DNA from: an uncultured Croceitalea sp.
GTDB taxonomy: Bacteria > Bacteroidota > Bacteroidia > Flavobacteriales > Flavobacteriaceae
DNA length: 64,000 bases
Direction of reading: 5' to 3'
NCBI GenBank assembly: GCA_937926215.1
Contig: CALEYA010000025.1
Coordinates: 5,451-69,450 of the forward strand
Both the position numbers and the translations under genes were made by a program. Numbering within the stretch: the first letter of the stretch is position 1; each line of letters begins with the position of its first letter. Of the stretch, positions 1 to 64,000 are shown one piece after another. The notes beneath the pieces are model-generated. The model worked only from the letters and a program-made list of their open reading frames with translations. It did not search any database and was not told the origin of the DNA.

Positions 1-327
1 CTTTCCGATTTTCATGGACAGAAAGTCTTTTAGCACATAGATTTTTTGAAGCTGGCCGATGTTTTGGGAGTCGATAAACGGGGACGGGGAATTCAATTTC
101 AACTTGGCATAGCCCACGGGGAGCTTATCCACAAAAGCGATCCAATAGTTAGTATCCGGTTTCCCAAGGCTACGTGCTATTTTGTCAACCGAAAACGTAC
201 TGTCCAAATAGTCGTTCAGCCCATTTTGGTCAGTGAACAAATGGGCAAAAGCCTCTGTAAATGTTACTCGACCCAGCAACGCAATTAGCGCAGCGTCTTC
301 TTTTTTAGCCAATCGTATCTGTTCCAT
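1..327 (-). CDS. GNAT N-acetyltransferase, PaiA-like (3' end outside the window)
   Basis: Manual translation from ATG at 327: MEQIRLAKKEDAALIALLGRVTFTEAFAHLF...YWIAFVDKLPVGYAKLK...QLQKIYVLKDFLSMKIGK, open to base 1. Not in the ORF track. Confidence 0.8.
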   Translation of the reverse strand, partial: MEQIRLAKKEDAALIALLGRVTFTEAFAHLFTDQNGLNDYLDSTFSVDKIARSLGKPDTNYWIAFVDKLPVGYAKLKLNSPSPFIDSQNIGQLQKIYVLKDFLSMKIGK

Positions 328-455
328 TCCTTTTGATTTTTAGTTAATGCAAACGGTGAGCATGCAAAAGCACAGCAACCGCACACCCAAAGATAATGGG
401 TGTGGCATCTATGACTATTCCGTACCCGATATATTGGTGGTAGCCAAAAAAGAAG

Positions 456-487
456 AAACCCTCCAAACGAGTTCGTTTGGAGGGTTT
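456..487. terminator. Intrinsic terminator hairpin downstream of the 510..950 gene
   Basis: Long perfect inverted repeat AAACCCTCCAAACGA / TCGTTTGGAGGGTTT with A/T runs on the flanks. Confidence 0.8.
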
Positions 488-509
488 TTTGAAATTCAAC
501 CAACTCTGG

Positions 510-950
510 TTATCTCTTAAAAATATATCGGGTGATAAAGATACCACTGGAATCACCTTTACCCCCGTCACTTTCAACAGCACTGGTTACGAAGGCCAAC
601 TCCCATCCTTCTGAAACCATATCGTTTATTTTTGAGGTGATTAGGGCGTCATTGGCAGCAATATTCTGAAACCGAATGCCCCCTAAATTGAAGAAGTTCA
701 ATAATTTGGTTTCTTCAAAATTCTTTACCCGGATATCCTTTCTGTTGGATTTGTTCCGCGTATTGTCCTCCTCGGTCTGTACACTTGTGTACTCCTTGTA
801 ATCTTTATCCTCTTGGGCGTTGATAATACGGGAACGACCCAGTCCACTGGACACAATTGATTCTACACTTGTAATGACCTTGTATTCTTGTGCGTGCACA
901 CTTAGCAGGGTTACCATCCCCAAAATCACGGTTGCTACTATTTTTTTCAT
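510..950 (-). CDS. Conserved secreted hypothetical protein
   Basis: Likely start MKKIVATVILG (ATG 950); signal peptide ending SVHA|Q. Confidence 0.75.
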   Translation of the reverse strand: MKKIVATVILGMVTLLSVHAQEYKVITSVESIVSSGLGRSRIINAQEDKDYKEYTSVQTEEDNTRNKSNRKDIRVKNFEETKLLNFFNLGGIRFQNIAANDALITSKINDMVSEGWELAFVTSAVESDGGKGDSSGIFITRYIFKR

Positions 951-1194
951 TGATATATTTTTGTTTGATACACCTAATGACAAAAGGTATGCCAAAGGGC
1001 TGTATGATTGATGTACTTTTTGAAATTTATATCAATACATTACTTCTAAAATTGAAGTTTTGACTCCCCAACATCTAGAATCCGTTATGCAAATATGTAT
1101 TGGTCAGAAAGGAAAATGCGCCCTATGCTTTGGCTAAAAAAACCCAGTGGCATCCTTGAAAACTGTTTGTGGTTTGGTGGTAGGAAAGTAACTT

Positions 1195-1225
1195 AAAAAG
1201 GGCCTGAATACTATCAAGCCCTTAT
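1195..1225 (-). terminator. Terminator of the M8 peptidase gene
   Basis: Minus-strand stem GGGCTTGA/TCAGGCCC followed by a U run. Confidence 0.6.
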
Positions 1226-1247
1226 TTATCAATGGATAGTGTATGCT

Positions 1248-2288
1248 CTATTTCTCTGAAGAAACCACAAAGCCAACAGGTTGTAATAAGGTTTCCATAG
1301 CTCCGATATTCAATCCTTGGCTATTATCCCCATCCTCTAAAGTACTTAAGTCTACTCCAGGGGTGCCCCTTGGCAAATCGTACTGTTCGCCTACACTCGA
1401 GGAGCGGTAGCCTAAATCCCTCATGGAACCTGCTGTAATACGACTTAGTGGATTTTCGCCGAGATTCAAAAATCCGGTCATCAACTCATTATTCAAGGTG
1501 GACTCTTGCCAATGGCCAAATGCGGTTCCAGGCCCGCCCATATTTTCTATAGGTAGTTCCCCTGTCCCCCCTTCTGCATTCCAAAAGACATTGGCCTTTC
1601 TTCCTGAAAAGAACGGACTGCTATCCGGACCTTCCAATAAGGTTCTGTCGAAACCAAAAGGTACCGTATTCCAAAGGGTACCCACACCCAAAACATGTCC
1701 CATTTCATGGACGATAACGTCTTCAAACAAGTCTAGGGACTCCAAAAAGTCCAAATCGGCTACATCAAAAAACATTACTCCAGATAGCGTAAGAAAATCA
1801 TCCAACCGCACAAAGTTAGGACCGGCCGCACCCAAGGTGCCTCCAGGGCCATCAATAGGCGCTAAAGCAACCTCAATGACAATATCGTCCAAGGTGCCGT
1901 CTACGGCATCCGGAAAACCGGGGAAAGCGGATGGAATAGTCCCTGTAAAAGAAGGTACGTCCCCAATAATAATACGTTCCCAACGCGCAGCGGCATCATT
2001 AAAAACTTGCTCTTGTCTTTCCGTTGGGGGTAATAAAAACTTTAGGGTAATGTTAAAACGGCCCCTGTCATCACCTGCAGCGTCCGTTGCCCTGGATTTA
2101 GCAATCTGAGGTTCGGTATTTGATAAATCTTGGATGATTATCGGATCAAGGTTCCTAGGGCCCAAAGTTAACAATTGGGTAGTCTCTATTGGAGTTACCG
2201 TGTTTTCTTCCGTTACATCTACCGAACAAGAAGTAAATCCAACAATAGCAAGCGACAGCATTGTAAGTCGTTTGCCAAACTTTTTCAT
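1248..2288 (-). CDS. Leishmanolysin-like (peptidase M8-related) zinc metallopeptidase lipoprotein
   Basis: HEMGH zinc motif, distal GHWQE His, NELMTG Met-turn-like motif, lipobox GFTSC. Start refined to MKKFGKR. Confidence 0.8.
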   Translation of the reverse strand: MKKFGKRLTMLSLAIVGFTSCSVDVTEENTVTPIETTQLLTLGPRNLDPIIIQDLSNTEPQIAKSRATDAAGDDRGRFNITLKFLLPPTERQEQVFNDAAARWERIIIGDVPSFTGTIPSAFPGFPDAVDGTLDDIVIEVALAPIDGPGGTLGAAGPNFVRLDDFLTLSGVMFFDVADLDFLESLDLFEDVIVHEMGHVLGVGTLWNTVPFGFDRTLLEGPDSSPFFSGRKANVFWNAEGGTGELPIENMGGPGTAFGHWQESTLNNELMTGFLNLGENPLSRITAGSMRDLGYRSSSVGEQYDLPRGTPGVDLSTLEDGDNSQGLNIGAMETLLQPVGFVVSSEK

Positions 2289-2340
2289 TTGAATGGTGTT
2301 GTACATAATTTTTGAGAATTTAGAATTAGTCTATTACCCT

Positions 2341-2348
2341 CAAATATA
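2341..2348 (-). promoter_or_regulatory. Bacteroidota sigma-A -7 box (TATATTTG)
   Basis: Matches TAnnTTTG, upstream of the M8 peptidase. Confidence 0.6.
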
Positions 2349-2672
2349 TTGATAAACAACTATTTATGATTGCAGAAAAACCTTAAAATTTCTATGGTTT
2401 TTCTGTAATTACAATAGCTTTAATCATACCAAAATCACAAAACATCCAGCATGTTTTTCAAATCACATCCTATTCTAATCCTTCTCCATTAATTGGTTTC
2501 TTTTGGGTACGGCGAAAATTATAGGGCCAATTCAGAAACCATTTGACAACGTCCATGCAGTAATTCCAGAGTAAGCAGAAAGGGTTCTAGATTATATAAG
2601 AAGACGACGTATATCTTTCTTTAGCAAAGCCCACAGACTGAGCATTGGTAGGCTTATTCAAACATCAGGTAA

Positions 2673-3110
2673 TTACTGAAAGCTTGCCGAACTAAAGTCG
2701 ATATCAAACTCAAAGCACCAAATACTAAAGCTGTTGATTTCATCAAGGTTGGTGTTCTCCGGAAGGAAAACGGTTAGGGTTTCCCCGGAAAAACTTCGGC
2801 CGTTAATAGGCTCACTCAAATTGATTCCAGCTGCAAAGTTTCCGTTGTTTCCCCCGTAAATACTTACGTTAGGGCCCAAACCATTGTAGAAAAAGTTAGA
2901 AAATTCAATCTCACAATCCGATAAGATGGTAACGGTTCCGCTTATGCCGTAAATTTCACTTACTCGTAGTTGCCTGGATTGGCCTACCAAAGCGTTCGTA
3001 GCGGTGCAGGTTCTTGATTCCGGAGCGTCATTGGCCAAGGATACTTCATCTTCTTCACACCCAAAAAAACCCATGCACGCAACGACTACGCAAATTAAAA
3101 TCTTCTTCAT
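2673..3110 (-). CDS. DM13-domain lipoprotein
   Basis: Lipobox GFFGC followed by acidic EEDE; DM13-like GTVTI...GPNVSIY...FSIWCFEFDIDF. Start refined to MKKILIC. Confidence 0.75.
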   Translation of the reverse strand: MKKILICVVVACMGFFGCEEDEVSLANDAPESRTCTATNALVGQSRQLRVSEIYGISGTVTILSDCEIEFSNFFYNGLGPNVSIYGGNNGNFAAGINLSEPINGRSFSGETLTVFLPENTNLDEINSFSIWCFEFDIDFSSASFQ

Positions 3111-3315
3111 CAAAACAATTTTTAGCAATACCGGTTTTGATAGTCGATAGCTCCGGCTATTCAATACATCTTTAAATGTTAAATTTCAACATAAGGGTTT
3201 ACCCATATTCACTTTACCCAATGGCCAGGTGAGCTGTAATAACCCTAGTACATTCAAAAACAAGTAATTAACGTTTTAAAAGCCTAGAATTTCATAGAAA
3301 TGAATAATAAGTTCT

Positions 3316-3912
3316 TTAGTGCCTTCCTATTAAAACTTGCTCAATATCCTTTAAAGTAAACCCTTTGGCTTGAAGTAAAATCAGGTAGTGGAACAACAAA
3401 TCCGCACTTTCGTCCAAGAACAGTTCGTCATTGTCATCCTTGGCCTCAATAACGGTTTCTACGGCTTCCTCCCCTACTTTCTGGGCAATTTTATTAATCC
3501 CCTTTCGGAATAAGGATGCTACATAGCTTTTCCCATCTTCTTTATTTTCCTTTCGAGATGCGATAATACCTTCCAATTCCGATAAAAAGCCAAAAGAAGG
3601 GGCATTGGCATCGCCCCAACAGGTATCCGTTCCCGTGTGGCAGGTAGGACCCACCGGATTTACCGATACCAACAGCGTGTCTTGGTCACAATCCTCTTTA
3701 ATGGCTACCAATTCCAGAAAATTACCGCTCTCCTCCCCTTTGGTCCATAACCGCTGTTTTGTGCGGCTATAAAAAGTAACCTTTCCGGTTTCTTGGGTTT
3801 TTGTTAGCGCGTCTTGGTCCATATATCCTAACATCAGCACATTTTTTGTGCGGGCATCCTGAATAATGGCCGGTACCAATCCGTCTTGATTCTTGTTGAA
3901 GTCTATTTTCAT
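3316..3912 (-). CDS. hisIE: Bifunctional phosphoribosyl-AMP cyclohydrolase / phosphoribosyl-ATP pyrophosphatase
   Basis: LWTKGEESG, DCDQD, CHTG, KVGEEAVE motifs. Confidence 0.97.
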   Translation of the reverse strand: MKIDFNKNQDGLVPAIIQDARTKNVLMLGYMDQDALTKTQETGKVTFYSRTKQRLWTKGEESGNFLELVAIKEDCDQDTLLVSVNPVGPTCHTGTDTCWGDANAPSFGFLSELEGIIASRKENKEDGKSYVASLFRKGINKIAQKVGEEAVETVIEAKDDNDELFLDESADLLFHYLILLQAKGFTLKDIEQVLIGRH

Positions 3913-3968
3913 GTTTTATGTTGTAAACGGTTACCCTTAAAGGAATAGGAAAACTAGAATCCAATCTT

Positions 3969-4724
3969 TTAAATCCTTACGGGAATCCCTTGTTGTTTTA
4001 GTTCGTTTTTTAAATCGGGTATCTCAATTTCCTTAAAATGAAAAACACTGGCCGCCAATGCGGCATCTGCTTTTCCTTCCAGAAAGGTATCTTTAAAATG
4101 TGCGGTCTTCCCAGCGCCTCCGGAGGCTATTATTGGAATGTTCAATAATTCAGATAACTTGGCCAAAGCCTCATTGGCAAAACCATTTTTGGTGCCGTCA
4201 TGGTCCATACTGGTGAATAGGATTTCCCCGGCCCCACGATCCTCGACCTCCTTGGCCCAGGCAAACAAATCCAGTTCCGTGGGTACCTTTCCGCCTACCA
4301 AATGCACCTTCCAATTCCCATGGAGCTGTTTGGCATCAATAGCGACTACAATGCATTGGGAGCCAAATTTTGCCGCTAAATCATTGATCAACTGCGGATT
4401 TTTGACCGCAGAGGAATTGATGGACACTTTGTCCGCACCGTTCTTAAGCAAGATATCCACATCCTCGACGGAGGAAATTCCGCCACCCACGGTAAAGGGA
4501 ATGTTTATTTTTTCGGCGACCTTAAATACCAAATCCGCCAAGGTCTTTCTGCGTTGTTCCGTGGCGGAAATATCCAAGAAAACCAACTCATCCGCACCTG
4601 CCTTGCTATAGGCATCCGCCAGTTCCACAGGGTCTCCCGCATCCCGTAAATTCACAAAATTCACGCCTTTTACGGTACGTCCGTCTTTGATATCCAAACA
4701 AGGTATTATTCGTTTTGCTAACAC
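3969..4724 (-). CDS. hisF: Imidazole glycerol phosphate synthase cyclase subunit
   Basis: [34 protein letters not shown]. Confidence 0.98.
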
Positions 4725-4732
4725 AATCGATT

Positions 4733-4767
4733 TTAGAATTTAGAGTTAAGAATTTAAAATTAGGGGT
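4733..4767 (-). repeat. Degenerate 7-bp tandem repeat tract downstream of the four-helix-bundle gene
   Basis: Plus strand TTAGAAT TTAGAGT TAAGAAT TTAAAAT (TAGGGGT). Confidence 0.6.
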
Positions 4768-4773
4768 AAAATA

Positions 4774-5133
4774 CTATTTGTCAGCATTCAACCTTTTTCG
4801 GACGGTATTAATTGAACTTACCGTAATAGCCAAAAGTTCATTCGCCTCATTCCATAATTTCTGCATATCATTTTTTGATTTGACGCCGGCTTTATCAAAA
4901 AATTCAAGCCGGTACATAGATTCATCAACCTCTTCTTCAACTATTTTTAATTTATGAATAAAATCCCTGTCCGATTTTGCCCTACATGCGGCTCTATAGT
5001 TTGCTCCTACGGAACTTGAACATCGAATACGTTGTCTTACCCAAGCATCAAACTCCCTTGATTTAGGGAACTCTTTACACAGCAGCCAACAAGCAAAGGC
5101 AAACTCTTGCGTCCTTTTCTTTAAATCACTCAT
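4774..5133 (-). CDS. Four-helix-bundle protein (23S rRNA IVP / TIGR02436-like family)
   Basis: DLKKRT...SSSVGANYRAACRAKSDRDFIHKLKIVEEE.DES. Confidence 0.9.
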   Translation of the reverse strand: MSDLKKRTQEFAFACWLLCKEFPKSREFDAWVRQRIRCSSSVGANYRAACRAKSDRDFIHKLKIVEEEVDESMYRLEFFDKAGVKSKNDMQKLWNEANELLAITVSSINTVRKRLNADK

Positions 5134-5160
5134 CGTTCGTCATTCTACATTGGTAATTTC

Positions 5161-5679
5161 TTAGTTTTCATTCAACGTATTTAAATCCATCCCATCATAA
5201 AATCCCAATTGTTCATCGTTCAATAGTTTTACCCAAAATGCAATTTGCCCGGTATGGTACGAAAAATGCTCGACAAGATGAACGCAGCTTCCAATACCTG
5301 AAAATTCAAAACCTTGGACCTTTTTAACAGCTAGGAATCGCTCCAAACCGAGGTTTCCCATAGTCGATTTCACGGTGTTGACCGTGGATTCCAATTGTTG
5401 GAATAATTGGGCTTTGGTAAACCCACCTGTAGTGTTGAATTCTGCATCACGTTGGCGTTTATCTTCACTTCCGTTTAAGGATGCAATTCCATATTGACTT
5501 AAGTTGCCACAAAGGTGTAGCATAAGATTTCCAATGCTATTAAGGGAAGCGTTCGGTTTTTGCCACAATTGTTCTTCCGTAATGTTAACCAAGGAAATAC
5601 GTATCATCCGCAGCCCCTCGTCCAACCGAAAGCAGGCGTTCTTCACAAATTCTTGCTGGAATTGGTCTTGATTATCCAT
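5161..5679 (-). CDS. DinB-family protein (DUF1572-like)
   Basis: [13 protein letters not shown]...RQRDAEF...[13 protein letters not shown]. Confidence 0.85.
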
Positions 5680-6451
5680 GCTGTACCACGTAATTTTCCA
5701 ATTGTTTTAGACTGATTCTATTCTCATAGATGGCCTTGCCGATGATAACCCCTTCGCACCCCAATTGGTTTAATTTTGGCAACTCTTCAAAAGTTGATAT
5801 CCCACCACTGGCGATTAGGTTGATTCCTATTTCCTGAAAATCCTCGACTCCAGCACCCGTAATTTCCGTTTTATGGATTTTGGTGTCCTGTAGCAGTCGT
5901 TCATACAATTCAAAAGCAGGCCCCGCAAGCATACCGTCCTTGGAAATATCCGTACAAATAACATAACTGATGCCTTCCTTTTGAAATTTTTTGACAAAAG
6001 GGGTTAGTTTTTGGTCCGATTCTTCCAACCAACCGGAAATAGCGATTTTTTCGTCTTTGACATCAGCCCCAAGAATCACTTTTTCACTGCCGTATTTTTT
6101 TAACCATCCCAAAAAAGTAGCCTCGTCTTTGACCGCAATGCTTCCTCCCGTAATTTGATGGGCACCGGACTCAAATGCAATACGCAAATCATCATCCGTT
6201 TTTAAACCGCCACCAAAATCGATTTTTAAATTCGTTCCTGTAGCAATCCGTTCCAAAACCTTATGATTTACAATATGTTTTGCTTTGGCACCATCCAAAT
6301 CGACCAAGTGCAAATGTAAAATTCCACTTGCTTCAAAAGCTTTGGCAACCTCCAATGGATTCTCATTATATACTTTTTTGGTCTCGTAATCCCCTTTGGA
6401 GAGACGAACGCACTTGCCGTCAATGATATCTATGGCCGGAATAATTCTCAT
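5672..6451 (-). CDS. hisA: ProFAR isomerase
   Basis: True start [17 protein letters not shown] (ATG 6451); [20 protein letters not shown]. Confidence 0.97.
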
Positions 6452-6461
6452 GGTCAAAAAA

Positions 6462-6510
6462 TTAGAAATACGATAAATGAAAATAGAAATCGGAAATAAG
6501 AAACTCGATA
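6462..6510 (-). repeat. Seven-copy degenerate 7-bp tandem repeat in the GNAT-hisA spacer
   Basis: Plus strand TTAGAAA TACGATA AATGAAA ATAGAAA TCGGAAA TAAGAAA CTCGATA; G, A and A invariant at positions 4, 5 and 7. Confidence 0.7.
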
Positions 6511-6521
6511 CATCTGTTATT

Positions 6522-6944
6522 CTATTTTTTATTCTTTTTAAACATCCAGGTTTCTGGATTGGGGATATGGGTAAAGCCAGCCTGTTTATACAGTCCATGC
6601 GCATCATTTGTGCGTAAACCAAACCCGTTTACTTGGCTTAAGCTAGGGTAGTTTAAGATGTAGTCCATCAACTTTTTAGCATATCCTTTACCTCTAGATT
6701 TCTGATCAATAAATACGTCCATTACCCAAGCAAATACCACATAGTCCGTGGCCACTCTTGCAAAACCGATTTGATTCCCTTGGGCAGTGTCAAACATACT
6801 AAAGCATAAGGAATGTGCAATAGATTGTTTAACCTCCTCCATGGACCTTCCTTTGGACCAATAGGCCTCTTCGGATAGGAATCTATGTACGAATTCCAAA
6901 TCTACTCTAGTTTTATCCGTGCTTATTTCAATGGTCCCAATCAT
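6522..6944 (-). CDS. GNAT N-acetyltransferase
   Basis: [10 protein letters not shown]...MDVFI...SRGKGYAK...[15 protein letters not shown]; start overlaps hisH stop (TAATG). Confidence 0.9.
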
Positions 6945-7579
6945 TACAACGCTAAAAAGTTCTTAAGAATGGTAGCTCCGTAATCCCCTGATTTTTCCGG
7001 ATGGAACTGCGTACCGTAAAAGTTATCTTTCTGCAAAGCAGCACTATAAAGCCCATCATAGGCGCAGGCAGCAATGGTCTCCTGGCATAGTGGGGCGTAA
7101 AAACTGTGGACCAAATAAATATAATCCTCTGGAATATCCATAAACAATGGGGATTGTAGCCCTTCAATTTTGTTCCAACCGATCTGCGGTACTTTTACAG
7201 CATCTGAGAACTTCACCACATCTATATCAAAAATTCCCAATCCTCTGGTATTTCCCTCTTCGGAAGCGTTGCACATCAACTGCATTCCCAGACAAATCCC
7301 CAATACAGGTTGCTTCAATTGTGGAATAATCTCTTGTAGGCCACTTTCCGTTAACTTTCTCATGGCGCTACTCGCCTCCCCTACACCCGGAAAAATAACT
7401 TTAGCCGCCTTTTGAATTGTTTCCGCATCACTACTCAATACCGCGTCTATTCCCAATCTTTTAAAGGCAAACTTGATGCTTTGGATGTTTCCCGCGCCGT
7501 AATCAATAATCACGAGACCTCCATCCCCTAAATTGGTCAAGGGACGACTATCGCTGCTTAATGGTATTTCTTTGTTCAT
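6944..7579 (-). CDS. hisH: IGP synthase glutamine amidotransferase subunit
   Basis: IIDYGAGN, FPGVG, LGICLGMQ, QFHPEKSG. Confidence 0.97.
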   Translation of the reverse strand: MNKEIPLSSDSRPLTNLGDGGLVIIDYGAGNIQSIKFAFKRLGIDAVLSSDAETIQKAAKVIFPGVGEASSAMRKLTESGLQEIIPQLKQPVLGICLGMQLMCNASEEGNTRGLGIFDIDVVKFSDAVKVPQIGWNKIEGLQSPLFMDIPEDYIYLVHSFYAPLCQETIAACAYDGLYSAALQKDNFYGTQFHPEKSGDYGATILKNFLAL

Positions 7580-7622
7580 AACCGTTTCTTGAACTCCTTC
7601 CTCCTATACGATTGGAAGGAAC

Positions 7623-8759
7623 CTATAATACTCCCTTTGTAGATGGTAATACCATCTTTTCTACATCCCGCTTTACCGCCATTTTTATCGCCTTGGCAAA
7701 GGCTTTAAAGATGGCTTCTATCTTATGGTGTTCGTTGGTACCCTCTGCCTTGATGTTCAAGTTGGCCTTGGCGCCATCCGAAAACGACTTAAAAAAGTGG
7801 TAGAACATTTCCGTGGGCATATCCCCTACTTTTTCACGTTTAAAATCGGCCTTCCACACCAGCCAGTTCCGTCCCCCAAAATCCAAGGCCACTTGCGCCA
7901 GGCAATCGTCCATGGGCAAGCAAAACCCATAACGTTCGATCCCCAATTTGTTTCCCAAGGCTTCATGGAACACCTCACCCAATGCGATAGCGGTATCCTC
8001 TATGGTGTGGTGCTCATCCACTTCCAAATCCCCGTCAACTTTAATGGTGAGGTTCATCTGGCCGTGCCTAGCCAATTGGTCCAACATATGGTCAAAAAAG
8101 GCAAGACCTGTATGGATATCCGACTTTCCGGTACCATCCAAGTTAACGGTTATGGCGATATCCGTTTCCTTGGTTTTTCTATGTACAGACACCGTTCTGG
8201 AACTTAATTTTAAGAACTCATATATCCTTTCCCAGTCGTTTGTTTGTAACGCAATGTGCACAGAAAGGTCATTCTGTGAAATGGTAATTTCATCAGTCCC
8301 TAATTGCGTATTATCGTCAATAAATATGCCTTTTGCCCCTAAATTCTTCGCAAGCTCCATATCCGTGAGGCGATCTCCAAGAACAAAGGAATTTTTCAGG
8401 TCAAAATCATCGGTAAAATACTTTTTGAGCAATCCCGTACCTGGTTTTCTGGTATCTGCTTGCTCATGGGGAAAGGTTTTATCGATTAAAACTTCATCAA
8501 AGACCACCCCTTCATGCTCAAAAGCCTTGATAATAAAGTTGTGTACGGGCCAGAAGGTATCCTCCGGAAAGGCATCCGTTCCCAGACCATCTTGATTGGT
8601 AATCATCACCAATGTATAGTCGAGTTCCTTGGCGATTTTACCCAAGTAAGTAAATACTTTTGGGTAGAAAACCATCTTATCAAAAGCATCGATCTGTTCA
8701 TCAACGGTTTCTTTGATGATGGTACCGTCACGGTCGATAAATAAAACCTTTTGTCCCAT
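7623..8759 (-). CDS. hisB: Bifunctional histidinol-phosphatase / IGP dehydratase
   Basis: FIDRDGT HAD motif; DEHHTIED and [12 protein letters not shown]. Confidence 0.97.
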
Positions 8760-8777
8760 TTTTAATAATGTTTATGT

Positions 8778-9749
8778 CTATTCTTTGTCTTCAGTAACTT
8801 CCTTTTTTTTTCCTGCCATTATCACATTTTTGTTCCCAAAAAGTTTCTTTCGCAAGCCAGCAAAAAGTGCTACAGCTCCAATGGCGATTACCTTCCAAAA
8901 CTTTAGTAACAGGGCAAAAAACCCTGCTTTTGCAAGAATTTTTCCAGCAATTAAACCTCCAATGCCATAGGCTGCAACTTCATCAAAATCGGGGTCAAAC
9001 TCAGAATACTTATAACCTTGGTTAAAAGACACACTTGCAAGAATAGGGTCTAAATTAGATTTAACATCGTCCAATACCTCCATATCCCCAATTACATTAA
9101 GGTTGATAAAACCTTTTCTTCCGAGCACCCTAATATTGTAGTTAAGCGTATTAGACTCATAATCTTCGAATTTCAATTCTTTTGCCCAATGTAACTTTTT
9201 GGAAGATGCATCGTAAAAAGGCTCGGTAGCCCAACCTAGTAATTGCACTTCTGAGTATCCCAATTCTTTCCGTTGTGGATTAGCCGCTTTGACGTCATTC
9301 TGCATTTCTTCTAGCAAATCATCATAATCAATATCTTCGGCATCATCATCCTTAACATAACCTTCATTGGAATAGGTCAATTCTATTCCATAGCTAGTCT
9401 CTCCCGGAGATTCATCACTTTTTAATAATAACCCCATGACACTGCTGTCCTCTGGGTTTCCCCATATATCGGAAAGTACTGTCTGAGCGTCCTTTTCACG
9501 TAGAAACTTATATCCCTTTGGAATGGTAATCGTGGCCATCCCATTGTTTAAATCTGCTTTTTCATACTCATAACTAAATGTTGTTTCCAAACTATCTACA
9601 TATTTCTGGTAGCCAAAGTATTCTTGCAAAGCGGACACATCCACTTGCAAACTGTCAGCCAAAAACTCCAATCGCTCTTGATCTTGGGCTTGGCAAACGC
9701 TTGTGATAAACATAAAAAAGGATGCAACTACATAAAATTGATTTTTCAT
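8778..9749 (-). CDS. Membrane-anchored protein, DUF2167-like
   Basis: Signal peptide; LHWAKEL, LNYNIRVLGRKG, C-terminal TM YGIGGLIAG...KFWK. Confidence 0.8.
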   Translation of the reverse strand: MKNQFYVVASFFMFITSVCQAQDQERLEFLADSLQVDVSALQEYFGYQKYVDSLETTFSYEYEKADLNNGMATITIPKGYKFLREKDAQTVLSDIWGNPEDSSVMGLLLKSDESPGETSYGIELTYSNEGYVKDDDAEDIDYDDLLEEMQNDVKAANPQRKELGYSEVQLLGWATEPFYDASSKKLHWAKELKFEDYESNTLNYNIRVLGRKGFINLNVIGDMEVLDDVKSNLDPILASVSFNQGYKYSEFDPDFDEVAAYGIGGLIAGKILAKAGFFALLLKFWKVIAIGAVALFAGLRKKLFGNKNVIMAGKKKEVTEDKE

Positions 9750-9751
9750 AA

Positions 9752-10804
9752 TTAGTATTGATTGGTTAAAGTCTTTAAAACGCGTACTACATTTTTATTC
9801 TCCTCCTTGGTTCCCACGGTGAAGCGTAAGGTGTTTTTACATAACGGTTGCTTGCTGCGGTTGCGCACCACAATGCCATGCTGTAACAGTTGGTTGTACC
9901 TAAGCCCGGCATCGTCTACTTGGGCGAGGATAAAATTGGCATCGGTAGGAAATACCTTTTGCACAAAATCGATGTCTTCCAATGCCTCTTTCAATAGCTT
10001 TCGTTCCCTTAAAATACCCGCTATCTCATCTTTTACACTTCCTAGATCCTTAAGTCGGTCAACCGCCCGTTGTTGCGTAAGTTCATTGACATTATAGGGA
10101 GGTTTTATTTTGTTCAATACTTTAATAATTTCCTCGGAAGCTATGCATATCCCCAAACGAATACCTGCCATACCATAGGCTTTGGACAAGGTTTGGGTAA
10201 CCACCAGATTAGGATATTTGTCCAGTTGGCTAACCCAGCTAGGGCTTTCCGAAAAATCGATATAGGCTTCGTCAATTACGACCAAACCATCAAAGTTTTC
10301 CAATAATTGCGCAATTCGTTCTTGGGAAAAAGCATTTCCAGTAGGATTGTTGGGCGAGCATACAAAAATAATCTTGCTATTCTTGGTAACCGTCTGTAAT
10401 ATCGTATCTACATCAGGTTCAAAATTGGAGGTCAGCAATACCCTCTTGTTTTCCACGATATTCAAATCGGACAATACGGTATACATGCCATAGGTTGGTG
10501 GCATTGTTATGACGTTGTCCTCCTTGGGTTCACAAAATGCCCGAAACAACAGATCGAGTACTTCATCACTCCCATTACCCAATAAAAGCTGATTATTCGA
10601 GATTCCTTTTTGCAGCGCCAATAGCGACTTAAGCCCACGTTGTTGCGGATCTGGGTATCTGTTGACCCCATTTTCATAAGGATTCTCATTCGCATCCAAA
10701 AAAATCATATCCGTGCCGGAAGAAACATATTCATCCCTTGCCGATGAATAGGGCTTCAAGTTTTTTACGTTTTCACGGATGTTATCTTCTAATCTAAAGG
10801 ACAT
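9752..10804 (-). CDS. hisC: Histidinol-phosphate aminotransferase
   Basis: LDANENP, RYPDP, SPNNPTG, DEAYIDF, TLSKAYGMAGIRLG. Confidence 0.97.
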   Translation of the reverse strand: MSFRLEDNIRENVKNLKPYSSARDEYVSSGTDMIFLDANENPYENGVNRYPDPQQRGLKSLLALQKGISNNQLLLGNGSDEVLDLLFRAFCEPKEDNVITMPPTYGMYTVLSDLNIVENKRVLLTSNFEPDVDTILQTVTKNSKIIFVCSPNNPTGNAFSQERIAQLLENFDGLVVIDEAYIDFSESPSWVSQLDKYPNLVVTQTLSKAYGMAGIRLGICIASEEIIKVLNKIKPPYNVNELTQQRAVDRLKDLGSVKDEIAGILRERKLLKEALEDIDFVQKVFPTDANFILAQVDDAGLRYNQLLQHGIVVRNRSKQPLCKNTLRFTVGTKEENKNVVRVLKTLTNQY

Positions 10805-10831
10805 TGCGTTTTACTTTTTGTTCAAACACCT

Positions 10832-12133
10832 TCACGAGGCGTTATCATCATTTTTTAATTGTTCCAGCCTTAAACTCACCGCGTTTTTATGGGCAAACAG
10901 TCCTTCTGCCTCCGCCATGACTTCCACGGTCTTCCCTAGGTTCCGTATACCTTCCTTTGTTATTTTCTGAAAGGTCATGCTCTTCATAAAACTATCCAAG
11001 TTTACACCACTGTATTGTTTGGCATACCCATTTGTGGGTAAGGTATGGTTGGTGCCCGATGCGTAATCCCCTGCACTTTCCGGGGTGTAATTACCAATAA
11101 ATACAGAACCCGCGTTCATTGTATTTTGGATGTAAAAATCCTCGTTTGATACGCAAACTATGTAATGTTCGGGACCGTATGCATTGATCAATTGTAGGGC
11201 CGTTGCATCATCTTCCACAAAAATAGACTTGCTATTGGCAATGGCTTGCGCCGCAATTGCCTTTCTTGGTAATGCTTCCAATTGTCGTTCTACTTCCTTG
11301 GCTACCTCGGCAATCAATTCTCTTGAAGTGGACACCAAAATAACCTGACTGTCAACGCCATGCTCTGCCTGACTCAATAAATCCGAGGCTACAAAAGCAG
11401 CATTTGCGGTATCATCGGCAACTACCAACAATTCACTGGGTCCGGCCGGCATATCTATGGCTACGCCATATTTGGTTGCTAGTTGCTTGGCTACGGTTAC
11501 ATACTGGTTTCCCGGTCCAAAAAGTTTATACACTTGGGGAACGGAGTCCGTACCAAAAGTCATGGCGGCAATGGCCTGTATACCTCCGATTTTAAAAATT
11601 TTGGTGATTCCGCACAATTTGGCTGCATAAAGGATTGCGGGATTCAAATTTCCCATTTTATCGGGTGGCGAACACAATATAATTTCTTGGCATCCTGCTA
11701 TTTTAGCCGGGATGGCCAACATTAGTATGGTAGAAAACAAGGGTGCCGTTCCACCGGGAATATATAATCCAACCTTTTGAATCGGTCTTTTTTCTTGCCA
11801 GCAAGAGACACCCTCCATGGTATCCACCGAAACCCTAGTTGTCTTTTGTGCCTTATGAAAACGCGCAATATTGGAGAAGGCCACATCCATGGCATCCTTT
11901 AGACTTTGGGGAACCACCGTCTTGGCGGCATCCAATTCCGCTTGGGTTACCTCAAAATCATCAAGTGATACGGCATCAAATTTTTGGGTATATTTTTTAA
12001 CCGCTAGATCACCATTGGCCTGTACCTCCGTAAATATCTGGGATACGGATGCTTCAATGGCATCCACCGTTTGTGTCGGCCGCTTTAAAATAGCGTCCCA
12101 CTCCTCTGGTTTTGGATTGACTATCTCTTTCAT
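10832..12133 (-). CDS. hisD: Histidinol dehydrogenase
   Basis: YIPGG, GPGNQYV, AGPSE, QAEHG, PEH, GDYASGTNHTLPT; start refined to MKEIVNP. Confidence 0.97.
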   Translation of the reverse strand: MKEIVNPKPEEWDAILKRPTQTVDAIEASVSQIFTEVQANGDLAVKKYTQKFDAVSLDDFEVTQAELDAAKTVVPQSLKDAMDVAFSNIARFHKAQKTTRVSVDTMEGVSCWQEKRPIQKVGLYIPGGTAPLFSTILMLAIPAKIAGCQEIILCSPPDKMGNLNPAILYAAKLCGITKIFKIGGIQAIAAMTFGTDSVPQVYKLFGPGNQYVTVAKQLATKYGVAIDMPAGPSELLVVADDTANAAFVASDLLSQAEHGVDSQVILVSTSRELIAEVAKEVERQLEALPRKAIAAQAIANSKSIFVEDDATALQLINAYGPEHYIVCVSNEDFYIQNTMNAGSVFIGNYTPESAGDYASGTNHTLPTNGYAKQYSGVNLDSFMKSMTFQKITKEGIRNLGKTVEVMAEAEGLFAHKNAVSLRLEQLKNDDNAS

Positions 12134-12163
12134 TTTTTGAACTCCTTTATCTCCCAATCGTGA

Positions 12164-13021
12164 TTACAAAACCATTTTTTCAATCGGACATACCAAAATG
12201 CCTTCGGCGCCGGCTTGTTTCAATTCGTCAATGACCGCCCAAAAGGTATCTTTTTGGACAACGGTATGCACGGAACTCCAGCCTTCTTCTGCCAATGGCA
12301 ACACCGTTGGACTGCGCATACCCGGTAAAAGCTGAATAATACGCTCCAACTTGTCATTGGGGGCGTTTAATAACACGTATTTGGATTGTCTAGCCCTTAA
12401 AACCGATTGTATTCGAAAACGAAGCTGTTCCAATAATTTTCTTCGTTCTTCGGAGATTTTTGGGGAAACCGCAAGTACGGCCTCACTTTTGAGCATGACC
12501 TCCACTTCCTTTAAATTGTTCTTGAAAAGGGTACTGCCACTGGAAACAATATCACAAATAGCATCCGCAAGGCCAATATTGGGGGCAATTTCAACGGAAC
12601 CGTTGATAATGTGTAAATCAGCCTTTACGCCCTTTTCTTGGAGGTAGTTCCGTACCGTATTGGGATAGGAAGTCGCTATACGTTTGCCTTCAAAATCCTT
12701 AACCGAGTTGTATGTGATTGATTTGGGTACTGCCAAAGACACCTTACATTTGGAAAAACCCAGTTTCTCCGCAATGGCAATATCCTCGCCTTTTTCTATC
12801 AACACATTCTCGCCGATGATGGCAATATCTACGACGCCATCCCTTAAATATTGGGGAATATCCCCGTTTCTAAGGTAGAATACTTCAATTGGGAAGTTCC
12901 TGGACGAGGCTTTCAATTGGTCCTTGCCGTTATCAATGGAAATTCCGCATTCCTTCAGTATTTGAAGGGAATCAGAATTCAGTCTTCCCGATTTTTGGAT
13001 AGCAATCCTAATTTTGGTCAT
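12164..13021 (-). CDS. hisG: ATP phosphoribosyltransferase, long form
   Basis: IAIQKSGRL, RIATSYP, GSVEIAP, DIVSSGSTL; start refined to MTKIRI. Confidence 0.97.
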   Translation of the reverse strand: MTKIRIAIQKSGRLNSDSLQILKECGISIDNGKDQLKASSRNFPIEVFYLRNGDIPQYLRDGVVDIAIIGENVLIEKGEDIAIAEKLGFSKCKVSLAVPKSITYNSVKDFEGKRIATSYPNTVRNYLQEKGVKADLHIINGSVEIAPNIGLADAICDIVSSGSTLFKNNLKEVEVMLKSEAVLAVSPKISEERRKLLEQLRFRIQSVLRARQSKYVLLNAPNDKLERIIQLLPGMRSPTVLPLAEEGWSSVHTVVQKDTFWAVIDELKQAGAEGILVCPIEKMVL

Positions 13022-13057
13022 TTTCGATAATTTAGGTCCAAGCAATCAATACGTATT

Positions 13058-13089
13058 AAAAAACCCGTTTGATTGCTCAAACGGGTTTT
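13058..13089 (-). terminator. his operon attenuator terminator
   Basis: 12-bp stem AAAACCCGTTTG/CAAACGGGTTTT with 6-nt loop, U tract on the minus strand, located between the leader ORF and hisG. Confidence 0.85.
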
Positions 13090-13117
13090 ACATATATTGT
13101 ACAGGTACAAAACATCT

Positions 13118-13171
13118 TTACCTCGCCTGAGCGTAAGTATGTAAATGATGATGTACTGTATGATTTCTCAT
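13118..13171 (-). CDS. hisL: His operon leader peptide MRNHTVHHHLHTYAQAR (17 aa, 5 His, all CAT codons)
   Basis: Direct translation; His-codon cluster directly upstream of a terminator and hisG. Confidence 0.85.
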   Translation of the reverse strand: MRNHTVHHHLHTYAQAR

Positions 13172-13241
13172 GATGCGGTAAAATTAAAACTAAATTTTAT
13201 CGTACAAAAGCATATCGCAAAAAAATAACAATTCCGTAGAA

Positions 13242-14057
13242 TTAGTTATTTCCTAAAATTAGTGGCAATCCACTATCTCCGGAACCAACGATGACCACCT
13301 TGGAATTTGGTGATTTAGAAAGCTCCAACGTAGCGTCTATACCTTTATCCTGCAATATTTTGTCCGTTAACGAAGCACTTAGAATACGGTTGGCATCAGC
13401 CTTACCCTGGGCTTCGATCGTAACTTTTTCGGCCTCTTTTTTGGCGGTCACCAAACGGAACTCATATTCCAAAGATTCCTGTTCTTGTCGCAATTTGCGC
13501 TCAATAGCTTCCTTAATGGTATTCGGTAAGGTTACGTCCCTAACCAAAACTTCATTCAATTGCACATTTTGTTTGTCCAATATCTTTTTGGTTTCCGCAA
13601 AGATCTCATCTTGGATGGCATCCCTTTTACTGGAATACAGTTGCTCTGGGGTATAGCGCCCAACAACACTACGGGCAGCACTCCTAATGGCCGGTTTGAT
13701 AACCCTGTCCAAATAGTTTTCCCCCAGATTTTGATGAAGAAAACCTAACTCAATATCCACCGGTTGATACCAAGCGGAAGCATCAATTTGAATTTCCAAT
13801 CCATTAGAGGAAAGTACCTTCATTTTTTCAAAAAGCTCTTGTTGTCTTACTTCATATACATACACCTTGTTCCATGGTGCCACAATATGAAATCCTTCCC
13901 CTAATGGGGGTTCATCGGTAACTACTCCACCACCAAAAGTCTTGTACAAGACCCCGGCCTCTCCAGAGCCGATGGTAATCGCCGATTTTGATATTAAAAT
14001 TATTGCTAAAATGACTGCAAACACTACTGGCAGTGCAATCTTTGGTAACTTATCCAT
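13242..14057 (-). CDS. SPFH / prohibitin (band 7) membrane protein
   Basis: N-terminal TM; EGFHIVAPWN, RSAARSVVGRYT, coiled-coil AEKVTIEAQGKA. Confidence 0.9.
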   Translation of the reverse strand: MDKLPKIALPVVFAVILAIILISKSAITIGSGEAGVLYKTFGGGVVTDEPPLGEGFHIVAPWNKVYVYEVRQQELFEKMKVLSSNGLEIQIDASAWYQPVDIELGFLHQNLGENYLDRVIKPAIRSAARSVVGRYTPEQLYSSKRDAIQDEIFAETKKILDKQNVQLNEVLVRDVTLPNTIKEAIERKLRQEQESLEYEFRLVTAKKEAEKVTIEAQGKADANRILSASLTDKILQDKGIDATLELSKSPNSKVVIVGSGDSGLPLILGNN

Positions 14058-14067
14058 AATTTATCCT

Positions 14068-16098
14068 TTATATTAATCCGTTATACTTTCTAATAAACCA
14101 TTCCACGGCTGCAAAAAGGACGGTTAATCCTAACAACCAACGAAAATCGATTAAAGATACTACATTTTGGGTGCTTTTTTGGATAGGGATAAAACGGTTG
14201 TCATTTAATAGTGTTTCTACCAAGGTTTCCTTTTGGGAAGGGTAAAAAATACTACCGTTTTGGGCTTTCGCCAATCGCTCTAGTTTTAGGTAATTTGAAG
14301 AAAGTAATTGCTTCTCCAAATCGAAATCCAAAATCTTAAATCGACCCGATTTTGAGATGTTCTCCCCTTCCACCACCACTGTAAAAGTATAGTCTCCGGC
14401 TTGTAAGTCGCTAAGATCGGCTTTATAACTGGTACCGGACAATAACATGGGAATCTCGCGTTTAAAATTAGCCGCGGCATTGTTCAAACGAAGTGCCAAC
14501 TTGGCATTGGGATCAAAAACGTAGGCTTTATCAAAATAAGAGGCATTGATTAGGGCGTTCCCCGCACCTTCATAGACCGATTCATACGAAATGTCCAATC
14601 TGCTTTTGGGCTGGGCATCCGATAGAAAACGGATGAGCTTGTCCATGGTATCATCAAAATTTTTAAAATTCTTTTGATTTCTATAAGTTTCTACCCGCCA
14701 TTTCCAACTGTTCTCACCAAATAAGAAGGCCGATTTGCTACCTGCATCTTCAATAACCGCTAAAAGGGGATCGTTCAATGCAATTCCCTTGATTTTTTGA
14801 TATAGCAGCGTTTCAAAGGGTTTGGTTATGATAAGGTCACCCAAACCGCCCAAAAGAGGCGGATATCCATCCACCTTAAAATCATTGGTATCAAAAAAAG
14901 AAAACCCTTCGTTTTGGGTAGCAAAAAGCTCTTCAGTTTGTCCAAGGTCTTCCTTTATTACTGAGGATTGTGCTTTGTTCAAAAAGTTCCAATCCGTTTG
15001 GGAACCTGTAATCGTAAACGTACTTACCCCCTTACTTTGAACAAAATCATAGATGTTTTGAAATGCGACAGTGGGCTGGTACAGCAAAAAAACATCCGTT
15101 TCTTGCAAGATTTTTGAAGTGGCATTGGGTGCGATAATGCGTACGGACCGCTGCTCGTTACTTTCAATGGATTTTTTCAACATCCCGATATCTGGATGCT
15201 TTATTGCGGAAACGATGCTGATATTGGTTTTCTCATCAATGACTTCCACGGCAATCGTACGGCTATTGTTCAGCGTATTCTTCTCTCCGGAAATAGGCTC
15301 TAGACTAACCCTGATGTTTTTGAGCCCCACTTTGTTCGCTTTTAACAGCGGACTTCGAATTACGCTATTTTCATTGGTGGAAAGTGATATGGCTTCGTTA
15401 AAAAGCTGTTGCCCATCCATGGATACCCGTAAATTGCTTCTTACTGTTCTCTCTCCCGCGTAAGAAACGGCAATCTCTATAGGAAACTGATTGTCCAGAA
15501 AAGCATATTTATTGGCATTGATCTTGGAAATACGGATATCCTCATACCTAGTGGTATCCCCTACGACTAAAGGGTAGATCCGCAGTTTATCATCCAATCC
15601 AATGTATTCATAGTCCCGTCCAAGGGTTTGGTTGCCGTCCGTTACCAAAACTACGGCGGTATTGGTCCCTCTATAGATTTCATTAATGCCATCCAGTCCT
15701 GCCGAGATATCCGTCTTTACGGCGGTAAAATCAAGACTGTCCGATGCTTCTAAACTACTTGCAAACGTATAGGGTCTTACTACAAACTTCTCTTGTAGCG
15801 CCTCGCTTTCCAATAGTGCGAACAAAGCGTCAGTAGCATCTTTCTCCCCATTTACCGTTTGTAGCGAAGAAGAATTATCCACCGCGATAACCAGATTGGA
15901 TTTCTCTTCGTAGGTGGTAAGCTTTTTAAATTGCGGGGCGATCAGTAACAGGCATAAACTAAAAAGAAAACAGAAGCGCAACGCCGCAAGGGCAAAAAGT
16001 AATTTGGAACGCTTCTTTCTAAAAATATACTGGTACCAAGCCAATGCAAACGAAACTAAGGCAGCGATTACAATAAGTAAAACAGTGGTTGTTTGCAT
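14068..16098 (-). CDS. VWA-domain membrane protein with Ig-like region
   Basis: MIDAS-like DNSSS...TD...VTDG; N- and C-terminal TM segments; EWFIRK ending. Confidence 0.75.
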   Translation of the reverse strand: MQTTTVLLIVIAALVSFALAWYQYIFRKKRSKLLFALAALRFCFLFSLCLLLIAPQFKKLTTYEEKSNLVIAVDNSSSLQTVNGEKDATDALFALLESEALQEKFVVRPYTFASSLEASDSLDFTAVKTDISAGLDGINEIYRGTNTAVVLVTDGNQTLGRDYEYIGLDDKLRIYPLVVGDTTRYEDIRISKINANKYAFLDNQFPIEIAVSYAGERTVRSNLRVSMDGQQLFNEAISLSTNENSVIRSPLLKANKVGLKNIRVSLEPISGEKNTLNNSRTIAVEVIDEKTNISIVSAIKHPDIGMLKKSIESNEQRSVRIIAPNATSKILQETDVFLLYQPTVAFQNIYDFVQSKGVSTFTITGSQTDWNFLNKAQSSVIKEDLGQTEELFATQNEGFSFFDTNDFKVDGYPPLLGGLGDLIITKPFETLLYQKIKGIALNDPLLAVIEDAGSKSAFLFGENSWKWRVETYRNQKNFKNFDDTMDKLIRFLSDAQPKSRLDISYESVYEGAGNALINASYFDKAYVFDPNAKLALRLNNAAANFKREIPMLLSGTSYKADLSDLQAGDYTFTVVVEGENISKSGRFKILDFDLEKQLLSSNYLKLERLAKAQNGSIFYPSQKETLVETLLNDNRFIPIQKSTQNVVSLIDFRWLLGLTVLFAAVEWFIRKYNGLI

Positions 16099-16122
16099 CT
16101 ATATTTTAATTGATGGCGCTTG

Positions 16123-16869
16123 TTAGGTTAACATTCCGCCATCTACATTAAGTACTTGTCCGGTGACGTAAGCCGATAAATCCGAAGCTAAAAACAAACA
16201 GGCATTGGCCACATCCTCCGGTGAACCACCTCTTTTTAACGGAATGGCATCACGCCAACCTTGGACGGTCTTTTCGTCCAATTTGTCCGTCATTTCCGTT
16301 TCTATAAAACCGGGGGCAATGGCATTGCACCGAATATTTCGAGATCCCAATTCCAAGGCTACGGATTTTGTAAATCCTATCATTCCCGCTTTGGAGGCCG
16401 CATAGTTGGTCTGTCCGGCATTTCCTTTAACACCTACCACACTACTCATATTGATGATGGAACCCTTTCGTTGTTTGAGCAAGGTGCGCTGTACCGCTTT
16501 GGTCATATTGAAAACCGACTTTAGGTTGATTTCGATGACTTTGTCAAAATCGTCCTCCCCCATACGCATCAACAAATTGTCTTTGGTTATCCCTGCATTG
16601 TTGATGAGTACGTCAATACCGCCAAAATCCTCTAATACAGCCGTTACCAACTGTTCCGAAGCTTCAAAACTGGCGGCATTACTTTTATAGGCTTTTGCTT
16701 TAACGCCTTGGGCAGTCAATTCTTTTTCCAACTCCAATGCCGGAGCTTCGCTAGAGCTATAGGTAAAGGCCACATTGGCCCCATGTGCAGCAAATACTTT
16801 CGCAATTCCCATTCCTATGCCACGACTGGCTCCTGTTATGATAACGTTTTTGTCTTGTAAGAGTTTCAT
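16123..16869 (-). CDS. fabG: 3-oxoacyl-ACP reductase
   Basis: TGASRGIG, NNAGITKD, NYAASKAG, VDGG. Confidence 0.95.
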   Translation of the reverse strand: MKLLQDKNVIITGASRGIGMGIAKVFAAHGANVAFTYSSSEAPALELEKELTAQGVKAKAYKSNAASFEASEQLVTAVLEDFGGIDVLINNAGITKDNLLMRMGEDDFDKVIEINLKSVFNMTKAVQRTLLKQRKGSIINMSSVVGVKGNAGQTNYAASKAGMIGFTKSVALELGSRNIRCNAIAPGFIETEMTDKLDEKTVQGWRDAIPLKRGGSPEDVANACLFLASDLSAYVTGQVLNVDGGMLT

Positions 16870-16892
16870 TCTGTATCCCGTTGGTTGTCCCT

Positions 16893-16900
16893 CAAATATA
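16893..16900 (-). promoter_or_regulatory. -7 box of fabG (TATATTTG)
   Basis: TAnnTTTG 24 bp upstream of the start codon. Confidence 0.65.
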
Positions 16901-16927
16901 CGTTTTGAGAAGTTTATACAAATAAAA

Positions 16928-16950
16928 AAATCCCGATAAACTCGGGATTT
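16928..16950 (-). terminator. sucD terminator
   Basis: AAATCCCGA/TCGGGATTT stem plus U tract on the minus strand. Confidence 0.75.
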
Positions 16951-16970
16951 ATCATAGTTTTAACGGATGG

Positions 16971-17843
16971 TTAGGCCATTACCGCTTTAACTTTTTTACC
17001 GATCTCCGCTGGGGAATCCACTACATGGATACCACATTCAGCCATGATGCGTTTTTTAGCCTGGGCCGTATCATCGCTTCCGCCAACGATAGCACCAGCG
17101 TGGCCCATGGTACGCCCAGCTGGGGCGGTTTCACCGGCAATAAAACCTACGATGGGCTTTTTACTGCCGCTTTCTTTATACCAATGTGCTGCATCCGCTT
17201 CCAATTGTCCACCAATTTCGCCGATCATCACCACACACTCCGTATCCGGATCATTGATCAATAGTTCAACGGCTTCTTTTGTGGTTGTTCCAATAATTGG
17301 ATCACCACCAATACCGATAGCTGTAGTTATCCCTAAGCCTTGACGCACTACTTGATCCGCGGCTTCATAGGTTAAGGTACCTGATTTAGATACGATGCCT
17401 ACATTTCCTTTTTCAAAAACAAAGCCTGGCATAATTCCTACCTTGGCCTCACCTGGAGTGATAACACCTGGGCAATTGGGCCCTACAAGCGTGCAATCCT
17501 TATCTTTTATATAGTTGTTGGCCTTTACCATATCCGCAACAGGAATGCCTTCCGTAATGGTAATGATTACCTTGATTCCTGCATTGGCAGATTCCATAAT
17601 GGCGTCCGCGGCAAATGCCGGTGGGACAAAAATAATGGAGGTATCCGCACCAACTTTGTCAACAGCTTCCATCACGGTATTAAAAACAGGTTTTCCCAAA
17701 TGCTCTTGACCTCCTTTACCCGGGGTTACCCCACCGACGATATTGGTGCCATAGGCTATCATTTGTTCGGCATGGAAGGTACCTTCACTACCTGTAAACC
17801 CTTGTACAATTATCTTAGAATCCTTGTTGACTAAAACGCTCAT
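16971..17843 (-). CDS. sucD: Succinyl-CoA synthetase alpha subunit
   Basis: [27 protein letters not shown] phospho-His loop. Confidence 0.98.
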
Positions 17844-17866
17844 AGTATCTTTATTGTTAACGCTGA

Positions 17867-17874
17867 CAAAAATA
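17867..17874 (-). promoter_or_regulatory. -7 box of sucD (TATTTTTG)
   Basis: TAnnTTTG upstream of the start codon. Confidence 0.55.
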
Positions 17875-17909
17875 GCAGTTTGCTTTTCAAAAGAAAAACA
17901 AACCTTTTG

Positions 17910-18845
17910 TTAATTCCCTTTTAATTTCTTTAAGTAGGCCGGCATGTTTTTAATGATGGCCAACTCTTTCATTTTTTCCCTTGCTTCCTTGGCCGGACTC
18001 CCAAAATATACCTTTCCGGCCTCTAAGGAATTGGCAACACCGGATTGTGCATATACAGTGGCCCCTTTACCGATTGTTATGCCACTAATGACACCTACCT
18101 GACCCCAAAGGGTCACTTCATCTTCTATAACCACACAGCCGGCAATACCCGTATGGGAAGCAATAAGACATTTTTTACCCAAAACGGTATCATGCCCGAT
18201 CTGTATTTGATTATCAAGTTTTGAACCGGTTCCAATAGTCGTATCCCCTGTCACACCGCGGTCTATGGTGCAGTTGGCGCCAATATGCACATGGTCCTCA
18301 ATTACCACGCGTCCACCAGAAAGCAATTGATCAAAACCATCTGGACGGTTTTTATAATAAAAGGCATCTGCCCCTAAAATTGTCCCTGAATGGATGGTTA
18401 CATTATCCCCAATAACACAATGATCGTAAATAGCTACGTTGGCATGAATGCGACAGTTTTTGCCGATGCTTACCCTATTCCCAATAAAAACATTGGGCTG
18501 TACTATGGTCCCCTCACCTATACTAGCCGTATCGGCAGTCGCTTTATTCGAAGGTTCAAAAGGGCGAAACTTATGGGTGAGCTTGTTGAAGTCCCTAAAA
18601 GGATCATCCGAAATAAGAAGTGCCTTGCCATCAGGACAATCGACCTTTTTATTGATCAATACCACAGTAGCTTTTGAAGCTAAAGCTTTATCATAGTATT
18701 TGGGATGGTCTACGAATACAATATCCCCTTCTTCAACCACATGGATCTCGTTCATTCCCAAAACGGGGAAATCATCGGGTCCCACATGATCCGAATCGAT
18801 GATCTGGGCAATCTCCTTAAGTGTATATGGTTTTGGGAATTTCAT
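17910..18845 (-). CDS. LpxD-like UDP-3-O-acyl-glucosamine N-acyltransferase paralog
   Basis: LpxD N-domain plus hexapeptide repeats; [16 protein letters not shown]. Confidence 0.85.
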   Translation of the reverse strand: MKFPKPYTLKEIAQIIDSDHVGPDDFPVLGMNEIHVVEEGDIVFVDHPKYYDKALASKATVVLINKKVDCPDGKALLISDDPFRDFNKLTHKFRPFEPSNKATADTASIGEGTIVQPNVFIGNRVSIGKNCRIHANVAIYDHCVIGDNVTIHSGTILGADAFYYKNRPDGFDQLLSGGRVVIEDHVHIGANCTIDRGVTGDTTIGTGSKLDNQIQIGHDTVLGKKCLIASHTGIAGCVVIEDEVTLWGQVGVISGITIGKGATVYAQSGVANSLEAGKVYFGSPAKEAREKMKELAIIKNMPAYLKKLKGN

Positions 18846-18851
18846 TAAAGA

Positions 18852-19418
18852 TTACTCTTTAACACGTTCCAAATATGCCCCTTTTTCGGTATCAATCTTT
18901 ATTTTGTCCCCTTCATTGATAAACAAAGGTACGTTGATTCGCGCCCCGGTTTCTACGGTAGCAGGTTTGGTGGCATTTGTTGCCGTATTCCCTTTGACCC
19001 CTGGCTCTGAGTGTGTTACTTCCAATATGACACTTGCAGGCATTTCTACGGACAGCGGCATGCCGTCTTCCGTATTGAACAAAATTTTCACCACTTCCCC
19101 TTCTTTTAAAAGATCTGGGGCATCCAAGGTTTCCTTTTCTAAGGTAATTTGGTTGTAGTCATCCGTATTCATAAAATGGAAGGTATCCCCTTCTGGATAG
19201 AGGTATTGGTAAGACCTTGTCTCCACACGCACATCTTCAATCTTATGCCCCGCAGAAAAGGTGTTGTCCACTACTTTTCCAGAGGTCACACTCTTGAGTT
19301 TTGTTCTGACAAAGGCAGGGCCTTTACCCGGTTTTACATGTAAGAACTCAATAATTTTGTAAATATCGTTGTTGTACTTGATGCACAATCCTTTGCGTAT
19401 GTCCGATGTACTTGCCAT
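18852..19418 (-). CDS. efp: Elongation factor P
   Basis: HVKPGKGPAFVRTKL, GNTA, INVPLFI. Confidence 0.98.
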   Translation of the reverse strand: MASTSDIRKGLCIKYNNDIYKIIEFLHVKPGKGPAFVRTKLKSVTSGKVVDNTFSAGHKIEDVRVETRSYQYLYPEGDTFHFMNTDDYNQITLEKETLDAPDLLKEGEVVKILFNTEDGMPLSVEMPASVILEVTHSEPGVKGNTATNATKPATVETGARINVPLFINEGDKIKIDTEKGAYLERVKE

Positions 19419-19421
19419 AAT

Positions 19422-20207
19422 TTAATTTGAGCTAAAATATCCTTTCATTATCCCACGTTGGGAATTTCTAATAAACTGTAAAATCTCGTCCCGCTCTGGA
19501 GTCGCCTCCATTTCTGCTTCTATTATCGATGATGCTTGGGAATTGTTATAGTTTTTCTGGTATAAAATTCGATAGATGTTTTGTATCTCCCTAATCTTAT
19601 CCGGTTCAAACCCTCGTCTTCGTAATCCAATGGAGTTGATCCCTACATAAGAAAGGGGCTCCCGAGCCGCCTTTACATAGGGCGGAACATCTTTCCGTAC
19701 CAAGGAACCTCCCGTTACAAAAGCATGGTTCCCAATGGATACAAACTGATGTACGGCCACCATACCTGCCAAAACCACATTTTCACCAATGGTAACGTGC
19801 CCTGCCAGTGTGGAATCGTTGCTAAAAATACAACCGTCCCCTACAAAACAATCATGGGCCACATGGCAATACGCCATAATCAGGCAATTGTTCCCAATGA
19901 CCGTTTTCATTCTATCCGACGTCCCTTTGTTTATGGTAGCACACTCCCGAATCGTGGTATTGTCACCAATCTCTACGGTAGTTTCCTCTCCTTGGTATTT
20001 TAAGTCCTGCGGCGTTGCGGAAATGACCGCCCCGGGAAAAATATTGCAATTTTTACCGATTCGGGCTCCCTCCATGATGGTAACGTTAGAACCGATCCAG
20101 GTACCTTCACCAATAATGACATTATTATGGATTGTGGTAAAGGGTTCGATGACCACATTTTTTGCGATTTTCGCACCAGGATGCACGTATGCTAGGGGTT
20201 GGTTCAT
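19422..20207 (-). CDS. lpxA: UDP-N-acetylglucosamine acyltransferase
   Basis: PQDLKY, MAYCHVAHDC, HQF, DVPPY. Confidence 0.97.
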   Translation of the reverse strand: MNQPLAYVHPGAKIAKNVVIEPFTTIHNNVIIGEGTWIGSNVTIMEGARIGKNCNIFPGAVISATPQDLKYQGEETTVEIGDNTTIRECATINKGTSDRMKTVIGNNCLIMAYCHVAHDCFVGDGCIFSNDSTLAGHVTIGENVVLAGMVAVHQFVSIGNHAFVTGGSLVRKDVPPYVKAAREPLSYVGINSIGLRRRGFEPDKIREIQNIYRILYQKNYNNSQASSIIEAEMEATPERDEILQFIRNSQRGIMKGYFSSN

Positions 20208-20208
20208 T

Positions 20209-21618
20209 TTACTCGCTCTTAGTTTTTACTATTTGTGCCATAAGTTCGGCTTCCGAAACCAGTTTGCCATTGGCATAAGCGTACGCTTGCATATGGCAAA
20301 TACCCCTGCGTATCGGTGAAATCAAATCACATTTAAAAATCAATGTATCGCCTGGCACCACTTGTTGTTTAAACTTTACGTTATCTATTTTCATAAAAAA
20401 CGTAAGGTAGTTTTCTGGGTCTGGCACGGTACTAAGTACCAAAATACCGCCTGTTTGGGCCATGGCCTCGACTTGTAGAACCCCAGGCATTACCGGGGCT
20501 CCCGGAAAGTGACCTACAAAAAAAGGTTCGTTCATGGTCACGTTTTTGACCCCCACCACATGGGTTTCGGACAATTCCAAAATCTTATCGACCAACAAAA
20601 ATGGGGGCCTATGCGGAAGCATATCCATAATCTGGGTCACATCCATCAAGGGTGTTCCGTTCAAATCAAAAGAAGGCACTTTGTTCCGCCGTTCTATTTT
20701 AATGATCTTGGATAGTTTTTTAGCAAACTGGGTATTTACAAAATGCCCGGGTTTGTTGGCAATTACCTTTCCCCTAATTCGGGTACCGGCCAAGGCCAAA
20801 TCCCCAATGACATCCAATAATTTATGTCGTGCCGCTTCATTGGGCTGATGCAAGGTCAAATTATCCAATATACCGTTCGGTTTTACGGAAAGCTTCTTTT
20901 TATTGAATGCCTTTTCCAAGCGTTTCATGGTAGGTTCAGAAATCTCCTTATCCACGTACACAATGGCGTTGTTAAGGTCACCGCCCTTTATAAGACCGTG
21001 CTCCAACAACATTTCCAATTCGTGTAAAAAGCTAAAAGTCCTTGCGTTGGCAATCTCTTCCTTAAAATCCGACATGCGTTCCAAAGTCGCATTTTGGGTA
21101 CCCAGCACTTTGGTGCCAAAGTCCACCATAGTGGTTACTTGGTATTCGTCTGAAGGGATAACGGTAATCTCACTCCCGGTAGCTTCGTCCTTATAAGAAA
21201 TTACGTCCTTTACAATATATTCTTTGCGCTCTTGCTCTTGATCCACAATACCGGCCTTTTCAAGGGCTTCCACAAAATATTTGGAAGAACCGTCCATAAT
21301 TGGGGGTTCCGGGGCGTCCAACTCAATCAGTACATTATCGATATCCAAGCCTACCAAGGCCGCCAAAACGTGTTCCGAGGTTTGAATTTTGACCCCATTC
21401 TTTTCCAAATTGGTGCCACGTTGTGTATTGACCACGTAATTCGCGTCCGCTTCAATAATGGGTTCCCCCTCCAAATCTACCCTTTTAAAGGCAAAACCGT
21501 GATTCTCCGGCGCAGGGACAAAACTCATGGATACCTGCTCCCCTGTATGGAGTCCAACTCCATTTAGGGTCACTTTTTCCGCAATAGTACGTTGCTTATT
21601 TTCTGTTTTCACTGTCAA
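20209..21618 (-). CDS. lpxC-fabZ: Bifunctional LpxC-FabZ
   Basis: [21 protein letters not shown]; [23 protein letters not shown]; TTG start. Confidence 0.96.
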
Positions 21619-22630
21619 TTTTCTTTTCTATTTCAGAAATTCGGTTAACAATTTTAGGCAAGTTTTTAAAATGCACGTAAGACTTGTTATAGTCTCCGTA
21701 ATTTAATGCAGGGGATCCCTGTAGTACTTCATCGTCTTTTACATTTCTTCCAATACCAGATTGTGCTTGTATCCGCACGCGGTCGCCAATGGTTATATGG
21801 CCTACGATACCTACCTGCCCGCCGATCAAGCAGTTCTTTCCTATTTTGGTGGAACCGGCAATTCCCGTTTGCGCGGCAATAGCGGTATGTTCCCCAATTT
21901 CTACATTATGGGCAATCTGTATTTGGTTGTCCAGTTTTACCCCTTTCCTTAGAATGGTAGAGCCCAGGGTAGCACGGTCAATGGTGGTTCCCGCACCAAC
22001 ATCCACATTATCCTCTAAAATAACATTACCGGTTTGGGGTACTTTGGAATACTCCCCTTTTTCATTGGGTGTAAATCCAAAGCCGTCCGCGCCTATGATG
22101 GCTCCGCTATGGATGACACAACCATCCCCTATTATGGATTCTGAATATATTTTGGCACCCGCAAAAACGATGACGTTATTCGCAATAGTCACATTATCAC
22201 CAATATATACATTAGGATACACCTTGACCTCATCCCCGATAGTGACATTATCGCCTATATAGGAAAACGCCCCCAAATAAAAACCAGAACCGTAGTTGGC
22301 ATTTTGGGATACGTACGAGGGATTCTCAATCCCTACTTTGTTATTTTTAACCTGATTGTAATATTCCAACAGTTTTGAAAAGGACTTGTAGGCGTCCTCA
22401 ACCTTGATCAAGGTGGTGGAAATGGCCTGTTCCGGCTTAAAATCGCGATTAACTATCGTGATGGAAGCCTTGGTGGAATAGATGTAAGGTGTATACTTTG
22501 GATTGGCCAAAAAGGTCAATGACCCTTTTTCCCCTTCTTCTATTTTTGAGAGTTTGTGCACGGCCGTTTGGGGGTTTCCCTCAACTTCTCCCTCTAAAAT
22601 TCCTGCAATTTGGGTGGCCGTAAATTTCAA
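21596..22630 (-). CDS. lpxD: UDP-3-O-acyl-glucosamine N-acyltransferase
   Basis: [33 protein letters not shown]; TTG start. Confidence 0.95.
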
Positions 22631-22701
22631 ATGTTCTCTTGTTTGATGCTACGGGATGCTAAAATCACTAGAACTAAAGTGTCTCCCGAACAATATTTCG
22701 G

Positions 22702-22709
22702 CAAAAGTA
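22702..22709 (-). promoter_or_regulatory. Internal -7 box for the lpxD operon (TACTTTTG)
   Basis: TAnnTTTG in the HD-lpxD spacer. Confidence 0.55.
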
Positions 22710-22719
22710 AGAAAATTTG

Positions 22720-23946
22720 TTAAACGCCCTCCTTTGGATAGCAAACATAATACTTGGTCACTGTTTTGGACAAGGCCTTAAGATTAAGATGATCCGAGGC
22801 TTTGGCCACATCGGTCAATTTTCCGTTTTTGGTAAGGATATTGATATTCTCTTTGGTATGGTCATAGGCCCGGTTACGCAACTCACCGGTAAAAACAAAA
22901 TAATCCACATCCTCTTCCATCAACTTATAATCCACCTTTACCTGCTCCCGTTTTTCATTAATCTTTTGTGGGTCTATTGGCTTGTCCTTGATTTTTATAT
23001 GCAACAACTGCCTATTGATGAGCATCCCGCTAAGCTTGGCCAATATAAAGTCTGGATGGTCCTGCCAAGATTTTAAGGCGTATAGGACGTCAATATCATC
23101 AAGCTTGGAAAACTGGGCAAGCATGGTGCCATTACTTGGTACCGTTTCTTTTTGCTTGAGAAAGAAAAGAAGTTCTGCGGAACAGGGCACCGTTTTATCG
23201 TTCTTTACTAAAAACCTGGCGCGTTTCATCACCTTTAACAACAACTGTTCCGCCACCAAACTGGTTTTGTGGAGATACACTTGCCAATACATGAAACGAC
23301 GGGCCATCAAAAATTTCTCTACGGAATAAATGCCCTTCTCCTCGACTACCAAGCATCCATTGGCGACGTTAAGCATGGTAATCATACGCTCAGAACTGAT
23401 GTTGCCTTCGGCAACGCCGGTATAAAAACTGTCCCTTTTTAAATAATCCAGACGATCTACATCCAGCTGACTGGACACCAATTGATTGAGGAACCTTTTA
23501 GGATGTCGCCCCTTGAAAATCTGTATGGCATCTGTTAAAGCGCCATCAAATTCCTGATTGAGCTGTTCCATAAACTGTAGGGACAACGTCTCATGGCTTA
23601 CTTTGGGAACCAAAGCAAATTCCAAAGCATGGGAAAAGGGACCATGGCCAATATCATGCAACAAAATGGCCGCCAACAACCCTTTCTCTTCCGCTTTAGT
23701 GATTTCTACCTGTTTAAACCGAAGCACATCGATGGCTTTTCGCATCAAATGCATACAACCCAAAGCGTGGTGAAAACGGGTATGGTGCGCCCCAGGATAG
23801 ACCAAATACGAAAGGCCCATTTGCGAAATGCGGCGGAGCCTTTGAAAATAGGGATGCGCAATAAGATTAAAAATAAGTTCATTGGGAGTGCCAATAAAAC
23901 CATAAATTGGATCGTTGAATATCTTAAGCTTGTTGGTCTGTCCCAA
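22720..23946 (-). CDS. HD-domain phosphohydrolase (YdhJ/SAMHD1-like dNTPase family)
   Basis: FQRLRRISQMG, HTRFHH, LHDIGHGPFSH, DVDRLDYLKRD. Confidence 0.9.
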   Translation of the reverse strand: MGQTNKLKIFNDPIYGFIGTPNELIFNLIAHPYFQRLRRISQMGLSYLVYPGAHHTRFHHALGCMHLMRKAIDVLRFKQVEITKAEEKGLLAAILLHDIGHGPFSHALEFALVPKVSHETLSLQFMEQLNQEFDGALTDAIQIFKGRHPKRFLNQLVSSQLDVDRLDYLKRDSFYTGVAEGNISSERMITMLNVANGCLVVEEKGIYSVEKFLMARRFMYWQVYLHKTSLVAEQLLLKVMKRARFLVKNDKTVPCSAELLFFLKQKETVPSNGTMLAQFSKLDDIDVLYALKSWQDHPDFILAKLSGMLINRQLLHIKIKDKPIDPQKINEKREQVKVDYKLMEEDVDYFVFTGELRNRAYDHTKENINILTKNGKLTDVAKASDHLNLKALSKTVTKYYVCYPKEGV

Positions 23947-24077
23947 TGGTATTGCGTTTTAAACAGTGCCAAAGTTAGGGAATACCTTGAATACCGTTGA
24001 AGCCAATCGGTTTCATAGACATGGGGAAAAGGCAAAGTACAATTCCAACCGCTTTCATTTAAACGAGTTACAACTAT

Positions 24078-25622
24078 ATGAGCATGATTTCCATTCTTTG
24101 GGTCGATGATGAAATTGACCTTTTAAAGCCGCATATCCTTTTTTTAGAAAAGAAAAACTATAACGTGACCACCTGCCAAAGTGGGCAGGAAGCGATAGAC
24201 GAGATTGGCGAAAATCCGTTCGATATCGTCTTTTTGGATGAAAACATGCCCGGACTCTCCGGTTTGGAAACCCTGACCGAAATCAAAAAAATGGACAACA
24301 CCCTCCCTGTGGTCATGATCACCAAAAGTGAGGAGGAATATATTATGGACGAGGCCATAGGCAGCAAGATTGCCGATTATCTTATAAAACCGGTAAATCC
24401 CAACCAGATATTGCTGTCCCTTAAAAAAAGCTTGGATAATTCCCGTTTGGTGTCCGAACGTACCACGGCCAACTACCAGCAGGAATTCCGTAAGATTGCG
24501 ATGGACCTTTCTATGGTCAATTCCCATGAGGAATGGGCGGAACTCTATAAAAAATTGATCTATTGGGAATTGCAGTTGGAAGCTATTGAAGACTCTGGGA
24601 TGTTTGAAATTTTGGAATCGCAAAAAGCGGAAGCCAATACGCAGTTCAGCAAATTTGTGGATAAAAATTATGCCGATTGGTTTCAAGATGAAGACGGCCC
24701 TACCCTATCCCATCAATTGTTTCAAAAGAAAGTCGTTCCCGAGTTGGAGGACAACAAAACCCTGTTGGTGGTCATTGACAACCTGCGGTATGACCAATGG
24801 TTGGCCTTTGAGGATGTGGTCTCCAACTTCTATAAAAAGAAAACAGAGACGCCCTATTACAGCATACTCCCTACCGCGACCCAATATGCTAGGAACGCTA
24901 TTTTTTCTGGCCTTACCCCCTTGGAAATGGAAAAAAAGCATCCCAATTGGTGGAAAAACGATACCGATGAGGGGGGTAAAAATTTATTTGAAAAAGAGTT
25001 CCTGGGGGCACAATTACAAGGTTTGGGGTTGGATCTAAAATGGGATTACCATAAAATCAGCAGTTTACGACAAGGCCGACAGTTGATGCAGAACTTTAAA
25101 TCACATAAAGACAACGATCTTACGGTAATCGTTTACAATTTTGTGGATATGCTTTCCCATTCCAAAACGGAAATGGAAGTCATTAAGGAATTGGCAAGTA
25201 ACGATAAGGCCTACCGCTCCCTTACCTTGAGCTGGTTTAAAAATTCCCCTCTATTGGATATTGTACAACAAGCACAGCAGATGGGCATGAAGCTCATCAT
25301 TACTACTGATCATGGCACCATCAATGTAAAACAACCCTCTAAGGTCATTGGCGATCGCGACACCAGTTTAAACTTACGCTATAAAACAGGCCGCAGTTTG
25401 ACCTATGAGGATAAAGAAGTCTTAGCGGCCAAAAATCCGAAAAACATCCATCTACCAAGCATCAATGTCAGTAGCTCCTATATTTTTGCCAAAAACGATC
25501 TGTTCTTTGCCTATCCCAACAACTACAACCACTATGTAGGCTACTACCGAAATACCTACCAACACGGAGGTATTTCTCTCGAAGAAATGATTATTCCATT
25601 TGTGGTTTTGGAAGCCAAATAG
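24078..25622 (+). CDS. porX: Response regulator with PglZ/alkaline-phosphatase domain
   Basis: Canonical receiver (WVDDE, FLDENMP, YLIKP) plus IDNLRYDQW, PTATQYARN, TDHG, YQHGG. Confidence 0.92.
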   Translation: MSMISILWVDDEIDLLKPHILFLEKKNYNVTTCQSGQEAIDEIGENPFDIVFLDENMPGLSGLETLTEIKKMDNTLPVVMITKSEEEYIMDEAIGSKIADYLIKPVNPNQILLSLKKSLDNSRLVSERTTANYQQEFRKIAMDLSMVNSHEEWAELYKKLIYWELQLEAIEDSGMFEILESQKAEANTQFSKFVDKNYADWFQDEDGPTLSHQLFQKKVVPELEDNKTLLVVIDNLRYDQWLAFEDVVSNFYKKKTETPYYSILPTATQYARNAIFSGLTPLEMEKKHPNWWKNDTDEGGKNLFEKEFLGAQLQGLGLDLKWDYHKISSLRQGRQLMQNFKSHKDNDLTVIVYNFVDMLSHSKTEMEVIKELASNDKAYRSLTLSWFKNSPLLDIVQQAQQMGMKLIITTDHGTINVKQPSKVIGDRDTSLNLRYKTGRSLTYEDKEVLAAKNPKNIHLPSINVSSSYIFAKNDLFFAYPNNYNHYVGYYRNTYQHGGISLEEMIIPFVVLEAK

Positions 25623-25854
25623 AAAATTTTTATTATTTTTAACAGTCTTGTTTAACTTATTTTTCACGAACAATTGAACAATAAGTGATTAAAAATGAAC
25701 TATTTAACCGTTTTACGACTTTCGTAGCTATGGAATTACGACTACGAAAAACATAAATTATTGAGTCAGAAAAAATTGTATATCAGGCGGTTATGTTTGC
25801 TTTTTATTAAAGGAAAATAGTATATTCGCAGTGCTAGCCCAAATAAATAAAGTT

Positions 25855-26232
25855 ATGTTTAAAACAATTGATCGTTTACTAATCTTCATTAAACACTCCG
25901 GCATAAGTGCTAGACAGTTTGATATTTCCATAGGTGCCAGTAATGGATATACCTTACGGATGAAGAAAAACCATGCCTCTGTTGGAAGTGATATGATAGA
26001 AAGCATTGTACGCACCTATCCCCAGCTCAACTTGATTTGGTTGATTACCGGGGAAGGCGAAATGCTGAAACCTGGTCATGAGATATTGCACACCGGGAAA
26101 CTTCCTGCAAGTAAAGAAGCGGAAATCGAAATGATTATTGAGCAAAAGATTCGCAGACAACACGAAGCGCAGTTACAACAACTGCTTAAAGAGGTTACTG
26201 AAGAAATCGAAAAGCGAAAGTCGGAAGACTAA
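25855..26232 (+). CDS. XRE / phage-repressor-like HTH protein without S24 domain
   Basis: DRL..FI...ISARQFDISIGASNGY...WLITGEGEML; C-terminal coiled coil; start refined to MFKTIDRL. Confidence 0.75.
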   Translation: MFKTIDRLLIFIKHSGISARQFDISIGASNGYTLRMKKNHASVGSDMIESIVRTYPQLNLIWLITGEGEMLKPGHEILHTGKLPASKEAEIEMIIEQKIRRQHEAQLQQLLKEVTEEIEKRKSED

Positions 26233-26251
26233 GCGCGACAGTAGGAAAACC

Positions 26252-26292
26252 AAACGGGCCTTTGTAGTGTACAAAGGCCCGTTTCTTTTTTT
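26252..26292 (+). terminator. Terminator after the XRE gene
   Basis: 15-bp perfect stem AAACGGGCCTTTGTA/TACAAAGGCCCGTTT followed by a T run. Confidence 0.85.
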
Positions 26293-26300
26293 AGCTTGAC

Positions 26301-26436
26301 GTCCTGCCGAACTTGTTTCGGTATCACATCCACCATTTACAATCCAACCATATTACGCGTGAGACCCTGAAATGAATTCAGGGTGACGGTAAGCGATAAA
26401 CTGCCTTCCTCGTCATACCGAACTCGTTTCGGTATC
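26301..26436. repeat. Cluster of three REP-like imperfect palindromes (+, -, +)
   Basis: 26301-26325 GTCCTGCCGAACTTGTTTCGGTATC; 26361-26387 revcomp GTCACCCTGAATTCATTTCAGGGTCTC; 26412-26436 GTCATACCGAACTCGTTTCGGTATC. Confidence 0.75.
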
Positions 26437-27003
26437 CCAGTATATATATCATAAACAGCATCCATTAGGCATCCTTCCTTAACGCCTTTTCCAAACGTTC
26501 TTTTAACCCTTGTAAATCTTCCAATTTGCCTTTGGAAGTATTTGATTGGTAGTCCGCCAATTCTTGTTTAGCTTCTTCTAAATCCTGTAACTTTTGGTGG
26601 TGTCTCTTTTTTACCACTCTTTCAAGCTTGGAATAGCTCTTTTGGTAGATGGCTTTAAACAAGTAAACGTCCTTGGCGTTTTTAGAGAGCGCTAGAAGAA
26701 TGATAAGCACTATTCCTAGTAGCGGGAGGGCTTGGATGATTTCGTATACATCGATATCTTCGGAATTGGTAAACAAAATGGTGTGTAATTGATAAATAGT
26801 TATTAAAATAGGGCTTAGCAAAGCATATTTCCACCAGTTTTTTTCTAAAAGAAACCATGCGCTTAACACAATGATAAGAATGCTCTTCAGTGAAGATATC
26901 CAAAAAAAGTTGCCTACCGTACCAAATCCATTTGAGCTAATGGTAAAACTTCCAATTTCAATAAAATCAGAATTTGGAATAATATAGTGTGAAACAAAGA
27001 ATA

Positions 27004-27931
27004 GAAGTGGTTTAAACTTTTTCGTTTTTCATTTTCTTGAATTTTTTCAGAGCTATAACCATGAAAGCTAAATAGTTGAACCCTTTCCAACTCTCGGGGG
27101 TTGTGTCGAACCTGTTCAGCAGCGAACGATGGCTGTCCATCCATGCATTGGTCCTTTCCACGGCATATCTTTGGTCATATAGCTCTTGGTCGAAATATTC
27201 CTCCCTATCGATATCTCCGTTTCTTTTGTTGTAGCAAATGTTGGCATTGATCTGCTTTTCGTTGCAATAGCCCCTGAACTCTTTGGAATCAAACCCGGCG
27301 TCCGCATTTAGGAACAACCCTTTTACCGGTATATCCGCCTCTTCGAGTGTGGCCGTGACCAGCTCGAACTGCACCTCTATGTCGAAAAGGTCGTTGTGGT
27401 TGCCCGCCACTGGTTCCGACATGGCCAACGGTACCCCCTGCCTATCGGTCAAATAGAGTGAATTGGTGGTCCTGGCCTTTTTCCTTCCTTGGTAATCAAT
27501 GGCCGCCCCGCCACGTTTGGCAGGGGTATGGCTGCCGTCAAGGTCTACGCTGGAAAGGTCCAGATCGGACCTATGGGCGTTCAAGATCTTTATCCAACAG
27601 TCCTTCCATGTTCCCGAAAGGCACCATTTACGATAATGGTAATAGACCGACTGCCAACAGAGTATCTTGTCGGAGAACAATGCCTTGACCGGGAGAAGAC
27701 GCCAATGGACTCCGGCCTTGAGCTTGTAGAGTATGGCATTTACTATTTCCACCAAGGGAACCGTCGGTGCAAAACCACGACTAGCTCCCGGAAGATGGGC
27801 AACAATCGATTCTTCTATCATATCTTTGTCAAGAATAAAGTACATAAAGGGTTGTTTTGGTTTGACTTATGTTTCGCAACACAAATCTCTGCAACCCTTC
27901 CTTTCGATCCAAAAAAAGTTTAAACCACTTC
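27004..27931 (-). mobile_element. IS5-family insertion sequence, 928 bp (IS1031-like by end sequence and 3-bp duplication)
   Basis: Perfect 19-bp terminal IRs GAAGTGGTTTAAACTTTTT (27004-27022 and 27913-27931); direct ATA at 27001-27003 and 27932-27934. Confidence 0.92.
27012..27845 (-). CDS. IS5-family DDE transposase
   Basis: IVNAILYKLKAGVHWRLLP...VYYHYRKW; DLDGS, ADAGFD, RYAVERTNAW; stop codon lies inside the IR. Confidence 0.93.
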   Translation of the reverse strand: MYFILDKDMIEESIVAHLPGASRGFAPTVPLVEIVNAILYKLKAGVHWRLLPVKALFSDKILCWQSVYYHYRKWCLSGTWKDCWIKILNAHRSDLDLSSVDLDGSHTPAKRGGAAIDYQGRKKARTTNSLYLTDRQGVPLAMSEPVAGNHNDLFDIEVQFELVTATLEEADIPVKGLFLNADAGFDSKEFRGYCNEKQINANICYNKRNGDIDREEYFDQELYDQRYAVERTNAWMDSHRSLLNRFDTTPESWKGFNYLAFMVIALKKFKKMKNEKV

Positions 27932-28791
27932 ATAGTAAAGATAATAACAGAGATAACTCTAATAAAAAATTTAATTTCATGATAGATTGATGTTTGAAGC
28001 GATAAAAACTTGGCCAAACTAAAATCTTTAAACTAAATAATGTAAGGTAAAAAAGTATAGTCATCGATACAGAAACAAAACCCCAGATCTCAATAGAAAT
28101 AAAATTAAAACCAGCTATTATTCCTTTGAGAAAGTTATTGGTTAACATAAATGAAACTATTAAAACCATATGTTTTATTCTCTCACCTGTATTTAAATAA
28201 AACAATGTCAAGTAAATCAATGGTATTAGCAGAAACAGCAAAAACCATATATATCCCTGATCACTTAGAAATCCATGATCATATTCAAATCCAAAAACAT
28301 AAAATATGCTAACTGTTTCATCACTAAACAACATTGTAGGTTCTAATTTCAGAATATTGTTTGCATTCCTTTATGCCAACATGAATCAAAGCATAGCAGA
28401 AATGCTTTTATTTATCTTGAATCAAGCTCTATTTGCCAAAAATTCAAAATATTGAATTTCAGTATTTAACATATAATTGGGGAATGTTGTCTATTCAAAA
28501 GGTATCTTTAGCCCATTAAAATTTCGTAAGCTCCGATTAATCTTGTCTTCCCAGATTCAATATTCTTTACTGGCTTCTCTATTTTTAAACAAAGGTATTT
28601 CAATACCCAGATAAGGTAACATAAGCGGTATCCATTCATTATTGTATTAACGAATGTTTCAAATCGTACAGAGGATTATGTAAACTTATGCATGGAACTT
28701 GAAAATAGGCCGGCAAACAGGGATTTAAAACGATTAGGTGAAAATTATAAAACAAATAATAAATAAAATAGTAAACAATAAACATAAGGTA

Positions 28792-28986
28792 ATGAAAGAA
28801 GGAACAGTAAAATTTTTTAATAATGCCAAGGGTTTTGGTTTTATCAAACCCGTAGATTCAGATGAGGATGTCTTTGTTCACCAAAGCGGTCTTATCGATG
28901 AGATTCGTGAAAATGACACCGTTAAATTTACGATGGAAAAAGGTGAGAAAGGAATGAACGCGGTAAACGTTGAATTGGTCAAATAA
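28792..28986 (+). CDS. cspA: Cold-shock protein, 64 aa
   Basis: MKEGTVKFFNNAKGFGFI (RNP1), DVFVH (RNP2); start refined to ATG 28792. Confidence 0.93.
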   Translation: MKEGTVKFFNNAKGFGFIKPVDSDEDVFVHQSGLIDEIRENDTVKFTMEKGEKGMNAVNVELVK

Positions 28987-29006
28987 ATACCGCTTTTTTA
29001 TATAGT

Positions 29007-29035
29007 AAAATGCCATCCCAAAAGGATGGCATTTT
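29007..29035. terminator. Bidirectional terminator
   Basis: AAAATGCCATCC/GGATGGCATTTT between convergent genes. Confidence 0.85.
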
Positions 29036-29113
29036 GTATTAGGGCCATCGTTTCTTTAAGCAATACCCGACTTCGACTTTTCCAACGTTACGAAGTTCCG
29101 CTCATAAAACGGG

Positions 29114-30457
29114 CTAGTTATTTACCCTATACGTAATATTCCTATTGGTAATGGCCGTCCTCTTGGGAATCACAAAAGTAAAGCGAAGGTTATTCTGTAG
29201 TTCGGATACCGCCGTAAATCGAAACACATTACCCCCGATATCCGTACCAGCGTGCGTGGGGGTCTCATCGGTAAAATCGCCATCATTATCCGAGTCCACC
29301 AAAAGAAAAGGGCGATCAACTGCGGAAAATGGGGAAACCCCAGCAAGATCTACTTCCATATCCACCGTTCCTACATCCACTGTGTTTCTGGCCAGATTGG
29401 TCTCGCTTACCCTCCAAGTACGATTCAGTTGTCTCACATAGGTGGTATTTGTTATTGTAGCCGTGGACAAAGAACCATTATCGTCACCCCAAAACAGGTA
29501 TTCATTGTCGTCCAAGTCGGAAGGTGAAAATATCTTAATAATCCCGGTACCTTGTGCACTATCGTGAATATTGGAAACATCTACCCTACCTATGCCCGCA
29601 ACATCAAAATCATAGTCTCCAGCCGCAACATCATCCTCATTATAAACGTCATTGCCGGGTAAAGGCACGTTGAACTTTGCACTTAAGTAGTTGGTGACAA
29701 TGATACGCTGGGCATCATTTAGTGTGCCATCATAATAGATGACCTCCCCTAACTTCACCGTTTTGGTAACCCCTGTATTTATGGTATTTGCACCTAAAAG
29801 ATATTTTGCGGTTACGTTCCATGATGTAGTTCCGCTGCCCGATGCTACCAAAACCCCATTGCGGTATTGGTTCCTACCAGAACTTGCTACTTGGGTACTA
29901 AAAACATAGGGCGAACTCGAAGACCAACCGCTAGAACCTATGGAGGACCATCCACCCTGATAAGAACTTGTTTTAAAATTGGATGCGCTACCCTCTATGG
30001 TCATCCCGGTATTGTATGTAGTCCTATGGTTAAAAACGGGACAGTTGCTACAGAAACTTTGGTCATCCATAACAATGAATATGGTAAACTGACTTGATGG
30101 CGATAAGGCACGGTTGTTATAAGCCTGTAAAAAACGGCCACTTTTAAGATCTACGACCGACATGTTGTTCAAACCGGAATGTGAGGCAATAAACCAAGGC
30201 TCTTGATTGGCTCCTGCATCCCTGCCTGTGTAACCACTCTTATTGGTCCATCTATCTACTTGGGTGCCGCTTGTGATTAAACCAGATTCCGAGTTTCCTT
30301 CCCGCCTACCGTCCGCATCCAAATCCGTGGCGTCCAACCATAATTGTAACTGGTCCGCTCCGTTCGCATAAAAAACACCTCCAGGGCCATCTTGTGACAC
30401 CACCATTGGGGCAATTAGAAACCATAATACCAAAGCAAGGAAAACCTTCTTGTACAT
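29114..30457 (-). CDS. Secreted LamG/ConA-like-domain protein ending in an ITNRNITYRV motif
   Basis: Signal peptide; LQLWLDA, W.NKSG, GEVIYYD..L....IV.NYLSAKF; AGIGR / LFWGDD module. Confidence 0.65.
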   Translation of the reverse strand: MYKKVFLALVLWFLIAPMVVSQDGPGGVFYANGADQLQLWLDATDLDADGRREGNSESGLITSGTQVDRWTNKSGYTGRDAGANQEPWFIASHSGLNNMSVVDLKSGRFLQAYNNRALSPSSQFTIFIVMDDQSFCSNCPVFNHRTTYNTGMTIEGSASNFKTSSYQGGWSSIGSSGWSSSSPYVFSTQVASSGRNQYRNGVLVASGSGTTSWNVTAKYLLGANTINTGVTKTVKLGEVIYYDGTLNDAQRIIVTNYLSAKFNVPLPGNDVYNEDDVAAGDYDFDVAGIGRVDVSNIHDSAQGTGIIKIFSPSDLDDNEYLFWGDDNGSLSTATITNTTYVRQLNRTWRVSETNLARNTVDVGTVDMEVDLAGVSPFSAVDRPFLLVDSDNDGDFTDETPTHAGTDIGGNVFRFTAVSELQNNLRFTFVIPKRTAITNRNITYRVNN

Positions 30458-30725
30458 TTATATGTTTTTAGAATCAAATCATAGGCTATAGCGAGTTTTT
30501 TGTTATACAGGTTTATTGGTGGGCCCAAAGTAGGTATATGATGGGTAGAAAGAAAAAAAAAGATGTGTACGTATCTAATTTAGTAGTAAAAGTACTACAA
30601 TATGATGTCTTTTCCTACTGCTCAATTTTATAGTCAATATACACCCTTAATCGAATTTTATCCATAACATATACGCTATAAACAACAAGGCCGTTATATA
30701 TACTTAACCTTATACAAACCTTATT

Positions 30726-31433
30726 ATGGAAAACCAACAAATTCCAAACCTAAAAGTAGTTAGCCAATTGGATGAACAGACCCGCGTAGCGTTCTACAAA
30801 AAAACGTATGCGCATCTAGCCGGGGCAGTGTTACTGTTCGTTTTGGTGGAAACCCTATTTTTTCAAATACCTGCGGTCGTAAATTTTGCACTATCATTGA
30901 CCGGGGGTATTAGCTGGCTTTTGCTCCTTGGCGGTTTTATGCTCGTAACCAACTATGCAGAAAAATTGGCACTTAATAGTGATAGTGTACAAACGCATTA
31001 CGCCGGTTTGATTCTTTATGTTGTTGCAGAGGCCTTTATTTTTATTCCGTTAATCTTTATTGCCATGATGGCAGCAGATGGAGGGGCTTTTAACATTCTC
31101 TACCAAGCCGCAATAGTAACCCTATCCTTGTTCACCGGGCTTTCAGCCATTGTATTTATGACGAGAAAAGACTTTTCATTTTTAAAATCGGCCCTGACCA
31201 TCGGTTTTTTTATAGCCCTGGGGCTTATAGTTGCCGGAACCCTTTTCGGCTTTGATTTAGGATTGTGGTTTAGCGTAGGTATGGTGGTTTTGGCTTCAGG
31301 TTCCATCTTATATCAAACTTCCAACATGATCCACAAGTATCAAGAGCATCAGCATGTAGCGGCTTCCTTAGGCTTGTTCGCTTCTTTAATGCTATTGTTT
31401 TGGTATATTCTGAGCATCCTGTCCAATGATTAA
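30726..31433 (+). CDS. Bax inhibitor-1 / YccA family membrane protein
   Basis: About 7 TM segments; KDFSFL, ILYQTS, LFASLMLLFWYIL. Confidence 0.88.
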   Translation: MENQQIPNLKVVSQLDEQTRVAFYKKTYAHLAGAVLLFVLVETLFFQIPAVVNFALSLTGGISWLLLLGGFMLVTNYAEKLALNSDSVQTHYAGLILYVVAEAFIFIPLIFIAMMAADGGAFNILYQAAIVTLSLFTGLSAIVFMTRKDFSFLKSALTIGFFIALGLIVAGTLFGFDLGLWFSVGMVVLASGSILYQTSNMIHKYQEHQHVAASLGLFASLMLLFWYILSILSND

Positions 31434-31456
31434 GTATGGAGAAACTTTAGAAAACG

Positions 31457-31484
31457 GCCCGGTTATAGCAATCGGGCTTTTTTT
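31457..31484 (+). terminator. Terminator after the BI-1 gene
   Basis: GCCCGGTT/AATCGGGC plus T7. Confidence 0.75.
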
Positions 31485-31531
31485 ATGTCTTAATTTTTCT
31501 GATGTTTACATTCTGTAATCCTGTTATCGTA

Positions 31532-32257
31532 TTGGAAGAAACAAGAATCAATAAGTTTTTGAGTGAAGCAGGCTACTGTTCCAGACGGGCAGCGGACAAG
31601 CTAATAGAACAAGGCCGCGTAACCATTAACGGTGCCGTTCCCCTTATGGGAACAAAAATAAAGCAGGGGGATGTGGTAAAAGTCGATGGTGAACGTATTG
31701 GGCCATCCTTAGAAGAAGCCGTCTACCTAGCCTTCAATAAGCCCGTAGGCATTGTTTGTACCACGGATACCCGGGTAGAAAAAGACAATATCGTGGATTA
31801 CATTGGGTATCCCAAACGGATTTTTCCCGTTGGCCGCTTGGACAAACCTAGCGAAGGCTTGATTTTTATGACCAATGATGGCGATATCGTAAATAAAATC
31901 CTAAGGGCAAGGAACAACCACGAAAAGGAATATTTGGTTACCGTCAACAAACCCATCACCACGGATTTTCTTCATAAAATGGCCAATGGTGTCCCAATTT
32001 TGGATACCGTTACCCGCAAATGTAAAATAGAACAAACTGGGGACCGGCAGTTTAACATCATACTGACCCAAGGCCTTAACCGCCAGATAAGACGCATGTG
32101 TGAATACCTTGGTTACCGGGTTAGAAAGCTTAAACGCATACGTATAATGAACGTTAGCTTGGATGTGCCTGTGGGCAAGTGGCGCCATCTTACCCAAAAG
32201 GAACTATTGGAAATACAACAGCTGGTTTCCCGCTCTTCCAAAACATTTGATCAATAG
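31532..32257 (+). CDS. rluF: 23S rRNA pseudouridine synthase (RluF/RsuA family)
   Basis: S4 domain RINKFL; [24 protein letters not shown]; likely TTG start. Confidence 0.9.
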
Positions 32258-32412
32258 ACCAACTGTACAGATTGGTCTATCAATTTCCTATTAATATCCG
32301 TCGAAATGCACATTTATGAAGTTAAAGTGCAAAACCTATGAAAAATTCATAAGTATTTTACGCACGATGCTTCTGATATTTGTGAGGTATTAACCCCGTA
32401 AATCTATATGCT

Positions 32413-33558
32413 ATGATTTTTTCACAAAAAAACGGATTGACATTTTTACTGTCCCTCTTTGTATGTTTCCTAAGTGTACATGCACAAGAAACAAAGAACG
32501 AAACCACAAAACGAATAGACGACTATCTAGAGCTTTTAAAATTGGGCTATTCTGAAGTGGAGATATTTCAGGATCTAGGTAATGTGAACTTTTTAACCGA
32601 AAATTACGAGGCTGCCGCATTCTGGTATGACAAATTGTTCGCCATAGTAGGTGCGGAATCCTTACCTGAAAGTTATAAGGAACGCTACGAGCATACTATG
32701 GCCAGTTTGAACAACTCCGGAAAAGCCTCTAAATCCGATAAAAACTGGGTAGCACAAATTAAAAAAGATTATCAGCTTGCCAAAGGTCAGTCTACGACCA
32801 TAGTATCCAACATTGAAGAAGCCTTTGGTGATAGTATGGACAAAACCGGTTTTAACCCTTCCATTGCGGTAACGGGTAACGGTAGGGTCGCCTTTTTTAG
32901 CCAGGCCGTCCAGAAAAAGCCATCCTATGGTATCTTTTCAAAAAAGGAAGTCGTCCATGAAATTTATAAAGCGGAACAGGTGAATGGAAAATGGATGAAT
33001 TTTGAAAAACTGGCCGTATGCCCAAGCCAATATTCCGCAAAGCACCCAACCGTATCAGTTGACGGAAAAAGGTTGTTCTTTGCCTCTAACATGCCCGGTT
33101 CTTACGGTCGTTACGATATTTATGTCTCAGAAATAAAACGCGACGGTAGTTTAGGAATTGCCAAGAACTTGGGTCCAAAAGTAAACACCAAAAAAGATGA
33201 CCTCTACCCTAGCCTTGCAGAAGGCGGCCTGCTGCTCTTTGCGTCCAACGGGAGAAAAGGATATGGCGGTCTAGATCTCTTTGCCGTGCAGGTAAGCAAT
33301 AATAAAATCAGTAAATCCATCAATCTAGGGAACAAAATCAATAGTGCCCATGATGATTATTCACTGGCCCTAATGCCGGAACAAGGTATGGGTTATGTCA
33401 TGTCCAACAGGGGCAAACGCAATGTCATAGGTCAATATGCCGTTACCTACGCCGCTAAAGACAATGATTGGCAGCTTGAAAAAGATGAAGATCAATTGAT
33501 GAAAGCCCTAATGGATGAAGAGGAAACGGGCTATTCCGCAACCTTGTTCGACAATTAA
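32413..33558 (+). CDS. TPR + PD40 beta-propeller protein (PorE-like N-terminal part, no OmpA_C domain)
   Basis: TPR (LGNVNFL.ENYEAAAFWY); PD40 repeats HPTVSVDGKRLFFASNMPGSYGRYDIY, NLGPKVNT, FASNGRKGYGGLDLF. Confidence 0.75.
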   Translation: MIFSQKNGLTFLLSLFVCFLSVHAQETKNETTKRIDDYLELLKLGYSEVEIFQDLGNVNFLTENYEAAAFWYDKLFAIVGAESLPESYKERYEHTMASLNNSGKASKSDKNWVAQIKKDYQLAKGQSTTIVSNIEEAFGDSMDKTGFNPSIAVTGNGRVAFFSQAVQKKPSYGIFSKKEVVHEIYKAEQVNGKWMNFEKLAVCPSQYSAKHPTVSVDGKRLFFASNMPGSYGRYDIYVSEIKRDGSLGIAKNLGPKVNTKKDDLYPSLAEGGLLLFASNGRKGYGGLDLFAVQVSNNKISKSINLGNKINSAHDDYSLALMPEQGMGYVMSNRGKRNVIGQYAVTYAAKDNDWQLEKDEDQLMKALMDEEETGYSATLFDN

Positions 33559-33631
33559 GCACCGTGCGTTGTCCATTACCGCTATACCCTAGCGGATTAG
33601 AATACCATTTTACCCCATAAACCCCAAAGAA

Positions 33632-35284
33632 ATGAATATTAATATACGTAACCCCCGCAAATTATGCCTGTTACTGCCCCTACTCCTACTGGGTTTAGGC
33701 ACTACCCATGATGCAATAGCGCAAGAAGAAGTACGTCAGTTTAACCTTAAAAGTCCTTTTCACAACCAGTTGTTTTTCAATCGTTTTTTGATCAATCCAA
33801 CCTATTCCTTGGTACGTGAGAACAAGTCATACCTTAATGTTCTAATGCGCAACCAGCATTCTGCCTTTGAGGACAACAACCAGAATTACTTTCTAGGTTT
33901 TAGCAATAAATTGGATGAAAATACGGCCCTAGGTTTAGGGGTTTACGGACGTTGGTCCGGGGTGGTACAAGAGTTTGGGTTCAATGCCAACTACGCAACT
34001 GCCGTACAACTAGGGGAGAAAAGTGCCCTTGCTTTTGGGGCCAACGTAAGTTATTTGAGCCAAGGCCTGGATAGAAGTAGGATCGTAGTGAACACCAATG
34101 ATCCTTTGCTAGAAAATGCAAGAAAGGAAAACAAGATTGCCATTGAACCTGGCTTGAATCTATCCCTAGGCAACTTTGACTTTGGGGTGCATTTTAAGGA
34201 ATTGGTTGCCTACAACCAGACTACTGATGAGATGATAACCAATTTCAATACCGATGCCTTGAACGCTACAGTGCAGTATTCGCATAAGTTCAAACATGCC
34301 GCTGGTATTTTTCAAGATGCCCGTGTAATGCCCTTGGTTCAGGTAGGTAAAAATAGGGAGAATGAAATGGCCTATACCGGTTCCATATTGCTGGATTTGC
34401 CTAAAGTAGGTTGGTTACAAACAACGTATGACGCTACCTATGGTTTTTCTTCCGGAATTGGTTTTAACCTGAACAAAAAATTGTCATTGGGCTACTTAAT
34501 GGAGAAAAACACCACCCAAAGTGGGGATAACTTGGGGTGGAACCACGAACTTTCGTTGGGGTATTCCTTTAATGATGGACTACGGGGCCTTGGGGTCGAT
34601 GTAAATATTGCAAGTTCAGATGATGCACGTGTGGACCAAATAGTACGGAATTACGAAGAGCAAATTTTAAACCTTAGGGAGCAAATGAAGGAAGAGCAAC
34701 AACTGTTGCCCAAGGATGAAGGTTCGTTGGCTTACCAAAACAGGCTGGTCTTAGATGAGCTTATCCTAAGACAGGATTCCATAGAACGGGCAAGGGACAG
34801 AATGTTCGAAAGACGTTTTGAGACCATGGTACGCCTGTTACGCCATGAGATAAAACAAGAAAAACCCGTAGTCCCCAAAGAGAAGATACGAAGGGGATAT
34901 AGTGAAACGGGAGTTGCTGCCAACACTAAAAAAACGGACAACAGAAGAAATTTTAAGGAGAACATCTTTGATGATGCACCTATAAAAGCAAAAAATCGGT
35001 CAGATGTCATAGGGGTTAAATCTGGTTATTATATGATTGCCAATGTTTTTAAGAACAAAAACTATCTAAAAACGTTCATAAAACACTTGGGGGAAAAGGG
35101 GTTGGAAGCCAAGCAATTTTATAATAAGGAGAATGGGTTATTTTACGTCTATCTGGCCGATTTTAATTCTAAGAGTGATGCGCAAATGGCATATGTAAGT
35201 GATTTGGAAGGAGCTTATGAAGAGGATAAATGGATTATGGAAGTCTATAATCCCGTAGCTACAGCAGACATTACCTTTGAATAA
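33632..35284 (+). CDS. PorP/SprF-family T9SS beta-barrel with C-terminal coiled coil and SPOR-like domain
   Basis: NRFLINP, RNQ, HELSLGY barrel end; C-terminal GYYMIANVFKNKNYL..F...L...G. Confidence 0.75.
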   Translation: MNINIRNPRKLCLLLPLLLLGLGTTHDAIAQEEVRQFNLKSPFHNQLFFNRFLINPTYSLVRENKSYLNVLMRNQHSAFEDNNQNYFLGFSNKLDENTALGLGVYGRWSGVVQEFGFNANYATAVQLGEKSALAFGANVSYLSQGLDRSRIVVNTNDPLLENARKENKIAIEPGLNLSLGNFDFGVHFKELVAYNQTTDEMITNFNTDALNATVQYSHKFKHAAGIFQDARVMPLVQVGKNRENEMAYTGSILLDLPKVGWLQTTYDATYGFSSGIGFNLNKKLSLGYLMEKNTTQSGDNLGWNHELSLGYSFNDGLRGLGVDVNIASSDDARVDQIVRNYEEQILNLREQMKEEQQLLPKDEGSLAYQNRLVLDELILRQDSIERARDRMFERRFETMVRLLRHEIKQEKPVVPKEKIRRGYSETGVAANTKKTDNRRNFKENIFDDAPIKAKNRSDVIGVKSGYYMIANVFKNKNYLKTFIKHLGEKGLEAKQFYNKENGLFYVYLADFNSKSDAQMAYVSDLEGAYEEDKWIMEVYNPVATADITFE

Positions 35285-35367
35285 TTTGAATAAGTACATA
35301 CCAAAAGCTTACGGAAATCGGGGTTGATTTTTGGGGTCATTCATGTAATGAACCGAATGCTTTTGAC

Positions 35368-35399
35368 AAGGGATTGATCTTAAAAAATCAATCCCTTTT
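35368..35399 (+). terminator. Terminator after the PorP-like gene
   Basis: 11-bp perfect stem AAGGGATTGAT/ATCAATCCCTT. Confidence 0.75.
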
Positions 35400-35839
35400 G
35401 TAGTTATTTAGTGGCGTATCTTCAAAAAACCCTTCCATTTGACGAAAATACCTACAATAATTTTTGATGTTTTACGAAAAAATCTATATTGCTTACTTAA
35501 GAAATAACCCAAATTATTTTTTAATCTTAAACCCCGATTTATGAAATCCTACTACACTACTCACAAAAAGAAATGCAAACCCAAAGAACTACTATTGATT
35601 ACTTCACTTTTTGGTTAGCGTTTTTGTAAACATCACATTTTATGGATAAGGAAGCATGCTATTGGAATGGTATGTTACTCCCTATACACTCTAGTTAAGG
35701 AATCCTTCTGACTTAGACATCGTATTTATATAATGTATTAAAAACTAATGCATTGTATTTAAATAACCAATGTTCTAATTTAAGATACCTATGGCTAATC
35801 ATTGCTGAAATTTTAACCCCAAGTATAACCCCAAATCTT

Positions 35840-36475
35840 ATGAACATGTTACACTCAAAACTGAATATTGTCGTCATTGACGGTATTCCACAAATGCATC
35901 AAACGTATCAAACGTACTTTTCCCATAGTAGGGATTACGAACTAAGGGCTTGCTATCTTTCCTTTCATGAGGCCATGAACAATTTTTCAAAGGATAAACC
36001 GAAAATTGTAATTTCAGAAACCTCGTTACAAGGAATCTCCGGCATTGACGGAATTGAACGTATAAAAAGAAAATCCCCTGACGTAAAGATCATTATGGTC
36101 AGTAATGTGACCAAGTTCCATACCATAAAAAAAGCCTTTAAGAAAGGGGCCAATGGGTATTTGACAAAGCCAGTGTCCAAACTGCGAATACTGCAGGCGC
36201 TTTCATCCGTTCAACAAGATGGTGCCGCACTTAGCCATGATGTTGCCCAAAAGGTGGTTTCCATGTTTAAAAAGACAACCTATGAATCCCTTTCTAAACG
36301 GGAAAACGAAATTGTAGAATACTTAGGCCAAGGTGCCACCTATAAAAGTATTGCCGAACGTCTTTTTGTGACCCCAAGTACGGTTAACTTCCACATCCAG
36401 AATATTTACCTAAAATTGAATGTGAACAACAAATCCGAAGCCTTGGAAAAACTGCGGATGCTTCAAGCATCCTAA
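35840..36475 (+). CDS. NarL/LuxR-family regulator with atypical receiver domain
   Basis: LSKRENEIVEYLGQGATYKSIAERLFVTPSTVNFHIQNIYLKL HTH; start refined to ATG 35840. Confidence 0.88.
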   Translation: MNMLHSKLNIVVIDGIPQMHQTYQTYFSHSRDYELRACYLSFHEAMNNFSKDKPKIVISETSLQGISGIDGIERIKRKSPDVKIIMVSNVTKFHTIKKAFKKGANGYLTKPVSKLRILQALSSVQQDGAALSHDVAQKVVSMFKKTTYESLSKRENEIVEYLGQGATYKSIAERLFVTPSTVNFHIQNIYLKLNVNNKSEALEKLRMLQAS

Positions 36476-36498
36476 AATGGGAAAACTACTGCTATGCC

Positions 36499-36527
36499 AA
36501 AAACCCGCAGCTTTCGTTGCGGGTTTT
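36499..36527 (+). terminator. Terminator hairpin, copy 1
   Basis: AAAACCCGCAGC-TTTC-GTTGCGGGTTTT. Confidence 0.75.
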
Positions 36528-36560
36528 CTATCGTTTTTCAATACAAAAGAATTGAATTTT

Positions 36561-37103
36561 CTAATTCTCAAATGCAACAGTTGCTTTGAACGCTTCTTTA
36601 CTTCGTTTCCCAGATGGGTATTCAAAAGTCCAGCATTCTTCAAGAACGGAACAGTAGTTCACCTTAATGCTTATTTTACCGTTCATCAGTTCCAAAATCT
36701 CCCTAGTTTCATCCGTCCAAGGCAAATACAACAGTTCCCGTTGCTCACCTACTTTAACAACCGTATTGCTCAATTGGTTTACCCTAATCTTGTCGTAACC
36801 CAACGTATTATCGGGTTTTATGGCATCTAACAAGGCTACATATTTGGTGACCGGTTCCCCTTGAAATTCCACCAATACTGAGGAAATTAAGGCAGGCCCC
36901 GTACCATTATTAAAAGCATTGATTCTAAAACCATCGGAGCTGTACCCTTCATTTATGGAAAAATACGGCCAGACCGTGGCTTTCTGTTGCGCCTTTAAAA
37001 GATTGGCTTCATAAATGGACACTACCAAGGCCATGACGCTAATAATCAATGCAGCGGCCGTTCCTATACTTTGAAAGAGTTCTCTGTTTACCTTGTTTTT
37101 CAA
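36561..37103 (-). CDS. Hypothetical protein with one N-terminal TM helix
   Basis: AALIISVMALVVSIYEA...WPY...NNGTGPALI...YCSVLEECW; probable TTG start at 37103. Confidence 0.7.
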   Translation of the reverse strand: MKNKVNRELFQSIGTAAALIISVMALVVSIYEANLLKAQQKATVWPYFSINEGYSSDGFRINAFNNGTGPALISSVLVEFQGEPVTKYVALLDAIKPDNTLGYDKIRVNQLSNTVVKVGEQRELLYLPWTDETREILELMNGKISIKVNYCSVLEECWTFEYPSGKRSKEAFKATVAFEN

Positions 37104-37128
37104 TACGTATTTTGGCCTAAAATAATTA

Positions 37129-37154
37129 AAAAACCCGCAACTTTCGCTGCGGGT
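37129..37154 (-). terminator. dnaK terminator, hairpin copy 2
   Basis: Minus strand CCCGCAGC-GAAA-GTTGCGGG followed by a U tract. Confidence 0.75.
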
Positions 37155-37183
37155 CATTTATTAAGCTGTATCGCTATCTATTT

Positions 37184-39097
37184 TTACTTTACTTCTTCAA
37201 AGTCTACATCTTCTACATTGTCACCTTCTGGTGCACCCGCTGTATCGCCTCCAGCGGCACCTTGGCTTGGGTCTCCTCCAGCCTGTTGGGCTTCCGCCTG
37301 GGCTTTGTACATTTCTTCAGAGGCTACTTTCCACGCTTCGTTTATTTTGTCCAAAGCAGGTGTAATCACCGCCAAATCTTTGGTTTCATATGCCTTTTTT
37401 AACTCTTCCAAAGCTTCTTCAATAGGCTTTTTCTTGTCATCGGACAGTTTATCCCCAAACTCCTTCAACTGCTTTTCGGTCTGGAAAATCATTCCGTCCG
37501 CCTCATTTAGCTTATCCGCAGTTTCCTTAGCCTGCTTATCCGCTTCAGCATTGGCTTCGGCTTCTGCTTTCATTTTTTGAATTTCTTCATCGGTAAGTCC
37601 AGAAGAAGCTTCAATACGGATGTCCTGCGTTTTATTGGTAGCTTTGTCCGTTGCGGAAACCTTGATAATTCCGTTAGCATCAATATCAAAGGTCACTTCA
37701 ATTTGCGGTGTTCCCCTTGGTGCAGGTGGAATACCATCCAAATGGAACCTTCCAATAGTCTTATTATCCGCCGCCATAGGACGCTCCCCTTGCAATACAT
37801 GGATTTCAACCGAAGGCTGATTGTCCGCCGCAGTTGAGAACACTTGCGATTTTTTGGTTGGGATCGTGGTATTGGATTCTATCAATTTGGTAGAAACGCC
37901 TCCCATAGTTTCAATACCTAAGGAAAGTGGCGTAACATCCAATAAGAGTACATCTTTCACATCACCCGTCAACACACCTCCTTGAATACCGGCACCAACA
38001 GCTACAACTTCATCTGGATTCACCCCTTTTGAAGGTTTCTTACCAAAGAATTTTTCAACAGCTTCCTGCACGGCAGGGATACGTGTGGAACCACCTACCA
38101 AAATAATTTCGTCAATATCACTCTTGGAGAGACCTGCTGCTTTCAATGCGGTTTCACAAGGCTCGATCGTTCTTTTTACCAAATCGGCAATCAATTGCTC
38201 AAACTTGGAACGGGTCAAGGTACGTACCAAGTGTTTTGGTCCGGACGCCGTTGCCGTTACATAAGGCAAATTGATTTCCGTCTGTGCGGATGAAGAAAGC
38301 TCAATTTTGGCTTTTTCGGCAGCTTCTCGTAAGCGTTGCAATGCCATAGCATCTTCACGCAAATCCATACTCTCATCATTTTTAAACTCTTCTGCCAACC
38401 AATCGATAATCTTTTGGTCCACATCGTCACCACCAAGGTGGGTGTCACCATCCGTAGACAATACTTCAAAAACACCATCACCAAGTTCTAAGATAGACAC
38501 ATCATGGGTACCACCACCAAAGTCAAATACCACGATTTTCTGGTCAGAATCCTTCTTGTCCAAACCATAGGCCAAAGAGGCCGCTGTTGGCTCGTTGATA
38601 ATTCGCTCTACGGTAAGGCCAGCTATTTCACCTGCCTCTTTGGTAGCCTGTCGTTGCGAATCATTAAAATAAGCAGGAACGGTAATTACGGCCCTACTTA
38701 CATCTTGACCTAGATAGTCCTCGGCCGTTTTCTTCATTTTCTGAAGAATCATGGCAGATAGTTCTTGAGGCGAATACATACGCCCGTCGATATCTACCCT
38801 AGGGGTATCGTTATCCCCTTTGACTACCTTATAAGGCACCCTTTTTACTTCTTTGGAAGATTCTGAGAACTTGTTTCCCATGAATCTTTTGATAGAATAA
38901 ATGGTTTTATGTGGATTGGTTACCGCCTGTCTTTTTGCAGGGTCGCCAACCTTAATTTCACCGCCTTCTACAAAAGCAATGACAGAAGGTGTCGTTCTTT
39001 TTCCTTCGGCATTTGGAATAACCACTGGTTCGTTACCTTCCATAACGGAAACGCAAGAGTTGGTAGTCCCTAAATCAATTCCAATTATTTTACTCAT
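37184..39097 (-). CDS. dnaK: Chaperone DnaK
   Basis: [36 protein letters not shown]. Confidence 0.99.
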
Positions 39098-39240
39098 GTC
39101 TATATTGTTAAGCTTTAAGTATTCTTTTTTACGCTAACAAACAGGACAATCATTATGCCATGACAAAAAAACTGACATGATGTCATTTTCTGTAATTATA
39201 AGACCCTTCTTATCTTCTAGTTTTGGCAAAAAACCTTCAC

Positions 39241-39642
39241 TTATCCGCCAATTGCGACATTGGAAATAGTGTCCAATGCAGCACTAACCTTTTCCAAAAC
39301 GGTACTCGCGGCTTCCCCAAGTTGATGTCTTTCCCTTAGATAATAGGGGTCGTTATAAATAACCTTTACTGTTTGGCCCTCTTCTACGACCAACATTTTT
39401 TGTGGTAGGTCAATCCCCGTAGTCTGGTTTTCTTTCATAAGAACAGTTCCCAACTTTGGGTTTCCAAACATCAGAATTCTGGTTTTAGGAAGTACCAATC
39501 CCACTTTTTCGGCATTTGCGCTATGATCCAATTCCAAAAGAAGTTTAAGGTTGGGGTTTTCATCAATTACTTTTTTAAGGGTATTGTACGTATCCACAAA
39601 GCTTTGGGTACTTGTTTTTGCTATAAGTCCGTTTGTTGTCAT
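39241..39642 (-). CDS. DUF302-domain protein
   Basis: LDHSANA...LMFGNPKLGT.LM.....GIDLPQKMLV...YNDP; start refined. Confidence 0.85.
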   Translation of the reverse strand: MTTNGLIAKTSTQSFVDTYNTLKKVIDENPNLKLLLELDHSANAEKVGLVLPKTRILMFGNPKLGTVLMKENQTTGIDLPQKMLVVEEGQTVKVIYNDPYYLRERHQLGEAASTVLEKVSAALDTISNVAIGG

Positions 39643-39768
39643 TGCTTTTTGTTTAATTGTTTTGAAATGGTCGAAAAGGGAACCCATACCTTGCGTTATT
39701 GTCTCGTTTCTTTTCTAACTATTCCTATGATATCAATTACCTTTATCCAAAAATAATTTGTTTCCCAA

Positions 39769-41193
39769 ATGGAGTGTATTAGTGTTTTTGATATGCTTAA
39801 AATAGGTGTCGGTCCTTCTAGCTCCCATACCTTGGGCCCTTGGCGGGCGGCAGAAAGGTGGCTCACAGAACTGAACGAACAAAAACAACTGCAAGAGGTT
39901 GTGAAAGTGTCCGTAAAACTATATGGTTCCCTATCATTAACGGGAAAAGGCCATGCTACCGATGTAGCTGTAGTTTTAGGCCTTTTGGGAAAAGACCCGG
40001 TGACCATACCCGTTGATGAAATCCCTGGATTGTTAGAAACCGTAAAAACGGAGAAGAAATTACTTTTGGGAGGGTTAAAAGAGATTCCATTCGATTTTCA
40101 ACCGGATATCCAATTCTTGCGGGAGTTCCTTCCCTTCCATGCCAACGGCATTAGGTTTGAAGCAGAGTTAAGCGATACTTCATCAATCATGGAAACCTAC
40201 TACTCCATTGGTGGTGGCTTTGTGGTAAAGGAAAGCTTGGAGAATGCCCAAGAAAACAAGGGTATTTTTAAATCGTTTCCCTTTCCCATAGAAACGGGTG
40301 CGGATTTACTGGCATTCTGTGCTTCGGAAAATAAGTCCATTTCCGCAATTGTATTAGAAAACGAACGGGCATTACGTACAGATACTGAAATTAATACCGA
40401 CCTCAAGCGCATTTGGGATACGATGTTGGAATGTATCTATACCGGTTGCCATACCCAAGGAATCCTTCCCGGGGGGTTGCAGGTCAAACGCAGGGCCTAT
40501 GACATGCACCAAAAGCTAAAGGGAACACTCCCCTATTCCAATCCTGTAGAATGGTTGAACACCATACGGGAGACGGAGGTCCGGTTTCGCCAGATTATCA
40601 AATGGGTAAGTTGTTTTGCCTTGAGCGTCAATGAAGTGAATGCGGCCTTGGGTCGCGTGGTCACCGCACCTACCAACGGAAGTGCCGGGGTCATTCCCGC
40701 AGTTTTGATGTATTATTTAGTCATTGAAAACCATGACGGTAATTTTGAGGATATTAAAAAATTCCTGTTGGTTGCCGGGGAAATAGGCAGCATTTTTAAG
40801 AAAGGAGCCACCATTTCTGCGGCCATGGGTGGTTGCCAGGCGGAAATTGGCGTTTCATCGGCAATGGCGGCAGGGGCATTGACCGAACTTATGGGCGGAA
40901 CCCCGGAACAGGTGTTGTGCGCTGCGGAAATCGCTATGGAACACCATTTAGGCTTAACCTGTGATCCCATTGGCGGCCTAGTACAAGTACCCTGTATAGA
41001 GCGCAATGCCATGGGGGCCATCAAAGCCATAAATGCTGCGGAATTGGCTATGGATACGGATCCAGCCACCACCAAGGTCCCTTTGGACAAGGTGGTAAAC
41101 ACCATGTGGGAAACAGCGAAGGATATGAACAGTAAGTATAAAGAAACCTCCGAAGGTGGTCTTGCCGTAGGCGTATTTTTAAGTGATTGTTAA
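39769..41193 (+). CDS. sdaA: L-serine ammonia-lyase (Fe-S, single chain)
   Basis: [49 protein letters not shown]. Confidence 0.96.
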
Positions 41194-41204
41194 TTTATAG
41201 ACCG

Positions 41205-41497
41205 ATGAAGAAAAGCATATGGATTTCGGGAACCTCCAGTGGGGTCGGTTTTGAAAGTGCCCTATTATTTGCAAAACGGATTTAAGGCATACGCTAGCAT
41301 GCGAAATCTAAAAAAGTCCGAAGCATTGCCAAAGGAACTGGCATCCCATAATCTGGACATTGAGATTCTTGCATTGGATGTGACCTCCCATACGTATACG
41401 GACTTCTGACTGGGCAGAGAATATGTGTGCGCTTAAAACGGACCTAGATCCAGATGGCACAAAATTGGTTCAAAAAACCAGGGATTACTTTCTTTAA
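41205..41497 (+). pseudogene. Frameshifted, internally deleted SDR oxidoreductase remnant
   Basis: MKKSIWISGTSSGVGFESALLFAK / frameshift near 41275 / GFKAYASMRNL...EILALDVT, then a short ORF tail RIRTSDWAENMCALKTDLDPDGTKLVQKTRDYFL*. Confidence 0.75.
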
Positions 41498-41500
41498 CCC

Positions 41501-41962
41501 TTAATCCAAACAACCGGCCCTCCCGCGGGTATCAATGAGGTAAATGATTTTCCAATCGCCATCAAAATTGACCAATTGAAAGGAGTTGATACCACAATGG
41601 CTAAATTCCTTGTTCAACCAAAACTCATAGCCAACCCAAGCATTGGCCATGGTCCTATCGACCTGTATGGACCAGGAGGTGAGTTTTTCTTGAAAGGCAA
41701 CACTGTCCGGGATACTGGTAATGGAAGTGATGAGTTTTTCAATTTTTTCGGTTCTAAAAAGTGTCTTTCCCGCTTTGTTCCTTCCGGTAGTCTGCAAGAC
41801 TACCTCGTCGGCCAACACACTTTTCATTGCGGTAGAATCTTGTTTGTGGAATCCATCAAAGAAAGTTTCTATTACTTTTCTAACAGCTTCCTTATCGGTA
41901 TCCTGGGCCTTAACACTAAGAAGGACACCTAAAAAGACGAGGGTGAGCAGCATTTTTTTCAT
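41501..41962 (-). CDS. Secreted NTF2-like (SnoaL / lumazine-binding-like) protein
   Basis: Signal peptide; FFDGFH..D, MANAWVGYEF, HCGINSFQL, WKIIYLIDTR. Confidence 0.8.
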   Translation of the reverse strand: MKKMLLTLVFLGVLLSVKAQDTDKEAVRKVIETFFDGFHKQDSTAMKSVLADEVVLQTTGRNKAGKTLFRTEKIEKLITSITSIPDSVAFQEKLTSWSIQVDRTMANAWVGYEFWLNKEFSHCGINSFQLVNFDGDWKIIYLIDTRGRAGCLD

Positions 41963-42067
41963 GATTGATCTCGTTTTTGAATTTATGGTAACAATAATAA
42001 GAAATAGAATCTTGCTTTAGCGGTAATGGCAAAAACTACTTACATTTAGACCTTAAATTTATAAAGC

Positions 42068-42886
42068 ATGTCCGTAGCAAAAAAAGAATACAAGCGTATT
42101 ACCGTGAAATCTTTAATAGAAATGAAGCAAAATGGGGAGAAAATCTCCATGCTTACGTCCTATGATTATTCTATGGCCAAGATTGTTGATGCTGCTAAGG
42201 TCGATGTTATTTTGGTGGGTGACTCTGCCAGTAACGTTATCGCCGGACATGAAACCACATTACCCATCACCTTAGATCAGATGATCTATCATGCAAGTGC
42301 CGTAGTTAGGGCTGCAAAGCGTGCTTTGGTGGTGGTGGACATTCCCTTTGGAAGTTATCAAAGTGATTCCAAAGAGGCCCTTCGCTCCGCTATTAGAATC
42401 ATGAAAGAAAGTGGCGCACATGCCGTAAAGGTCGAAGGTGGGGAAGAAATTCAAGAATCCGTAAAACGCATCATAGGTGCCGGGATACCTGTCATGGGGC
42501 ATTTAGGGCTCACACCGCAATCCATCTACAAATTTGGCACCTATACGGTTCGCGCAAAGGAAGAAGCCGAGGCCAAGCAGTTGATTTCGGATGCAAAGCT
42601 ATTGGAAAAACTAGGTTGTTTTGGGCTGGTCCTAGAAAAAATACCTGCCACACTAGCAAAAAAAGTCGCGGAAAGTGTTGCCATACCCGTCATAGGTATT
42701 GGTGCGGGAAATGGCGTGGACGGCCAAGTGCTTGTAGTGCATGACGTATTGGGCATGACCCACGAATTCAACCCAAGGTTTCTACGAAGGTATATGAACC
42801 TTTACGAGGAAATGAGTACTGCCATATCGCAATATGTTTCCGATGTAAAGACTAGGGATTTTCCCAACGAGGACGAACAATATTAA
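42068..42886 (+). CDS. panB: 3-methyl-2-oxobutanoate hydroxymethyltransferase
   Basis: [30 protein letters not shown]. Confidence 0.97.
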
Positions 42887-42895
42887 ACGCTTCTT

Positions 42896-43549
42896 ATGAA
42901 AAGGACCTTAGGTCTTCTTCTTTGCTTATGTAGCTTGTACCCGATTTTTCCGAACTCTGGGGATAATACGTTAGCTGCTTTTTCACCTAAGCCTATTAAA
43001 ATCCTATTTGTGGGTAATAGTCTTACCTATACCAACCAACTGCCCTTATTGGTAGAAAAAGAGGCCAAAGAACATGGCCTTATCGTCCATACAAGTTTGG
43101 TTGCCTACCCCAATTATGCCATAGAAGACCACTGGAACGATGGCAAGGTGCGCCAACTGCTGGAAAAAGAACGATACGATTTTTTGATTTTACAGCAAGG
43201 ACCTTCCTCCTTGGCCGAAGGCAGGCAGATGTTGCTGGATTACGGCGCCAAATTCAAATCGGTATGCGAAGCACAGCAAACCCAACTGGTATTTTACATG
43301 GTATGGCCTTCCCTTAGGTATTATCAATCTTTTGATAAGGTTATTCAAAATTATACGAACGCCGCACAAAGTACTGATGCTTTGCTATGCCCGGTAGGTT
43401 CCGTTTGGAAAGCCTATATTGAGCAAACAAAGGACAGATCGTACTACGGTCCGGATGGTTTTCATCCTTCCGAAAAAGGAAGTACGGTTGCCGCCCAAGT
43501 AATCGTTAAAACACTTTTCCCAGAAATTACTGCTAATGAGCGCCCTTAG
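42896..43549 (+). CDS. SGNH/GDSL hydrolase-like secreted protein
   Basis: LFVGNSLT, ILQQG, DGFHPS. Confidence 0.8.
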   Translation: MKRTLGLLLCLCSLYPIFPNSGDNTLAAFSPKPIKILFVGNSLTYTNQLPLLVEKEAKEHGLIVHTSLVAYPNYAIEDHWNDGKVRQLLEKERYDFLILQQGPSSLAEGRQMLLDYGAKFKSVCEAQQTQLVFYMVWPSLRYYQSFDKVIQNYTNAAQSTDALLCPVGSVWKAYIEQTKDRSYYGPDGFHPSEKGSTVAAQVIVKTLFPEITANERP

Positions 43550-44231
43550 GTCTACCCCAGAAAATTTGTTGGTTATATTCGAGGATAACCATTTGATCGT
43601 GGTAGGCAAACGCCCCGGGGATATCGTACAGGGCGATAAAACGGGTGATACGCCATTAAGTGAGGTGGTCAAGAGCTATATTAAAACCAAATACAACAAA
43701 CCGGGAAATGTATTTCTTGGGGTGGTCCATCGGTTGGATAGGCCAACATCGGGTTGTTTGGTTTTTGCCAAGACCTCCAAAGCCCTTACCCGTCTAAACA
43801 AATTATTCGCTTCCGGAAAGACAAAAAAAACCTATTGGGCGGTTGTGCAGAAAAAAGAGCTTGATAAAAAAGCGACCCTTACCCATTGGTTGGTGCGCAA
43901 CCCAAAGCAAAACAAGTCCTATGCACATCCAAAAGAGGTCCCCAACAGTAAAAAGGCCCTCTTGGATTATGAGGTCATTGCTGCTCTGGACAACTATCTT
44001 TTACTCCAAATCGATTTGAAAACCGGGCGTCACCATCAAATTAGGGCGCAACTGGCCGCCATAGGTTGTGCTATAAAAGGGGACCTAAAATATGGGGCTT
44101 CACGAAGCAATCCCAACGGCAGTATTCATTTACATGCACGAACCTTGGGCTTTGAACATCCCGTAAAACAGGAAGCATTGGAGTTCACCGCTCCTCCACC
44201 CGATGACCCGGTCTGGAACGCATGTTCCTGA
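43536..44231 (+). CDS. RluA-family pseudouridine synthase
   Basis: VHRLDRPTSG, KTYWAVV, TGRHHQIRAQL, IKGDLKYG, LHA. Confidence 0.93.
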   Translation: MSALRSTPENLLVIFEDNHLIVVGKRPGDIVQGDKTGDTPLSEVVKSYIKTKYNKPGNVFLGVVHRLDRPTSGCLVFAKTSKALTRLNKLFASGKTKKTYWAVVQKKELDKKATLTHWLVRNPKQNKSYAHPKEVPNSKKALLDYEVIAALDNYLLLQIDLKTGRHHQIRAQLAAIGCAIKGDLKYGASRSNPNGSIHLHARTLGFEHPVKQEALEFTAPPPDDPVWNACS

Positions 44232-44261
44232 TTTTTCCTATTTTTAGACAAACACGCTTCC

Positions 44262-44783
44262 ATGAAAAAATTTGTTGCCTTCGCCGCGCTCACCCTATTG
44301 CTCTCCTGTAGCAGCTACAATTCCATTGATAGTTTTTACGAAGCACACAAAAATGACAACCAAGTTACCGCGGTTCGTGTTCCAAGATTTATGTTCTCTT
44401 TGATAGGAAATATATCGCCGGAACTTAAAAGTATGATAGGCACTACCAAAGACTTACGGTACATGCAATTCCCAAGTGCTACATCTTCACAAACGCAATT
44501 TTTAAACAACCAGATGAATAGTTTTACCGGAGGCTCTTTTATAGAGGTCTTTAGAAAGAACGATGAACTCAAAAGGAATGTGGTGGCAGTGCGGGAAAAA
44601 CGGGATGTGGTAAAGGAAATTATGATCTACAACAATAACAACGTATCTGGCTCCTTCCTCTATTTTAGTGGAAATTTTGACCCCTCAAAAGTGAGGGAAA
44701 TGGCCAAAAACAACAGTTTTGAAAAACTAAGCACGGATTTCCTATCACAAATGAATGCCAGTACGCCAGGGATCAACAACTAA
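44262..44783 (+). CDS. DUF4252-like lipoprotein
   Basis: Lipobox LLSC; FYEAHK...VRVPRFM...VKEIMIY...F.GNFD. Confidence 0.7.
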   Translation: MKKFVAFAALTLLLSCSSYNSIDSFYEAHKNDNQVTAVRVPRFMFSLIGNISPELKSMIGTTKDLRYMQFPSATSSQTQFLNNQMNSFTGGSFIEVFRKNDELKRNVVAVREKRDVVKEIMIYNNNNVSGSFLYFSGNFDPSKVREMAKNNSFEKLSTDFLSQMNASTPGINN

Positions 44784-44797
44784 GCATCTTCCCTTTT

Positions 44798-46342
44798 CTA
44801 TCTGGTAATGGCATTTGCTTTTTCTTTGATGATCAAGGCCACCGGTTTGTTTTGCAGATGGCTCTCCAACCAAGACAGAATATCCAAATACAAGAATGAC
44901 CGTTTTTCATAAGGGTGATGCTCATACTTCTTCAGCTCGGTATACAGCTTTTGGAATTCATTCTTAAGGTCGCTTGGGTAAATATCCCCAAGGCTTCTTA
45001 AAAACTTGATCATCTCTTTTTGAACGGACTGTAAATCGTTCATCTTTAATAAAAACTTGTACGTACTCTTTAGTTGTACTTCCAAGTGGTAGTCCATACC
45101 GGCTTCGTAATGGGTTACCAAGCTCAGCACCCGCGCAAAGCACATGAGATCCTCACGCATCTTCAGGTTTTTGTTGGAAATAATGCGTTTGAGGTAAACG
45201 ATACAGTTTTTATGATCCCCAACCCCAAAATACAAACACGCTATCTTATAGTACAATAGCATGATGTGATGTTCATCTATACGGTCCCTATGTTTTTTAA
45301 TACCATATTCTATGATGTTCACCAAGTAAAGCCCTTTTTCAAAGGTTCCCTCTAAAAAGTGAAGGCTAAGGCGATTGGAATTTACATATAAGAAAGCCAA
45401 AGAAGCAATATTGTCATTCTTTATAAAGTCCTTTTGCTCAACAATACTTTCAAGTCGTTCTAAGGTTTCCTTAAACTGGGAACGGTATTTTACGTAAAAT
45501 AGGGATTCCAAAAGGTAGTGGTTCCCCTTTAAAAAGAATACGGGATTCAATTGGATCATCTCCTTGTTTTCGTAGAAAAGATTTACCCATTTACTAGCGT
45601 ATTTATAGGAGTTCAAAAAATCCTGTATCAAAAGATTGTACCATAAATGTGCTTTGTACAACCATAATTTCTCCCGGAAACCCAAATCTTCCAGTTTGTA
45701 CTTCGGGAGTTTGGTTTCAAAATAATCGGTAACCTCGCGCAGGTCTTCATCATTCCGAACATAGCCCACCTTTAGCATCATGCCGTACAATTGTATGGAT
45801 AAATTGGACAACTTGCTGGTCATCACATTATCCTCGGAAAGGGATTTTGCCTGGGTCACCAACTCGTCCGCCCTATGGGGAATACTGCGTGTAATATATT
45901 GTGTTTCAATGACCTTCTCCAATTCTACAATCTCATAGGCCACGTTTTTCTCTTGGTGTTCAATGGCTACGTTTTTGGCCTTGTCCAATAACTTTAACGC
46001 TTGCTTGTAAAGCCCTTTTTGGTAAAGGATGGTGGCAAAGTCCAGTTGTTCCCGTATTTGCACCCGTATATTTTGGTTGACGGGATTCAACCTAAGGCTC
46101 ACCAAGATTTGTTTGTACAGATGTGCTTTTAGGTTGGACAATTGCGATTTTTTAACAATGCCATTATCCAAAATTTGCTGTTCGCTGTAAAGCTTCATCT
46201 TATCCAAAAGATTGAACAAAGCCAAAAATTTTGCGTCCGCATTGACACCCAATCTTCCAACGTAAAGCTTAAATTGTCGCTTTTCAGATTTTGAGAGCGA
46301 CTTTACCAGTACAAAAAGCGTGTCTTTTTGGTTATTTGTCAT
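44798..46342 (-). CDS. Conserved Bacteroidota all-alpha (TPR-like) cytoplasmic hypothetical protein
   Basis: LFVLVKSLSKSEKRQFK N-terminus; helical, no signal peptide; FLYLDILSWLES near the C-terminus. Confidence 0.75.
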   Translation of the reverse strand: MTNNQKDTLFVLVKSLSKSEKRQFKLYVGRLGVNADAKFLALFNLLDKMKLYSEQQILDNGIVKKSQLSNLKAHLYKQILVSLRLNPVNQNIRVQIREQLDFATILYQKGLYKQALKLLDKAKNVAIEHQEKNVAYEIVELEKVIETQYITRSIPHRADELVTQAKSLSEDNVMTSKLSNLSIQLYGMMLKVGYVRNDEDLREVTDYFETKLPKYKLEDLGFREKLWLYKAHLWYNLLIQDFLNSYKYASKWVNLFYENKEMIQLNPVFFLKGNHYLLESLFYVKYRSQFKETLERLESIVEQKDFIKNDNIASLAFLYVNSNRLSLHFLEGTFEKGLYLVNIIEYGIKKHRDRIDEHHIMLLYYKIACLYFGVGDHKNCIVYLKRIISNKNLKMREDLMCFARVLSLVTHYEAGMDYHLEVQLKSTYKFLLKMNDLQSVQKEMIKFLRSLGDIYPSDLKNEFQKLYTELKKYEHHPYEKRSFLYLDILSWLESHLQNKPVALIIKEKANAITR

Positions 46343-46488
46343 CGTAAAAAATACTATTTAAACAGCTGTAAAACAGTGTTTTAGATATACTAAAAAACCC
46401 TTCAACATTGTAATGCCGATTTGCGGTTACAAGTTCTTGGTAATTGGATATATATATTCGTAAGTGAACCTATAATTATCCTAAAATA

Positions 46489-47661
46489 ATGAGTAAAGAT
46501 AAGGTACAAATATTTGACACAACGCTAAGGGATGGCGAGCAGGTTCCCGGTTGTAAATTGGATACGGAACAGAAACTTGTTATTGCGGAACGATTAGAGG
46601 CCTTGGGCGTTGATGTTATAGAAGCTGGATTTCCGATATCCAGTCCCGGGGATTTTAATTCTGTAGTTGAAATTTCCAAATTGATAAAAAACGCCACCGT
46701 CTGTGGATTGTCCCGGGCCGTTGAAAAGGATATTACCGTAGCGGCAGATGCCATCAAAGGAGCTATCAGACCCAGAATACATACGGGAATAGGCACTTCG
46801 GAATCACACATCAAGCATAAATTCAACACGACACCAGATAAAATAATTGAACGTGCGGTCGCCGCCGTAAAACACGCCAAAAGTTTTGTTGAGGATGTAG
46901 AATTCTACGCGGAGGATGCCGGAAGAACGGACAACGAATATTTGGCCAGGGTATGCGAAGCGGTCATTAAAGCTGGAGCAACGGTCCTTAACATCCCGGA
47001 TACAACAGGTTATTGTTTGCCGGAAGAATATGGGGCTAAAATCAAGTACCTTAAGGAAAACGTTAGGGGTATGGAAAAGGCTATTTTGTCCTGTCATTGC
47101 CATAACGATTTAGGTTTGGCAACCGCCAATTCCATAGCTGGGGCCATGAACGGCGCCAGACAGATAGAATGTACTATAAATGGGATTGGGGAACGAGCAG
47201 GAAACACCTCTTTGGAAGAAGTGGTCATGGTATTACGCCAACATCCCTATTTAAATATAGACACTGACATCAACAGTCAATTGTTATATAGTACCAGTCA
47301 AATGGTGTCCCAAAAAATGGGGATGCCGGTACAGCCCAATAAGGCGATTGTGGGTACCAACGCCTTTGCCCATAGCTCTGGAATTCATCAAGATGGGGTT
47401 ATCAAAAGGAGGGATACGTATGAGATTATGGACCCAAAAGAAGTTGGCGTAGACCAATCTTCCATTATCCTTACCGCACGCAGCGGCCGTGCCGCTTTGG
47501 CGTATAGGGCTAAAAATGTGGGCTATGAATTAACTAAAGTGCAATTGGACGTTGTTTACGATAATTTCTTAAAATATGCCGATCGCAAGAAAGAGATTGT
47601 GGATGAGGACATCCATGAGATTGTAGAAACCAGCAGTATCAATATGGCAAGCTTGGCATAA
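46489..47661 (+). CDS. leuA: 2-isopropylmalate synthase, short form
   Basis: [39 protein letters not shown]. Confidence 0.95.
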
Positions 47662-47694
47662 TACTTTTGCCAAGCGTCCCAAACCGCATTTCGT

Positions 47695-48816
47695 ATGAAT
47701 CTTAAAATTGCCCTACTGCCCGGTGATGGTATTGGTCCTGAAGTCATCGACCAGACCGTGAAATGTTTACGAGCGATTGAAGAGGTTTTTGGACATCATT
47801 TTCTTTTTAAGGAAGCTGCCGTAGGTGCTATGGCCATTGACAAAACCGGAAAACCCTTACCCGAGGAAACCCTAAAAATTTGTTCCGAAGCCGATGCCAT
47901 TTTAGTAGGGGCCCTAGAAAACCCCAAACAGTACGGCTATCAAAATATGGGAATGCGACCAGAACTGGGAATGCTTCAATTACGAAAGTCCCTAGATCTT
48001 TATGCCAATATACGACCCGTAAAGGTATTCGATTCCTTAATTGCCAATTCCCCGCTTAAAAAAGAGATTATTGCCAATACCGATTTAATCATCTATCGGG
48101 AACTTCAAGGTGGTGTATATACCGGTAAGAAACAACTCAATGAAAAAGGGACCATAGCTTCCGATCTTTGTGAATATTCTGAAAGGGAAATCAGTAGAAT
48201 TACCCATTTGGCCTTTAAAGCCGCTAAAAATCGAAAGAAAAAAGTAACGCTTGTAGATAAGGCCAATGTTATGGAATCTTCCAAACTTTGGAGAAAGGTG
48301 GTAGCTAAAATTGGGGAAAGCTATACCGATGTTACACTGGATTTTATGTTTGCGGACCAAGCCGCAATGCAGTTGGTACTTAATCCTGGACAATTTGACA
48401 TTATTTTGACAGAAAATATGTTTGGTGATATCTTGGCCGACGAAGCTAGCGTACTAGGCGGGTCCATGGGCTTGGTGGCCAGTGCATCCTTAGGTGAAAA
48501 AAATGCACTGTTCGAACCCTTGCATGGAGGCCTCCCACAAGAAAAAGGGAATAATACGGCCAACCCGGTAGCTTCCATTTTATCTTCCGCTATGCTGTTG
48601 GAGCACTTTAAGTTATTTGAAGAGGCCATGGCCATACGGGAAGCTGTCAATAAAGCGTTGGCAAAGGATATCGTTACGCCCGATCTTAAGGCAAACTCCA
48701 AGTACGGAACATCCCATGTTGGGGATTTCATTGCCGATACCATATCCAACTATGACGATGACGATTTTAATATGAACGATGAAAACATTGGGCTGGGAAA
48801 ATCGACCATAATTTAA
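47695..48816 (+). CDS. leuB: 3-isopropylmalate dehydrogenase
   Basis: GDGIGPEV, LRK...ANIRP, YREL.GGVY, DKANV, NMFGDILADEA, ANPVASILS. Confidence 0.88.
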   Translation: MNLKIALLPGDGIGPEVIDQTVKCLRAIEEVFGHHFLFKEAAVGAMAIDKTGKPLPEETLKICSEADAILVGALENPKQYGYQNMGMRPELGMLQLRKSLDLYANIRPVKVFDSLIANSPLKKEIIANTDLIIYRELQGGVYTGKKQLNEKGTIASDLCEYSEREISRITHLAFKAAKNRKKKVTLVDKANVMESSKLWRKVVAKIGESYTDVTLDFMFADQAAMQLVLNPGQFDIILTENMFGDILADEASVLGGSMGLVASASLGEKNALFEPLHGGLPQEKGNNTANPVASILSSAMLLEHFKLFEEAMAIREAVNKALAKDIVTPDLKANSKYGTSHVGDFIADTISNYDDDDFNMNDENIGLGKSTII

Positions 48817-50067
48817 TTACTCTGCCAACAGTTTTTTTATCGTTTCATCAAATTCTTCCTTAAACGCTACATATTTATCCCCGGTTGCAGGACCGTTAAA
48901 GCCAGTATGGATTTTATGTACTTCCCCTTTTTTATCCAAATAAATAGTGGTGGGATACGAAAGTACGTGATTCAGCATCGGCAATTTTTCGTTGGCTTTG
49001 TTCTTGTCCGAAGTTCCAATTTGTGCCAAAAGTATGGGGTACGAGACCCCAATGCGGTCTTTTAAACGCCGTATTCCGTTAAAAGCCTTCTCTTCTGTCT
49101 TCGCATATTCAAAGGCCAATCCCACAAACTGTACATCCTTATGGGCATTGTTTTTTACATATTCCATATAGAACTTGGTTTCATCCAAACAATTGGGGCA
49201 CCAAGTCCCCATAACTTGCACCAGGACCACTTTATCCTTAAACATGGGATCTTGAAGACTAATAACCTCCCCTTTTTCGTTTGGAAACGAAAAATCAAAA
49301 CGGTCGTACCCTTCCTTTAAAAAGGTCAACTCATCCGCACTAGGGAGTTCAAAAGTTTCGTCACGCACCGCCTTGAATTTTTCTACCGAGTGGTTGCCAG
49401 AATAAAAAGTGCCTTCCAATATACTATCATTTGCTTTTGCCGTAAACAGAAAGACATGGGCCCCATCAAAAGTGGAAAGCTTCAAGGTATTTCCATCAAC
49501 TACCCCTTCCAAATAGCGGTAATCCCCAGTAGTGGTTCGGAAGGTTCCGGTAACGATACCTTCATCTTGATAAAAAATACCTTTTGCGGGATATGCCGCT
49601 TCCTTGTCATAATCAAAATCTACTTTCCAAATCCCTGATAGGTCTACCGTAGGTTCGGCATTCGTCTTGAATCTTGGGCTATTTCCAAAAACCGCATGAA
49701 AGGGTACTACCCTATCCAAACTCTCTTTTATAAAAGCCCCACGTATTTCGGTTTCGGAATAGGTGCCCGCTATATACCCTTCAAAAACGGGCATGCGAAC
49801 GGTAATAGAATCGTTATTAAGCACTATTTCATCAACCATGACCCGCTCATCGGCATTCTTAAGGGTCATTGCTAAAGTACCATCCTCATTTTTGGATAAA
49901 TCAAAATCAAATGGCAATTCCTCGGTATCGGATACTTGCATGGTAGCCAGCCATTTTCCTATTTTTGGTTCCGCTGTAACTTTGTCCGTACAAGAACAGA
50001 AGCCTACGAGCACCAACGCTACACCTAGCAGGTATATCATTTTTCTTATTCGTATTCTTTCCATCAT
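48817..50067 (-). CDS. TlpA/redoxin-family lipoprotein
   Basis: Lipobox FCSC; C-terminal thioredoxin fold GTWCPNC, SYPTT; start may be 50040. Confidence 0.85.
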   Translation of the reverse strand: MMERIRIRKMIYLLGVALVLVGFCSCTDKVTAEPKIGKWLATMQVSDTEELPFDFDLSKNEDGTLAMTLKNADERVMVDEIVLNNDSITVRMPVFEGYIAGTYSETEIRGAFIKESLDRVVPFHAVFGNSPRFKTNAEPTVDLSGIWKVDFDYDKEAAYPAKGIFYQDEGIVTGTFRTTTGDYRYLEGVVDGNTLKLSTFDGAHVFLFTAKANDSILEGTFYSGNHSVEKFKAVRDETFELPSADELTFLKEGYDRFDFSFPNEKGEVISLQDPMFKDKVVLVQVMGTWCPNCLDETKFYMEYVKNNAHKDVQFVGLAFEYAKTEEKAFNGIRRLKDRIGVSYPILLAQIGTSDKNKANEKLPMLNHVLSYPTTIYLDKKGEVHKIHTGFNGPATGDKYVAFKEEFDETIKKLLAE

Positions 50068-50140
50068 GGGTCTAAGGTACTTGTTTTTTTTGATTGCTAT
50101 TTTGATGGCTTTTCAAATTGAATGTCATGGGGCAATGTTA

Positions 50141-50148
50141 TATATTTG
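50141..50148 (+). promoter_or_regulatory. -7 box of pheT (TATATTTG)
   Basis: TAnnTTTG 20 bp upstream of the ATG. Confidence 0.65.
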
Positions 50149-50167
50149 CTCCCTTTAAACACGGTCA

Positions 50168-52591
50168 ATGAAGATATCGTACAACTGGTTAAAGCAATTT
50201 TTGCAACTGGATTGGGAAGCCCAAAGAACAGGGGAACTGCTAACGGATTTAGGTCTTGAAATCGAAGGGATTGAAGACTATGAGTCCGTAAAAGGAGGGC
50301 TCCAGGGTATTGTGGTGGGCAAAGTGCTTAGCTGTGAAAAGCATCCCAATGCAGACCGTTTAAAAGTGACCACAGTGGATATTGGTTCTGAAAACCCTGT
50401 CCAAATCGTTTGCGGTGCTCCCAATGTGGCCAAGGGACAGACCGTACCGGTTGCCACTATTGGCACTACCTTGTACACCAAGGAAGGTGAAGCTTGGAAA
50501 ATTAAGAAAGGAAAAATCCGTGGCGAAGAAAGCCATGGGATGATATGTGCTGAAGATGAACTTGGTTTGGGCGATGACCACGACGGCATTCTAGTTTTGG
50601 ACGATGCTTTAAAAGCGGGGACATCTTGCGCTACTGTATTCAATATTGAGCATGATCAGGTGTTTGAAATTGGGCTTACCCCCAACCGCTCGGATGCCAT
50701 GAGCCATTTTGGTGTAGCACGGGACCTTAAGGCCGGATTGGAGCAACAAGAAGTTTCCTTGGAACTCATAACCCCTTCAACCAGTAATTTTTCAATAGAC
50801 AACAGGTCCTTAAAAGTGGACGTGGACGTGATAGAGAATACGCTTGCACCACGCTATTGTGGGGTGACCATAAGCGGTATCCTAGTTCAGGATTCCCCAG
50901 AATGGCTAAAAAACAGGTTAAGTTCCATAGGATTATCCCCTATTAATAATGTAGTGGATATAACCAACTACGTATTGCACGAATTGGGGCAACCCTTGCA
51001 TGCCTTTGACGCGGCCAAGATTAGAGGCAATAAGGTGGTAGTACAAACCTTAAAGAAAGGAACAAAATTCACCACTTTGGATGGCGTGGAAAGGGAATTG
51101 CACGAAGACGACCTTATGATATGCGATAGCGACAAACCCATGTGTATTGCCGGGGTTTTTGGCGGGTTGCATTCCGGCGTAAGTGAACAAACCACCTCCA
51201 TCTTTTTGGAAAGTGCGTATTTTGACCCCATTTCCATTAGAAAGACGGCCAAACGCCATGGTTTGAATACGGATGCATCCTTCCGTTTTGAACGCGGCAT
51301 CGATATTAATACGACGGAATATGCCCTTAAACGCGCCGCGCAGCTGATTAAGGAGATAGCCGGTGGCGAAATCACCTCCGATATCGTCGACCTGTATCCC
51401 AATAAGAAAGAAGATTTTCAGGTGTTCTTGACATTTGATAAAATCAATAAACTTATCGGTCAAGAAATTCCACATGATTCCATAAAATCCATTTTAGCCT
51501 CCTTGGATATCAAACTGAATAATGTAACGGAAACGGGTTTGGGACTTACCATTCCCTCCTACCGCACGGATGTGCAGCGCGAGGTAGATGTTATTGAGGA
51601 AATCCTTAGGGTATACGGATATAACAAAATTGCGTTCAACGAAAAATTTACGGCTTCGGTTGCCAGTACCTCCAAATACGAGAACCACAGGGTACAGAAC
51701 GTCATTGGAAACCAATTGGCATCCCTGGGCTTTTTTGAAATTCTTACCAATAGTTTGGTCCCGGCCGAACAGAATGAACTATTTCAAGAAACAGCGGGTA
51801 CTAAAGTGGCCATGCTCAACCCGCTTAGCAAAGACTTGTCCGTATTACGGCAATCAATGTTGTTTTCCGGCTTGGAGACCATCGTTCACAACCAAAACAG
51901 AAAGCAACAAGATTTAAAGCTTTATGAATTTGGAAAAACATACCATAAAACCGACGAAACGTATGTAGAGCAATCACATCTTTCCATACTGGTAACGGGT
52001 AATCTGCATGCCGATAGTTGGAGTACACCCAACAAACCATCCGATTTCTTTTATATTAAAGGCATTGCCCAAAGCCTATTCTTAAAACTGGGGCTTTCCA
52101 ATATTACCGAAAAGCCTTTGGAAGATGCATTATATGCGGAAGGTGTCTCTTTACATTACAAAAAGACGGACATAGGAAAGATTGGGGTAATCGCGAAAAC
52201 CCTACGGAAACAGTTTGATGTTAAAAACGATGTGTACTACGTGGATATCAACTGGGACAATGTATTAAAACTTGTTTCCCAAAAAGACATTGTATACCAA
52301 GAAATACCCAAATTCCCTGAAGTTCAGCGGGATTTAGCCCTGTTATTGGATGAAAAGGTGAGCTTTAAAGAAATTCATGACCTCGCGTTCCAAGCAGAAC
52401 GAAATTTATTGACCAAAGTGAATCTTTTTGATGTTTATACAGGGAAAAGCCTGCCCGATGGCAAAAAGTCCTATGCGATCAACTTTACCTTACTTGATGG
52501 GAGCAAGACCTTGACGGACAAACAGATTGACCGCATTATGGGTAAGTTACAGCAAACGTATCAAGATAAACTGGGCGCAACCCTACGATAA
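50168..52591 (+). CDS. pheT: Phenylalanyl-tRNA synthetase beta subunit
   Basis: HPNADRL, VCGAPNV, TPNRSD, RFERG, C-terminal FDX-ACB domain. Confidence 0.98.
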   Translation: MKISYNWLKQFLQLDWEAQRTGELLTDLGLEIEGIEDYESVKGGLQGIVVGKVLSCEKHPNADRLKVTTVDIGSENPVQIVCGAPNVAKGQTVPVATIGTTLYTKEGEAWKIKKGKIRGEESHGMICAEDELGLGDDHDGILVLDDALKAGTSCATVFNIEHDQVFEIGLTPNRSDAMSHFGVARDLKAGLEQQEVSLELITPSTSNFSIDNRSLKVDVDVIENTLAPRYCGVTISGILVQDSPEWLKNRLSSIGLSPINNVVDITNYVLHELGQPLHAFDAAKIRGNKVVVQTLKKGTKFTTLDGVERELHEDDLMICDSDKPMCIAGVFGGLHSGVSEQTTSIFLESAYFDPISIRKTAKRHGLNTDASFRFERGIDINTTEYALKRAAQLIKEIAGGEITSDIVDLYPNKKEDFQVFLTFDKINKLIGQEIPHDSIKSILASLDIKLNNVTETGLGLTIPSYRTDVQREVDVIEEILRVYGYNKIAFNEKFTASVASTSKYENHRVQNVIGNQLASLGFFEILTNSLVPAEQNELFQETAGTKVAMLNPLSKDLSVLRQSMLFSGLETIVHNQNRKQQDLKLYEFGKTYHKTDETYVEQSHLSILVTGNLHADSWSTPNKPSDFFYIKGIAQSLFLKLGLSNITEKPLEDALYAEGVSLHYKKTDIGKIGVIAKTLRKQFDVKNDVYYVDINWDNVLKLVSQKDIVYQEIPKFPEVQRDLALLLDEKVSFKEIHDLAFQAERNLLTKVNLFDVYTGKSLPDGKKSYAINFTLLDGSKTLTDKQIDRIMGKLQQTYQDKLGATLR

Positions 52592-52597
52592 TAGGTT

Positions 52598-53164
52598 TTA
52601 CATGCGAGCAGGAAGGATAACGGTATCAATTTCGTGAATAACACCGTTTTTCTGATTGGCGTCGGCAACGGTAATTTTAGCCGAGTTACCTAAACTATCC
52701 GTTAGTATAATATCCGTACCCTTCATCGTAGCCGTAAACTTGGTTCCTTCTATTGTGGTAAACTTGGCGGAACCAGAACCTTTGCACATGGCAATCAGCA
52801 TTTTTGATGCAGATAAATTTCCTGCAACAATATGATAGCTCAATAAGGCTTTTAATTTTGCTTTGTTCTCCACTTGGAACAAGTTTTTTAATTCTTGTTC
52901 ATCAAATTTGGAAAAAGCGTTGTCCGAAGGTGCAAAGAATGTAAATGGACCATTTTGGCCCAAGACATTTTCTAAATCCGTTGCCTGAACGGCCGCCAAA
53001 AGTATTTTATGGTTTTCCGAAGCTACCGTACTCTCCATAATGGTTTTCTCCTTGGAAAAATATAAGGTCGGGGAAATGGTACTTAAAGATGAAGTCTGCG
53101 CCGAACTGCTAAAGATAAAAAACAACAGCATGGTGAATAGAGGTAACAATTTGGGGGTTTTCAT
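52598..53164 (-). CDS. Secreted fasciclin (FAS1) domain protein
   Basis: FTFFAPSDNAF, LLSYHIV, NGVIHEIDTVILP; start refined to MKTPK. Confidence 0.9.
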   Translation of the reverse strand: MKTPKLLPLFTMLLFFIFSSSAQTSSLSTISPTLYFSKEKTIMESTVASENHKILLAAVQATDLENVLGQNGPFTFFAPSDNAFSKFDEQELKNLFQVENKAKLKALLSYHIVAGNLSASKMLIAMCKGSGSAKFTTIEGTKFTATMKGTDIILTDSLGNSAKITVADANQKNGVIHEIDTVILPARM

Positions 53165-53351
53165 CAGTGTTTGTAAGAGTTTGTTTATATACGTGTTCGA
53201 TATTGCAAAAAATCGGTGAAATACCAGAATAATCGGTAAGTTAACACAATCAGTCAATACAAAGGATTACGACCTATGTATTTCATAGAAATTAACAAAT
53301 ATTTAACAAATACGTTTTTTCATCCTTTTTTAAAAGGAAGGAACATTTGAC

Positions 53352-53359
53352 TAACTTTG
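53352..53359 (+). promoter_or_regulatory. -7 box (TAACTTTG)
   Basis: TAnnTTTG upstream of 53385. Confidence 0.55.
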
Positions 53360-53384
53360 AGACAATTGCTAAAGAAAAAGGAAT

Positions 53385-55741
<2,357 letters not shown>

Positions 55742-55866
55742 TTAATTTTTTGCAAAAATAATCAAATTTAACCCTGTTGGCAACTAACTAAGGCTCCTAC
55801 AAAACGTGGGGACAACCTTTAACAACATTTAACTAGCTATTAACAGCGCAGGCCTCCGTTGATGCT

Positions 55867-55874
55867 TAGCTTTG
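55867..55874 (+). promoter_or_regulatory. -7 box (TAGCTTTG)
   Basis: TAnnTTTG overlapping the tracked TTG start, which supports the ATG at 55893. Confidence 0.55.
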
Positions 55875-55892
55875 TTTTTACCAAACAGTTCT

Positions 55893-57311
55893 ATGAATAG
55901 AATTTTACTTTTTATTTCTATTTGCGCCCTTACATCTTGCGGGGATAAAAAAGATGTCAAGGACACCGTTTACTTTGGCGGTGAAATTGTCAATCCTACA
56001 AGTGATTATGTTGTTTTGTTCAAAAACGATAATGTTGTTGATTCTGCCAAAATAGGCGAAGACAATAGGTTTAAATTTCGTTTGAAGAATGTTGATGAAG
56101 GCCTACACCACTTTGACCATGCCCCGGAACTACAATACGTATATCTTGAAAAAGGGGATAGCATTATCGTCCGTTTAAATACGGTTGCCTTTGATGAATC
56201 CTTGGTGTTTTCCGGTTCCAACGAACAGGTCAACAACTTTATGGTGGAAATGTTCTTGAATTATGAGGATGAAGAGCGTTTGGTCAATTCCTTTTACAAG
56301 TTTCCTCCTCCGGAGTTCAGTACTAAAATTGATTCTTTACGAAATCAGAAAATAGCGGAATTGGAAAGCCTTATCATAGGGGAGGATTTATCAGAGAACG
56401 CTTTTGCGATGGCAAAGGCTTCCATAGATTACAACAGCTTTCTCTACAAAGAAAAATATCCGTTTTTCCACAAAAAGAAAACGAGTGAAGAAAACCTTCA
56501 CGAATTAAAGGTAGGCTTCTATGATTATAGAAAGAACTTGGACTTTAATAACAAGAGCCTTACCTATTTTAGACCTTACTATGATTTTATGCTGCATCAT
56601 TTTGGCAACTTGTCGTACATGACTTGTGCAGAAAATTGTGGTATGGAAAAACATTTGGACAAAAAGAACCATCTGCACTTAAATAGGCACAAAATGGTGC
56701 TTATTGATAGTGTTGTCAACGAAAGGGAACTAAAAAACAATCTTTTTAGGAATGTTGCTATGGACTATCTGTTAAAGGTACATGAAGCCAGCCCAGAGTC
56801 TTCCAAGTTTATTACTGAATTTGAACAGTACTCTACCAACGAAAAGCACAAAGAAGAGATTGCCGGACTTTATAAAGGGATTAAGAATCTTCAGAAGAAT
56901 AATGCCATTCCAAAAATCCATGTAGAAGACACGGAAGGGAATACCTCAAGTTTGGAGCAAATTGCAAAACGCAATCCTAATACTGTTTTCTATTTTTGGA
57001 CCGCCACCCAAAAAAGACATTTTAAAAATGTACGGAAACACGTGGCACGCTTAAAGGAAACATACCCTACCTATTCTTTTGTCGGTATCAATCTAAGGAC
57101 CTCTGAACAGCAGTGGCTGGGATTGGTAGAGGAACACGGTTTGGATATCGAAAGACAATTTCGCAGTGTAGATTTTAATGAGTTACAACAAACCTTGCTC
57201 ATTGACAACCTCAATAAATGCCTAGTAACCAAGGACACCTTAATTGTTGATGCTTTTGGACACTTGTACCAAAACTTTGGAAGCTACAAAAAAGCCCTCG
57301 CTATTAAATAA
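55893..57311 (+). CDS. Lipoprotein with C-terminal TlpA-like thioredoxin fold lacking CxxC
   Basis: Lipobox LTSC; FYFWTATQKRH at the WxxWCxxC position; FVGINL. Confidence 0.7.
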   Translation: MNRILLFISICALTSCGDKKDVKDTVYFGGEIVNPTSDYVVLFKNDNVVDSAKIGEDNRFKFRLKNVDEGLHHFDHAPELQYVYLEKGDSIIVRLNTVAFDESLVFSGSNEQVNNFMVEMFLNYEDEERLVNSFYKFPPPEFSTKIDSLRNQKIAELESLIIGEDLSENAFAMAKASIDYNSFLYKEKYPFFHKKKTSEENLHELKVGFYDYRKNLDFNNKSLTYFRPYYDFMLHHFGNLSYMTCAENCGMEKHLDKKNHLHLNRHKMVLIDSVVNERELKNNLFRNVAMDYLLKVHEASPESSKFITEFEQYSTNEKHKEEIAGLYKGIKNLQKNNAIPKIHVEDTEGNTSSLEQIAKRNPNTVFYFWTATQKRHFKNVRKHVARLKETYPTYSFVGINLRTSEQQWLGLVEEHGLDIERQFRSVDFNELQQTLLIDNLNKCLVTKDTLIVDAFGHLYQNFGSYKKALAIK

Positions 57312-57406
57312 CGAAGGCTTCATCTATTATCCTATCTAAACTTTATGTGATAATCAAAGGGTACACTCTTGCCCGTAGTCTCGTAAGTTTCCCTGAGCTT
57401 GTTTTA

Positions 57407-58063
57407 TTAGGAATTCCCTTTGTTGTAATCCGCCAGAAACTTCTCCAAACCAATATCGGTCAATGGATGTCTTAACAATCCATCTATAGAAGATAATGGT
57501 CCCGTCATAACATCCGCACCTAATTTTGCGCAGTCTATAACATGCATGGTATGCCTAATGGATGCCGCCAAAATTTGTGTGTTAAACCCGTAATTATCAT
57601 AGATAAGACGGATTTCCGCAATAAGATTGAGTCCGTCCGTAGAAATATCGTCCAAACGCCCTAAAAAAGGCGATACATACGTTGCTCCTGCCTTAGCGGC
57701 CAACAAAGCTTGTCCCGGGCTAAAGACCAAGGTACAATTGGTGCGTATGCCCTTGTCCGAGAAATATTTTAGTGCCTTTACCCCTTCTTTGATCATAGGT
57801 ACTTTTACAACGATCTGATCATGTAGTTTGGCGAGTGCCTCCCCTTCCCTAACCATACCATCGAAATCCGTAGAAACTACTTCTGCAGAGACATCACCGT
57901 CTACAATTTCACAGATATCCACGTAATGTTTCAAAATGTTCTTCTCGCCTGTTATGCCTTCTTTGGCCATTAAGGACGGATTGGTGGTTACCCCATCCAA
58001 AACCCCAAGGTCTTGGGCTTCCCTGATCTGATCTAGGTTTGCAGTATCTATAAAAAACTTCAT
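57407..58063 (-). CDS. tal: Transaldolase / fructose-6-phosphate aldolase family
   Basis: [38 protein letters not shown]. Confidence 0.95.
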
Positions 58064-58106
58064 AAGGAAATTATTGTTTAAAATGAATAACTAAAGTGCC
58101 GTAAAA

Positions 58107-58913
58107 CTACAATTTATAATGGTTCAATAACAGCTTCTCAAATATTTTGTCCGGCAAGAACCGTTTTAATGTGATGGACAGTTTTTGCATAAAACCCCCT
58201 ACCGCATAGTGTACTTTGGGTCTTCGTTTTTGCAAAATAGTATACACCATTTCCGCCACCAAAATAGGGTCGGAAGCATGATCCACATCATCATTGATTT
58301 TTTGTAAGGTATCTTGATAGGCTTTATACGGAGAACTTTCCACCGCTGGAACATGGTACCTGCCCGATGCAATATTGGTCGCAAAATCCCCAGGGGCCAA
58401 ATTGGTTACGGTTATCCCAAAACCCTTGATTTCCATTCTAAGGGCTTCCATTGCAATTTCCAATGCGCCTTTGGTTGCGGAATACACCCCTCTGTAGGGT
58501 AATCCCATAAATCCAGCAATAGAGGTGATATTTAGGATAAACCCATTTCCCTGCTTACGCATTTGGGGGATAACCTGCTGCGCCACGCGCATTGGACCAT
58601 AAAGATTGGTCTCAAAGGCATTATGCATTTCGGTGATTGGGGTTTCTTCCAAGGGTCCGGTAATACCTACTCCGGCATTGTTGATCAAAACATCCAAACG
58701 GCCGGCTTTTTCTATAATATAGGAAACGGCGTTCTTGATGGTGCCTTCATGGGCCACGTCCAGTTCCAAAAGTTCAAAGGTTTCTGGTTGGTCATGGTTT
58801 TTTAAGTTTCTGGTCGTACCAAAAACGCGATATCCTTTTGCGCTTAAAAACGTACAAATGGACCTCCCAATACCAGAAGATCCCCCAGTAACCAAAACTA
58901 CTTTAGTGTCCAT
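58107..58913 (-). CDS. SDR oxidoreductase
   Basis: TGGSSGIG, NNAG, YSATK. Confidence 0.92.
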   Translation of the reverse strand: MDTKVVLVTGGSSGIGRSICTFLSAKGYRVFGTTRNLKNHDQPETFELLELDVAHEGTIKNAVSYIIEKAGRLDVLINNAGVGITGPLEETPITEMHNAFETNLYGPMRVAQQVIPQMRKQGNGFILNITSIAGFMGLPYRGVYSATKGALEIAMEALRMEIKGFGITVTNLAPGDFATNIASGRYHVPAVESSPYKAYQDTLQKINDDVDHASDPILVAEMVYTILQKRRPKVHYAVGGFMQKLSITLKRFLPDKIFEKLLLNHYKL

Positions 58914-58977
58914 TGGGCAAAGAAAAGAATTAATGGATAATTGTCATGCCTTTGCTTCACTTTAAGGCACAAAAAAA

Positions 58978-59071
58978 GGCAAGCTACCTACATCGCACCG
59001 CTACGACTACATACCCTTGCTGCGTTCCCGCCCTGGGGGATTTTGCAGGAGCTGGTCGTGTAGGACTTGCC
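58978..59071 (-). ncRNA. ffs: Signal recognition particle RNA (4.5S)
   Basis: Ends pair (GGCAAG/CTTGCC) followed by a U tract; domain IV CAGG-GCG-GGAA-CGC-AGCA; -7 box TATATTTG at 59077-59084. Confidence 0.92.
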
Positions 59072-59152
59072 AGTGGCAAATATACAATGTTTTAAATTTG
59101 TTGCAATCGACATACATGCTTAATTTGGTCTTTTATTACGTTAACGATTTAT

Positions 59153-60214
59153 ATGAAACCCATGAAGCTTTTTTCGCTGTTGATCAGCATTATTATATTA
59201 AATGCCTGTGGTGGGCCCAAGGAACCATCAGAACTCTTTGAAATACAGTTGGAAGGCAAGCAAGAAAAATTCCAACTGGGGCAGACCGTTGGTGTGGCCT
59301 TAAAAAATAAGGAAGGCGTTACCATAGGCGGGGTTACCTATACTATTGATGGTAAGGAATTATCCAAATCCGACGGGAAAATCATTATGGAAGCCGAAAA
59401 ATTGGGTGCTAAAAAATTAGTGGCCCAAATTGATATGGAGGGTAAGACCGTTTCCGTTTCAAAAAACATCAAGTTGCTCTCCAATGCCTCTCCGGAAGTG
59501 TACACCTATGAGGTGCTAGCTACTTATCCGCACGACCCATCGGCCTATACCCAAGGATTGGAGTTCCATAAGGACGTCCTTTATGAAAGTACGGGTAAAA
59601 AAGGGAAATCAACATTGCGTAAAATTGAGTATACCACAGGGGATATCCTAGAAAAAATCGATTTGGACAATACCGTTTTTGGCGAAGGGCTTACCATTAT
59701 GAACGATAAGATCTACCAACTCACTTGGCAAAGCGGTATTGGCTATGTGTACGATTTGGAAAGTTTTGAAAAGACGGACACCTTTACCTATGGAAAAAGT
59801 AAAGAGGGCTGGGGACTTTGCAACAACGGAACCCATATTTATAAAAGTGACGGTACGGAAAGAATTTGGTTTCTGGACCCAGAAACTTTGGTAGAGACCG
59901 GATATATTGAAATTGTGACCAACAAATCCATATTCAACAGGGCCAATGAACTGGAATATGTTGATGGCAAACTGTATGCCAACGTATATGGAAAGGAAAG
60001 TATGATGATCATTGATGCGCGATCCGGAGCCATAGAAGGAGTCATCAATTTTGGGGGACTTAAAAAGAAAATTGAAAAGAGTGCGGATTGGGACGAACAG
60101 AATTCCGTGCTTAACGGGGTCGCCTATCATCCAGGGCGAAAAACCTTTTTTGTTACCGGTAAAAATTGGGATAAACTATTTGAGGTAAAGCTCCTTAAAA
60201 AAAGTAATGAATAG
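59153..60214 (+). CDS. Glutaminyl-peptide cyclotransferase lipoprotein (type I beta-propeller)
   Basis: Lipobox LNAC; YTQGLEF, LYESTG, FGEGLT, EGWGL, NELEY, LNGVAY. Confidence 0.92.
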   Translation: MKPMKLFSLLISIIILNACGGPKEPSELFEIQLEGKQEKFQLGQTVGVALKNKEGVTIGGVTYTIDGKELSKSDGKIIMEAEKLGAKKLVAQIDMEGKTVSVSKNIKLLSNASPEVYTYEVLATYPHDPSAYTQGLEFHKDVLYESTGKKGKSTLRKIEYTTGDILEKIDLDNTVFGEGLTIMNDKIYQLTWQSGIGYVYDLESFEKTDTFTYGKSKEGWGLCNNGTHIYKSDGTERIWFLDPETLVETGYIEIVTNKSIFNRANELEYVDGKLYANVYGKESMMIIDARSGAIEGVINFGGLKKKIEKSADWDEQNSVLNGVAYHPGRKTFFVTGKNWDKLFEVKLLKKSNE

Positions 60215-60614
60215 TTTTACCCTCACTAAGGTCGTTGCCCCAGAAGATCTGGATGCCTTAAACCACGTCAATAATGTTCGCTATTTGCAATGGATCCAGG
60301 AAGTTTCTGAGGGGCATTGGATGCGAAATGCTTCCGTGGCACAACAGGAAGTTTACATCTGGGTGGTACGCAAACATGAAATCACCTATTATGATGCCGC
60401 TAAACTAGGTGAAGAACTTCGCTTGGAAACCCATATCGCGGCCAGCAAAGGTCCAATATCCGTGAGAAAGGTGACCATTAAGAACAATAAAACGAACGCC
60501 TTATTGGTTAGTGCTACTACGGACTGGTGTTTGGTTTCCCCAAAGACGATGAAACCAGCACGGATACCGGAAGAAATTAAACTTCTATTCAATAGTAGTG
60601 AAACTACAACATAA
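60207..60614 (+). CDS. Acyl-CoA thioesterase (4HBT / hotdog fold)
   Basis: DLDALNHVNNVRYLQW. Confidence 0.9.
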   Translation: MNSFTLTKVVAPEDLDALNHVNNVRYLQWIQEVSEGHWMRNASVAQQEVYIWVVRKHEITYYDAAKLGEELRLETHIAASKGPISVRKVTIKNNKTNALLVSATTDWCLVSPKTMKPARIPEEIKLLFNSSETTT

Positions 60615-62157
60615 GACATATCTTTTACTAGGCACGCTCTTACTGCTTACGATAATAAGTTCGTGCAGGAAGGATTTTGATTTTACCGTAAGTTCCGGAG
60701 ATTTACTTTTTTCCAAGGATACCGTGTTTTTGGATACCGTTTTCGCCAATATTGGTAGCAGCACGTATACACTTAAGGTATACAACCAAGAGAATGAGGA
60801 TGTTTTGATTCCGCAAATAGCTTTGGCCAAAGGACTGGAAAGTAATTATAGGCTAAACGTGGACGGTTTGGCAGGGAAGCAGTTTACGGACATACCCCTA
60901 CTGGCCAGGGATAGCCTTTTTATTTTTGTTGAGACTACTGCGGGTGTGGAGGCAACCGCCGAAATTGAATTCTTGGATACGGATGCCATTCTTTTTGAAA
61001 CGCCCAATACTACAAGAAGAGTAGAACTGGTCACCTTGGTCAAGGACGCTATTTTTCTATATCCCGAGACATTGGACGATGGCATGCAAGAAACCTTAGT
61101 GCTTATAGGAGCAGACATGGAGGAAACGGTAGAAATATCCGGTTTTGTATTGGAAGACGATGAATTGGTCTTTACCAATGAAAAACCCTATGTCATTTAT
61201 GGCTACGCGGCCGTACCGGATGGAAAAACACTTACTATACAGGCGGGAACCCGGGTTCACTTTCATAATAATTCCGGTATTCTAGTAGCTCCCGGAGGTA
61301 GTTTACAGATCAATGGCGAACTAAGTGCGGACAGTGAAGTTTTAGAGAACGAGGTGATTTTTGAAGGGGACCGCTTAGAACCGGAATTCGCAAGTGTCCC
61401 GGGACAGTGGGGAACCATTTGGCTCACTACTGGAAGTATGGCCACTATGAATCATTTGACCCTTAAAAATGCGTCCGTAGGCCTGTTGGTGGATGGCTCG
61501 CCCGAAGCTAACGCTACACCAAACCTTAGCTTGCGAAATAGTCAGTTATACAACGCCTCCATTACCAATCTTTGGGGCAGAACGGCCAACATTGTAGCGG
61601 AAAATTCCGTTTTTGGAAATTCCGGTTCCGTATCCCTCTATTGCAATTTAGGGGGGGATTATGACTTTAAGCACTGTACCATTGCCAACTATTGGAGTTC
61701 CGGTTTTAGGAACGCCCCTAGCCTATTGATCGACAATTTTGAAAATTTAGCGGACGGTGGCAGTATAGGCGGAGATCTTAACAATGCAAGTTTTGCCAAT
61801 TGTATAATTGATGGCAATAGGGAGGTTGAATTTGTTTTGAACTCGGATACCGTAAATACATTTCAATTTAACTTTCAAAGCTGCTCCATTAAGTTCAATG
61901 ATCGGAATGGTGATTTTACCAACAATCCTTTATTTGATTTTGACAACAATCCCAATTACCAAGGAACTGTCCTAAACCCCAATACAGCCTTTACCAATAC
62001 TGCCGAAAACCTATTCTCCCTGCAAATGGAATCTGAAGTTATAGGTGTGGGCGATCCCGCTATTAGCGCTCAAGTCCCTTTGGATATTTTGGGCGTAGAA
62101 AGAACCGAAAATCCAGACTTAGGGGCCTTTCAATTCGTTTTGCCCGATATTCAATAG
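60598..62157 (+). CDS. Lipoprotein with Ig-like N-domain and right-handed beta-helix
   Basis: Lipobox ISSC; FSKDTVFLDTVF; LTIQAGTRVHF, FEGDRLE, GQWG; PDLGAFQ ending. Confidence 0.7.
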   Translation: MKLQHKTYLLLGTLLLLTIISSCRKDFDFTVSSGDLLFSKDTVFLDTVFANIGSSTYTLKVYNQENEDVLIPQIALAKGLESNYRLNVDGLAGKQFTDIPLLARDSLFIFVETTAGVEATAEIEFLDTDAILFETPNTTRRVELVTLVKDAIFLYPETLDDGMQETLVLIGADMEETVEISGFVLEDDELVFTNEKPYVIYGYAAVPDGKTLTIQAGTRVHFHNNSGILVAPGGSLQINGELSADSEVLENEVIFEGDRLEPEFASVPGQWGTIWLTTGSMATMNHLTLKNASVGLLVDGSPEANATPNLSLRNSQLYNASITNLWGRTANIVAENSVFGNSGSVSLYCNLGGDYDFKHCTIANYWSSGFRNAPSLLIDNFENLADGGSIGGDLNNASFANCIIDGNREVEFVLNSDTVNTFQFNFQSCSIKFNDRNGDFTNNPLFDFDNNPNYQGTVLNPNTAFTNTAENLFSLQMESEVIGVGDPAISAQVPLDILGVERTENPDLGAFQFVLPDIQ

Positions 62158-62255
62158 AAAAACAGCTCATTTTGCATGAAAACCATAGTTTTTTTGTGGG
62201 AAAACTACAATGACTTTTCTTTTCGCATTTGTAATTTGGTAGTAAGCTGTGGATT

Positions 62256-62987
62256 ATGGAATACTCTTACTTAGTTATCGATCAAAATGATAGCAACAAG
62301 GTCAAGCTCAGTAATACATTGGATGACTTTAATGCTTTACACCATTTAGGAACTGCAAAGGACTGTGATGAAGGTTTTAACCTTATCCTAAAGGTAGTGC
62401 CAGATGTAGTGCTCATCAATTTGGATGAGCATTCGGAAGCTTCTTTTCAAATTGCCTGCCAACTTCATCAATACCTTCAACAAATGCCCCTGTTTATTGG
62501 CATGGCAAAATCCCAAAACTATGCTTATAACGCTATAAAAAACGGCTTTTTTGATTATTGGTTACTGCCTACCAATGAGTTTGAAGTACGCAAAACATTG
62601 CTGAAATTGCAAAAAATCAAACCCAAAACGGATGGCCCTACCAAAATTTGCTTAAAAACGTATAGGGACTACCACTATATAGACACCAATGAAATCCTGT
62701 ATTTAAAGGCAGATAATAATGCTACCGACTTTATTCTGCGAAACGGTACCACCATCAGTGCATTTAAAACCTTAAAATCTTTTGAAACTACCCTACCTAA
62801 GAATTTTATCCGCATACACCAAAGCTACATTCTCAACGTAAAATACATTTCCAGAATTAACTACGGTCGCTCTACTTGCGCCTTAAAAAACGTGAGCAAT
62901 CAATTGCCTTTTTCAAAATCGTATCGCGATCGAATCGATGAATTAAAACGGCTACTTTCTAAAAATGCTATTGATACCTTAAAATAA
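62256..62987 (+). CDS. LytTR-family regulator with pseudo-receiver domain
   Basis: ILYLKADNNATDF, FIRIHQSYILN LytTR domain; receiver has D-to-N and K-to-L changes. Confidence 0.9.
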   Translation: MEYSYLVIDQNDSNKVKLSNTLDDFNALHHLGTAKDCDEGFNLILKVVPDVVLINLDEHSEASFQIACQLHQYLQQMPLFIGMAKSQNYAYNAIKNGFFDYWLLPTNEFEVRKTLLKLQKIKPKTDGPTKICLKTYRDYHYIDTNEILYLKADNNATDFILRNGTTISAFKTLKSFETTLPKNFIRIHQSYILNVKYISRINYGRSTCALKNVSNQLPFSKSYRDRIDELKRLLSKNAIDTLK

Positions 62988-63128
62988 AGATTCACTAGCT
63001 ATTCTCTGTCACATACTAAAAAGGTAAGTAAACTTACTACAACATCAGTTTTTGCCTACAAAAAATGATAGGCTGTCTTTACATTGCATTCACAATAAAG
63101 AAAAACTATCAAATTATTAATCCAAAAA

Positions 63129-63278
63129 ATGAAAAAAATGAAAAAAACACTGATCGTATTCGCCGCCGTATTTATGACCGTAGGATTTACCGCTTGCACC
63201 AATGATTCCGTAGCAGAAGAAGAGCAACTCTTTATTGACGCTACTGATGATGATGATCCAGTAGATGACAGAGAATAG
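63129..63278 (+). CDS. Small acidic lipoprotein / lipopeptide, 49 aa (46 aa from ATG 63138)
   Basis: MKKMKKTLIVFAAVFMTVGFTA|CTNDSVAEEEQLFIDATDDDDPVDDRE*; classic SPII signal; missing from the ORF track. Confidence 0.85.
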   Translation: MKKMKKTLIVFAAVFMTVGFTACTNDSVAEEEQLFIDATDDDDPVDDRE

Positions 63279-63340
63279 GATTAAATAAGCATTTAACAAA
63301 AGGATACTTAGAACCAAACTTCAGTCTAATATTTTAATAA

Positions 63341-63368
63341 CCTCAAACACCTCGTTTGGGGTTTTTTT
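63341..63368 (+). terminator. Terminator after the lipopeptide gene
   Basis: CCTCAAAC/GTTTGGGG stem plus T7. Confidence 0.7.
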
Positions 63369-63415
63369 GTATCTTGTACATACGTAAGTGCCTGCATTAC
63401 GCTCCAAATACTGCT

Positions 63416-64000
63416 ATGAAATTCTGGAAAAAAGCATCACTATTGGTAATAGGCGTGGCCTGTTTTATGTTCTTGGCGTTTGTACCCAGTCAGGAAATTT
63501 CCGATGTTTCCAATACTATTACCGAAATCCTCAATAAAGCCCGTAACGATGCTAGCCTTTCTAGTGAAGAACGTTTCCAGCTTTTGGAAAAAGCTTTGCT
63601 TTTAATAGAACAGGCGAAAACGAACAATTTAGAAGAGGTTTCCTTTGCCGCCTTACGTAGTGGGGATTCCCTACTCTTTAGAAAATTCAACAGGATTGTT
63701 TTGGAAAAAACAAAAGGGGAAGCCAACCCATTTTCCTTAGGGATGTCCCATTGGGACTTAGGGGAGTTCGTAAGGGATTCCAAACCGGATAGTGCCTTTT
63801 ACCATTACCAAAAAGCTTACAAAGCTTTGTCCCTTGCTACACTTGAAGAAGAAAATTCACATTTACCAAGCTCATTACTTTTAGTAATAGCTGGCCTTAA
63901 AGATAATGTCAAAGATTATGTGGGAGCAGAAAAAGATATCATTGCGGTAATTTCACACCTAAAAAAAATTGAGAGGTTGGACCAGCTCTTTAAAGCTTAC
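63416..64000 (+). CDS. Signal-peptide TPR protein, probable TPR-containing sensor histidine kinase (partial)
   Basis: Open 195 codons to the window edge; SHWDLGEF...DSAFYHYQKAYK...KDYVGAE resembles flavobacterial TPR sensor kinases; kinase domain not visible. Confidence 0.7.
   Translation, partial: MKFWKKASLLVIGVACFMFLAFVPSQEISDVSNTITEILNKARNDASLSSEERFQLLEKALLLIEQAKTNNLEEVSFAALRSGDSLLFRKFNRIVLEKTKGEANPFSLGMSHWDLGEFVRDSKPDSAFYHYQKAYKALSLATLEEENSHLPSSLLLVIAGLKDNVKDYVGAEKDIIAVISHLKKIERLDQLFKAY

Follow-up and report, generated by a model that had tools for sequence, protein, structure and literature searches.

The window, i.e. the whole stretch of 64,000 nucleotides that was analysed, ends in three co-oriented genes on the plus strand: a gene for a LytTR DNA-binding regulator (62256-62987), a gene for a pro-peptide of 49 amino acids (63129-63278) and the first 195 codons of a sensor histidine kinase gene (63416-64000). 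ORFs and translations bear out these positions and the common orientation, as given in a first-pass annotation that had proposed a peptide-signalling cassette.

The LytTR gene encodes 243 amino acids with a Pfam LytTR domain at residues 139-230 (E = 5.7e-17), and Pfam Response_reg has no match in this protein. Using a profile of eight orthologues, residues 6-128 align to the solved receiver domains 3n53 and 6m8o; in the eight aligned orthologues the column of the phospho-acceptor Asp (Asp57-equivalent) is Asn, or His in one of them, and that of the conserved Lys (Lys109-equivalent) is Leu. The N-terminal domain is a genuine pseudo-receiver, dead for phosphate, in keeping with the first-pass annotation.

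The translation of the pro-peptide gene is MKKMKKTLIVFAAVFMTVGFTA followed by CTNDSVAEEEQLFIDATDDDDPVDDRE. On the plus strand the gene comprises a signal peptide (63129-63194), a lipobox Cys codon (63195-63197), an acidic linker (63198-63239) and an 11-residue core, ATDDDDPVDDR (63240-63272), after which come one Glu and the stop codon; homologues begin with MKK, which corresponds to an alternative in-frame ATG at 63138. The mature chain has 27 residues, 12 of which are Asp or Glu, and together with the SPII signal this agrees with the tiny acidic lipopeptide described beforehand. Lipidation is predicted from F-T-A-C in the window peptide and from G-[FLM]-[FVY]-S-C in most homologues, and to that extent the description as a lipopeptide holds; the Cys is missing from Maribacter-type and from all Winogradskyella-type homologues, and predicted lipidation is not universal in the peptide family. 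The argument that an acidic patch after the Cys acts as a surface-export signal is weak for the window: positions +2 to +6 read T-N-D-S-V there, of which only D is acidic, while in E-A-E-T-D, the form of most relatives, acidic and other residues alternate. The published minimal signals used for comparison, K-(D/E)2, Q-A-(D/E)2, SDDFE and SDDDD, call for at least two acidic residues after a polar or basic one. The window peptide matches the family profile at 6e-18, with no other match within the 64 kb, and the family comprises 234 database clusters, all unnamed. PG1828 lipoprotein and DUF4995 (Pfam/NCBIfam) were rejected as families of the small protein, the matches being below the cut-offs and limited to the signal peptide, and no Rfam family matches the peptide-gene region.

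The kinase gene is an open frame running past the end of the window. Its N-terminus has positive residues and then a hydrophobic membrane helix, after which the putative periplasmic TPR domain starts. Everything past 64000 was read from the MAG orthologue L001 (75% identical), the kinase domain and the regulator lying beyond the window. L001 has 694 amino acids and carries TPR_12, HisKA_3 (24.3 bits, cut-off 24) and HATPase_c (42 bits); the gene that follows encodes a protein with an intact receiver (DD...D...K), in which matches to NarL/MctR are weak and fall short of the curated cut-offs. The kinase domain and the partner regulator, NarL-type, that had been looked for beyond the window are thus present in orthologues. 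The kinase core matches DesK (by fold) and HisKA_3. The TPR domain lies between the N-terminal membrane helix and a second helix near residues 424-445, followed by HisKA_3/HATPase, and on sequence and model the kinase crosses the membrane twice and has a TPR superhelix of ~390 residues in the periplasm.

In the AF2 model of a homologue, residues 34-366 form an all-helical hairpin repeat domain with pLDDT above 90, and Foldseek matched it to TPR superhelices that bind peptides, namely LGN and the complex of Rap with Phr* (6t46, TM 0.67). The best PDB sequence-profile match of the sensor is RapF (E = 7e-6), the next being kinesin light chain. The reading of this gene as one for an exported TPR protein is upheld by TPR_12 in L001 and by the helical-hairpin model, not by the 195-residue window fragment, in which Pfam detects no TPR. 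Conserved residues of the sensor domain include FRK, HWD, DSAFYHYQKAYK and KDYxGAE. The NCBI name for these kinases is only "tetratricopeptide repeat-containing sensor histidine kinase". A search with the LytTR protein and a word-index search with the 195-residue kinase fragment gave no match.

Conservation and flanking DNA of the peptide gene

A small ORF is present in all 100 related loci whose DNA covers the gap between the LytTR and kinase genes, representing at least 14 genera. This occurrence goes well beyond chance and makes the 49-codon ORF a real gene, one that carries an export signal. Distant loci (Kordia, Flavobacterium, Psychroserpens, Winogradskyella and ~70 further species) have other flanking genes and no LytTR gene; in ~73 of 78 of them a small signal-peptide ORF lies 110-275 nt upstream of the kinase, which is followed by the regulator. 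Such an upstream ORF was found for 14 of 288 control genes (4.9%), and the most distant kinase homologue, in Myroides, is without it. The expected conservation of a small SPII ORF beside TPR kinases is thereby seen in the related loci and also in unrelated neighbourhoods. Since the LytTR-less neighbourhoods keep the ORF before the kinase-regulator pair, the module, as judged from gene content, is peptide, TPR kinase and NarL regulator. It was found in 178 examined species-level loci, and tblastn, with ~700 positive loci, gave hundreds more candidates.

In profile-profile comparison the acidic and the Lys-rich peptide subfamilies align in the signal peptide only and not in the mature parts; their common origin therefore rests on gene position. 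Some peptide variants have CxxC cores, and Flagellimonas has a second small ORF, ending DDDREL. No protease, exporter or importer dedicated to the peptide is linked to the module, there are no opp genes in the locus, and the receptor carries no HTH. Literature searches yielded no description of a peptide/TPR kinase/NarL module, and a search for RNA runs gave none for the window or for two relatives.

Three phased boxes with a 21-nt period (62988-63045, plus strand) begin right after the LytTR stop codon and constitute, from motif counts across loci, a candidate LytTR operator. Their cores in the window, ATTCACT (62990-62996), ATACT (63013-63017) and TTACT (63034-63038), are weaker than the clade consensus AAAATTCTnaCAgA. 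The triple box is present in 79 of 94 main-clade loci, of which 76 share the register; a pair of boxes spaced by exactly 21 nt was counted in 38/94 loci (shuffles gave 0.07 on average), and the strict motif occurs 67 times at these loci versus 15 times elsewhere in 1.9 Mb. The geometry of the boxes agrees with that of ComE and LRS operators. In the distant clade the 21-nt boxes are absent and another motif occurs.

The first-pass annotation had pointed to LytTR proteins as the outputs of Agr/Com peptide systems; for this kinase such a role did not hold. The LytTR gene adjoins the peptide-kinase-regulator module only in the Croceitalea/Flagellimonas/Maribacter clade and is missing beside it from all 87 distant loci. 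As output of the kinase the LytTR protein is excluded, since its receiver is without the phospho-acceptor Asp, the cognate regulator is NarL-type and the module occurs without LytTR. At most, the three phased boxes upstream of the peptide gene suggest that it acts through them on this gene.

Closer to the peptide gene, intergenic alignment of Croceitalea relatives gave a promoter-like block, CTGTCTTTACATTGCA (63073-63088, plus strand), ~41-50 nt 5' of the peptide start codon. The block is kept in these relatives, yet it is present in 5 of 94 loci overall and is thus a genus-level feature only. Downstream, a scan and the Croceitalea alignment identified an intrinsic-terminator-like hairpin (63339-63363) with a T run, together 63339-63372 on the plus strand. 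It is likewise kept in the Croceitalea relatives, in line with the earlier claim that the peptide gene has its own terminator, and in 46/94 loci a hairpin of this kind comes directly after the ORF. An inverted repeat flanking the small ORF is not kept in relatives.

A short ORF and then a hairpin terminator directly upstream of the kinase would also be the layout of a cis-acting leader ORF, the translation of which controls terminator read-through into the kinase operon. We rejected this attenuator-leader model as barely credible: attenuator leaders have neither conserved signal peptides nor C-terminal cores under selection (see below), the stop codon here is 60 nt ahead of the hairpin, and in Flagellimonas the second ORF lies in between.

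Repeated cores and co-divergence of peptide and sensor

In at least seven precursors, from several genera, the core is repeated 2-6 times in tandem with a unit of 39 nt. The tandem cores are identical in protein while their DNA is only 80-86% identical, and the synonymous/nonsynonymous codon differences among cores amount to 99/5, 43/4, 22/0, 16/0, 12/2, 8/0 and 1/0. The C-terminal core is the selected unit and is under purifying selection in these multi-core homologues. This supports the earlier suggestion that a C-terminal fragment may be what acts, and a selected core is to be expected of a peptide that binds or modulates the TPR sensor. Repeated cores in a small precursor with a leader-like N-terminus, and the CxxC cores of some variants, could also point to a bacteriocin- or RiPP-like product, the kinase-regulator pair controlling its production or immunity. 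We consider this highly improbable given that none of the neighbourhoods has a modification enzyme, an ABC exporter or an immunity gene, that export would use an ordinary Sec signal, and that the cores are unstructured and either highly acidic or rich in Lys.

The mature peptide and the sensor domain have mean pairwise identities of only 0.36 and 0.41; the kinase core reaches 0.59, LytTR 0.67 and the regulator 0.71. By partial Mantel test, divergence of the peptide follows that of the sensor (r = 0.29, p = 5e-4, inflated by shared phylogeny) and that of neither LytTR nor the regulator. Sensor bulk net charge does not correlate with peptide charge (r = -0.13). Five conserved basic columns of the sensor, R89, R153, K288, R319 and R356 (L001 numbering), hold non-basic residues where the peptides are Lys-rich; as the group concerned is phylogenetically distant, the contrast is only a lead.

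A regulated output, e.g. a small exported envelope protein under the two-component system or LytTR, could be encoded here for co-regulation only and make no contact with the sensor. Its own promoter-like block and terminator and the conserved operator-like boxes upstream would fit such a gene, and binding of the peptide to the sensor is itself a prediction. We find this explanation distinctly unlikely, however, because it leaves unexplained why the mature sequence tracks the sensor domain and changes at an equally fast pace, why a unit of 12-13 amino acids is multiplied with identical protein sequence, and why the adjacency has outlasted full turnover of the mature sequence and of all neighbour genes.

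On balance we lean towards a peptide that serves the periplasmic TPR sensor as its cognate ligand or modulator, which would make the pair an analogue of Rap-Phr with a different architecture. According to this model, the 49-codon ORF would yield a pro-peptide (signal peptide, lipobox Cys, acidic linker and 11-residue core) exported by Sec/SPII. The core peptide would be either clipped free near a conserved Arg, presumably by proteolysis, or still tethered when it docks in the groove of the periplasmic TPR domain. Docking would switch the HisKA_3 kinase, leading to phosphorylation of the NarL-type regulator. LytTR, unable to take phosphate, probably sets transcription of the peptide gene via the three phased 21-nt boxes in the Croceitalea/Flagellimonas/Maribacter clade. 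Peptide and receptor diverge fast and jointly between species, so that the signal would be lineage-specific.

The tethered form of the peptide leads to another interpretation, in which it is an accessory subunit: a lipoprotein anchored in the periplasm that serves the kinase in cis as a co-sensor, inhibitor or activator, is not diffusible and might report cations, the envelope state or proteolysis. Adjacency and co-divergence fit this interpretation equally well. Moreover, most main-clade members have the SPII lipobox, the periplasm is the default location because the window sequence is without a good surface-export signal, no processing or transport genes are linked, and the acidic DxD-rich core could bind divalent cations. 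On the other hand, anchoring appears dispensable because the lipobox Cys is lost in Maribacter-type and all Winogradskyella-type homologues, selected tandem identical cores are typical of released multi-copy signals and not of a stoichiometric partner, and the Lys-rich tails of the distant subfamily speak against a general role as acidic cation bait. Taken together, we judge an accessory subunit to be rather unlikely.

The ligand model can be extended to a Flavobacteriaceae-wide, lineage-specific pheromone system, in which pro-peptides, exported by Sec and often lipidated, would be clipped to linear diffusing peptides of 11-13 residues that periplasmic TPR kinases sense and to which NarL-type regulators respond. 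We put this extension forward tentatively and regard it as doubtful. Diffusion of the peptide between cells is something that we infer; a lipid-anchored peptide has no evident route across the outer membrane and back.

Significance and relation to known signalling systems

Marine Flavobacteriaceae are key degraders of algal polysaccharides and colonisers of particles, and very little is known of how they regulate social behaviour. Cell-cell signalling by peptides is seen as a Gram-positive trait, and to our knowledge all TPR peptide receptors described so far (RRNPPA) are cytoplasmic. Given its recurrence in many marine Flavobacteriaceae, the pair of peptide and TPR kinase is, from sequence, a strong candidate for a form of peptide signalling as yet undescribed in the family. 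If the pheromone reading is true, the system would be the first in Bacteroidota to use peptides for quorum sensing, and its receptor the first of the TPR peptide type to serve as the extracytoplasmic input domain of a two-component kinase. Should the peptide instead be a tethered co-sensor, its kind of accessory partnership with a histidine kinase would still be new. The active peptide is naturally delimited by the multi-core precursors, the copies of which agree in protein although they diverge at synonymous sites, and the cores are short, linear and apparently unmodified, which makes their synthesis and addition to cultures or to purified sensor domain feasible.

With the DesK/NarX-type HisKA_3 kinases and their NarL/LuxR regulators the system shares the kinase core (HisKA_3 and HATPase_c) and the partner regulator (in L001). 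Known members sense via membrane helices or four-helix periplasmic domains, unlike the TPR sensor here, and we know of none characterised with a large periplasmic TPR sensor and a linked peptide gene. A small exported or lipidated protein acting on a kinase from the periplasmic side, as proposed here, has parallels in NlpE/CpxP-CpxA, MgrB-PhoQ and RcsF. NlpE, CpxP, MgrB and RcsF are membrane peptides or folded domains; they have neither multi-copy cores nor a TPR receptor, and most are not encoded directly upstream of the kinase.

As in the Agr/Com/Blp systems (HPK10 kinase and LytTR regulator), the peptide gene lies beside a membrane kinase gene, and there is a LytTR protein with 21-nt phased direct repeats before the peptide gene, i.e. 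the predicted operator (79/94 main-clade loci; weak in the window). Unlike in those systems, the kinase is not a polytopic HPK10 protein, the LytTR receiver is without the phospho-Asp and the cognate regulator is NarL-type; an AgrB- or ComAB-like processing exporter was not found among the neighbours in any context, and LytTR is missing from the module in distant genera. The LytTR systems HdrRM/BrsRM (LRS) have a membrane inhibitor partner and direct repeats upstream of their own operon, neither of which applies here. The LRS model was rejected since the small protein has only a cleavable signal peptide and no cytoplasmic part, and the repeats are downstream of the LytTR gene.

Tandem identical peptide units in one exported precursor, with short spacers ending in a basic residue, are also known from yeast alpha-factor precursors (noted in PMC5199041), which differ from the peptide here in being eukaryotic, with Kex2-type processing and GPCR sensing.

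In layout there is also a close resemblance to Rap-Phr/RRNPPA, known from Firmicutes and from phages and plasmids of these. RRNPPA receptors work in the cytoplasm, depend on peptide import by Opp and have an HTH or phosphatase effector, whereas the TPR domain here, flanked by two membrane helices, is predicted to be periplasmic and is part of a HisKA_3 kinase of Gram-negative Bacteroidota; furthermore, the peptide gene precedes the receptor gene and the cores have 11-13 amino acids versus 5-10. In both, a small gene for a Sec-exported pro-peptide lies beside a TPR receptor gene, the active part is C-terminal (here predicted, the core being under selection), the peptide core and the whole peptide gene are duplicated, and peptide and receptor diversify fast. 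The same intragenic and whole-gene duplication of the peptide has been described for Rap-Phr autoinducers (PMC5199041; PMC9765709), and RapF and Rap-Phr* are the best PDB sequence match and a top fold match, respectively, of the sensor described here.

The small ORF and its family

At the end of the window three genes lie on the plus strand: a LytTR gene (62256-62987; 243 aa, C-terminal LytTR domain, Pfam E=5.7e-17), a small peptide gene (63129-63278) followed by a hairpin and T run (63339-63372), and a kinase frame still open at the window end (63416-64000; 195 residues with a positively charged N-terminus and then a membrane helix, in which Pfam detects no TPR). The peptide gene reads MKKMKKTLIVFAAVFMTVGFTA|CTNDSVAEEEQLFIDATDDDDPVDDRE, and translation of 63129-63278 agrees exactly with the lipobox, the 27-residue mature chain and the 12 acidic residues reported in the first-pass annotation. 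A 19-nt inverted repeat (17/19 complementary) brackets this gene, with its left arm just 3' of the LytTR stop codon (62999-63017) and its right arm over the last peptide codons (63260-63278); the left-arm region shows no conservation in the Croceitalea alignment.

With the periplasmic sensor domain of the kinase and the LytTR protein as probes, 100 loci with available intergenic DNA were collected from Croceitalea, Croceivirga, Flagellimonas/Allomuricauda, Maribacter, Pricia, Ulvibacterium, Robiginitalea, Arenibacter, Eudoraea, Muriicola, Sediminicola, Poritiphilus, Spongiimicrobium and Cellulophaga. A homologous small ORF is present at the same position in 100/100 (94 distinct sequences), and a large protein database holds 234 clusters, every one a 'hypothetical protein' and none with a Pfam domain; the named clusters are without exception from Flavobacteriaceae. 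Judged by this conservation the small ORF is a real gene. In the family, the signal peptide mostly ends in G-[FLM]-[FVY]-S-C, the acidic linker carries a conserved hydrophobic pair (E-x-E-[TS]-D ... E-x-L-[FYM]), and the C-terminal core often starts with [AS]-T-D-G and ends in Arg, with usually 0-5 residues beyond it. In Maribacter and relatives (loci L072, L052, L043, L090, L063, L080 and L099) the lipobox Cys is lost and a CxxC is gained within the core (ACDGC..DDRR, ACTDCMIDR), changes that point to non-lipidated export and to a site for a disulfide or a metal; a Cys pair is also present in L056 and L098, which retain the lipobox.

Conserved partners of the peptide gene

The extension past the window was read from a Croceitalea MAG locus (L001), where the orthologous kinase (694 aa, 75% identical) carries TPR_12 (154-218), HisKA_3 (479-540) and HATPase_c (588-675); its second hydrophobic helix lies near 424-445, ahead of a stretch rich in Lys and Arg. 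Directly after the kinase comes the gene for a 225-aa regulator with an intact receiver (DD, D, S, K), a LuxR-type C-terminus and weak NarL/MctR matches, so that both the kinase domain and the partner regulator sought beyond the window end are present in this orthologous locus.

In the main clade synteny extends over the full neighbourhood (glutaminyl cyclase, thioesterase, 519-aa lipoprotein, LytTR, peptide, kinase, regulator, 236-aa unknown protein, glyA) and adjacency by itself therefore proves little. The 519-aa lipoprotein (60598-62157, upstream of LytTR) and the 215-236-aa protein 3' of the regulator (L001 2948-3658) have no Pfam or NCBIfam match; both are syntenic across the main clade and missing from the distant contexts. 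The decisive comparison is with distant kinases. Those examined (sensor identity 27-33%) in Kordia, Flavobacterium psychroterrae, Psychroserpens, Winogradskyella and strain AU392 have unrelated flanks (dnaE/thioredoxin/DUF58, PPIase/DinB, AraC/SnoaL and others). Each has a signal-peptide ORF of 57-74 aa directly upstream, and the regulator is directly downstream in all but F. psychroterrae, where it is divergently upstream. A scan with the distant sensors gave 447 species-level loci; among the best 78 with enough upstream DNA a heuristic placed a small signal-peptide ORF upstream in 77, compared with 14/288 other large genes used as control. On reading, about 73 of these ORFs were of the MK[TAS]LKIT...LTVSG...DLLAH-K-x-K...QG type, mostly 110-275 nt upstream of the kinase. 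A Myroides kinase homologue (24% identity) has no such upstream ORF.

The small ORF is thus kept beside TPR kinases in all 100 main-clade loci and in about 73/78 distant loci in unrelated neighbourhoods. The distant peptides are Lys-rich, not acidic, and without lipobox Cys; their mature parts cannot be aligned with the acidic ones and the signal peptides alone match. By these alignments, the position of the peptide is retained despite a complete change of mature sequence. No LytTR homologue was found within 3-5 kb at any of 87 distant loci and the regulator is present at 87 of the 88 scanned. The module is thus peptide, TPR kinase and NarL-type regulator, and that these three work together as a functional unit we regard as highly probable.

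The first-pass annotation had pointed to LytTR proteins as the outputs of Agr/Com peptide systems. Pfam detects no Response_reg domain in the LytTR protein here; in a profile of eight orthologues, residues 6-128 align to solved receivers (3n53, 6m8o), but Asn stands in the column of the phospho-acceptor Asp (a single orthologue has His) and Leu in that of the conserved Lys, and the label 'pseudo-receiver' is therefore apt. A receiver lacking the phospho-Asp, and the absence of LytTR near the module at 87/87 distant loci, speak against such an output role; on these residues the protein cannot be the phospho-acceptor of the kinase. A conserved non-coding element starting 3-6 nt past the LytTR stop has three boxes with a 21-nt period (AAAATTCTnaCAgA, AAAATtCTaaCAgA, ataTACTAAaac) and occurs in 79/94 loci, 76 of which share the register. 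Two boxes spaced exactly 21 nt are found in 38/94 loci (mean in shuffles 0.07), and the strict motif occurs 67 times at these loci vs 15 times elsewhere in 1.9 Mb; the window boxes (cores at 62990, 63013 and 63034) are weaker than those of the clade. Operators of LytTR regulators are nine-base direct repeats with 12-bp spacers (ComE, PMC4005675; LRS, PMC6193735). Because the phased boxes match this geometry, we infer that the pseudo-receiver LytTR protein acts, in the main clade, as transcriptional regulator of the peptide gene. The distant clade has another conserved upstream motif, two copies of TAATCCATT...TCCCTC; in the Winogradskyella/Psychroserpens group (L112-L191) TAATCCATT and then (G/T)TCCCTC(G/A) appear twice, 100-250 nt upstream of the small ORF, and differ from the 21-nt boxes.

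Peptide cores and the periplasmic sensor

At least seven precursors repeat the core in tandem, with six copies of ATDGDNNPTDDRD (L040), five of STDGDDTPTDDRQ (L085, Robiginitalea), four in L057, three of SNDDDDNPTTNRD (L045, Eudoraea), three of FTDGTVNPKDKRT (L067, Arenibacter), three of ACTDCMIDR (L099, Maribacter X9) and two of ATDGNDVDFSERE (L082). In the L057 MAG precursor (5873-6196) the fourth copy enters an apparent frameshift (STDGDDSPSPMTGNPQ...), owing perhaps to an error of assembly or to decay of the copy. The window core, ATDDDDPVDDR, can be aligned with the tandem units. The DNA units (~39 nt) are merely 80-86% identical, yet the encoded copies are identical, and synonymous/nonsynonymous codon differences between copies number 99/5, 43/4, 22/0, 16/0, 12/2, 8/0 and 1/0. 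Gene conversion was rejected as the source of identity, since it would have homogenised the DNA too. The codon comparison therefore indicates that selection maintains every residue of the 12-13-aa core within a precursor, the core varying freely between species. Most Flagellimonas loci (e.g. L002 9594-9812, L003 9636-9854) have a second small ORF (63-113 aa) between peptide gene and kinase, missing from the window, with a signal or lipobox-like N-terminus in most copies and a conserved [DN][DE]xR[EQK]L end (e.g. DDDREL) reminiscent of the DDDR with which the first peptide closes; by appearance this ORF is a duplicate of the peptide gene that has diverged.

For the sensor, a periplasmic position of the TPR region (~390 residues) is predicted from the pair of membrane helices and the positive-inside rule. 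The AF2 model of a homologue with 61% identity shows residues 34-366 (pLDDT > 90) as about ten helical hairpins, which a single long helix (368-467) joins to a DesK-like kinase core. Foldseek groups the domain with TPR domains of LGN/Pins, whose inner groove binds extended peptides, and also with the Rap-Phr* complex 6t46 (TM 0.6-0.72 on target); against PDB the best profile match is RapF (E=7e-6), followed by kinesin light-chain TPRs, which bind acidic peptide motifs. Model and profile show a domain of the peptide-binding TPR kind, a candidate binder. In the window (63416-63490) and the Croceitalea MAG the kinase begins with a plain membrane helix; that of Flagellimonas (L002 9920-9975) begins with a good lipobox, LLLLTSCGK, and the sensor may be lipid-anchored in some genera. 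Kinases whose partner cores are acidic conserve basic residues at 89, 153, 288, 319 and 356 (L001 numbering); in the four kinases paired with Lys-rich peptides these positions are non-basic, and the HWD motif (112-114) is likewise altered.

Mean pairwise identity, taken over 78 complete loci, is 0.36 for the mature peptide, 0.41 for the sensor domain, 0.58 for the signal peptide, 0.59 for the kinase core, 0.67 for LytTR and 0.71 for the regulator. By partial Mantel test, peptide similarity correlates at r=0.29 (p=5e-4) with that of the sensor and at r=0.24 with that of the kinase core, and is tied neither to LytTR (r=0.09, p=0.07) nor to the regulator (r=-0.04). This co-divergence lends some backing to the peptide-sensor pairing and is weighted lightly, because shared ancestry inflates such tests.

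We propose that the pro-peptide would leave the cytoplasm via Sec, lipidated in most of the main clade, and that its core would dock on the concave face of the TPR superhelix, either freed by cleavage around the conserved Arg or kept tethered. The long stalk helix would then relay the change to the HisKA_3 core, which would set the phosphorylation state of the NarL-type regulator. On balance, direct action of the peptide on the sensor, as ligand or modulator, is slightly favoured; its being a diffusible quorum signal is a tentative suggestion. A peptide that stays anchored beside the kinase as a co-sensor is a live alternative, in keeping with the lack of processing or transport genes linked to the module and with the poor fit of the acidic patch, initially read as a Bacteroidota surface-export signal, to the published signal; the multi-copy precursors and the dispensable lipid anchor, however, favour a released signal.

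Relation to known peptide signalling systems

No description of the module was found in the literature searched, and databases list its parts under generic names only. By definition, Agr/Com systems combine an HPK10 kinase with a LytTR partner that can be phosphorylated and with a dedicated exporter, none of which applies here; kinase and regulator are of the HisKA_3/NarL class. Closest in working mode is Rap-Phr/RRNPPA, although the cytoplasmic receptor, Opp import and HTH or phosphatase effector that define RRNPPA are absent. In Rap-Phr autoinducers the cores occur in several identical copies and whole genes are occasionally duplicated (PMC5199041); the precursors described here share the repeated cores, and Flagellimonas has an apparent duplicate of the peptide gene. 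Peptide signalling through a TPR receptor is thus of a known kind; new would be a receptor of this sort serving, in Bacteroidota, as periplasmic input to a two-component kinase.
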